From positions 1 through 37,437 of the forward strand of contig CAZKAY010000006.1 of assembly GCA_964550975.1 (NCBI GenBank): a DNA stretch of 37,437 nt. Reading direction: 5' to 3'. The notes beneath the pieces were generated by a model, which saw only the letters and a program-made list of their open reading frames with translations, was not told the origin of the DNA and did no database searches. The position numbers and the translations under genes were made by a program. Source of the DNA: an uncultured Thermoproteales archaeon (GTDB taxonomy: Archaea > Thermoproteota > Thermoprotei > Thermofilales > B9-G17). Below, piece after piece: positions 1-37,437 of this stretch; position 1 is the stretch's first letter, and the number at the start of each line of letters is the position of its first letter.

Positions 1-2
1 TT

Positions 3-1307
3 GTTGACAAAGAGTTCGAGTATAATAGAAATATATTAAATCTAAATATGGGGGATACTATAATTTTATCTGGAGTAAATAGTGATATAATTTTATCTTT
101 AATAGTATCAAACTTAATGGAAATAAACTGTAAATTCATATTAATAGACAGTAGTGGATTATATCAATATTTTTCTTCGGGCCAAATAAAGAAATATATT
201 ATAGGCTGGAACCTGGCTTTACCTTTAGAGATAATTGAGAAACATATTGGAGAGAAAAACATATTATTTGATATTTATACAAATATTTTCTCAATATTAT
301 TAAATATGGACAGCTATGAGAGGGTTATATTACAGAATATATTATTAAAGATACTTACAAAAAGAAGTAACTTAATAGAGGATCTGAGAAGCGAACTAGA
401 GAGTCTATTATATTTATCTACATATAGTATTAGAAAAAATTTTATCGAAAAATTTCTATCCATACTAGATATATTTACTCATAGTTTTATCTCCGTTACC
501 TTCCCATTGCAGGGTCAGATAGGCAGGTTTAATGAAACCTGCATATTTGACTATAGTTTAATTCCATCTTCCTTCAGAAACTTGGCACTACTTTTAAATT
601 TAATATTACTAGAAAAATGCGATTATCCAGTAATCATTATAGATTTAAATGGAATATATGAGAGAAATATTTTGATAAAAAACGAATTGTTTAGAAAAAT
701 TTTAAATGAATTCTGTAAAAGAGAGGACCATATAATTATAGTATCAGATAAAAATTTATCGTTTCTCTTAAAATTATGGTCAACGTCTATTAGAAATCTG
801 ATTTTAACTCAAATACATGATTTAGATGATATAAATATGCTATTTAAGATGGGTTTTTCCAGAGACCTTTTATTAAAATTATTATTGCTTGAAAGCGATA
901 GAGCACTAATTTTAGATACACATAATATTTATGAAACTAGAATAAATATTGAATCCTTTAAATATTTAAAAAATATACCGAAGAAATTTCCAAAGAAAAC
1001 ATTAAAGTATCCAGAATATCTTCCTAAAATATTTCTGTCAAATATCTTCGGTAGAAATGCTGAGATAATATACAGTTTACTAAGTTTTCTACGGGAAGGC
1101 GCAACTAATAGAGATGGAGTATTATCTTATCTTCAATATAAATATGGGTTGAAGACAAGTATTGCGTCTCAACTAATGGTAAAGGCAATGATATATAACC
1201 TTATTGAAGAGGTTGTGGGTAAGGATGGTAGATATTGGATAAGAATTACGTTAAAGGGTATTTCTGTTATGGAAGAATATGAGAAATATATGGGTGGGCT
1301 TAAATGA
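3..1307 (+). CDS. Degenerate HerA/FtsK/VirB4-like P-loop ATPase with C-terminal winged helix (probably 5'-truncated by the window edge)
   Basis: The frame is open from base 3 (VDKEFEYNRNILNLN) into the ATG at 48. HerA-like motif order is recognisable but decayed: ILSGVNSD (Walker A site, no GKS/T), FILIDSSGLY (cf. hhhDxxGEY), VIIIDLN (Walker B site, no DE), IIIVSD (cf. hhhhTQ), LESDRALI (cf. L..GEAhh). The C-terminal ~80 aa is wHTH-like (NLIEEVVGKDGRYWIRITLKG). Confidence 0.6.
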   Translation, partial: VDKEFEYNRNILNLNMGDTIILSGVNSDIILSLIVSNLMEINCKFILIDSSGLYQYFSSGQIKKYIIGWNLALPLEIIEKHIGEKNILFDIYTNIFSILLNMDSYERVILQNILLKILTKRSNLIEDLRSELESLLYLSTYSIRKNFIEKFLSILDIFTHSFISVTFPLQGQIGRFNETCIFDYSLIPSSFRNLALLLNLILLEKCDYPVIIIDLNGIYERNILIKNELFRKILNEFCKREDHIIIVSDKNLSFLLKLWSTSIRNLILTQIHDLDDINMLFKMGFSRDLLLKLLLLESDRALILDTHNIYETRINIESFKYLKNIPKKFPKKTLKYPEYLPKIFLSNIFGRNAEIIYSLLSFLREGATNRDGVLSYLQYKYGLKTSIASQLMVKAMIYNLIEEVVGKDGRYWIRITLKGISVMEEYEKYMGGLK

Positions 1308-1651
1308 TAAAGATTAAACAATATAGCAATGGGTTCTCATGGCCAATAATACTTATTGATAAGGGATGGATCTATGGCGAGATAAAGATGATTTCGATGA
1401 AACGTAGGGTTAGAGTAGTTAGAAAAATATTTTTAGTATCAAAGAGAAATAAGCGAATGGAGGAAATTTTTGTAGAATATTATTCTCCTAGAGACTTTAT
1501 GATAATCCTTGATAATGCGTATAAGATTATATCATACTATCTAGATAAAAAACATCCCATTGATATTGTATATAGAGATATAGAATCCTTAATTTCATCG
1601 TTGAATTTATTTAGAAAATATTTAGAGGAGATAGATTATGATGGAAGATAA
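1304..1651 (+). CDS. Hypothetical protein, 115 aa, basic beta-rich N-half and helical C-half
   Basis: ATGA overlap with the upstream stop, GGTGGG RBS-like sequence upstream, and overlap with the downstream gene. No family recognised. Confidence 0.7.
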   Translation: MIKIKQYSNGFSWPIILIDKGWIYGEIKMISMKRRVRVVRKIFLVSKRNKRMEEIFVEYYSPRDFMIILDNAYKIISYYLDKKHPIDIVYRDIESLISSLNLFRKYLEEIDYDGR

Positions 1652-2591
1652 ACAATTTCTTGAAGACATACCTGGAGTAGGTAGGGTTACGGCAAAAAGA
1701 CTTAGGGATGCTGGAATATTAAGTATAAAGCATTTATCTCTATATACTATTGATGAACTTGTAGATATAACCGGAATGGATCCAATAAGACTTTCGTCAA
1801 TACTTTCCTATGCAAGAAAAATTATCGGATTTAAAGTAAATAACGCGTCATCCTATATGAAATATCGTAGCTCCTTGCCTAGAATAACTACCGGAGTAAA
1901 TGGATTAGATAGAATTCTCCAAGGAGGATTGGAGGCCAGAGCTATATATGAATTTGCTGGGGAATTCGGTACAGGTAAAACTCAGATATGCCACCAATTA
2001 GCTGTAACTGTTCAACTAACTAGGAATAGAGGTGGTATTGGAGGTTCATGCCTATATATAGACACTGAAGGTACATTTAGTCCACCTAGAATTAAAGATA
2101 TTGCAGAAAGATTTGAGATAGAAAATGTACTGGAAAACATATATACTATTGAAGCTATAAACGTTGATCATCTAATAGAATGTATTAGAACTGAAGCTGT
2201 AAATCTAGTTGAGAAGAACAATGTATCATTAATAATCATCGATTCATTGATAAGTCATTTTAGAGCAGAATATACTGGTAGAGAGAAACTAGCATTAAGG
2301 CAGCAGAGATTAAATTACCTAATAGATTGGCTTCTAAGAATAGCCAGAGTATATAACGTATATATCGTTGTTACAAATCAAGTTATGGACGTACCTAATG
2401 CTTGGAGGGCGGGGCAGAAAATTCCAACTGGAGGAAATATTATAGCTCATGGAATGACTCATAGAATATTATTGACGCGTGAAAGAGGCGTAGAAAAAGC
2501 TATGATAATAGATTCTCCATACTTGCCTTATGGGGATTTCATATATTTTGAAATTTATGAGGGAGGTGTAAGAGATGTGGATAAAAAGTGA
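1638..2591 (+). CDS. Second full-length RadA/Rad51-family recombinase (RadA paralog)
   Basis: N-terminal HhH (LEDIPGVGRVTAKRL), Walker A GEFGTGKT, YIDTEGTF, Walker B LIIIDS, L1 FRAEYTGREKLALRQQ, VVTNQV, GGNIIAH, DSP. GAGGAG RBS upstream. Confidence 0.93.
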   Translation: MMEDKQFLEDIPGVGRVTAKRLRDAGILSIKHLSLYTIDELVDITGMDPIRLSSILSYARKIIGFKVNNASSYMKYRSSLPRITTGVNGLDRILQGGLEARAIYEFAGEFGTGKTQICHQLAVTVQLTRNRGGIGGSCLYIDTEGTFSPPRIKDIAERFEIENVLENIYTIEAINVDHLIECIRTEAVNLVEKNNVSLIIIDSLISHFRAEYTGREKLALRQQRLNYLIDWLLRIARVYNVYIVVTNQVMDVPNAWRAGQKIPTGGNIIAHGMTHRILLTRERGVEKAMIIDSPYLPYGDFIYFEIYEGGVRDVDKK

Positions 2592-2901
2592 TGAGAATTA
2601 TCTGAAATTACTTAGAGAAAAATTTCCATATAAAAGTAATTCATGGTTTAATAGATGTTTAAAGAGGATAAATAATGTTCATCGATTAAATAAAAATACA
2701 TGGTTTATTAGAGGTTCGTCGTCTCTCGGAGATAGAAGACAATACTATATTGTAACATATGATATGGCTAAGAACAAATATTATTGTACATGCTATGATA
2801 CTTTTAGTCCGGGAGGAAATAGAAGGAGAAGAGAAGTATGTTCACATGTCGGGGCAGTAATATTATATCAAATAATTCTACAGAAAAGGTTGAATATATG
2901 A
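2575..2901 (+). CDS. SWIM zinc-finger protein (SWS1/Shu2-like architecture)
   Basis: YYCTC-x15-CSHVGAV (CxC...CxH) preceded by beta strands WFIRG...YYIVTY. GGAGGTG RBS upstream; overlaps the end of the radA paralog. Confidence 0.88.
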   Translation: MWIKSDENYLKLLREKFPYKSNSWFNRCLKRINNVHRLNKNTWFIRGSSSLGDRRQYYIVTYDMAKNKYYCTCYDTFSPGGNRRRREVCSHVGAVILYQIILQKRLNI

Positions 2902-3317
2902 TGAAGATATTTATTGGAAGTATTACTGCAATACACCGCCATATTCTTAATATAGGGATTAATAAAAAAGTATATATTATAACTGATAACCCCAGTTATT
3001 TTAAATTAAAAAATAGATCAAACTTTTCAATATTTATCATAAATTCTTTAGATATAGATATTTCTTTAACAGACATTAAAGAAATAAATTTCATAATTAT
3101 TGAAGTAAATCACTTACTACTGTATTTAAAATATCGGTTTGGGGTTTCATTTATGAGAAGAATAGCTCATAGATTTTTTGAAAATTTTAAATCATTTAGT
3201 AAGGCTAATAATATAGAAATTTGGGTTTTTCTATACAAAAGTGATAATGACAAAGTTATATTTATGCCTAACTGGATTTTAGCTGAAAAAATTTATTTAG
3301 ATGAGAATAATGGATGA
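2898..3317 (+). CDS. Minimal, probably inactive RecA/Rad51-fold protein
   Basis: The likely start is the ATG at 2898 (ATGA overlap with the SWIM stop) rather than 2838. The strand/helix pattern tracks the RadA core: KIFIGS / KKVYIITD / FSIFIINS / NFIIIEVNHLL / RRIAHRFFENFKSFSKANNIEIWVF / AEKIYL. No Walker A lysine. Confidence 0.55.
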   Translation: MMKIFIGSITAIHRHILNIGINKKVYIITDNPSYFKLKNRSNFSIFIINSLDIDISLTDIKEINFIIIEVNHLLLYLKYRFGVSFMRRIAHRFFENFKSFSKANNIEIWVFLYKSDNDKVIFMPNWILAEKIYLDENNG

Positions 3318-3678
3318 TGAGAAGATCTTTATATGTCCAATCTGTGGAAAAATATTTTACAATAATATAGGATTAAATAGACATTTGTCTAGAACACATT
3401 CAAACTATTGTTTTATAATTAACTCTCCTTTTCTTATAAAGGTATTAATGAAGATGGAAAAAAATATAGAGGTGCTTAAAAATATAGATAAGATTATCGA
3501 TATATTAGGGTCTATACAGCTGATACTCAGAGATATTAGAGAACAATTATCTATTAATCCTCCAACATACAGTTCCCAAAGTGATGTTAATAGAAAGGAG
3601 GTTAATGAAAATATTCCCTCGTTCTTGGTAGAAAATCCATGGATAAAGGTACTGTCTAGAAAGGGAAGGAAAGTCTAA
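3301..3678 (+). CDS. C2H2 zinc-finger protein with coiled-coil-like helix and C-terminal PSFxxxNPW motif
   Basis: FICPICGKIFYNNIGLNRHLSRTH is a classical C2H2 finger, followed by an amphipathic helix, a polar linker and IPSFLVENPWIKVLSRKG. Overlaps the upstream gene; the start may be 3310. Confidence 0.8.
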   Translation: MRIMDDEKIFICPICGKIFYNNIGLNRHLSRTHSNYCFIINSPFLIKVLMKMEKNIEVLKNIDKIIDILGSIQLILRDIREQLSINPPTYSSQSDVNRKEVNENIPSFLVENPWIKVLSRKGRKV

Positions 3679-3722
3679 CAAAAAATATTACGAAGGAAGA
3701 ATATATATGATTGGTGAATAAA

Positions 3723-4190
3723 GTGGATGAGGAAGAGAAGATAGCTCGCGCCGTTGGAGATAAAACTAGACTAAATATATTGAAGTTATTAAATAAGTTA
3801 GGTCCATTATCTACAAGCGAGCTCACAGAGAAACTTAATAAGCATAGGTCTACGATCATAAGGCATATACTTATTTTACAGGATGCTGGACTAATAACTA
3901 AAAATAGTGAATTATCATATACTTATACTATAACTAGTAGAGGTAAGAAATTTCTGGAACTTGCTTCAACTGAAGGTAGTGTAAAGATAGAAGTACCAGT
4001 GAAAAAACGGAGAGTTTTTTCGTTTAACATATTAAGAAACTTGCTTCATATACCTACTCTAATATTTTTATCATTGGGGTTTATCGGAATGTTTGCTCCA
4101 GTTGAAGTAAGTATTTTATCCAGAATATTATGGTTTATAATATTTACTTTAATATCTTTTCTTTGGGAAATTTTTATCAAGCGATTATAA
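3723..4190 (+). CDS. ArsR-like winged-helix regulator with two C-terminal transmembrane helices
   Basis: DKTRLNILKLL...STSELTEKLNKHRSTIIRHILILQDAGLI...YTITSRG, then two hydrophobic segments. GGTGA at 3713-3717 favours the GTG start at 3723 over 3711. Confidence 0.85.
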   Translation: MDEEEKIARAVGDKTRLNILKLLNKLGPLSTSELTEKLNKHRSTIIRHILILQDAGLITKNSELSYTYTITSRGKKFLELASTEGSVKIEVPVKKRRVFSFNILRNLLHIPTLIFLSLGFIGMFAPVEVSILSRILWFIIFTLISFLWEIFIKRL

Positions 4191-5084
4191 CTGTATATAG
4201 GAGGATAGAGTATAGCTTAGATAAAATATTATAAATGTTACTATAAATGATCTTTCAATGCTTAACCCCCTAAATATGGATATCGATATCGTTAAGAATC
4301 CTATTGTAAAGACCTGTAATATTAATCTATATATTACTGTCAAAACTATATATCCTATAAATGTTTGAGGGAAAATGAGATATAGATAAGGATATAAAAA
4401 TATTGGAAACATTGCTACAAGAATAACTAAGATGAATTCTGGTCGATGAGTTTTTGAACCTAGGAGATACGAAAGAATTTCTGATAAAAGTGTAATGAAT
4501 ATCCAGCTCTTCAATATACTTAAACTAATCCATATTTTTAGTGGAAGAACAATATTATAGGAAAAGAAGCTTAGCGTAACATAATTTTTATGAATTAAAT
4601 CAATTGATATCAACGAATATTCTAGCAGATTTAATTTTAGATATGCAATTACATTCCCTGATACACCTATTGACACAGAAATTAATGCAAGTATGATTGT
4701 ATATAGATAATTATTATACATTTTTGTGAAGAAGCTTTCAGGAAGAAGTATTTTACCGATAGATCTTTCAAATAACTCCAACATTATATGCTTAGGTCTA
4801 ACTATTTCCTCAATTCTACTCGATTCTCTTTTAATTAATTTAAATGTTTTTAATCCCTTAGGTGTAAGGAAATATCTTTTATTTTTATCCTGAGATATAT
4901 ATCCCCTCAATTGATCTAAATTATAGTATAATGTCCCTACGCTAGTCTTTAAATGTCTTTTAAGTTCTGTAAATGTTGTAGGGCCTTTATTGCCCAATAA
5001 TAATATGATTTTGCGTCTGCATGTATTTCCAAGTATACTATATATTTCTGAAATTTCACTTTCTATTTCAGCTTTACCCACCAT
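4185..5084 (-). CDS. Winged-helix regulator fused to a multi-pass (Yip1-like) membrane domain
   Basis: LGNTCRRKIILLLG...TFTELKRHLKTSVGTLYYNLDQL...YFLTPKG, then about 5 hydrophobic segments. GGTGAG RBS. Confidence 0.8.
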   Translation of the reverse strand: MVGKAEIESEISEIYSILGNTCRRKIILLLGNKGPTTFTELKRHLKTSVGTLYYNLDQLRGYISQDKNKRYFLTPKGLKTFKLIKRESSRIEEIVRPKHIMLELFERSIGKILLPESFFTKMYNNYLYTIILALISVSIGVSGNVIAYLKLNLLEYSLISIDLIHKNYVTLSFFSYNIVLPLKIWISLSILKSWIFITLLSEILSYLLGSKTHRPEFILVILVAMFPIFLYPYLYLIFPQTFIGYIVLTVIYRLILQVFTIGFLTISISIFRGLSIERSFIVTFIIFYLSYTLSSYIQL

Positions 5085-5155
5085 CTCACCATTTCATCGA
5101 TTAACTATTTATTTAAGAAAATGATATAAAAATATGACCTTAGGTAGATGGGTTT

Positions 5156-5884
5156 ATGAATATAGGGTTAAGTAGAGATATAAAATTTATACCTGAAATG
5201 GAGGCCATAGAATCTATTCCATTTTTTAGAAACCTATACTTTGAAATAGTAGTTTCTCAAAAATATTTAGAAGATATATCTATATCAGAGATAATAGATC
5301 TATGTGAATTTACTAGCGATGTAAATATAATTGGAATAAGATTATCTTCAAATATTTTATATGATTTAGATTTAGTTGAAAAAAGTCTATATATTTTAGA
5401 CGAGCTTAAAGCAAAATTTCTTGTAGTCCCATTTTTTACGAATTCTAAGTATCAGGTAAAGGATATGGATAAAATATTTGAACTAACAGCTAATTATAAT
5501 AAAACTATCTGTATAGAAACTTTATCTTCCAAATTTTTTTTACCAATAAAGTACATAACAGAAATGATCGATAAATATACTAAATCGGTATTCGGTATAG
5601 CATATAATATGTATTACAATAGAATGAATAAAAACATGTTTAACGAGATAGGTGAAAATATAGAGTATATAAAAATCCTATATTTTATGAATTTTTATAA
5701 AGAGAATAAGCTAAATATATTGGATAACATGGGTGAAATAAATATATTTAGATTAATAAGATATCTTCATAGATATAAATTTAGATACTTTCTCATTCTA
5801 GATTATCCAGATATAACAATATATAACTTGATTAACGATATAGAGAAAATAATGGAATTTCTTTTTTCTATAAAAGAGAAATAA
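5156..5884 (+). CDS. Divergent xylose-isomerase/AP-endonuclease-2-like TIM-barrel protein
   Basis: Pattern LKAKFLVV...ANYNKTICIET...FGIAYN...YIKILYF...GEINIFRLIRYL...YFLILDY matches the family scaffold, but the metal ligands are largely substituted. Confidence 0.55.
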   Translation: MNIGLSRDIKFIPEMEAIESIPFFRNLYFEIVVSQKYLEDISISEIIDLCEFTSDVNIIGIRLSSNILYDLDLVEKSLYILDELKAKFLVVPFFTNSKYQVKDMDKIFELTANYNKTICIETLSSKFFLPIKYITEMIDKYTKSVFGIAYNMYYNRMNKNMFNEIGENIEYIKILYFMNFYKENKLNILDNMGEINIFRLIRYLHRYKFRYFLILDYPDITIYNLINDIEKIMEFLFSIKEK

Positions 5885-5888
5885 ATAC

Positions 5889-6137
5889 TTACTTCGTCTT
5901 TAAAAGTTCCTTTTTCTTCTCCCCAGTTGATTTCGATATAACCCATCCTATCCAAGCTGTAAAGAAGACTAGGAAGAAAACTATTGACGAAACCGGTATA
6001 ATTATTATCCACCATGTCCACCAGAAAGTGCTAGTCATAATTTCATATTTCAGCCATAGAATGAGGGAAAAAATATAGAAGAAACCTATGGAAAAAGAGA
6101 TAAACATAATTAGGTATCCCCATCTATGGCTTCTCAC
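5889..6137 (-). CDS. Small two-TM membrane protein
   Basis: Two hydrophobic helices and a basic tail. AGGTG RBS before the GTG start; last gene of the SPFH operon. Confidence 0.7.
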   Translation of the reverse strand: MRSHRWGYLIMFISFSIGFFYIFSLILWLKYEIMTSTFWWTWWIIIIPVSSIVFFLVFFTAWIGWVISKSTGEKKKELLKTK

Positions 6138-6153
6138 AGAGACACCTATATAA

Positions 6154-7149
6154 TCACTTTACTGGTTTGCCGCATTTAGGACAGAACTTTGCATCCGGTG
6201 GAAGAGGAGTACCACAATATGGGCAATATTTAGTAGCTGAAAGCTTTGTACCACAATATGGACAATACTGAAAGCTTGCATCGATTTCTCTACCGCATTT
6301 CGGGCATCTTACCCTTTGCGTAGCTGGTGGTGGTGGAGGAGGTGTTGTTGATGGGGGTGCGGTAGTTGTCGGTGGTGGACCTAAAATAGGCGGTATCATA
6401 ACCATTCCAGCGCCTAATCCTGCTCCAGGAGATTTTCCTAATTCTTTCGCCATCGCTGTAGCTGTTTCCATTCTTAGCACATAAGATGCCTGACCTCCAG
6501 TTTGTTTGATCCAGAATAATCTTTCTCTATACTCTTCTGTAGTATCTATTCCCTCAAATTTTAGATCGATTAAATCGAGTCCTATTCTTTTAAATTCTTC
6601 TCCTACAGCTACTTTACTCTTAAACGAAACTTCCTCTATTTTCGTGAAAACAGTTATTAAGTTATACTTAGATAATTGTGTTATCATCCTTTCATTAATA
6701 TACCCTCTAATAAAATCATTTATACCCTCTGTTTCATATATCCCTTGTCCACCAACAACTTCCATAACAAATAGCTTGGGATCGCCTATCTTAAACCAGA
6801 AGGATCCATAAAACTTTAATGGAGCTAGATCTATTGTTTGAGCCTGTCCACCGAATTTACCTCTGAACTGTTTTGTAGAAATAAATATAACTGTAGCTTT
6901 AAATGGGGACTCCGGGTATCCAGCGATAGAGGTTATAGCTTTAGTGATTAAGGGTATATTTAATGTAGTTAGTGTATGTCTACCTGGGCCTAATACATCA
7001 TAAGCCTTTCCATCTCTGAAAAATACTGCTACTTCATATTCATGGACTATTAGTTGTGCACCCCATTCTATAGTTTCATCGGGATATCTCCATACAATAT
7101 CATTTTCCCCAGGATTTTTCCATTCAATTACCTGTGGCATATCATACAC
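6154..7149 (-). CDS. SPFH/Band-7 domain protein (YdjI-like) with Pro-rich linker and double zinc ribbon
   Basis: IVWRYP...GAQLIVHEYEVAVFFRDGK...GPGRHTLTTLNIP...SPFKATVIF; GAGLGAGM motif; four C-terminal CPxCG knuckles. Confidence 0.9.
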   Translation of the reverse strand: MYDMPQVIEWKNPGENDIVWRYPDETIEWGAQLIVHEYEVAVFFRDGKAYDVLGPGRHTLTTLNIPLITKAITSIAGYPESPFKATVIFISTKQFRGKFGGQAQTIDLAPLKFYGSFWFKIGDPKLFVMEVVGGQGIYETEGINDFIRGYINERMITQLSKYNLITVFTKIEEVSFKSKVAVGEEFKRIGLDLIDLKFEGIDTTEEYRERLFWIKQTGGQASYVLRMETATAMAKELGKSPGAGLGAGMVMIPPILGPPPTTTAPPSTTPPPPPPATQRVRCPKCGREIDASFQYCPYCGTKLSATKYCPYCGTPLPPDAKFCPKCGKPVK

Positions 7150-7666
7150 CTCTAATTAGGTTCTCTCTAGATAAAATTGCTGCAGAAAGTTCATCTAACA
7201 TTTTTCTTATTTCATCCAATTTTTTCCTATATGCTTCAAAGTCTCTTTCATCTGCTAATGCTTTTAATTCTTTGCATTTTTGAAGCAGCATATTTACATT
7301 TTCAATTAAAGTATAATCAAATTTAATTAACGAATCTAGTTCGTTTTCGCGGATCTTTATCGCATCAAAAAATCCGGAATATCCATAGCTGGCATGATGT
7401 ATTTTTTCAGCAACTCTATCCATAATTGCAGCTATCCTATTTAGAGTATTGAATAATTCTGTTCTTTCAGCCTCTACCACCGAGATTAAAGATTCATCAA
7501 AATTATTTTTTGCTTCAGTCATAACTCTAAATAGATAGTCTCTAATAATCTTATCACTTTCTCTTCTTAATTCTTTTTCTTTATATCCTCTATATCCAGG
7601 GATAATTGTTTCAATTTTCTCTAGGAGGGCTAGCTGATCCTTAACTTTCTCATATATATGAGACAT
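7142..7666 (-). CDS. All-helical hypothetical protein, cotranscribed with the SPFH gene
   Basis: IPGYRGYKEKELRRESDKIIR...HASYGYSGFFDAIKI; amphipathic helices; overlaps the SPFH start; GGTG RBS. Confidence 0.8.
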   Translation of the reverse strand: MSHIYEKVKDQLALLEKIETIIPGYRGYKEKELRRESDKIIRDYLFRVMTEAKNNFDESLISVVEAERTELFNTLNRIAAIMDRVAEKIHHASYGYSGFFDAIKIRENELDSLIKFDYTLIENVNMLLQKCKELKALADERDFEAYRKKLDEIRKMLDELSAAILSRENLIRGV

Positions 7667-7726
7667 TCAATAAACACCACTTCAATTATATGTACTCTCT
7701 CTAATAAATATTTGCAAAATATTACA

Positions 7727-8326
7727 TCAACTTAAAGATACTGTATATTTACTACTAAATTTTCCAGGTTTTTTTATAACAATTATATTATCATAGTCTG
7801 TATTATATAGTTTCATTTTTATATTATGTAAACTTATTCCTTTCTTTTTAACTCTAGATTTCAGTATAAGGATAAGCTTATTTATCTCGCTCTTTAAAAC
7901 ATCTCCTCTACGAATCAACTTATCAATATTTTTGCGATATATATCGGTAATCTTAGTAGCTGTATACCATCGCAGAATATAAGAAATGTTTATAATAATG
8001 ACTGCAGGTATCAGAAAATAATAACTATTGATAAAATAATATTGATTAAATATTAAAAAAATATAAAATAGAAGTGGAAAAAATATTGATATCAAGAGTA
8101 ATATCTCAGAGATTTTCGTCATCAGATTCAGTCTTTTAAAACTGGGGTCACGTCTAGGTATTCCAGCAATATCGTTTAAAGCTTTCTTAATATTTTTCCA
8201 CCTTATATTAGATCTTAATTTCAGTTTTCGAACAATTTTTTCAAGTTTAGCAGGATCTTCTAATTTCCCAAGTCTACATTTATCTAAAGACTCTACTAAA
8301 AATATAATATCTTCTATATCACTCAT
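7727..8326 (-). CDS. Hypothetical basic membrane protein (2 TM)
   Basis: Central hydrophobic hairpin flanked by Lys/Arg-rich regions; overlaps the udg stop. Confidence 0.7.
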   Translation of the reverse strand: MSDIEDIIFLVESLDKCRLGKLEDPAKLEKIVRKLKLRSNIRWKNIKKALNDIAGIPRRDPSFKRLNLMTKISEILLLISIFFPLLFYIFLIFNQYYFINSYYFLIPAVIIINISYILRWYTATKITDIYRKNIDKLIRRGDVLKSEINKLILILKSRVKKKGISLHNIKMKLYNTDYDNIIVIKKPGKFSSKYTVSLS

Positions 8327-8951
8327 TTTTCCTACCTAAAAATTTATCTAAAGTAGATTGTTCACTGTCTCTATATATACTCTTTATTTTATTAAAATCT
8401 TTTAAAAGAATATTTTTTATCACCGGATTATATAATGCTGCGGCAGGATGATATGTTGGTATAAGTATTATGTTAATTTTGTTAAACAATTTTATTTTGA
8501 AAGTTCTTCCCCTTACCTTAGAAATACTGTCAATATTTCTACCTATTTTTGAGAAAATATAGCGAGTACTATGTCTTCCAAGTGTAACAATTATTTTAGG
8601 CCTAATAATTTTTATCTGTCTGTCTAGATAAGTACTACATATTTTTATTTCATCTGGTCTTGGGTCTCTATTTCCGGGAGGCCGACATTTAACGACATTA
8701 GTTATATATACGTCTTTTCTATCAAGCCCTATTGAATTAATTAGTTCTGTAAGGATTTTTCCGGCGGCGCCTACAAATGGACGTCCCTGTATGTCTTCAT
8801 TTTTACCCGGTGCTTCGCCAATAAATATTATGGTTGAATTAACGTCTCCCTCTCCCGGTACGGGATTAGTTCTAGATAAATATAGTCTACACTTGACACA
8901 TTTTTTTATTTCATTTTCAACTACTTTTAATTCATCCTCTTTACTATACAT
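8319..8951 (-). CDS. udg: Family-4 uracil-DNA glycosylase ([4Fe-4S])
   Basis: CVKCRL, GEAPGKNED..GRPFVG, NVVKCRPPGNRDP, TYHPAAALY; C-terminal PIP-box-like QSTLDKFL. Confidence 0.96.
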   Translation of the reverse strand: MYSKEDELKVVENEIKKCVKCRLYLSRTNPVPGEGDVNSTIIFIGEAPGKNEDIQGRPFVGAAGKILTELINSIGLDRKDVYITNVVKCRPPGNRDPRPDEIKICSTYLDRQIKIIRPKIIVTLGRHSTRYIFSKIGRNIDSISKVRGRTFKIKLFNKINIILIPTYHPAAALYNPVIKNILLKDFNKIKSIYRDSEQSTLDKFLGRKNE

Positions 8952-9020
8952 TTAAATCAAGATTCAAAATAGATTTAAAGTAATATTAATTTAACTTTTG
9001 AATAATATATAGGGATATGT

Positions 9021-9431
9021 ATGTCATATGTTTTCCATGGACGTGGTATAGTGGATGGAACAGCTGTAGGAAGAGTATTGATATCAGAGCAACCTATATC
9101 GTTTTATGGGGGTGTGGATCCTAATACAGGCGTGATCAGAGAGAGAAAACATCCGTTGCAAAACATATCTATAAAGGATAGAATTCTGTTTTTTCCTTAT
9201 GGTAAAGGAAGTACTGTGGGATCTTACATAATATTTTCCTTAGCTAAAAATAGTAGTGCTCCTAAAGCTATAATAAACATTGAGAGTGAACAGATAGTGA
9301 TAATAGGATGCATAATCGCAAACATTCCATTAATAGATAAGGTCGATAAAGTTTTTTTAAAGATGGTTGAAAATAACGATATCGTAAAAGTTGTTGTTAG
9401 AAATGGTATCGGGAAAATATTTTTACTCTAA
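9021..9431 (+). CDS. Aconitase X swivel-domain small subunit (DUF126), probable phosphomevalonate dehydratase small subunit
   Basis: [12 protein letters not shown]...HPL...GKGSTVGSY...APKAII. Confidence 0.9.
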
Positions 9432-10601
9432 AGCCATCCTTACTGCATTTTCTGTAGATACAACTTTTACGATATATCCTTCGGATGATAGATAGTATGC
9501 GGCTTTGGCTGAATCAACTATAACTTTCTTAATATTCATATTTATTAGAGGGGATACAACCATACATGTATCTCTATATATTTCTGCCCCTCTTTTCCTT
9601 AACTCTTCTAATAACTTTTTTTCCCGAAAATATATGAATCTAGGTATAAACATTATAAATCTCTTAGAAAATCTTTTATTTCCAACAATGTTTACTATTC
9701 TCCTTATTTCATCTACGAATAGATGCGGGCACCCAACCATAATTGCATCATAGTTTTCAGCTTCACTTGAAATTTCACTTTCGGCCTCTATTAAATCTTT
9801 ATTATCTGGAACTATTTTCTCTAATTTCTTAATACATTTTTTCCAAAGATGGGCTTCTGGAGAAATATTTTCGATAAGAGTTAATCCTATAGAGCTAGAA
9901 GTACCTATTGCTGCTAAAAACAGTCTTAAATCGTATTTGTCTTTAAACTTTATGTTAAAAATATAAGGTATATCTTTTTTAACAATTTTTCCTACTAAGT
10001 ATCCGATTAAGCCATATTTTTTGTTATCAATATTTCTTAAGTCTACGGCTATAGTAGGTTTTCTCAATTCATCTATCCTTAACCCAATTAACGGGGCTCT
10101 TCCAGAAATTGCTTCAAAAAGTGTTAAAGGACCTCCTTCTCTATTAGTTCGAGCGCCTATAACACTATTTGCATACAGTACTGCATTACTTTCACCCCAT
10201 GCGATTTGTTCACCATATTTTGGAGGATTTATAAAATATGGTACGCAGCTTAATGTAGGTACAGCCCCCATTTTCACTAGTAAATCTATAATTTTTTTCT
10301 GTTTTTTAAAAAAAATTTCGTCGAGACCCATTTCTTTCCACATTGCTAAATCCATTCCAGCTGGGTTAATAGAGGTGTAGCATGAAAATTTACCTCCATT
10401 TTCTGCCAGTTTTTCAATAAACTCTAAACCAGGATCTCCAATATTTTTATATGATATTCCAGAGATATGGACTTTTTTTATCTTTACAAGTTTTTCTGCA
10501 CCTAAAGTTTCTCCAATCTTTATAATAATATTAAGCGCCTTTTGTTTAATATATCCTGCTTCACCTGAAATTATCTTCTCCTCCTCTTTATCTAAAAACA
10601 T
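9423..10601 (-). CDS. Aconitase X catalytic large subunit (DUF521), probable phosphomevalonate dehydratase large subunit
   Basis: [63 protein letters not shown]; three cluster-ligand Cys present. Confidence 0.92.
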
Positions 10602-10683
10602 ATCTATTCACATCAATAATTATGTTATGTCTAGCCAATATATTTATATCCAATTTTATCCATATTTATCTTGGTGTATTTAA

Positions 10684-11655
10684 TTGTCGGTTAATGAAAA
10701 AAAGGTTAATGATTTCGATTTAGAGGATATAAGTGGCGTAGGTAGAATAACTGCAGAAAAACTTAGAAGAGAGGGATACTTTACGCTGAAGGATATAGCG
10801 TATTCATCCGTAAATGAGATAGCAGAAATAGTTGGGTCAACTGAAAAAGCTAGAAATATAATATATAGTGCTCAAAAACTTTTAGGAGGAGGTAAACTTT
10901 TCATAACAGCTAGAGAATACATGGATGAGAGAAAAAATCTACTTTACATAAGTACTGGATGCAGTAATTTAGATAATCTTTTAGAAGGCGGTGTAGAATC
11001 AAGGGCGATAACGGAATTTATTGGAGAATTTGGTGCAGGCAAAACTCAAATATGTCATCAATTGGCAATAATGGTTCAACTTCCACCTGAAAATGGAGGA
11101 CTAAATGCAAGAGCATTATATATTGATAGTGAGGGAACATTTAGACCCGAAAGGGTGGTTCAAATAGCTACATATAGAGGTGTAGATCCTGAGGAAGCAT
11201 TAGAAAACATAATATATGCTAGAGCATATAATAGTGATCATCAAATGTTTCTAGTAGATGAGGCTAAACCTTTAATTGAAGAGAAAAATATCAAGCTTAT
11301 AATTATAGATAGTCTCGTAACTCATTTTAGATCAGAATATCCTGGCAGAGAGTTTTTGGCGGCTAGGCAACAGAAGTTAAACAAACATATAAGTCAATTA
11401 ATCAGAATAGCTACAATATATAATATAGCAGTAGTTGTCACTAATCAAGTAGTTTCCAGCCCCGACGTATTCTTCGGAAATCCGTTAAAACCTGTAGGTG
11501 GAAATATTGTCGCACATGGATGTACATATAGAATATGGTTAAAAAAGGGTAAAGAAAATAAAAGAATTGCCAGAATTATTGATTCTCCTAAACATGCTGA
11601 AAGGGAGACGGTATTCGTGATAGAAGAGGGTGGGATCCTGGATCCGGAAAAATAA
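10684..11655 (+). CDS. radA: DNA repair and recombination protein RadA (canonical)
   Basis: HhH N-domain, FxxA motif [38 protein letters not shown]2 [14 protein letters not shown] start with GGTG RBS. Confidence 0.97.
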
Positions 11656-11786
11656 CCAATCTAAGTCAGTAATTATTCTGTATTCCCATAAATTTTTATA
11701 ACTATTTACTCTAAGTAGAAGGAAAAAATAAAAGTAAACGTGTATCTTAATTAATAAGATTTTATCTATATCATATAAGTGAGAAA

Positions 11787-12530
11787 ATGGATTTTCCCAG
11801 AGAGGTTGTTATTAGAAAAAGCATACATCTACTTTTCACATTGACACTTTTAATCCCATTTACACCAATTTTTAATCTTTTTTTATCTAATGCTATATCG
11901 ATTCTACAGTATTACCTAATTATGGCTGTAGCATCATCCATATTAAACGCTGTAAAAGTTAAGAATCCAATCATCGGAAGTGAAATACTTCATAGAATAA
12001 AAAGTTTTAGGAAAAAGATGCTTAATGATCTATATAATATTAAAATGATGAAACCAAGTCCGTGGAGTACGTCTATTATCGAGAAGTTGGAGCTTATGGG
12101 GAATTTTATAGAAAAATTTGAGGAGGGGATAAATAATCAATTAAACATGGTTGAGAGGAGATATGAGAGAATAGGTGGATACATAGGTATTTCTGCAGGG
12201 ATAATAGGAGTATTATTTTCATATATATTTTTTAAAAAATATGTGATTTATGGAATATACGCTTTAATTGTGGTTGATCCAGTTGGGGCTATAGTTGGAA
12301 AAATGTTCGGTAAAAGGAGAATAAAGTGGAGTAATGCTAGTTTAGAGGGAAGTACATCCGAGTTTCTCGCATACGCTTTCTTACTATATCTACTTGGATT
12401 TAAACCGCATATAGCTATATTATCTTCTCTTATAACTACTTTAGCTGAAATATATGGAATAGAAGATAACTTATTTATACCTATAGCGGCCTCCGGATCC
12501 TTATATTTTCTCTTATCAACCGAAATTTAA
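11787..12530 (+). CDS. Dolichol/phytol-kinase-like integral membrane protein (CTP-dependent, SEC59 superfamily)
   Basis: EVVIRKSIHL, DPVGAIVGKMFGKRR, SLEGS, AE...EDNLFIP. Confidence 0.8.
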   Translation: MDFPREVVIRKSIHLLFTLTLLIPFTPIFNLFLSNAISILQYYLIMAVASSILNAVKVKNPIIGSEILHRIKSFRKKMLNDLYNIKMMKPSPWSTSIIEKLELMGNFIEKFEEGINNQLNMVERRYERIGGYIGISAGIIGVLFSYIFFKKYVIYGIYALIVVDPVGAIVGKMFGKRRIKWSNASLEGSTSEFLAYAFLLYLLGFKPHIAILSSLITTLAEIYGIEDNLFIPIAASGSLYFLLSTEI

Positions 12531-12588
12531 ATCCTACTTCAAATTAAGCTTTTATATTATATAGGAGTATAAATTTGATGTGAACTAG

Positions 12589-13260
12589 ATGAAAAGCTTA
12601 ATAATAATTTTACTTAATTCACTAATAGCTTACTTATCTTACTATATTCTATGGCCCACAAAGCCGTCTACATTCAAGATAGAAGATATTTTTCTCTGGT
12701 ATCTTCCATTAATAATAATAACATTTATCACAACATCTATAACGATAGGAGGTTTAGTTAGATTTATAAAAAACGAGGAATATGGATTAGAAGAGGGGGT
12801 TATCGGAAGTTTATATAAGGGAGTATTAAATACCCCCAGCATTATGCTCGCTGGATTTTTTGGAGGCATATTTTCTTCAACAGTGTTTCTAGCACCAATA
12901 TATTCTCTTACAATGGCGTCAATAATGATTTCAGAATATAAGGGATTCGATGCATTAAGTGAAGCTATAAAACAGTTTCTTAAAAAGAAGAAATACTTTA
13001 CAATAGGTGTTCCCGACACATTTCTAGCTACAATTTTATTAATATTGTTCTTATTAGTATCTCCATTATTACTCGAATATCTAGAGGCAAAGACATGTAT
13101 AGGGATAGGAGTCATCTTATATTGGATTATGATTTCAAGGGCAACTATTAGAATAAGTAGAGAATATATTTATTACGGATTAAAAATATGCATCTACTGC
13201 GAAAACGAAGTACCTATAGAAGCAGCATACTGTAATAACTGTGGACACAAACTAAAATAA
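12589..13260 (+). CDS. Membrane protein with C-terminal zinc ribbon
   Basis: Multiple hydrophobic segments; CIYCENEVPIEAAYCNNCG. Confidence 0.75.
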   Translation: MKSLIIILLNSLIAYLSYYILWPTKPSTFKIEDIFLWYLPLIIITFITTSITIGGLVRFIKNEEYGLEEGVIGSLYKGVLNTPSIMLAGFFGGIFSSTVFLAPIYSLTMASIMISEYKGFDALSEAIKQFLKKKKYFTIGVPDTFLATILLILFLLVSPLLLEYLEAKTCIGIGVILYWIMISRATIRISREYIYYGLKICIYCENEVPIEAAYCNNCGHKLK

Positions 13261-13272
13261 TTAACTAGATAC

Positions 13273-13944
13273 TTAATCCAATCCCTTAAACATTGTATCT
13301 AATATTTCTATTATCTTTCTAATTCTCTTATCACCTATACCCTTAACTTTTTTCATTTCATATGAGGAGGCTTTAAAAAACTTTCTGGGAGAGCCAAAGT
13401 ATTTAAGTATTCTTATAGCCATTTCTCTACTTATGCCAGGTATAGATGATATTAGATTTACTTGGGCGTCCCAAATACTTCTTCCACCTTTCCTATGCCC
13501 AATTTTTGTTGGTGAAATCCATTCTCTTTTCTCTTTATCCGTATTTATCTTCTTTATAAGTGAATATAAGAAATAGGCTGTTTCTTCTTCATTTCTTACA
13601 AATACTATATTTACGCCCATTAATAGTAATGTTGAGAAAAGACCTAGTATTTGATGGGGCCTAATCTTTCTATATTTATATATATTACTTAGATTACCTT
13701 CAACTATTATTAGCGGTCTTGTAGAATATTTTAACATATTTCTAACTTGTTCGAATAACCTTTTATCTATAAGCGAGTTAACTAGATCGTCGATCCTCTT
13801 CCTCTCGACAACTATATCTTTAGAAATAATATAGTCTCCTATTTCCATTCTATTTATTAATACCTTTATGCCCATTTTCCTTAAATAATCTAACACTTTA
13901 CTCTTCTTCTCTCTATCATCTACTAAAACAATATATTCGTTCAA
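13273..13944 (-). CDS. xpf: Short crenarchaeal-type XPF (ERCC4 nuclease + HhH2) structure-specific endonuclease
   Basis: VDDRE, GDYII, VVERKRIDDL, RLFEQ, IIVEG; two HhH motifs (IPGIS, VKGIG); no helicase domain. Confidence 0.93.
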   Translation of the reverse strand: MNEYIVLVDDREKKSKVLDYLRKMGIKVLINRMEIGDYIISKDIVVERKRIDDLVNSLIDKRLFEQVRNMLKYSTRPLIIVEGNLSNIYKYRKIRPHQILGLFSTLLLMGVNIVFVRNEEETAYFLYSLIKKINTDKEKREWISPTKIGHRKGGRSIWDAQVNLISSIPGISREMAIRILKYFGSPRKFFKASSYEMKKVKGIGDKRIRKIIEILDTMFKGLD

Positions 13945-14073
13945 ATATTAACACCAATTAATATCATAGTTATATTAATTTGATATAAACATAATATATA
14001 TTAGAACTTATCTAAGATAACATAGATAAGAATATGGCTTTCAATGTGGCTGAAATATATGTTTTTAAAATAT

Positions 14074-14412
14074 ATGGTTAACGACATATACTATAACGGA
14101 TTTGAAGATCAGATATGGAAGTTTGGTGGGAATCTAGCTGTAGGATTTATACTTGGGTTTCTAATAGGGTATGCTCTTAAAAAATTTTTAAAAATAGTTG
14201 CAGTTTTTCTAGGCCTTCTCCTTCTCCTATTGCTTTTTCTAAGTTATAAAGGATTAATAATATTTAATACCGAGGCATTCTACAATGTTTTCAAAGATTT
14301 TCTCGGATGGTTTCAGGTCGAGGGCAGTAGTTTTATAAACTTCATTCTAACACAATTTTCTTTTGCCGTCGGATTTACTGGAGGATTTTTCATAGGATTT
14401 AAAAAAGGTTAA
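14074..14412 (+). CDS. FUN14 family membrane protein
   Basis: GFILGFLIGYALKKFLKI...GFTGGFFIGFKKG. The start is more likely 14074 than 14044. Confidence 0.85.
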   Translation: MVNDIYYNGFEDQIWKFGGNLAVGFILGFLIGYALKKFLKIVAVFLGLLLLLLLFLSYKGLIIFNTEAFYNVFKDFLGWFQVEGSSFINFILTQFSFAVGFTGGFFIGFKKG

Positions 14413-14455
14413 AGTTCCTATTTAATACCTTAGTAAAATAAATATGTGAAATACT

Positions 14456-16324
14456 ATGAGATATTTTAATGAAAAAATCAGTGCAAAAATCTATTGGAGT
14501 TTAAATAAAAATATACCAGTATTTGTAGAAAATTTTAAGGATGAACCTACAATATTGGTTAAAGCAACTCCTCCAAGAGATATGCGTCCCGCATTGAGTT
14601 ATGAAAGAAAATTATTGAAGAAAATATTAGACAAATATTTTAAAGAAAACTATATTGATATAATATCTCCATACAGCGGAATAATTCTGCTGAATAAAAT
14701 TTCATACGTGGATGCGGCTGACGAAATAATAGTTGGAGGACAGATTATAGGACATATGTTTTTTGATATATATAGATTTGAATGGAGATTCAAGCCAATA
14801 TACGTTGGAGTAAATAGAATGATAAAATATGAAAAGGGATATTATGCACTTGTTAATTTAAATAAAATTACTAGGAGATATGTTATACATAGAGGAGATA
14901 TAAAGAAATGTAATTTGCCAGAGGAGAGAGGAGAGTTTATCGCAGTATCTACTAAAAATGGACTTTACCATGGAGTCGGAAAACTTATTAAAAATAATAG
15001 AATATATATACTCAAATCTTGGAGAAAAATAAGAGATTATGAATTAGATATTTCCAATAGCATATATAGAGCGATAAGAGAGAATGAGGAGTGGCTTACT
15101 TCACGGGAAGAAGAAGCAATAAACTTTCTAAAAAATATAGTTATTAAGAAAAATATTAGAGAAAAATTTTTATCATTTTCTGGTGGAAAGGATAGTCTAG
15201 CTGCATTAGTAATATCCTTAAAAGCATTTAATTCGATTCCAATTCTATTTAATGATACTGGTTTAGAGCTTCCGGAGGTAAGAAAATACGTTAAAAATAT
15301 CGCGGAGAAATATGAATTACATCTAATAGAGGCTAATGCTGGTGAAGATTTCTTTAAATATGTTAGGATATATGGGCCTCCGGCAAGAGATTATAGATGG
15401 TGTTGTAAGGTCATTAAACTGGCTCCAATAGTTAGAGCTATTAGAAAGCATTTTTCATCCAAACCTATATTTAGTATAGTTGGTCAGAGAAGATATGAAT
15501 CTCTATCTAGAGCATTCTCTCCAAGAATCTGGACAAATAGATGGATGCCTGGAGTAATTGTAGTTGCACCTATACTGGATTGGAGTTGCTTGGAGACATG
15601 GTTATATATTTTAAGGGAGAGAGTTGAAGTAAATCCATTATATTTTAGAGGTTTTGATAGACTTGGTTGCTGGCTTTGTCCAGCATGTGAAATCGCTGAA
15701 TTTATGAGGGTGAAAGAGCTTTATGAACAAAATTGGAGTGAATGGAATGAGTTTCTAGAGAACTGGAGGGTAAAACTAGATTTACCAAAACAATATACAA
15801 GAAATTTTTTATGGCGTTGGAAGAAGATTATGGGAGACCAGAGACAAATAGTCGGCGAAGAAGTTGCACGGAAAATTGAGGAGAGGACGCCTAAAATAGT
15901 GGTGAAGATAAAGAGATATAAGGATAAATTTATAGCAAATTTTAATCCACTATATATACCATATAAAAATAATATTGAGGCATTTTCAAATATTTTAAAT
16001 ATTTTAGGACAAGTTAAGATAGATGGAGATAAAATATTTGTTTCAAAAAATAGTGAAAATTTAATAATAAAAAATAGATACATAACTATTATAGATAGGA
16101 TCAATGAAAGAAATATTGATAAAGATCTGAAAAATATAATAAAGATCTATTTGAGAGCTAATTTCTGTAACAAATGTATGTTATGTATAGCCTTATGTCC
16201 GGAAAAAGCTATATACATGGGAAATGATGGAATAAGGATAAATGTTAATAGATGTAAAAAATGTCTTGAATGTAACAATGTATGTCCAGTTGCAAACTAT
16301 ATCAAAATAGAGTTAACATATTAA
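14456..16324 (+). CDS. PAPS-reductase-family protein with PUA-like domain and C-terminal 2x[4Fe-4S] ferredoxin domain
   Basis: SFSGGKDS, DTGLELPE, RWCCKVIK, GQRRYES, RLGCWLCP; CxxCxxCxxxCP twice at the C-terminus. Confidence 0.88.
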   Translation: MRYFNEKISAKIYWSLNKNIPVFVENFKDEPTILVKATPPRDMRPALSYERKLLKKILDKYFKENYIDIISPYSGIILLNKISYVDAADEIIVGGQIIGHMFFDIYRFEWRFKPIYVGVNRMIKYEKGYYALVNLNKITRRYVIHRGDIKKCNLPEERGEFIAVSTKNGLYHGVGKLIKNNRIYILKSWRKIRDYELDISNSIYRAIRENEEWLTSREEEAINFLKNIVIKKNIREKFLSFSGGKDSLAALVISLKAFNSIPILFNDTGLELPEVRKYVKNIAEKYELHLIEANAGEDFFKYVRIYGPPARDYRWCCKVIKLAPIVRAIRKHFSSKPIFSIVGQRRYESLSRAFSPRIWTNRWMPGVIVVAPILDWSCLETWLYILRERVEVNPLYFRGFDRLGCWLCPACEIAEFMRVKELYEQNWSEWNEFLENWRVKLDLPKQYTRNFLWRWKKIMGDQRQIVGEEVARKIEERTPKIVVKIKRYKDKFIANFNPLYIPYKNNIEAFSNILNILGQVKIDGDKIFVSKNSENLIIKNRYITIIDRINERNIDKDLKNIIKIYLRANFCNKCMLCIALCPEKAIYMGNDGIRINVNRCKKCLECNNVCPVANYIKIELTY

Positions 16325-16326
16325 TT

Positions 16327-16611
16327 TTAAGCTTTATTGGATAAACATATTTTACATATTATAGATGCGTTTTCCTTTATAGAACAGACGTCACATATTA
16401 AGCGTCCACAGTTTCGACATACACCTATTGATAAATACTTTCTGCATATTTCACATAGGGTATTTTTACACGCCTCGCATATTCTTTCTCCAAAATAATA
16501 TTCATTAGCGCATACTAATCTACCACATATCCTACATCTATATAGTTCATCTACGTCTTCATAGCATATTTCACATATCAAACATTTATCACCATATCTT
16601 GCTGATCTCAT
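16327..16611 (-). CDS. Small Cys-rich zinc-binding protein with internal duplication
   Basis: 16 Cys in 94 aa; two units of CEIC-x8/9-CRxCGRLhC...ICxxC. Confidence 0.8.
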   Translation of the reverse strand: MRSARYGDKCLICEICYEDVDELYRCRICGRLVCANEYYFGERICEACKNTLCEICRKYLSIGVCRNCGRLICDVCSIKENASIICKICLSNKA

Positions 16612-16743
16612 TATCTTATTGTTAATGAGATGAAATAAAATTTTTGAAGTTACTTTCTAAAATCAGGTTGTCTTGGTTTAAATATTTGAGTTAAATTTAT
16701 TTTTTTGTTTTACATTTATCCAACACACATTAGGTGATATTTT

Positions 16744-17124
16744 TTGTCTCATAGACCGGATGCTAAAGATAGACGTATATTATACTTACTATCTTTTTTT
16801 AAGAATGGTATAAATGAAATGCTCCTATTCAGATTTATTAAATCGTTAACATTAGAAGGTGTTCAGTTCGGATGCACTATGTCTAATGAAGCATGGTATT
16901 CAATTGAACTTCAAAAAAGATTGGATAGATTAGTTGAGAGAGGATATATAAATAAATTTGTGACAGTAGGTAGATTATATACTCATCTCTATATAACAGT
17001 ATATCGGATAACTGAGCGAGGCCTAAAATATATTGAGAAAAATCCTATACCAGAAGTTGAGAGAAAGAAGGTTAAAAATTTTGTAGAAAAGGTTCTTGAA
17101 AAAATTTATAGTAAAAGTGGATGA
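16744..17124 (+). CDS. Winged-helix protein (YwgA/SocA-like pattern)
   Basis: WYSIELQKRLDRLVERGYI...YRITERG; GGTGA RBS before the TTG start. Confidence 0.7.
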   Translation: MSHRPDAKDRRILYLLSFFKNGINEMLLFRFIKSLTLEGVQFGCTMSNEAWYSIELQKRLDRLVERGYINKFVTVGRLYTHLYITVYRITERGLKYIEKNPIPEVERKKVKNFVEKVLEKIYSKSG

Positions 17125-17834
17125 AATTGAAGATGTATATTTTAGCAGCAGTTGATACAGAGCCTCTACTAGACCCATTTATACCTATACATGGTCTATC
17201 CATATCAATACTATTAATAGATATGGGTATAAATATTCTCTACAATGTTGGCCCGGATATGCATATCCTTCTAAGAAATCTTAGATTGGGTGGACTTTCG
17301 CTTAAAATTTTTAACTATATAGTTATATCAAGATGGCTTAACCCATTTTCAGGCGCCCTAAATATGGTTCTCAGAAAAATAAGATTACAGGATACGAAGG
17401 TAATAGTCCCACCTCCACGGAAAAGGGTTAATAAAAAACTAATTATTGTAGGAGATGATGGAATAAAAATAAATAAATACATCTATATCTCTCCTCCATT
17501 CGGATTACCTAATAAAGAGATAGGATTAATAGTTGATCTTGGAGATAGAGGCTTACTTCTATTTCTAGGATGTTCACATATAGGTATCGTAGAATCTGTT
17601 GAGAAAATATTAAAATTTATTGGGAGAAGAGATATTTATGGTATAATTGGAGGACTACATTTATCCTATTATGATGAGCTTACGTTCGAGGAATTGGAGA
17701 AAAAAATTCCAGAATGGGGCTTAAAATTCATGATACCATTATATTGTACCGGATCTAGGGCCAGAATAAGATTACTTGATGTTATAGGCTCAGATATATC
17801 ATTTACAGGTGTTGGCACATATGTCTATATATAA
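17121..17834 (+). CDS. Metallo-beta-lactamase-fold protein (COG1237-like) with degenerate metal site
   Basis: HGLS, GCSHIGI, IIGGLHL retained; HxHxDH replaced by SRWLNPF; PxHCTG is PLYCTG. Confidence 0.75.
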   Translation: MKLKMYILAAVDTEPLLDPFIPIHGLSISILLIDMGINILYNVGPDMHILLRNLRLGGLSLKIFNYIVISRWLNPFSGALNMVLRKIRLQDTKVIVPPPRKRVNKKLIIVGDDGIKINKYIYISPPFGLPNKEIGLIVDLGDRGLLLFLGCSHIGIVESVEKILKFIGRRDIYGIIGGLHLSYYDELTFEELEKKIPEWGLKFMIPLYCTGSRARIRLLDVIGSDISFTGVGTYVYI

Positions 17835-18981
17835 TGAAAATATTCTATCTTTGCTGGTACTTATCGGATGCCTATATATAGTTCTATATTTTATAAAGAA
17901 AACTTATGGTGAGAGACTTGAGGCTAAAGGTATATTTATAGATAATTTAACCATAATGTTTAAGACGGCTAAAATAAATGGATTTATTGAAAAGCTAGCC
18001 AATCGTGGAACGCGTTTCTGGAAAATTTTTTCTACAATAGGTATTTTTATTGGAATATATCTCATGATACTAGGAACATATTTTCTTCACATAAATATAC
18101 TAAAATTTTTATATGTAAAAGAGGAGGCGGCACCAATTGTACCGGTTATTCCATTCATAACTTTAGGTATAGAGGAACTTCCATTCCTAATAATATCATT
18201 CATAATTACACTTATATTTCATGAGTTTGCTCATGGGGTTATAGCTATATCTGAAAAAATTCCAGTAAAATCTTCTGGAATATTCTTCTTCATACTATTC
18301 TTAGGAGGTTTTATAGAGCCCGATGAAAACATATTAAATAAGAGAAAACTATTATCTAAACTGAGGGTATATTCTGCAGGATCCTTTTCAAACTATATAA
18401 TTGGTTTACTTTTTTCACTATTATTAGCAACATTTTTTACACAATCAAACGGAATATTAGTTATGGACGTTATGCAGAACTATCCTGCATATCATTATCT
18501 TAAGCGTTTTGATGTAATTATAGAGATAAATGGGACAAATATTAAAAATGTAGACGATCTATCGTTATTTATGAATAATACAAAGCCCGGGCAATATGTA
18601 AATGTTAAAATAATTAGAGATGGTAGTGAATTAAACTATGTTTTTAAACTTGGTGAAAGAGATGGTAGAGGATTAATAGGAATAACTGTTTCAAATAATT
18701 TTGATATGATTATACCGCTATCTAAACCAATAGTATATAGTATTTATAAAATCTTTTTATGGATAGCTGTAGTAAACACGAGTGTAGCCGTAATAAACAT
18801 GCTACCTATAGCGGTATTCGATGGAGGATTATCATTTTCCGCTGTTATCGATAAATATATTGGTAAAAGAAGGTTAAGAAATATATTGAAGACAGGATTA
18901 TCAGTCTACTTTATAGCAATTTTGCTGGTAAACATATTATTTACATTCATATATAAAAAATATTGGTGGATTTGGCCATGA
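17821..18981 (+). CDS. Site-2 protease (peptidase M50) with PDZ domain
   Basis: HEFAH, GGFIEPD, SAGSFSN, PDZ-like insert (DVIIEING), NMLPIAVFDGG. The ATG at 17821 is the likely start. Confidence 0.93.
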   Translation: MSIYNENILSLLVLIGCLYIVLYFIKKTYGERLEAKGIFIDNLTIMFKTAKINGFIEKLANRGTRFWKIFSTIGIFIGIYLMILGTYFLHINILKFLYVKEEAAPIVPVIPFITLGIEELPFLIISFIITLIFHEFAHGVIAISEKIPVKSSGIFFFILFLGGFIEPDENILNKRKLLSKLRVYSAGSFSNYIIGLLFSLLLATFFTQSNGILVMDVMQNYPAYHYLKRFDVIIEINGTNIKNVDDLSLFMNNTKPGQYVNVKIIRDGSELNYVFKLGERDGRGLIGITVSNNFDMIIPLSKPIVYSIYKIFLWIAVVNTSVAVINMLPIAVFDGGLSFSAVIDKYIGKRRLRNILKTGLSVYFIAILLVNILFTFIYKKYWWIWP

Positions 18982-19427
18982 AAAATATAGAAATATGTAT
19001 AGTATTCATTATACCAATAATAACGTTTATTTTAAGTATATATGTGTATTATACACCCCTTAAATATTCTATAGAAAACTACTTAAGTATATATCCTATA
19101 CCAAGGGTCTTTCCATGGTATCCTTTCTGGAGAATGGCTTTAATATTCTTTTTAGCATGGATTATAGTATTATTTTTTTATCTACTTGATATATTATTTT
19201 TAAAATATGATTTACTGATACTTGGAATATTTTTTTCAATTCTTCATTATCTATCGATAATAAATTATAATGTAAGAATATATCCTCTATTTTTCCTTGT
19301 TATACATAAATATGGCGGAGACCTTCACGTAGATTTGGGGCAAATAATATTAATACTTTCTACATTACCATTTATCTCTGGTCGTTTTAAGAAGAGAGTA
19401 AAGAAAAAGACAGATGAAAAAAGTTAG
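18978..19427 (+). CDS. Hypothetical membrane protein (about 4 TM)
   Basis: ATGA overlap with the S2P stop at 18978; hydrophobic segments, LDxGQ-like VDLGQ, basic tail. Confidence 0.7.
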   Translation: MKNIEICIVFIIPIITFILSIYVYYTPLKYSIENYLSIYPIPRVFPWYPFWRMALIFFLAWIIVLFFYLLDILFLKYDLLILGIFFSILHYLSIINYNVRIYPLFFLVIHKYGGDLHVDLGQIILILSTLPFISGRFKKRVKKKTDEKS

Positions 19428-20776
19428 CGTAAAAATTCTTCTTCATATTTCTTTAGATAATCTGCAGATCTCTTTAAGTCAACGAAAAGTTCCTTTACAT
19501 GATTTATATCTTCTGGGTTAATCCTGTCTCTTCCCTTAGATTTAGCTATTATAGATGCTGGTGTTAGCAATTGTACAGCATATCTTAAGCTGTACTTTAC
19601 ACCGATATCGGTAAGGTTTTCTAGTCCTTCTTCGCTTAGATTAACCTTCTCTTCCTTAGCCCTAATCTTTAATATCTCCTTTATTTCATCTCTATTATAA
19701 GGTTTAGTCTCTATAATTAACAATCTATCTAGAAGGTCTAATGGCAATCCATGTGGAGAAACTATATCTGTGCCTCGGATCTTAGTAAATCCTCTATTGC
19801 TTGCCAATATTATTATTGGAGATAATTCTCCTTCCATTGCTCTTGATAGGAAGCTTAATGCTTCAATATCTAACATATGTACATCATCTATAAATAATAC
19901 ACCTGGTATTATTTGAGCGGTACCTTCATCAACCCATTTCTTTACAGTTTCATCTACTCGCTGTCTAATCTCAGGTGAAATTTCTTTTTCTTCTCTAGCA
20001 CCAAATATTAAGCTAACTAATCCACTACTTCTTGCCTGCATAGTATCTAAGTCATGTAAGGTAACTGTATATATGAATTCTTTTTCCTTAGCTATGGGTC
20101 CAGAGGGGATAGGTATTTTTCTAGATACACCGATATCATACTTAGTACCCTTCTCATCCGAAACGCCTATCTTAGTTACTCTACCAGTCTCAGCATCAAT
20201 CCATATAATATCTCCAACATTAACTCCTCTGCCTATTAACTGGGATGTAATCGTTTCGTCAACACTGAATGTTTTTTCCTCATCCTTAGTTTTCAATGTA
20301 ATTTTTGCTCCGACAGGAATCTGTTGATAGGGATTATATGGATGTTTATCGTACTCTATCTTTAAGTCGACTACTTGGCCTTCGTAAACCTTTCTGAATT
20401 CTCTAATTCTAACACCGATGGATTTCCTCATTGCTTGCATTAATACTTCTGTCTTTTTCATTTCCGCCGAATATATCTCGGAGCCAGAAAGTATCATGAA
20501 GGGGGTTTCCTCACCTAGTTCTCTGGCAATAGCTATTGCTAAAGCCGTTTTTCCGGTTCCAGGAGGGCCAGCCAATAACACTGCTCTACCAGCCATTCTT
20601 CCACTTTTAATCATTTCTACGACTATGCCAGCTGCTTCTCTTGCCTGCATTTGGCCGACAAATCCGTCTGCGACCATTAATGGTTTACCGTCTTTTAAGC
20701 CTAGACCCTTTATATGACTATGAGTACCTATTCTTTCAAACCGTAAAACACTTTTTTCAGGAACTATGTGAGACAT
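19424..20776 (-). CDS. TIP49/RuvB-like AAA+ ATPase (RUVBL1/2 homolog)
   Basis: HSHIKGLGL, GPPGTGKT, GSEIYSAE, VTLHDLD, PGVLFIDDVHMLDIE, SNRG, PHGLPLDLLDRL, SLRYA. Confidence 0.96.
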   Translation of the reverse strand: MSHIVPEKSVLRFERIGTHSHIKGLGLKDGKPLMVADGFVGQMQAREAAGIVVEMIKSGRMAGRAVLLAGPPGTGKTALAIAIARELGEETPFMILSGSEIYSAEMKKTEVLMQAMRKSIGVRIREFRKVYEGQVVDLKIEYDKHPYNPYQQIPVGAKITLKTKDEEKTFSVDETITSQLIGRGVNVGDIIWIDAETGRVTKIGVSDEKGTKYDIGVSRKIPIPSGPIAKEKEFIYTVTLHDLDTMQARSSGLVSLIFGAREEKEISPEIRQRVDETVKKWVDEGTAQIIPGVLFIDDVHMLDIEALSFLSRAMEGELSPIIILASNRGFTKIRGTDIVSPHGLPLDLLDRLLIIETKPYNRDEIKEILKIRAKEEKVNLSEEGLENLTDIGVKYSLRYAVQLLTPASIIAKSKGRDRINPEDINHVKELFVDLKRSADYLKKYEEEFLR

Positions 20777-20860
20777 ATCATCACCTTAGTGTGATGATAA
20801 CGAGGAAATTCAGATTTATAAAATATATTGAATATAGATATATTTTTCGATTATTGAGGT

Positions 20861-21619
20861 CTATGCACTACTTTTCTCCTTTTTCTCTATTAATGCCCCG
20901 CAGAATGGGCAGTGAATACTTTTACTCGGAACTCTTGATCCACATATGGGGCATTTAGAGACCTCGAAGCGAGATATTATCATTTCACTCTCTAGTTCAT
21001 CATAAAACTCATTTAAACTATTTCTAACAGCCGATAATACTGGAAATATATATGCTATAAGAAATATCAGCAAGACATATATTGGAAGTAAAATTAATAT
21101 TGGATTGGTAGAAAATGGTTTTGGTATGTCAAGTTTTTCTACAACTATTTTTAAATATGGTGTTGATTGGATATATAGTAGGGTGATTCCTAGGGATACT
21201 ATGCTTATTAATCTTCTAATAAGCTTATTTTCACGTGAAAGAAGATTATAGAATGTTACAGCTCGTTTATATTTCCTATATTCTATACTTCCTTCACCTT
21301 TATTTAATGTCTTTATTGTAAAGGATAGTATTCTGATCGAATCCCATATCATGAAACCTATACGCGAGAAAGAAATGTATATTAATATTAATATCATCGG
21401 TATCTGTACATATCCCATTATATTTTCTACATTTATATTTCCTATGAAATAGGTCTTTAAAACAATAGGAATAATAAATATAATTACAAGCGTGGCTATA
21501 ACTGTAATTAAGGAATCAAGCATATCTGAATAAGCGGCTTTTCTATTTCGAATAATGGCATCGAGTAATGTTAATGTTCTTTCTTCTTTACTTAATGTTT
21601 CAGCAGTTTTGTTGGACAA
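20861..21619 (-). CDS. Membrane protein (about 4 TM) with C-terminal zinc ribbon
   Basis: Hydrophobic segments; CPICGSRVPSKSIHCPFCG; GGAGG RBS before the TTG start. Confidence 0.75.
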   Translation of the reverse strand: MSNKTAETLSKEERTLTLLDAIIRNRKAAYSDMLDSLITVIATLVIIFIIPIVLKTYFIGNINVENIMGYVQIPMILILIYISFSRIGFMIWDSIRILSFTIKTLNKGEGSIEYRKYKRAVTFYNLLSRENKLIRRLISIVSLGITLLYIQSTPYLKIVVEKLDIPKPFSTNPILILLPIYVLLIFLIAYIFPVLSAVRNSLNEFYDELESEMIISRFEVSKCPICGSRVPSKSIHCPFCGALIEKKEKSSA

Positions 21620-21657
21620 GCATATCCTCCAGATAACCTTATCAATATATTATGTTC

Positions 21658-22626
21658 TCATCCATATAAATATCTTGATATTTTCTCTTTAATAAAGCCT
21701 AAAGCCATAAATGTGTAAAATATGAGATCTATAAATGGATATATCAGCATTCTTCTCCATATTTTTCTTCTAAGATATCCGAACATAAATACTATATATG
21801 GAGCTAATAATAATAAAATTGATCCAATGTAATTAAAGTATATTGTTATAAAGATGAGGGGTATATATAGAAACATGTAAATATATATTAGGATAGACCC
21901 ATATAAAGCCAATGGAGAATTTCTATATTTTCTTAAAAAGATATAATGTCCTCTTCCATAATTGTAGGCACGCTTTAAAAGTTTAGATAAACTTTTTGTA
22001 TGAAAGTGCTCTACACATATTTTTGGAGAGACCTTTACCCTATATCCTCTTAATAATATTCTCCATAAAAGTTCTGTTTCTTCATATCCTCCCCTAAAAT
22101 TTTCATCGAAAAACAATTTGTTTTCAAATATTTTTTTTCTAATAGATAGATTGTTTGAATTTGGGGGTCTTATCAGATGAAAATTATCTATTTTTACCTC
22201 CATTTCATGGCTATATATTGGCATCATAGGCCATAAAGCATCGTTATAATAATCCGCAATAATATTTCCTCTTAACTCCTTTGCAGTATATACAGATCCA
22301 CCAACTACATGTATTTCCGGATTCTTTTTAAAAAATGTATAAATATTTTTGAGCCAATCTTTCTCCACTCGACAATCCCCGTCTGTAAACGCTATAATTT
22401 CCCCCTTAGCATTATTTATACCAATATTTCTAGCCAGATTTGCTCCTAAAGGTGGACATTTTATAATTTTTACAAAATTATATTGAGATGCTATTATAGG
22501 CGTATTGTCTATTGAGCTATCAACTATGACTACTTCAAAATCCTTAAAACTTTGTATCTTAAGCGAATCCAATAAATATTTTATAGTAGATGAGTTATTT
22601 CTTGTTGGTATAACTATGCTAATCAT
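21658..22626 (-). CDS. Glycosyltransferase family 2 with C-terminal TM helices
   Basis: ISIVIPT, EVVIVD, ARNIG, FTDGDC, FDENF.GYEETEL. Confidence 0.92.
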   Translation of the reverse strand: MISIVIPTRNNSSTIKYLLDSLKIQSFKDFEVVIVDSSIDNTPIIASQYNFVKIIKCPPLGANLARNIGINNAKGEIIAFTDGDCRVEKDWLKNIYTFFKKNPEIHVVGGSVYTAKELRGNIIADYYNDALWPMMPIYSHEMEVKIDNFHLIRPPNSNNLSIRKKIFENKLFFDENFRGGYEETELLWRILLRGYRVKVSPKICVEHFHTKSLSKLLKRAYNYGRGHYIFLRKYRNSPLALYGSILIYIYMFLYIPLIFITIYFNYIGSILLLLAPYIVFMFGYLRRKIWRRMLIYPFIDLIFYTFMALGFIKEKISRYLYG

Positions 22627-22716
22627 TTAAATCACTACATTATATAGGAAAAATTATTTAATTTATTTAATTTTCAAATATGATTGAAGTTAAATATAGA
22701 GTATTGAGGGAGGCGT

Positions 22717-23706
22717 GTGTTTTTAAGTGTCGTTATACCTGTAAAGAATGGAGAAAAATATATTGGTAAACTTTTAGATAAATTAATCGAACAAACTTAT
22801 AAAAACTATGAGATAATAGTTGTAAATGACGGATCCAATGATAATACCTCAAATATTTTAAAGAAATATTCTTCAGTAAAAGTATATCATAATGATAGAA
22901 GTATGGGTGCAAATTTTTCCAGGAATCTTGGGTTTAATAAGAGTAAAGGAGAGATTATAGTATTTACTGATGTAGATTGTAGTGTAGAGAGGGATTGGTT
23001 AGAGAAAATAGTTTCAATATTCATGGAGAAAGATGTAGATGCGGTTGCTGGACAAGTTTTTGCAGAGAATAGGGATAGATTTTTAGCCAGGTTTTTAGAA
23101 TCATCTATACTTACACCTGCTCCAAAGTATAAAAAAGACATAATTTTATCTGAGGATTTCAAACCAAGAATATTTATCGCTACTGCGAATTTTGCTGTGA
23201 AAAGAGAAACACTTTTAAATTTGAATGGATTTGACCCTATATTTAAACACTATGGGAGTGATGATATGGATTTCGCCTATAGATTACTGCGTAGTGGTGG
23301 AAAAATATATTGTTCATCTAAGATAAAAGTATATCATCATCATCGAACTTCACTTCTTAAAATTCTGAAGAGATACTATGAATATGGAAAGGGGTTTACA
23401 ATATTTAAGAGAAAGCACCCTGAAAGCATTTTCAGCATTTTAACAACAATATTTACCTCATTACTCTATATATTTACAGCATTAATACCGGTATCTCTCT
23501 TCATAAATCTAGGAAATATTTATTTAAACAGCTTTATTTATTTTCTAGCATCTTTACCTTTCTTAACCCCCCTTCTTTATCATTTCTACTTTTTAATTAA
23601 AAAGGGAAATCTGGAGAGAATACTCTATATACCATTAGATATATTAGTCATTTACTTTACAGCAATAGGGATCTTAGTATCCTTTATACAAGGAGAAGGG
23701 AGATAA
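22717..23706 (+). CDS. Glycosyltransferase family 2 with C-terminal TM helices
   Basis: SVVIPV, VVNDGSND, SRNLG, FTDVDC, GFD...SDDMDF; GGAGG RBS before the GTG start. Confidence 0.92.
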   Translation: MFLSVVIPVKNGEKYIGKLLDKLIEQTYKNYEIIVVNDGSNDNTSNILKKYSSVKVYHNDRSMGANFSRNLGFNKSKGEIIVFTDVDCSVERDWLEKIVSIFMEKDVDAVAGQVFAENRDRFLARFLESSILTPAPKYKKDIILSEDFKPRIFIATANFAVKRETLLNLNGFDPIFKHYGSDDMDFAYRLLRSGGKIYCSSKIKVYHHHRTSLLKILKRYYEYGKGFTIFKRKHPESIFSILTTIFTSLLYIFTALIPVSLFINLGNIYLNSFIYFLASLPFLTPLLYHFYFLIKKGNLERILYIPLDILVIYFTAIGILVSFIQGEGR

Positions 23707-23853
23707 TCAATAAGACTTACCATACATAATTATTTTCTTTCTATATGAGATTAAAGCTATGCTATTCAAATTTAATAAAAAGACAAGCATTGGTTAAAAT
23801 AGTTTTCACAATTGACATAAAATTCATATATTACAAAGAATATATATCATTTA

Positions 23854-23936
23854 GCCCCGGTAGCTTAGTGGTAGAGCGGCGGCCTCGTATGCTTCGGGAA
23901 AGCCGTTGATCGCGGGTTCAAATCCCGCCCGGGGCT
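23854..23936 (+). tRNA. tRNA-Thr(CGU) with 11-nt intron at position 37/38 (23890-23900)
   Basis: Acceptor GCCCCGG/CCGGGGC, D-arm GCTT/GAGC, anticodon stem GCGGC/GCCGT with loop CT-CGT-A^A, T-arm GCGGG-TTCAAAT-CCCGC, discriminator U; CCA not encoded. Confidence 0.95.
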
Positions 23937-23946
23937 TGGTGATATC

Positions 23947-24162
23947 ATGGTTAAAGATTGGAGAAAATTTATTCCACTCATAAATATAATCCTGCTCTCA
24001 ATATTAATAGTATATATTTTCCTCTTCTTTCTACCCAGATATGAGGGATTAGAAGGATATTGGAGTTTAAGGGCCGTCTCAATTTTTTCTATAGTCTTGC
24101 TTGCAATTGCGGTGTTTATAAGCATACTTCTATATTGGTTTAATATTGGCGAAAGAGATTAA
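23947..24162 (+). CDS. Small two-TM membrane protein
   Basis: GGTGA RBS directly after the tRNA 3' end; two hydrophobic helices. Confidence 0.65.
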   Translation: MVKDWRKFIPLINIILLSILIVYIFLFFLPRYEGLEGYWSLRAVSIFSIVLLAIAVFISILLYWFNIGERD

Positions 24163-25451
24163 GGATAGACTCTTCTTATCGTTCTTGGAAATGGTATGGC
24201 ATCTATAATAGACTGTAACCCACAAATCCACCATACAAGTCTATCTACACCTAGACCGAAACCACTATGAGGCACACTTCCATATCTACGTAAATCTATA
24301 TACCATTCGTAATCACTTGGATTTAAACCGAATTTCTTTATTTTTTGAATTAGTTCATTTTCTCTTTCTATCCTCTCTCCTCCACCTACTATTTCGCCAT
24401 ATCCTTCTGGCGCTAGAAGATCTACGGATAGAGTTACCTCAGGCCTATTAGGATCATTTTTATGATAAAATGCCTTTACCTTTTCCGGATAATTGTATAC
24501 AAATATAGGTTTATCAAAATCTTTTGTTAATGTGTATTCCTCATCTGCGCCTAAGTCTTCACCCCACTCCATATAAACACCTTTTTTTTCTAATATTTTA
24601 AGGGCCTCATCATAAGTTATCTTATAGAATGGTGGCTTAATATTTTCCAGCAAATCTATCTTTCTACCAAGTATTTCTAACTCTTCTCTATTCTTCTCAA
24701 GAACTTTTCTAACTATATATGTGATAAGCTTTTCCTCGAAGTCGATTATATCTTTCATCCTATACCATGCTATTTCTGCTTCTGTATGCCAGAACTCCGT
24801 TAGATGCCTCCTTGTACGAGATTTCTCAGCCCTAAAGGATGGTGCAACTGTATATACTTTTTCTAGAGAGAAAATTAAGGCTTCAAGATAGAATTGGGAT
24901 GATTGTGTTAAATATACATTTCCCTTTTCAAAATATTTTAGGCTAAATAGAGTAGCACCTCCCTCTACTGCTACATTTATAAACATTGGTGCCTGGACTT
25001 CGTAAAAACCATTAGATCTAAAAAATTCATGTATTGCCCCGAAGATAGTACTTCTAATTTTTAATATGGCAGCCATTTTTCTACTTCTAATCCATAGATG
25101 TCTGACATCTAATAAAAATTCTCTTGAAAAATTCTTCGTTATTGGAAAATTATTTGAAGTACCCACAACCCTTATATTATTAATATTTAATTCATATCCG
25201 CCTGGAGCACGTTTATCCTCCCTTAAAATACCTATAGCTTCAATAGAAGCTTCTATGGAAATATTTTTTAAAATATCATCGCTTATCGTTTTTTTAACTA
25301 ATACTCCCTGAATTATCCCACTTGAGTCTCGAATTAAGATAAATATTTTATCTTTAAATTCCCTCTTTCTATAGATCCAGCCTCTAACTCTATATCTTTC
25401 TCCAACAATTCCATTCTTAAATATATTTTCTATGCTAGTATATTCAATAAT
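24159..25451 (-). CDS. asnS: Asparagine--tRNA ligase (the true gene extends well upstream of the ORF-track start)
   Basis: RHLWIRS, EGGATLF, YLTQSSQFYLE, FRAEKSRTRRHLTEFW, GEIVGGGER, PHSGFGLGVDR. The frame stays open upstream of 25166 through the anticodon-binding OB fold (VRGWIYRKR...FILIRDSSGIIQ...APGGYEL) to a stop at 25470-25472. Confidence 0.95.
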   Translation of the reverse strand: MIEYTSIENIFKNGIVGERYRVRGWIYRKREFKDKIFILIRDSSGIIQGVLVKKTISDDILKNISIEASIEAIGILREDKRAPGGYELNINNIRVVGTSNNFPITKNFSREFLLDVRHLWIRSRKMAAILKIRSTIFGAIHEFFRSNGFYEVQAPMFINVAVEGGATLFSLKYFEKGNVYLTQSSQFYLEALIFSLEKVYTVAPSFRAEKSRTRRHLTEFWHTEAEIAWYRMKDIIDFEEKLITYIVRKVLEKNREELEILGRKIDLLENIKPPFYKITYDEALKILEKKGVYMEWGEDLGADEEYTLTKDFDKPIFVYNYPEKVKAFYHKNDPNRPEVTLSVDLLAPEGYGEIVGGGERIERENELIQKIKKFGLNPSDYEWYIDLRRYGSVPHSGFGLGVDRLVWWICGLQSIIDAIPFPRTIRRVYP

Positions 25452-25521
25452 AGTTCCCCCAGTTAATATTTATAAACTCTACTTTAAATATCAAAAAGTT
25501 ACTAATATATTTTTTATAATA

Positions 25522-27774
25522 TCAGACTACTGGCTTTCCCTTTCTAGGTATTTCGATTACTCTTTCTACTTTCTTCTTTAATATTTTCTCTAATACATAT
25601 TTTGCTTTTTTCCTAGACAATATCATATTATTATTCCCACAGTATGGCGAATATATACACTTCGGGCATCCATCTATACAGTTGCATTCACTAATAAGTC
25701 TATATGCTCTTTTTAATGCTATACTAATATCATTATATATTTGAAAAGATATTCCAGAGCCGCCTGGAAATGTATCATAGATATATATGTGTCCAGTAGG
25801 AAAACTTACTCCGCCAATATCCGTCATCGACGCACCTACAATTGTCTGAGAGACAGATATTAAGGCGTGTTCGATAGCATGAAAGGCCTCAGCATTTTCT
25901 ATATCATTCCACATATCACTATATGGAAATACTATTAAAATGCCTTTAGTATTAAATTCATATTCTATAGGTTGTCTGAGAATTTCCTCTCTTATTTTGA
26001 TGTTTCTAAAAAAGTCTTTTACAATATAGGCATATACTGTGTCAGTTATATTTAACTCTAAATACTTTATAGAAATATTATGTACTATTTTATCTTGAAA
26101 AATCTTTGTTTCATCTGGGATTGTATAGTACAGTGGAACGGTATAGAGATTAATATTTTTTGGTAGTTTTCTAACGATTGCCTTATTATCTTTAAATTTT
26201 AGGGAGAGATATGGTGTTCCTCCATGAATATATATTGCACCTGGAAATAATTCCTTTATAGCCATAGATTTTTCTCTAAAACCTATAATTTTACCATTTT
26301 CAGAAATAATTTTCACATTTTCTCCAACTCCCCTTAAACTCATTTTCTTTCTAAGAAACGCCCACCCATTTCTTGTTGGAAATAAAAATTTCCCCCTTTT
26401 TCGTAAAAATCCTTCCTTAACTAGATTCTCTATAATTTTTTTCTCATTTTCAGACAACTTTAAATAATTCAATGGATAATCTATTGCCATTGCAACTAAA
26501 TGGGTCTTCATTATCTCAATATTATCTAAATCGATGTAAAGTGGTTCTAATCCTTGTTTCCAAAAATCTTCTGGATATCTTTCATAATAACTACTTATAG
26601 GATCATTTCCAAGAATAGTAAAAACATATGCTTTCTGTCCTCTTCTACCACTTCTACCTATTCTTTGAATATATTTAGAAAATGTGGCTGGAATATTAAA
26701 TAATATAACTGAATCAACATGACCTATGTCTATACCTAATTCAAGCGTAGGTGTAGCTAAAACTGTACTAATTTTCCCGCTCCTAAACCTTTTTTCTACC
26801 TCGGCTCTTTCTTCAGGTCTAAGACCAGCTCGATGTATATATAAATTTAAACCATATTTTTCTCCTAAACGTTTCAAGAACTCTACAACTCTATGACTAT
26901 CCGCAAATAATATTGTTCTAAATCCTTTGTCCTGGCAAAACTTTATCAATTTAAGTGCTTCTAATAATTTGCTTCTATCAATAGGTTTAATAAATATATG
27001 TATAGTTTCTCCACGTTTAGATCCCCTTTCAAATATCAAATCTACATCTCTTCCAAAAAGTTTTTTAGAAAATTCTAGTGGGTTTCTTATTGTAGCTGTA
27101 GAACCTATAACCTGAACATTTCCCAAAAACCTACTTAGTCTTTTAAAAACATATGCTACATGGGTTCCGAAGACACCGCTATATATATGAAAATCGTCGA
27201 AAACTATATATCTAATATTTCTAAGCATTTTCTTAAAATTTTCAGAGTATATAAGTGAAACATGTATCATATCCGGATTTGTAATCAATATTGGGGGAGG
27301 GTTCATGAAAATTTTGTCTCTGTCTTTTCTCGTAATATCTCCATCAAATATTGCATATCTAATGCCGAACAAATTTCTTATGAATAGATCTATTCTTTTT
27401 GCCTGATCTCTGGCTAAAGCTTTGGTAGGATATATTAATAACGCCCTAATACCCTTAAAGGGGTTTTCTAAAACATCATTTAAAATTGGGATTAAGAATG
27501 CTTCAGTTTTACCTGTACCAGTACCAGCTACGATTATAACATCTTTACCATCAATAATTTTTTTAATAGCTATTTCTTGAAATCGATAAAATCTATCAAT
27601 ACCATTTATCTTCAATATATCTTTTATTACTTCATTGATCTGAACTTCATCTACATAACTACCATATTTTATATCTGAGGCGGTTTCCAGAAAGGTATGA
27701 ACGATCTCAGCTCCTTTATCTCTACTCAATTCTTTTAAAATATCATCTTCACTAATGTTTATTTTCTTTAACAC
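25522..27774 (-). CDS. SF2 DEAD/DEAH-box helicase with C-terminal DUF1998 zinc-binding domain (Hrq1/SftH/MrfA-like)
   Basis: AGTGTGKT, YPTKALARDQ, TNPDM, DDFH, TAT, TLELGIDIG, QRIGRSGR, HAIEHALI, YD..PGGSG, CNCIDGCPKC. Confidence 0.92.
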   Translation of the reverse strand: MLKKINISEDDILKELSRDKGAEIVHTFLETASDIKYGSYVDEVQINEVIKDILKINGIDRFYRFQEIAIKKIIDGKDVIIVAGTGTGKTEAFLIPILNDVLENPFKGIRALLIYPTKALARDQAKRIDLFIRNLFGIRYAIFDGDITRKDRDKIFMNPPPILITNPDMIHVSLIYSENFKKMLRNIRYIVFDDFHIYSGVFGTHVAYVFKRLSRFLGNVQVIGSTATIRNPLEFSKKLFGRDVDLIFERGSKRGETIHIFIKPIDRSKLLEALKLIKFCQDKGFRTILFADSHRVVEFLKRLGEKYGLNLYIHRAGLRPEERAEVEKRFRSGKISTVLATPTLELGIDIGHVDSVILFNIPATFSKYIQRIGRSGRRGQKAYVFTILGNDPISSYYERYPEDFWKQGLEPLYIDLDNIEIMKTHLVAMAIDYPLNYLKLSENEKKIIENLVKEGFLRKRGKFLFPTRNGWAFLRKKMSLRGVGENVKIISENGKIIGFREKSMAIKELFPGAIYIHGGTPYLSLKFKDNKAIVRKLPKNINLYTVPLYYTIPDETKIFQDKIVHNISIKYLELNITDTVYAYIVKDFFRNIKIREEILRQPIEYEFNTKGILIVFPYSDMWNDIENAEAFHAIEHALISVSQTIVGASMTDIGGVSFPTGHIYIYDTFPGGSGISFQIYNDISIALKRAYRLISECNCIDGCPKCIYSPYCGNNNMILSRKKAKYVLEKILKKKVERVIEIPRKGKPVV

Positions 27775-28872
27775 CTAGATTACACCGGTTTCTTTAGCCA
27801 TTCTCTCAGCAGCAGATCTAGTTAATCCCCTATGTCCTAAAATAGTATATCTCTCAGGCCTAATCCTATGAGCTAAAGTTAAGGCTTCTATAATATATTT
27901 GGGTTCTATACCTAATTCATAAGCATTAGTTGCTGCACCGGCAATCTTTAATGCGTCTCTAATTTTCTCCCAATCACCTCCATGTAACCACATCATCATA
28001 ATAGCACCTAATCCAGTCTGTAAACCATGGTATGCAGGTTTAAATCCATATTTCTGAGATAATAAATCCAATGCATGACTAAATAGATGTTCACTACCTG
28101 AGGCTGGTCTACTACTACCAGCAATGCTCATAGAAACTCCACTACCTATTAAAGCCTTTACAAGGACTCTAATACCTTCTTCAAAGCCTTGCTTTATTAT
28201 AGAAACTTTTTCTAATACTAACTTAGCGCTCATTAGGGCCATTGAAGCTGCATATTCACTATAATCTTCTCCCTTTAACCGATATGCTAGTCGCCAATCC
28301 CTTATGGCTACGAACTTAGCTAGCATATCTCCACAACCAGATGCAATTGCAATTGGAGGCGCCTGAGAAATAATTTTGGTATCAGCTATAACAGCTATAG
28401 GTGCATGTAGGCTATATTTTCTCTTAGCTTTTTTCATCTCTTGTCTTAATAGATAGGATACTGCGGGGGAAGCTATTCCATCGTTAGACGGATTTGTAGG
28501 TATACTTATAAAATTTATTGATGATAAACTTGCACTCAGTTTTCCAGCATCTATTATCCTTCCTCCACCTACGCCTAAAACTAAATTTATCTTATTCTTT
28601 CTTATTACCGATAAAAGATTAAGTATAGTTTTATACGTAATCGGTTTTTCACTAATCATATATCTTACAACTACTATTCTACTATTATCTAAGACTGGTA
28701 AGATTTTTTCCTCAACTATATGGTTTGTAATGGTGGTTCCAGATAATACTAAAATTTTATTTTTTCTTCTTCTACTAGATATTGCCTTAAGTATATCTGG
28801 GATCTTTTCTACTGCATTTGGACCAAATATTACATGCCGAGGGATCTCCATTGCTTCTAATCCTTTAGACAA
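27775..28872 (-). CDS. egsA: sn-glycerol-1-phosphate dehydrogenase
   Basis: GVGGGRIIDAGK, PTNPSNDGIASP, GSSRPASGSEHLFSHALD, HGLQTG, IRPERYTILG. Confidence 0.95.
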   Translation of the reverse strand: MSKGLEAMEIPRHVIFGPNAVEKIPDILKAISSRRRKNKILVLSGTTITNHIVEEKILPVLDNSRIVVVRYMISEKPITYKTILNLLSVIRKNKINLVLGVGGGRIIDAGKLSASLSSINFISIPTNPSNDGIASPAVSYLLRQEMKKAKRKYSLHAPIAVIADTKIISQAPPIAIASGCGDMLAKFVAIRDWRLAYRLKGEDYSEYAASMALMSAKLVLEKVSIIKQGFEEGIRVLVKALIGSGVSMSIAGSSRPASGSEHLFSHALDLLSQKYGFKPAYHGLQTGLGAIMMMWLHGGDWEKIRDALKIAGAATNAYELGIEPKYIIEALTLAHRIRPERYTILGHRGLTRSAAERMAKETGVI

Positions 28873-29001
28873 ATGAGGTACCCATAGATTTGTTATCTTA
28901 TAGAATATTTTTTCTCCAATATTTAACTCTATCTTAAATCATCAATCCGACAAATGTTTATAGAAAGACATATATCTATATATTAATAAACGGGGGATTA
29001 A

Positions 29002-30060
29002 ATGAATATATGGGTTGAAGCGTTAACTGGTAAACAAGCTCTTCTATTTAGCTTTATTGCAAAATTTTTTATGGATAGAGGGGATAATGTCATAATTACA
29101 TGTCGAGAATATGATTATACAGCTAGAATATTTTTTCAAAGAGGACTTAAACCCTATGTGTTAGGTCGATATGGTGGAGGAACATTACTAGGTAAAATTA
29201 GGGCTAGTTTAGATAGACAGTTAAGAATACTTGATATTATTACTGAAAAAAATATAGATGTTCACATCTCTTTTACATCCCCGGATTCATGTAGGGTAGC
29301 ATATGGTTTGAATATACCGATAATAAATCTAACAGATTCTCCTCATTCCTATATAGTAAATAAATTAACTATACCGTTATCAAGATTCTTAATTATCCCT
29401 CACTGTATTCCTAAGAAAGAATTTAGCCACCTCATTCCATTAAGAAATATATATACATTTAACGGTATATTTGAGGTCACTTGGACAAAGAACTTTTCCC
29501 CGGATTCAAGGATACTAGATGAATTAAATTTAGATAAATATAGATATATTGTTATGCGCACAGAGGAGAAAAAGGCGTCCTATTATAAGGACATGGATAG
29601 CAGGCCAACATTGATCTCAATTTTTATAGATAAACTTATCTCAAGGGAAAGGGGGCTTAAAATTGTAATATTTCCAAGATATATTGATCAGAAAAAATAT
29701 TTGATTAAAAAATATGGTGAGAAAATAATTATTCCCGAGAGAAGCGTAGATACGCAGTCTCTAGCACATTATTCTTTACTAGTAATTACCGGAGGAAGTA
29801 CCTTTGCACAAGAAGCGGCTCTCCAAGGAATACCCTCTATATCATATTTCCCTTATCATTTTTATATAGAGGAATATATAGCTAAAAGAGGTTTTCCCCT
29901 ATTTCACTACATAGATATCATAAATGCTTTAAAAAAGATGCTTGATATAATTTCAGATCCATTTAAATATCATATTAACACAACTAGACTTTTAGAAAGG
30001 ATGGAATCTCCCTTAGAATTATTGGAGAAGATAATCAATCAGATTTTTATAGAAGATTAG
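29002..30060 (+). CDS. DUF354 family GT-B glycosyltransferase-like protein
   Basis: IWVEALTGKQ, ITCREY, GRYGGGTL, RVAYGLNIP...DSPH, RTEEKKASY, GGSTFAQEAALQGIPSIS. Confidence 0.85.
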   Translation: MNIWVEALTGKQALLFSFIAKFFMDRGDNVIITCREYDYTARIFFQRGLKPYVLGRYGGGTLLGKIRASLDRQLRILDIITEKNIDVHISFTSPDSCRVAYGLNIPIINLTDSPHSYIVNKLTIPLSRFLIIPHCIPKKEFSHLIPLRNIYTFNGIFEVTWTKNFSPDSRILDELNLDKYRYIVMRTEEKKASYYKDMDSRPTLISIFIDKLISRERGLKIVIFPRYIDQKKYLIKKYGEKIIIPERSVDTQSLAHYSLLVITGGSTFAQEAALQGIPSISYFPYHFYIEEYIAKRGFPLFHYIDIINALKKMLDIISDPFKYHINTTRLLERMESPLELLEKIINQIFIED

Positions 30061-30108
30061 AGAATATATTGTTAAATATTATTTATTAGATATCATAGGG
30101 GTTTATAT

Positions 30109-30645
30109 TTGAATATAGAAGATATAGATGAAATTAAATTAAAGATAGAAGAATTAAAAAAACATGTGAAAGATGATAGACATCTATATAATATTTTAGA
30201 TGAACTAGAAAACTTTTTATCAAATCCTTCTAAAGTCATCGCGTATGGGGTTTATAAATTAAATAAATACGAGGATAAAGAAAAATATATAGAAATATTA
30301 GATAGAATGAGGGAGAATGAGGATATAAGGATTTTTTCAGACCGACTTCTACATTCATGGAGAACTAATAGGGTCCTAAGATTTATACTTCAAGTTGCAT
30401 GGATTGTAGCAGCAGCAGTATCATTTATGATGGGTGTATATTTATTCTTTCCACCCTATATATTTTTCGGTAGAGTTAGTGGAAATTTTACTACAATTCT
30501 TCAAAGAACGATGGAACTTGTTTCAAAGAGTCCGCAAATACTTTTAGTTATAGATCCACTATTTAAGGTTCTTGGATTTGCTATGATGATCATTGCAATA
30601 ATAAGTTTATACCAAGCACATTTGATAAGTAGAGAGGGTAGCTAG
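30109..30645 (+). CDS. Hypothetical membrane protein (soluble helical N-domain + 2 TM)
   Basis: GGGG RBS, TTG start; ends 1 bp before the permease gene. Confidence 0.7.
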   Translation: MNIEDIDEIKLKIEELKKHVKDDRHLYNILDELENFLSNPSKVIAYGVYKLNKYEDKEKYIEILDRMRENEDIRIFSDRLLHSWRTNRVLRFILQVAWIVAAAVSFMMGVYLFFPPYIFFGRVSGNFTTILQRTMELVSKSPQILLVIDPLFKVLGFAMMIIAIISLYQAHLISREGS

Positions 30646-30646
30646 A

Positions 30647-32665
30647 TTGAGTTTTAAAATAAGGGATTTTTTGATTAAAAATAGGGTTGAAAACTTTATT
30701 CTAAAAATATTTCTATATTTATTAGCAATGGCAGGTGTATTATCCTTACTTCTATTACTTGTATTACTATCACTTTTCCAGATAACTTTTATGCCCAGGG
30801 AAGTTATCGAAAGCATAACTACTATTTTATTTATACCATTAATAATGGATTTAATATTAGTTTCTCCTAATTTGCCGATCTTTCTCCTATTTTTTTACAT
30901 AATACCTCTTCTCTTAATATTTACTGTTCTAATTAGAATAATATTGAAAACGATTTTATTTCCACGAGTAGATGTATTTAGAAAATTTCTTAAAAGAGAG
31001 GAGTCTAATAAGATAGCTAAGGAGAAATTCGGTTTATTAGATTTAATGGCTATAAGTATTGGTGCTACTATAGGACCATCTACCTTTGTATTAAGTCCGT
31101 ATAGCGTAAAACATTACGGATGGTATGCATTTTTGGGAATGCTTTTATCGTCAATTTCAGCTATATTATTGGCCTATGGATATAGTAAAATGTATTATTA
31201 TAGTAAAAGGCTTAAGAAAAAAATTATTGGAGGCCCGTCTTTTGTTGGAAACGCTTTCGGTACAAAACATTATCTATACATGATTTCACGCTTTACACTG
31301 TGGATAGGAAATGTATCCTTGTCTGCATTTAATCTTTTAATAGCTATAGGTTTGGTCTCTGAATATCTGTTACCAAGAATTTTTTCCTTTATTAATCTAA
31401 ATGAAGATCCCGTTATGACTTTTATAGTTAAAATTACTACATTTATAATTTTATCGATCTTTGTGATATATAGCCATGAGAGATGGGAGAAGATGGTAAA
31501 AAGTCAATTATATTTAACAATAATATTTTTATTTCTATTCATTTTCCATATAGTCCTTCTAACAATGCAATATAATATTCCCATGCAAAGTGTAATGGAA
31601 ATTAATATGGGCTCATTTGATCCCGGTTCAATTATAACTGGAACGTTATCTTCTGCAGCATATGTATATTTAATGATCTTCGGTTTCCAGGAAGTACAGA
31701 GTTTAGGAGAACACATTAAATCTAAAGGTACTAACTATGATGATAGATTGAAGGAAACAACATCAATACTGAAAAAGGCAATGATAGGAGGTACAATTTT
31801 TTCCTCTATCATTTTCCTCTCATATATTGCCATTTACATTGGTTTAAATAATATGGGTATCGAAACTCCCGACACAATGATACCTGCATTAGATATTTCG
31901 ATGAAATCAGATATACTTTACATAACTACTCTCTCTGCACTATTTCTTGGAGTAATGACAACTTATATTCCGTCATTTGTTGCCAGTCTAAAACATTTGA
32001 GAGAACTTATGTTAGATGTATTTGAAATACCAATTACTCATTTAAAAATACGGATAGACCCATACATAGTAATATTTTTCATGAGCCTACTCTTATTGAC
32101 AAATGAGGAGTACATTATAAAATTAACGGATTTCTCTGTTTTAGTATCCATGTCAATAATATCTATATCAGAACTATTTCTATGGAGAAGATTTTTTAGA
32201 AGAAAAAGTATAATTACTAAAGGTAATTATAGGGTATTTCTAACTTTCTCTATAATACTTGTAATCACATTATTTTCATCAATATTTTCCCAAGAAATAG
32301 CTATAAATAGTATTATTTTCATGATTATAGCTACACTTATGATAATGTTTTTAAGCTATGAAACAATTATAATTGAAATTTTCTCAATTATAATTGGACT
32401 ATTTACAATATCTATAACCCCCTCTCTAATAAACGTTATAGGGGAGATGGCTAAATACGGATTGGCAACACCCACAGATATAGCGATCATGCAGGCATTA
32501 ACTATGTCATCAATAATTATATACTTTATATTTCTTATAATCCTACTTCATGTTTTGATAGAAAATAGGGTTGAAATCATAAAAATAATCTCCATCATAT
32601 ATGGATTTATACTAGATACATTATTTCGACTCAAGAAATTTATAAAATATCGTAGACAAACATAG
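30647..32665 (+). CDS. APC-superfamily amino acid permease with extra N- and C-terminal TM segments
   Basis: FGLLDLMAISIGATIGPSTF (TM1), GGPSFVGNAFG, IFGFQEV (TM6); very hydrophobic. Confidence 0.8.
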   Translation: MSFKIRDFLIKNRVENFILKIFLYLLAMAGVLSLLLLLVLLSLFQITFMPREVIESITTILFIPLIMDLILVSPNLPIFLLFFYIIPLLLIFTVLIRIILKTILFPRVDVFRKFLKREESNKIAKEKFGLLDLMAISIGATIGPSTFVLSPYSVKHYGWYAFLGMLLSSISAILLAYGYSKMYYYSKRLKKKIIGGPSFVGNAFGTKHYLYMISRFTLWIGNVSLSAFNLLIAIGLVSEYLLPRIFSFINLNEDPVMTFIVKITTFIILSIFVIYSHERWEKMVKSQLYLTIIFLFLFIFHIVLLTMQYNIPMQSVMEINMGSFDPGSIITGTLSSAAYVYLMIFGFQEVQSLGEHIKSKGTNYDDRLKETTSILKKAMIGGTIFSSIIFLSYIAIYIGLNNMGIETPDTMIPALDISMKSDILYITTLSALFLGVMTTYIPSFVASLKHLRELMLDVFEIPITHLKIRIDPYIVIFFMSLLLLTNEEYIIKLTDFSVLVSMSIISISELFLWRRFFRRKSIITKGNYRVFLTFSIILVITLFSSIFSQEIAINSIIFMIIATLMIMFLSYETIIIEIFSIIIGLFTISITPSLINVIGEMAKYGLATPTDIAIMQALTMSSIIIYFIFLIILLHVLIENRVEIIKIISIIYGFILDTLFRLKKFIKYRRQT

Positions 32666-32670
32666 ATTCT

Positions 32671-32700
32671 AGAAAACTTAATAAGAGGGATAAATTTATA
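32671..32700 (+). promoter_or_regulatory. Candidate BRE/TATA promoter for rpl12
   Basis: AGAAAA-CTTAATAA and a second box TTTATA in the short intergenic region; AGGTG RBS at 32725-32729. AT-richness limits specificity. Confidence 0.45.
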
Positions 32701-32736
32701 TTTCTAAATAATAATTATCATCAAAGGTGTATTGGA

Positions 32737-33054
32737 ATGGAATATGTATTTGCAAGCCTAATATTACATTATGCTAAAAAACCAATAACAGAGGAAAACA
32801 TTAGAAAAATATTAAGTGCAGCTGATATCGACGTAGATGAAGTCAGGGTAAAGGCTTTAGTAGCCACATTAAATGAGGTAAATATAGATGAGGTTATAAA
32901 GTCTGCAGCTGTCCCGGCTATGTCGATGCCAACTACAGTTCAGCAGCAACCACCACCTGAAGAAAAGAAAAAGGAAGAAGAGAAGAAGGAAGAAGAGAAG
33001 AAGGAGGAGAAAGAAGAAGAATCCATGGAGGGATTGGCGGCTCTATTCGGATAA
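32737..33054 (+). CDS. rpl12: 50S ribosomal stalk protein P1/L12
   Basis: MEYVFASLILH...ITEENI...VKALVA...EEKKEEE...GLAALFG. Confidence 0.97.
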   Translation: MEYVFASLILHYAKKPITEENIRKILSAADIDVDEVRVKALVATLNEVNIDEVIKSAAVPAMSMPTTVQQQPPPEEKKKEEEKKEEEKKEEKEEESMEGLAALFG

Positions 33055-33810
33055 AGCCTTATTTTCCTCAAGTATTTTCCTCAATTCTTTTGTTCTATTA
33101 GTATACAGTCTGATGGTGATCTTATCTCTGGTTGAAGGCATCATAGGTGAGTCTTTACTTGAAATAGATATTTCAACAAATTTCCTATTTGTATTCATTT
33201 TTATATCTTTAGCTTTTAATGGAAATAATATGGGTTGACTTTTATCTAATAATAATCCTTTATTAGTAACGATATATTCTGATGGAATTACAATATGTGG
33301 AATGTTTTTCTTCTTCAAGTAATATGAGGAGTATCTCATTGTAATCAGTGAGATTAGAAAGAACATAAAATACAATAAAAAGAAGGATATAAATGAGGCA
33401 AGTTTATTGTCATATACATATATAATAATAAAGTTTTTTATCAAATTTATTATTCCATTTCTCATCGATCCAATAAATATCATTGGAAAAAATATTAATA
33501 ATGGAATTAATTGGAACAATAGAATTATGCCCTGACCTTTCATCTCGCTACTTAGCTCTCGATCCTTTAATCTAAGTTTCATAACGATTTCCCTACTTTC
33601 TTCGAAAAGCTTTTTACCACTTTCTATCAACTTTACATTTGATATAAGTTTCTTAGTCTGTTTACCAAGAAGTAAAAATTGAATTCCCATTATAGCTACA
33701 AAATATAATAGAAATAAAAATGAAAAGTATTCCTGAAGATATGTAGACATAAAGGAGAATATTAAGAGCATGACAATATTCAATATGATATTTTTATATC
33801 CTATATTCAT
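33043..33810 (-). CDS. DUF2208-like crenarchaeal membrane protein
   Basis: 4 TM segments; SGKKLFEE...KDREL..E; IPSEYIVTNKGLLLD...FP...NTNRKFVEI...IRLYT. Confidence 0.7.
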   Translation of the reverse strand: MNIGYKNIILNIVMLLIFSFMSTYLQEYFSFLFLLYFVAIMGIQFLLLGKQTKKLISNVKLIESGKKLFEESREIVMKLRLKDRELSSEMKGQGIILLFQLIPLLIFFPMIFIGSMRNGIINLIKNFIIIYVYDNKLASFISFFLLYFMFFLISLITMRYSSYYLKKKNIPHIVIPSEYIVTNKGLLLDKSQPILFPLKAKDIKMNTNRKFVEISISSKDSPMMPSTRDKITIRLYTNRTKELRKILEENKALSE

Positions 33811-33860
33811 GATATATCCCAGTAAATATTGATCAACCTAAATTCATATTCTTTCCCTAT

Positions 33861-36665
33861 TTAAATTTTCTTCTCTCTCCAATATTCTCTCGTTCTAGCA
33901 TACTTCCTTTCCATCTCAATAATCAGCCTATATATTTCATCCTTATCATCTGAGAATAATGTTCTATTAATAATTTTTAGAGCGTTTGAGGGTCCTATTC
34001 CTCTAGCAGCTAATGCTATTGCCGCTCTTTTACCATAATATAGATAGAGTTTAGCATTTTTCTGTAAACGACGATATACCTTATTTTCATCATCCATCAA
34101 TCTTAATCCATTTAATCTCTTCCTAATTATATCTAGTGAATAATTATCCCACTTATAGGTTAGCGTTAATATTCTTGATCCACATATCGGGCATCTCATT
34201 TTATCTCTAATATTTTTTACCTTTAAAATCTTATTCCATTTACCGCAGTGAAGGCAAATAATTTTAAGTTCTTCTTCAAAAAGTCTTGCCTTTACAATAT
34301 TTATTAACAATGTTATCGGAATAGTTGAAACATCATAATCTATATATTTATATGAATATAGAATTGGTTCGGCAAATGATGAAGGATTATTTATAGAATT
34401 ATATTTTATAACAATGTTTAACTTACCATTTTTTATCATCTCAATAATTTTCTTTGTCTTATCTATATCTATATCTCTTGTAGTGATCTCATTTATGGTT
34501 TCCTTATCAACAGGAGTTTTATATAAAAACTTTATAATTCTATCTGGGGAACTTAAATTCTTGTTTTTTTCTATTATACCAAATCTCTGAGCTACATGTA
34601 AAAATCTCCATATATAAGTCTTAGTTTTACGAAGATAATCAAACATTTTTATAAAATCTTCCTCTTCAATTCCCTTTAAAATATCTCTAATTTTTCTCCC
34701 ATCTATATTTTTCTCAGACAATATCGCTATTCTATATGCATCACTTCTATATCCAATTTTAAATGAAAACATGTCTGATAGAATAGATGTTAAAAGTAAT
34801 CCAAGTGTTGTATTCACTCTACTTCCACCATGGATATGAATTACATTTATCTTTCCAAGAGATTCGATAATAATATTCTTATCTGTAGGTATAGGATTTC
34901 CTTTCTCCATTTCTTTCTTAATATACATTATTATTTTATCGAAAAGATTGTTATCTATGCTATACCGTCTTCTAATTTTTTCTAAAATATTAATATTATG
35001 TATATTCTCCTCTATCAATCTCTTAAATCCACCTATTTCTCTAGCAACGTTAAAATATATTGGTATCATTTCTCCTTCCCATATAGGTATAGCTGCTAAA
35101 TAACTACTTGATGGAGATACATTTATAACTTCTTTTTCATAATCTATTTTTTCTACATACCAAGGTTTTCCGGAAAGTATAAATACCATGTTCTCAGAGT
35201 CATAGTTTAAAGAGATAAAGCGTTCATCTAATTCTCCTATAATTCTTCCACTTACAAGGTCTTTAACCTTAAATCTTTTTACATCCGGTATAGTTGATAT
35301 GTTTTCAAAATAATATTTGTAGGCTTTTCTTCTGGGATATATTTTCCCATCACTGAATCCAATTAATCTTAACCTTTTTAAGAAAATTATAACTTCTCTC
35401 AATTCTTTCAGGTTTAAATCGCTATATGGGTATGCTGAAACAATTATACTATATATGTCCATAATATCTCTATATCCTTCGAGTAAAAGACCTACTATTT
35501 GATGTGCTAGTACATCAAGGCATTTCTTAAATATTGTTGGTTTTTCTAAGTTCATGTTTAAAGCTCTTCTTCTAATAACTATAGATTCTATTAAGTCTTC
35601 AATATTTATGGAGATTATAGTTCCAAAAGAGGTTTCCTTAATTTTATGTTTAGATCGTCCAATTCTCTGTAAGAGCTTTATAGCTTGACGAGGAGACATG
35701 TATTGCACTACTCTATTAATTCTACCTATATCTACCCCCAATTCAAGGGAAGATGTACATATCAATGCTTTTATCAAGCCATTTCTAAATCTTTTCTCTG
35801 TCTCTATTCTTTCCTCTCTTGAGAGAGAACTATGATAGACTTTTATTTCATTAATGAGAGATAAGCTTTTACCAATTTTTTCTGCAAGCGAACGAGTATT
35901 AGTGAAGACCAGTATACCGTTTTCATTTTTAATTAGATCTAAGAGAACATCTACTCCTATAATCTTTTTCGCCATATCTTTTTCCATAAATGAGAGTCTA
36001 ATATCTATTTTAAAATTCTTTTTTTCTTCATCCTTTATTATAATCACATTTCTTATCCCTCCTAAAAATAGAGCAGACGTTTTCTCATCCCCAATAGTTG
36101 CAGATAAGGCGATTCTCTGAATCCTGCATTTGCTAATTCTGGAAAGTCTTTCTAACGCAACTGATAATTGTACACCTCTTTTACTTGATATTAGTTCATG
36201 AAATTCGTCTAAAATAACCCATCTTACCCACTTCAAATGATTTCTAATATTTTTTCCGGATAAGATTATCTGTAAGGATTCCGGAGTCGTTATTAATATT
36301 TCTGGAGGATGTCTTGAAATTTCCTCTCTAATTCTTCTAGGTGTATCTCCATGCCTTATAGCTATACTTATATTTAGTTCGGATGCTATTGCAATAATTC
36401 TTCTAAAAATATCTCTATTCAACGATCTTAGAGGTGTTATATATATTACTTTTATACCACTCCTATCCATTTTCAAGAGTTTTTCAAATATCGGGAACAT
36501 AGCTGCCTCTGTCTTTCCAGATCCAGTTGGAGCAATTATCAGAACATGATTTCCATTCAATATAGGCATAAATGATTTATATTGAATTTGAGTTGGTACA
36601 CTATATCCATACTTATATATTACTTCTCTAAGCTTTCTACAAAAAATGTTAAATTTTTTCTCCAT
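33861..36665 (-). CDS. lhr: Lhr-family SF2 helicase with C-terminal Cys4 zinc motif
   Basis: APTGSGKTEAA, YITPLRSLNRD, RHGDT, TTPESL, DEFHE...KRG, SAT, SSLELGVDIG, QRIGRSKH, IPIWEGE; CLHC...CPICGS. Confidence 0.93.
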   Translation of the reverse strand: MEKKFNIFCRKLREVIYKYGYSVPTQIQYKSFMPILNGNHVLIIAPTGSGKTEAAMFPIFEKLLKMDRSGIKVIYITPLRSLNRDIFRRIIAIASELNISIAIRHGDTPRRIREEISRHPPEILITTPESLQIILSGKNIRNHLKWVRWVILDEFHELISSKRGVQLSVALERLSRISKCRIQRIALSATIGDEKTSALFLGGIRNVIIIKDEEKKNFKIDIRLSFMEKDMAKKIIGVDVLLDLIKNENGILVFTNTRSLAEKIGKSLSLINEIKVYHSSLSREERIETEKRFRNGLIKALICTSSLELGVDIGRINRVVQYMSPRQAIKLLQRIGRSKHKIKETSFGTIISINIEDLIESIVIRRRALNMNLEKPTIFKKCLDVLAHQIVGLLLEGYRDIMDIYSIIVSAYPYSDLNLKELREVIIFLKRLRLIGFSDGKIYPRRKAYKYYFENISTIPDVKRFKVKDLVSGRIIGELDERFISLNYDSENMVFILSGKPWYVEKIDYEKEVINVSPSSSYLAAIPIWEGEMIPIYFNVAREIGGFKRLIEENIHNINILEKIRRRYSIDNNLFDKIIMYIKKEMEKGNPIPTDKNIIIESLGKINVIHIHGGSRVNTTLGLLLTSILSDMFSFKIGYRSDAYRIAILSEKNIDGRKIRDILKGIEEEDFIKMFDYLRKTKTYIWRFLHVAQRFGIIEKNKNLSSPDRIIKFLYKTPVDKETINEITTRDIDIDKTKKIIEMIKNGKLNIVIKYNSINNPSSFAEPILYSYKYIDYDVSTIPITLLINIVKARLFEEELKIICLHCGKWNKILKVKNIRDKMRCPICGSRILTLTYKWDNYSLDIIRKRLNGLRLMDDENKVYRRLQKNAKLYLYYGKRAAIALAARGIGPSNALKIINRTLFSDDKDEIYRLIIEMERKYARTREYWREKKI

Positions 36666-36709
36666 TTTTCACACATATTTTTCTTAAATACTCTATTGCA
36701 ATATAAAAT

Positions 36710-36997
36710 ATGGATAATATGTCATCAATAAAATATTTTTTCATAATAGTTTTAACATTATTGTTTATACCAACTTTCCTAGAATACTTTTTCACCATCA
36801 TGAATCAGTGGATTATTTTCTTTTTATCAAATTTTGAACAAGTATATATGGCGTATGGAAATCTAACACAACCAAAATTGATTGAAGATAACATTTTTTC
36901 ATATTTACTAGAAGTTCCCTTTTCAATAATATTTTATATCACTATTATTGCATTATTTGTTTTAGTTATAAAAATTGTAGGAGATATATTTGGTTAA
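36710..36997 (+). CDS. Small two-TM membrane protein
   Basis: Two hydrophobic segments; fills the gap between flanking genes. Confidence 0.6.
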   Translation: MDNMSSIKYFFIIVLTLLFIPTFLEYFFTIMNQWIIFFLSNFEQVYMAYGNLTQPKLIEDNIFSYLLEVPFSIIFYITIIALFVLVIKIVGDIFG

Positions 36998-37401
36998 TCT
37001 TCTTCCTCTATATCACTTTCACCAAATATTTCATCGGGCTTTATAGTAAATATTTCTATTTCCTCTTCGCCAATGTATATTGTATCACGTATAGATAACT
37101 TTTCTTTTCTTATTATTTCCATTATCCTTTTTCTTTCAATAAAACTTATTTCTCTACCATATATACGGGTAATAAAGGTATCAAGGTCATTTTCCTCAAA
37201 AAATTTCTTTAAAATATTTCCATTCAAAGCAGTAGATATGAATATCTTATTCCTAATTCCTATCTTTCTCAAAAATCTTATAAAAGTATTTCTTAACTTT
37301 ATTTTTTCCAAGATCTTCTTTTCATATACATCCATCTTTTTAGCAATATTTTCCCTTAAATCTGGAGGCATTTTCTCAACATTTTCCCAAAAAACATTCA
37401 C
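36994..37401 (-). CDS. Hypothetical protein with acidic C-terminus
   Basis: 135-aa ORF with composition typical of this genome; no family recognised. Confidence 0.6.
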   Translation of the reverse strand: MNVFWENVEKMPPDLRENIAKKMDVYEKKILEKIKLRNTFIRFLRKIGIRNKIFISTALNGNILKKFFEENDLDTFITRIYGREISFIERKRIMEIIRKEKLSIRDTIYIGEEEIEIFTIKPDEIFGESDIEEED

Positions 37402-37437
37402 ATCATCTATGGTCTTGCCGAGTAAGCTATTTAGAAA

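What the first reader, a model, noticed from the sequence alone, without database searches (positions are those of the whole stretch)
1638..2591. Second full-length RadA with altered FxxA motif and altered FxxA-binding pocket
Seen: this paralog keeps the N-terminal HhH domain, Walker A/B, catalytic Glu (DTEG), L1 arginines and the DSP ATP cap. Aligned to the canonical copy, the polymerisation motif FITA becomes VNNA (1836-1847), the acceptor region [12 protein letters not shown] becomes IYTIEAINVDHL, and L2 PDVFFGNP becomes PNAWRAGQ. Established: known archaeal paralogs (RadB, aRadC) typically lack the N-terminal domain, and FxxA docking drives RadA/Rad51 filament assembly. Inference: both halves of the interface have changed. 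That suggests either an orthogonal filament that does not mix with RadA (a Rad51/Dmc1-like division of labour) or a filament-capping/nucleating subunit.
Basis: partly seen in the sequence, partly recalled or inferred. Interest (0 to 1): 0.8.

Follow-up and report, generated by a model that had tools for sequence, protein, structure and literature searches.

The report
Phe-less RadA paralogue with SWIM partner
Besides its normal recombinase RadA, this archaeal genome has an old, conserved full-length RadA copy that lacks the filament-building phenylalanine and is gene-coupled to a small SWIM zinc-finger protein, which recalls the helper complexes of eukaryotic recombination.

Summary
Window 1638-2591 encodes a 317-aa RadA-family protein (P0001). 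It has an HhH N-domain and intact Walker A/B, catalytic Glu, L1 and DSP cap, but reads VNNA where the window's canonical RadA (10684-11655) has FITA. The acceptor block and L2 are also changed.

It is not a recent duplicate. It belongs to a clade of full-length RadA paralogues with 100/99 support and a long stem. In a 270-row alignment, 0 of 116 members of that clade have the Phe, against 116 of the 154 other rows. An FxxA-type RadA was also found in 72 of 74 genomes of the class.

The gene sits in a conserved, overlapping operon: a Walker-A-less HerA-like/wHTH protein, a small unknown protein, the RadA paralogue, a SWIM-type zinc finger (CxC-x15-CxHxxA), a small α/β protein and a C2H2 protein.

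My best reading (about 0.5) is an accessory, Shu/Rad51-paralogue-like mediator module rather than a Dmc1-like second recombinase. No binding or activity is shown.

Earlier agents of this scan reported related second-RadA operons in Thermofilaceae on other DNA. The SWIM coupling is not in the notes shown to me.

The parts
48..1307 (+). P0271, 419 aa: degenerate HerA/FtsK-type ATPase fold without Walker A, plus a conserved C-terminal winged-helix domain
   Evidence: No Pfam, PHROG or NCBIfam hit. ESM Atlas gives a lead to DUF87/HerA clusters, 0.90-0.91. The AF2 model has mean pLDDT 65.9, about 90 in the C-terminal domain. Foldseek PDB: best S. solfataricus HerA 4d2i, E 1.1e-5; the rows shown of the 33 matches at E<=0.001 are HerA, VirB4, TrwB, DndH or unnamed proteins, with TM only about 0.3. 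GxxxxGK[ST] is found in 0 of 6 orthologues. Orthologues sit upstream of the RadA paralogue in 6 of 11 named loci.
1304..1651 (+). P0272, 115 aa, unknown; overlaps both neighbours
   Evidence: No family hit. Orthologues hold the same position in L054, L055, L060, L061 and L062.
1638..2591 (+). P0001, 317 aa: full-length RadA paralogue of the Phe-less clade (the finding)
1836..1847 (+). VNNA, at the place of the FxxA polymerisation motif (residues 67-70); a Phe lies two residues upstream (GFKV, F65)
   Evidence: F65 is kept in 9 of the 10 closest relatives (P0011 has Leu) but not elsewhere in the clade.
2136..2174 (+). NIYTIEAINVDHL, replacing the canonical [13 protein letters not shown] strand/loop that lines the FxxA acceptor site
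   Evidence: Pocket residues are taken from passages of PMC5117717.
1959..1985 (+). Walker A GEFGTGKTQ
2394..2417 (+). L2 region PNAWRAGQ (canonical PDVFFGNP)
2575..2901 (+). P0273, 108 aa: SWIM-type zinc-finger protein (C71-x-C73-x15-C89-x-H91-x-x-A94); overlaps the end of P0001 by 17 nt
   Evidence: C71, C73, C89, H91 and A94 are invariant in 11 sequences and at least 90% conserved in 53. Pfam SWIM is the top family but below threshold for P0273 (12.4 bits against 19.6). 34 of 53 family members hit SWIM at E<=1, best 9.4e-5, and no other family gets more than 4. AF2 pLDDT 86.5. VIA-align: ZSWIM8 9rwz_M, Z 6.2, is the only Z>=5 among 48,161 chains; Shu2 6dex_B is rank 5, Z 3.6.
2898..3317 (+). 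P0274, 139-159 aa: small α/β-looking protein, unknown; positional counterparts in other loci are only 12-19% identical
   Evidence: No support for RecA homology (hhalign probability 0.4%). ESM Atlas best 0.78.
3301..3678 (+). P0275, 125 aa: C2H2 zinc-finger protein with a conserved C-terminal tail NPW[IL]xVL followed by basic residues
   Evidence: Pfam zf-C2H2 25.9 bits. Orthologues in L055, L060-L063.
3711..4190 (+). ArsR-type wHTH protein, last gene of the same-strand cluster
   Evidence: Pfam HTH_5, 1.9e-12. Conserved in L054, L055 and L062.
4185..5084 (-). 299-aa HTH protein on the opposite strand, conserved neighbour
10684..11655 (+). Canonical RadA (P0002) with FITA; comparator and presumed client
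   Evidence: 69-74% identical to one orthologue in each of 20 other genomes of the order.

Best explanation
P0001 is a member of an old clade of full-length RadA paralogues that keep the ATPase and L1 DNA-binding machinery but lack the Phe of the FxxA polymerisation motif. I read it as the ATP-binding subunit of an accessory recombination-mediator module, not a stand-alone strand-exchange filament. The module would also contain the SWIM zinc-finger protein encoded right after it, and probably the Walker-A-less HerA-like/wHTH protein, the small P0272 and P0274 proteins and the C2H2 protein. By analogy with Rad51-paralogue/SWIM (Shu, SWS1-SWSAP1) and Rad55-Rad57-type complexes, it would bind ssDNA or branched DNA and help load, stabilise, cap or remodel filaments of the FxxA-type RadA. 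Shown: motif retention and loss, clade membership, operon conservation, purifying selection, co-occurrence with an FxxA-type RadA. Inferred: the physical complex, DNA binding, ATPase activity, and any action on RadA filaments.
For: (1) It forms a distinct old clade: 27 rows with ultrafast bootstrap 100 / SH-aLRT 99 and stem length 0.96. The clade includes the Thermofilaceae paralogues, a Vulcanisaeta protein named RadA, and operon-linked paralogues of Methanomethylicia and Culexmicrobium MAGs (a 90-row quick tree agrees). (2) Loss of the donor motif is clade-wide. 0 of 116 rows with the clade signature N[YF]xx[DN]W have Phe at the FxxA column (V 43, A 33, P 12, I 11, others 17), against 116 of 154 other rows. 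0 of 116 keep the [14 protein letters not shown] block. (3) Catalytic and L1 motifs are invariant in 50 relatives, and pN/pS is about 0.14, so the protein is functional. (4) The SWIM gene is coupled. A RadA-like gene lies immediately upstream of the SWIM gene in 9 of 11 named loci, 8 of them full-length and 7 of those 8 with overlapping stop and start. In families f2 and f3 the order is inverted, with SWIM directly upstream of another subclade's paralogue. In 13 of 34 genomes with a SWIM hit, a SWIM hit lies within 4 kb of a RadA-family hit; that is 12 of 12 in families f1, f2, f3, f5 and f6. (5) The three genomes whose listed RadA genes include no clade member (G006, G008, G034) also have no SWIM hit. 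(6) It is never the sole RadA. 72 of 74 genomes of the class at >=90% completeness have an FxxA-type RadA hit at least 58% identical to P0002. The two without are MAGs of 200 and 150 contigs. (7) The SWIM motif CxC..CxHxxA is the one that defines Shu2/SWS1, the partner of Rad51 paralogues (passages of PMC6316741 and PMC5727457).
Against: No interaction, ATPase, DNA-binding or filament data exist. P0001 keeps everything a recombinase needs except the Phe, and the Ala/Gly of the motif is kept in 103 of 116 clade members. In the query subclade a Phe two residues upstream (GF[KR]V) is conserved in 9 of 10 close relatives and could be a register-shifted docking residue. In Thermofilaceae the SWIM gene is mostly unlinked to the paralogue (linked in 1 of 20 genomes with a hit), and G030 and G035 have a paralogue but no SWIM hit (92% and 81% complete). 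P0273 itself is below Pfam's SWIM threshold, and the fold match is middling (Z 6.2). Yeast Shu paralogues lack ATPase motifs, unlike P0001. Homology to eukaryotic Rad51 paralogues or SWS1 was not tested, because no such sequences were at hand.
Confidence: 0.5

Rival explanations
1. It is an autonomous second recombinase. P0001 polymerises through a remodelled interface (for example the shifted Phe of GFKV, or Val/Ala docking into a reshaped pocket). It forms filaments that do not mix with RadA and handles a separate class of substrates, a Rad51/Dmc1-like division of labour.
For: The domain architecture is complete and Walker A/B, catalytic Glu, L1 arginines, RQQ, TNQV and the ATP cap are intact. 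It is under purifying selection. Donor and acceptor regions changed together across the clade, as expected for a co-evolving private interface. F65 is conserved in the query subclade.
Against: No hydrophobic anchor is conserved across the clade at or near the motif: V, A, P, I, T, E and gaps all occur. L2 is rewritten, and 1-2 residues shorter in many members. The tight coupling to a SWIM protein and to Walker-A-less ATPase-like proteins is typical of mediators. Dmc1 and Rad51 both keep FxxA (recalled). The Dmc1 model scores far below its cut-off (249 against 448).
Confidence: 0.2
2. It is a direct hetero-subunit of RadA filaments, acting without the operon partners. P0001 would add to one end of a RadA filament through the ATP-cap face and, lacking a donor Phe (or an open acceptor pocket), terminate or nucleate growth as a cap or seed.
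For: The ATP cap DSP and the ATPase face are conserved. One or both FxxA half-sites are altered. A canonical radA lies 9 kb away here and 3-7 kb away in Thermofilaceae genomes.
Against: This does not explain the conserved, overlapping operon with SWIM and the other genes. Proximity to radA is not kept in G001 (25 kb) or G013 (different contigs). If the acceptor site is also closed, canonical docking fails in both directions.
Confidence: 0.12
3. It is not a recombination factor. The operon would be a DNA-associated ATPase system of another kind (defence, mobile-element maintenance, or a regulatory KaiC-like switch) that has recruited a RadA-derived ATPase.
For: Dead HerA-like proteins, wHTH, C2H2 and ArsR regulators also occur in defence and mobile modules. 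HerA-Sir2 and HerA-DUF4297 defence complexes are among the fold hits of P0271. One genome (G020) has 11 SWIM-family matches, several with stops. Most partners have no family.
Against: Synteny is conserved across Thermoprotei, Methanomethylicia and Culexarchaeia MAGs. GC is ordinary. No integrase, tRNA or repeat borders were noticed in 1-6000. L1 and HhH DNA-binding elements typical of recombinases are retained. PADLOC was not searched.
Confidence: 0.13
4. It is a decaying or redundant duplicate without a function of its own.
For: It evolves faster than canonical RadA, and it falls below the TIGR02236 cut-off.
Against: The frame is intact here and in four other populations, pN/pS is about 0.14, and 53 positions are invariant in 50 relatives. 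The clade is old and widespread.
Confidence: 0.02

Closest known systems
Canonical archaeal RadA (the window's own P0002; P. furiosus RadA, PDB 1PZN, as described in PMC5117717)
   Same: HhH N-domain plus RecA-type ATPase core, about 320 aa. Walker A/B, catalytic Glu, L1, RQQ, TNQV and the DSP cap are shared. It passes NCBIfam NF003301.
   Different: 46% identity. There is no Phe in the polymerisation motif, and the acceptor block, L2 and the helix after RQQ (LNYxxDWL) are rewritten. It lies in a separate, strongly supported clade, falls below the TIGR02236 cut-off, and sits in a different operon.
Eukaryotic Shu complexes: Shu2-Shu1-Psy3-Csm2 (yeast), SWS1-SWSAP1 (human), SWS-1/RIP-1/RFS-1 (C. 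elegans)
   Same: A Rad51-family paralogue is teamed with a SWIM protein carrying CxC..Xn..CxHxxA (motif from passages of PMC6316741 and PMC5727457). Here the motif is invariant and the two genes overlap. Further subunits resemble ATPases but have lost the P-loop (P0271).
   Different: P0001 keeps a complete ATPase and the HhH domain, whereas yeast Shu paralogues are small and motif-less. The archaeal SWIM protein is a minimal 108 aa with n=15, against n=59 in Shu2. The fold match to Shu2 is weak (Z 3.6). Orthology is untested and binding is unshown.
Rad55-Rad57 and RAD51B/C/D-XRCC2/3 (classical Rad51 paralogues)
   Same: They are ATP-binding RecA-fold paralogues that do not form their own filaments and assist Rad51. 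Several keep an N-terminal domain (recalled knowledge).
   Different: They have no SWIM partner. No phylogenetic link was tested here, since only Rad51-type eukaryotic sequences (P0220, P0204) were available. The clade branches beside TACK RadAs, not with the Rad51-type rows, P0220 and P0204.
Archaeal RadB and aRadC paralogues
   Same: They are accessory RecA-family proteins of archaea.
   Different: The RadB models score 122 against a cut-off of 172 and 78 against 278.
Second RadA clades of Asgard archaea (PMC12722695, passages read) and second-RadA operons of Thermofilaceae
   Same: They are additional full-length RadA genes beside the canonical one. The Thermofilaceae paralogues fall in the same clade as P0001.
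   Different: The Asgard paper does not discuss FxxA loss or partners in the passages I saw. The notes on the Thermofilaceae operons list wHTH, a P-loop-less RecA-like protein and a Cas4-like nuclease, not SWIM. SWIM is mostly unlinked there.

Membership tests
RadA/Rad51 recombinase family (Pfam PF08423 + HHH_5; NCBIfam RadA) | RecA-type ATPase core with Walker A/B and catalytic Glu | tested here: met
   Pfam Rad51 233 bits; motifs present and invariant in relatives.
RadA/Rad51 recombinase family | N-terminal helix-hairpin-helix domain | tested here: met
   HHH_5 35.4 bits against a cut-off of 27, residues 7-61.
RadA/Rad51 recombinase family | FxxA polymerisation motif between the domains | tested here: not met
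   VNNA at the aligned place. 0 of 116 clade members have Phe, against 116 of 154 other rows.
RadA/Rad51 recombinase family | Curated equivalog score | tested here: inconclusive
   NF003301 327 against 259 (passes); TIGR02236 296 against 361 (fails).
RadA/Rad51 recombinase family | L1 and L2 DNA-binding loops | tested here: inconclusive
   L1 HFRAEYTGRE is kept, with R209 invariant and R215 nearly so. L2 is rewritten to PNAWRAGQ.
RadA/Rad51 recombinase family | Helical nucleoprotein filament and strand exchange | not testable with these tools
   Needs EM and biochemistry.
Dmc1 / Rad51 (eukaryotic) | Equivalog score | tested here: not met
   TIGR02238 249 against 448; TIGR02239 254 against 478. 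The clade is separate from the Rad51-type rows P0220 and P0204, used as outgroup.
RadB | Core-only protein; equivalog score | tested here: not met
   TIGR02237 122 against 172; NF006861 78 against 278. P0001 has an N-domain.
Shu / SWS1-Rad51-paralogue complex | SWIM partner with CxC..Xn..CxHxxA | tested here: met
   C71, C73, C89, H91 and A94 are invariant in 11 sequences and at least 90% conserved in 53. The motif definition comes from PMC6316741.
Shu / SWS1-Rad51-paralogue complex | Rad51-family paralogue that does not self-polymerise | tested here: inconclusive
   The donor Phe is lost clade-wide, but self-association was not measured.
Shu / SWS1-Rad51-paralogue complex | Stable physical complex of the paralogue with the SWIM protein, acting on Rad51/RadA filaments | not testable with these tools
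   Only gene coupling is shown.
Shu / SWS1-Rad51-paralogue complex | Common descent with eukaryotic SWS1 and Rad51 paralogues | not tested
SWIM zinc finger (PF04434), for P0273 | Pfam gathering score | tested here: not met
   P0273 scores 12.4 bits against 19.6. Across the family, 34 of 53 members match at E<=1, best 9.4e-5.
SWIM zinc finger (PF04434), for P0273 | SWIM fold | tested here: inconclusive
   VIA-align: ZSWIM8 9rwz_M, Z 6.2, rmsd 3.8, 85 aligned, the only Z>=5 of 48,161 chains. Shu2 6dex_B, Z 3.6. Foldseek found nothing at E<=0.001.
HerA/FtsK ATPases, for P0271 | HerA-type fold | tested here: inconclusive
   Foldseek best hit HerA 4d2i, E 1.1e-5, with 33 matches at E<=0.001. But TM is about 0.3 and the model's pLDDT is 65.9. 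ESM Atlas gives a lead.
HerA/FtsK ATPases, for P0271 | Walker A P-loop | tested here: not met
   GxxxxGK[ST] is found in 0 of 6 orthologues.

The most novel reading that the evidence does not exclude
TACK archaea possess a true counterpart of the eukaryotic Shu / SWS1-Rad51-paralogue mediator. It would consist of an ATPase-active, non-polymerising RadA paralogue bound to a minimal SWIM protein, with P-loop-less ATPase-like subunits and DNA-binding adaptors. It would share ancestry with, or at least be mechanistically equivalent to, SWS1-SWSAP1 or Shu2-Shu1-Psy3-Csm2. That would place the Rad51-paralogue/SWIM mediator before eukaryogenesis and provide a simple thermostable model of it.
Probability: 0.2. 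Interest if true: 0.88.

Novelty: new variant of a known kind. Interest (0 to 1): 0.68.

Why it matters
How Rad51 paralogues and the SWIM protein SWS1/Shu2 control recombinase filaments is still unclear in eukaryotes. The known archaeal helpers, RadB and aRadC, look different.

This clade comprises full-length, ATPase-intact RadA paralogues that have given up the polymerisation Phe and are gene-coupled to a SWIM protein. It would be the first prokaryotic system with the two defining components of a Shu-type complex.

If it works as proposed, it offers a small thermostable model for structural and biochemical work on mediator action. It would also provide a data point on whether such mediators predate eukaryotes.

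There is a practical consequence too. Annotation pipelines name these proteins 'RadA' (NF003301 passes). As a result, copy counts and radA-based phylogenies in Thermoproteota mix two functionally different genes.

Tried and rejected
(1) Complex prediction of P0001 (alignment A2) with the SWIM protein (alignment A1) returned 'no answer', score 0.00 against a mark of 0.32. This is not evidence either way.

(2) Expression: the look-up of sequencing runs listed no RNA holder, so nothing can be said on transcription. The contigs laid left parts of 2936-3139 without cover in two runs. I draw no conclusion from that.

(3) P0274 as a P-loop-less RecA-like subunit: hhalign against the RadA alignment gave probability 0.4% and ESM Atlas a best score of 0.78. 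The idea stays a guess based on its β-α pattern.

(4) A sequence search of the PDB with the SWIM profile gave only a chance row, E 0.16. Foldseek for the SWIM model gave nothing at E<=0.001.

(5) Integrated virus or plasmid origin of the operon: no PHROG hits for the neighbours except weak regulator matches, ordinary GC, and synteny conserved across classes. I dropped this idea.

(6) MAG chimerism as the source of the many RadAs: contig GC is homogeneous and related complete genomes also hold 2-4 copies. I judged it unlikely.

(7) Literature: searches found no paper on FxxA-less full-length RadA paralogues of Thermoproteota or on a SWIM-RadA operon. Godin et al. 2015 (Genetics 199:1023) may list archaeal SWS1 relatives, because PMC5727457 cites it for 'archaea to humans'. 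It is not held, and neither is PMC5045787. Supplements were closed.

(8) The crenactin-binding-tail lead for the C2H2 protein could not be checked, because PMC5173319 does not print the arcadin-2 peptide.
Full report
OBSERVATION. The ORF at 1638-2591(+) is open and encodes 317 aa (P0001). Pfam finds Rad51 (233 bits) and the N-terminal HHH_5 domain (35.4 bits). It is 46% identical to the window's other RadA at 10684-11655 (P0002).
- FITA becomes VNNA at nt 1836-1847.
- [12 protein letters not shown] becomes IYTIEAINVDHL.
- PDVFFGNP becomes PNAWRAGQ.
- Walker A/B, DTEG, the L1 arginines and the DSP cap are retained.

NCBIfam would still call it RadA through NF003301 (327 against 259). It fails the stricter TIGR02236 (296 against 361), which P0002 passes easily.

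HOW MANY RadAs. The assembly has 2.0 Mb in 157 contigs, is 93.7% complete and has 1.85% contamination. Contig GC averages 0.32, with five small outlier contigs of 2-8 kb at 0.36-0.45. It contains four full-length RadA-family genes: P0002; a 313-aa gene on C4 with FMNA; a 317-aa gene on C12 with FMSA; and P0001. A 285-aa truncated paralogue lies directly behind the C12 gene. So P0001 is the only Phe-less one of four, not simply 'the second RadA'.

Multiple copies are the rule in the order. Named hits from Infirmifilum and Thermofilum suggest the order is Thermofilales. All 41 genomes searched have RadA-family matches, commonly 2-4 of them full-length.

PHYLOGENY. Each of 20 other genomes of the order has one orthologue 69-74% identical to P0002. 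P0001 is 46.5% identical to it.

A 90-row quick tree and a 53-row careful IQ-TREE (LG+C20+F+G4) both place P0001 in one clade of divergent full-length paralogues. For the careful tree I left out the very long or degenerate rows and redundant close relatives. In that tree the clade has 27 rows, support 100/99 and a stem of 0.96 changes per column. It contains:
- the query subclade (P0003-P0011, 60-84% identical to P0001);
- the Thermofilaceae paralogues that lie 3-7 kb from canonical radA;
- a protein that NCBI names RadA of Vulcanisaeta distributa (P0039);
- the operon-linked paralogues of a Methanomethylicia MAG and a Culexmicrobium MAG.

Its sister, with weak support (80/82), is the group of FxxA-bearing TACK RadAs. 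The duplication is therefore old and probably occurred within TACK. It is neither recent nor a transfer of an ordinary RadA. Rooting used two Rad51-type sequences; other eukaryotic paralogues were not available.

THE MOTIF CHANGE IS A CLADE CHARACTER. I aligned 270 full-length sequences: the tree rows plus all hits P0003-P0270 of 285-420 aa. Intein-containing and fragmentary hits were dropped. 116 rows carry the clade signature N[YF]xx[DN]W in the helix after RQQ.
- None of the 116 has Phe at the FxxA column (V 43, A 33, P 12, I 11, gap 6, T 5, E 3, C 2, S 1).
- 103 of the 116 keep Ala or Gly at the last motif position.
- None of the 116 keeps the [14 protein letters not shown] block.
- Of the other 154 rows, 116 have Phe.

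TFRPER becomes TFSPxR in most members. The ATPase and L1 motifs are invariant in a 50-sequence alignment.

Two caveats apply. First, in the query subclade a Phe two residues upstream (GF[KR]V) is conserved in 9 of 10 close relatives. Second, at the Phe-pocket position equal to human A190, P0001 has Tyr, as P. furiosus RadA does (Y201; passages of PMC5117717). My mapping uses the conserved flanks and recalled RAD51 sequence. 'Altered' is therefore shown; 'occluded' is not.

THE OPERON. P0001 is the third gene of a same-strand cluster with overlapping stops and starts:
- P0271, 48-1307
- P0272, 1304-1651
- P0001, 1638-2591
- P0273, 2575-2901
- P0274, about 2898-3317
- P0275, 3301-3678
- an ArsR-type regulator, 3711-4190

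The cluster is syntenic around the orthologues in G013 and G001, and the part from the RadA paralogue onward is syntenic in G005 and G012.

P0273 is a SWIM-type zinc finger.
- C71-x-C73-x15-C89-x-H91-x-x-A94 is invariant in 11 sequences and at least 90% conserved in 53.
- This is the extended motif CXC...Xn...CXHXXA that defines the Shu2/SWS1 partners of Rad51 paralogues (passages of PMC6316741 and PMC5727457).
- Pfam SWIM is the top family for P0273 but below threshold, at 12.4 bits against 19.6.
- Across the family, 34 of 53 members match SWIM at E<=1 (best 9.4e-5), and no other family matches more than 4.
- The AF2 model (pLDDT 86.5) finds ZSWIM8 as the only chain with Z>=5 among 48,161 (Z 6.2, 85 residues, 19% identity). 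Shu2 of E. gossypii is at rank 5 with Z 3.6. Foldseek alone found nothing significant.
- All 53 family members are unnamed or 'hypothetical protein' and carry no precomputed Pfam domain.

LINKAGE OF SWIM AND THE PARALOGUE. In the GTDB genome scan, 9 of 11 SWIM loci have a RadA-like gene immediately upstream. Eight of these are full-length, and 7 of those 8 overlap the SWIM start. One is a 265-aa relative. Two loci have none. Four of the 11 loci are the same contigs as G013, G001, G005 and G012, and two are near-identical to each other.

In families f2 and f3 the order is reversed, with SWIM directly upstream of a paralogue of another subclade. Linkage has thus survived rearrangement.

Across the 41 genomes:
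- 34 have a SWIM-family match.
- In 13 of these, a SWIM match lies within 4 kb of a RadA-family match listed. That list was cut, with 66 rows unlisted.
- This holds for 12 of 12 genomes in families f1, f2, f3, f5 and f6, but only 1 of 20 in Thermofilaceae.
- Of the 7 genomes without a SWIM match, G006, G008 and G034 also show no clade member among their listed RadA genes.
- G030 and G035 do have a clade member (92% and 81% complete).

OTHER PARTNERS.
- P0271 has a confident C-terminal winged-helix domain and a lower-confidence α/β body. The best PDB matches of that body are HerA, VirB4 and TrwB ATPases: S. solfataricus HerA at E 1.1e-5, with 33 matches at E<=0.001 but TM about 0.3. ESM Atlas points the same way. 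None of 6 orthologues has a Walker A.
- P0275 is a C2H2 zinc-finger protein.
- P0272 and P0274 remain unknown.

NEVER ALONE. In 74 genomes of the class at >=90% completeness, 72 have a hit at least 58% identical to P0002 (full-length or cut by a contig end). The two without are MAGs of 200 and 150 contigs. The four g33 genomes (2.0-2.4 Mb; three are single contigs), which I take to be Vulcanisaeta from their sizes and the named hits, have both a 65-66% hit and a 37-40% paralogue. 23 of the 24 genomes of family f15 have a single RadA match, so the paralogue is lineage-restricted and not universally needed.

POPULATION DATA. Contigs from four other hydrothermal-vent, marine or sediment metagenomes cover the gene at 95-99% identity or better. 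They carry 14 synonymous and 7 non-synonymous differences and no indel in P0001, for a rough pN/pS of 0.14. K66, inside GFKVNNA, is Gln in all four.

MECHANISM. The following is shown. P0001 is an intact, constrained RadA-type ATPase with HhH and L1. It lacks the donor Phe and the canonical acceptor block. It is coupled to a SWIM protein and to degenerate ATPase-like and DNA-binding proteins. An FxxA-type RadA was found in 72 of 74 genomes of the class, including every one assembled as a single contig.

From this I infer that it is the ATP-binding subunit of a mediator module analogous to Shu/SWS1-SWSAP1 or Rad55-Rad57 that acts on RadA filaments (about 0.5). The rivals are an autonomous recombinase with a private interface (0.2), a direct filament cap or seed without partners (0.12), a non-recombination system (0.13), and a decaying duplicate (0.02).

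WHAT IS KNOWN. My searches found no description of this clade or of a SWIM-RadA operon. PMC12722695 (passages read) reports two RadA clades in some Asgard archaea. Earlier agents of this scan described second-RadA operons in Thermofilaceae and likened them to Rad51-paralogue/Shu complexes. My tree puts those paralogues in the same clade. Godin et al. 2015 may bear on archaeal SWS1 relatives and could not be read.

LIMITS. There are no biochemical data, no coordinates and no expression data. The SWIM assignment rests on the motif, family-wide sub-threshold Pfam hits and one middling fold match. The HerA-like assignment rests on a low-confidence model. Relations to eukaryotic paralogues are untested.

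Noticed in passing
G000 contig C12 (locus L003 1267-2220 and 2213-3070; repeat at L003 1519-1788 and 2399-2668): A third FxxA-bearing RadA (317 aa) is followed by a 285-aa paralogue whose central part is identical to it. The DNA shows a 270-nt direct repeat at 100% identity, spaced 880 nt. This is either ongoing gene conversion between tandem paralogues or an assembly artefact. Similar tandem pairs, with the second copy degenerate in its C-terminal half, occur in G001, G006, G008 and G034.
   Followed up: partly
G000 contig C4 37963-38904 (locus L001 1495-2436, minus strand): A fourth full-length RadA (313 aa, FMNA motif, 59% identical to P0002) groups only with one gene of G001. The genome thus has three FxxA-type RadAs, whose division of labour is unknown.
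   Followed up: partly
window 3301-3678 (P0275) and orthologues in L055, L060-L063: The C2H2 protein has a conserved C-terminal tail, [DN]NPW[IL]xVL followed by basic residues. The paper says that peptide relies on a Trp and hydrophobic residues but does not print it, so the lead is unverified.
   Followed up: partly
genome G020 (complete, 1.8 Mb): There are eleven matches to the SWIM-family profile scattered over the chromosome, several with internal stops. This may be an expansion on a repeated or mobile element.
   Followed up: no
window 3071-3075 (inside P0274): In one other population (run X8) a 1-nt deletion at 3071 is followed by a 1-nt insertion behind 3075, which restores the frame within two codons. 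This hints that the poorly conserved P0274 frame is nevertheless coding.
   Followed up: no
window 1833 (codon 66 of P0001): All four other populations read Gln instead of Lys in GFKVNNA. The residue between the upstream Phe and the Val is therefore free to vary.
   Followed up: yes
window 23853-23937: tRNA-Thr(CGU) is called at 85 nt, longer than a standard tRNA, so it may hold an intron or a long variable region.
   Followed up: no
representative search, P0127-P0267: Many top RadA hits are 500-1200 aa with two or three matched stretches. This is consistent with intein-containing RadAs. G051 has a RadA match inside an 801-aa frame.
   Followed up: no
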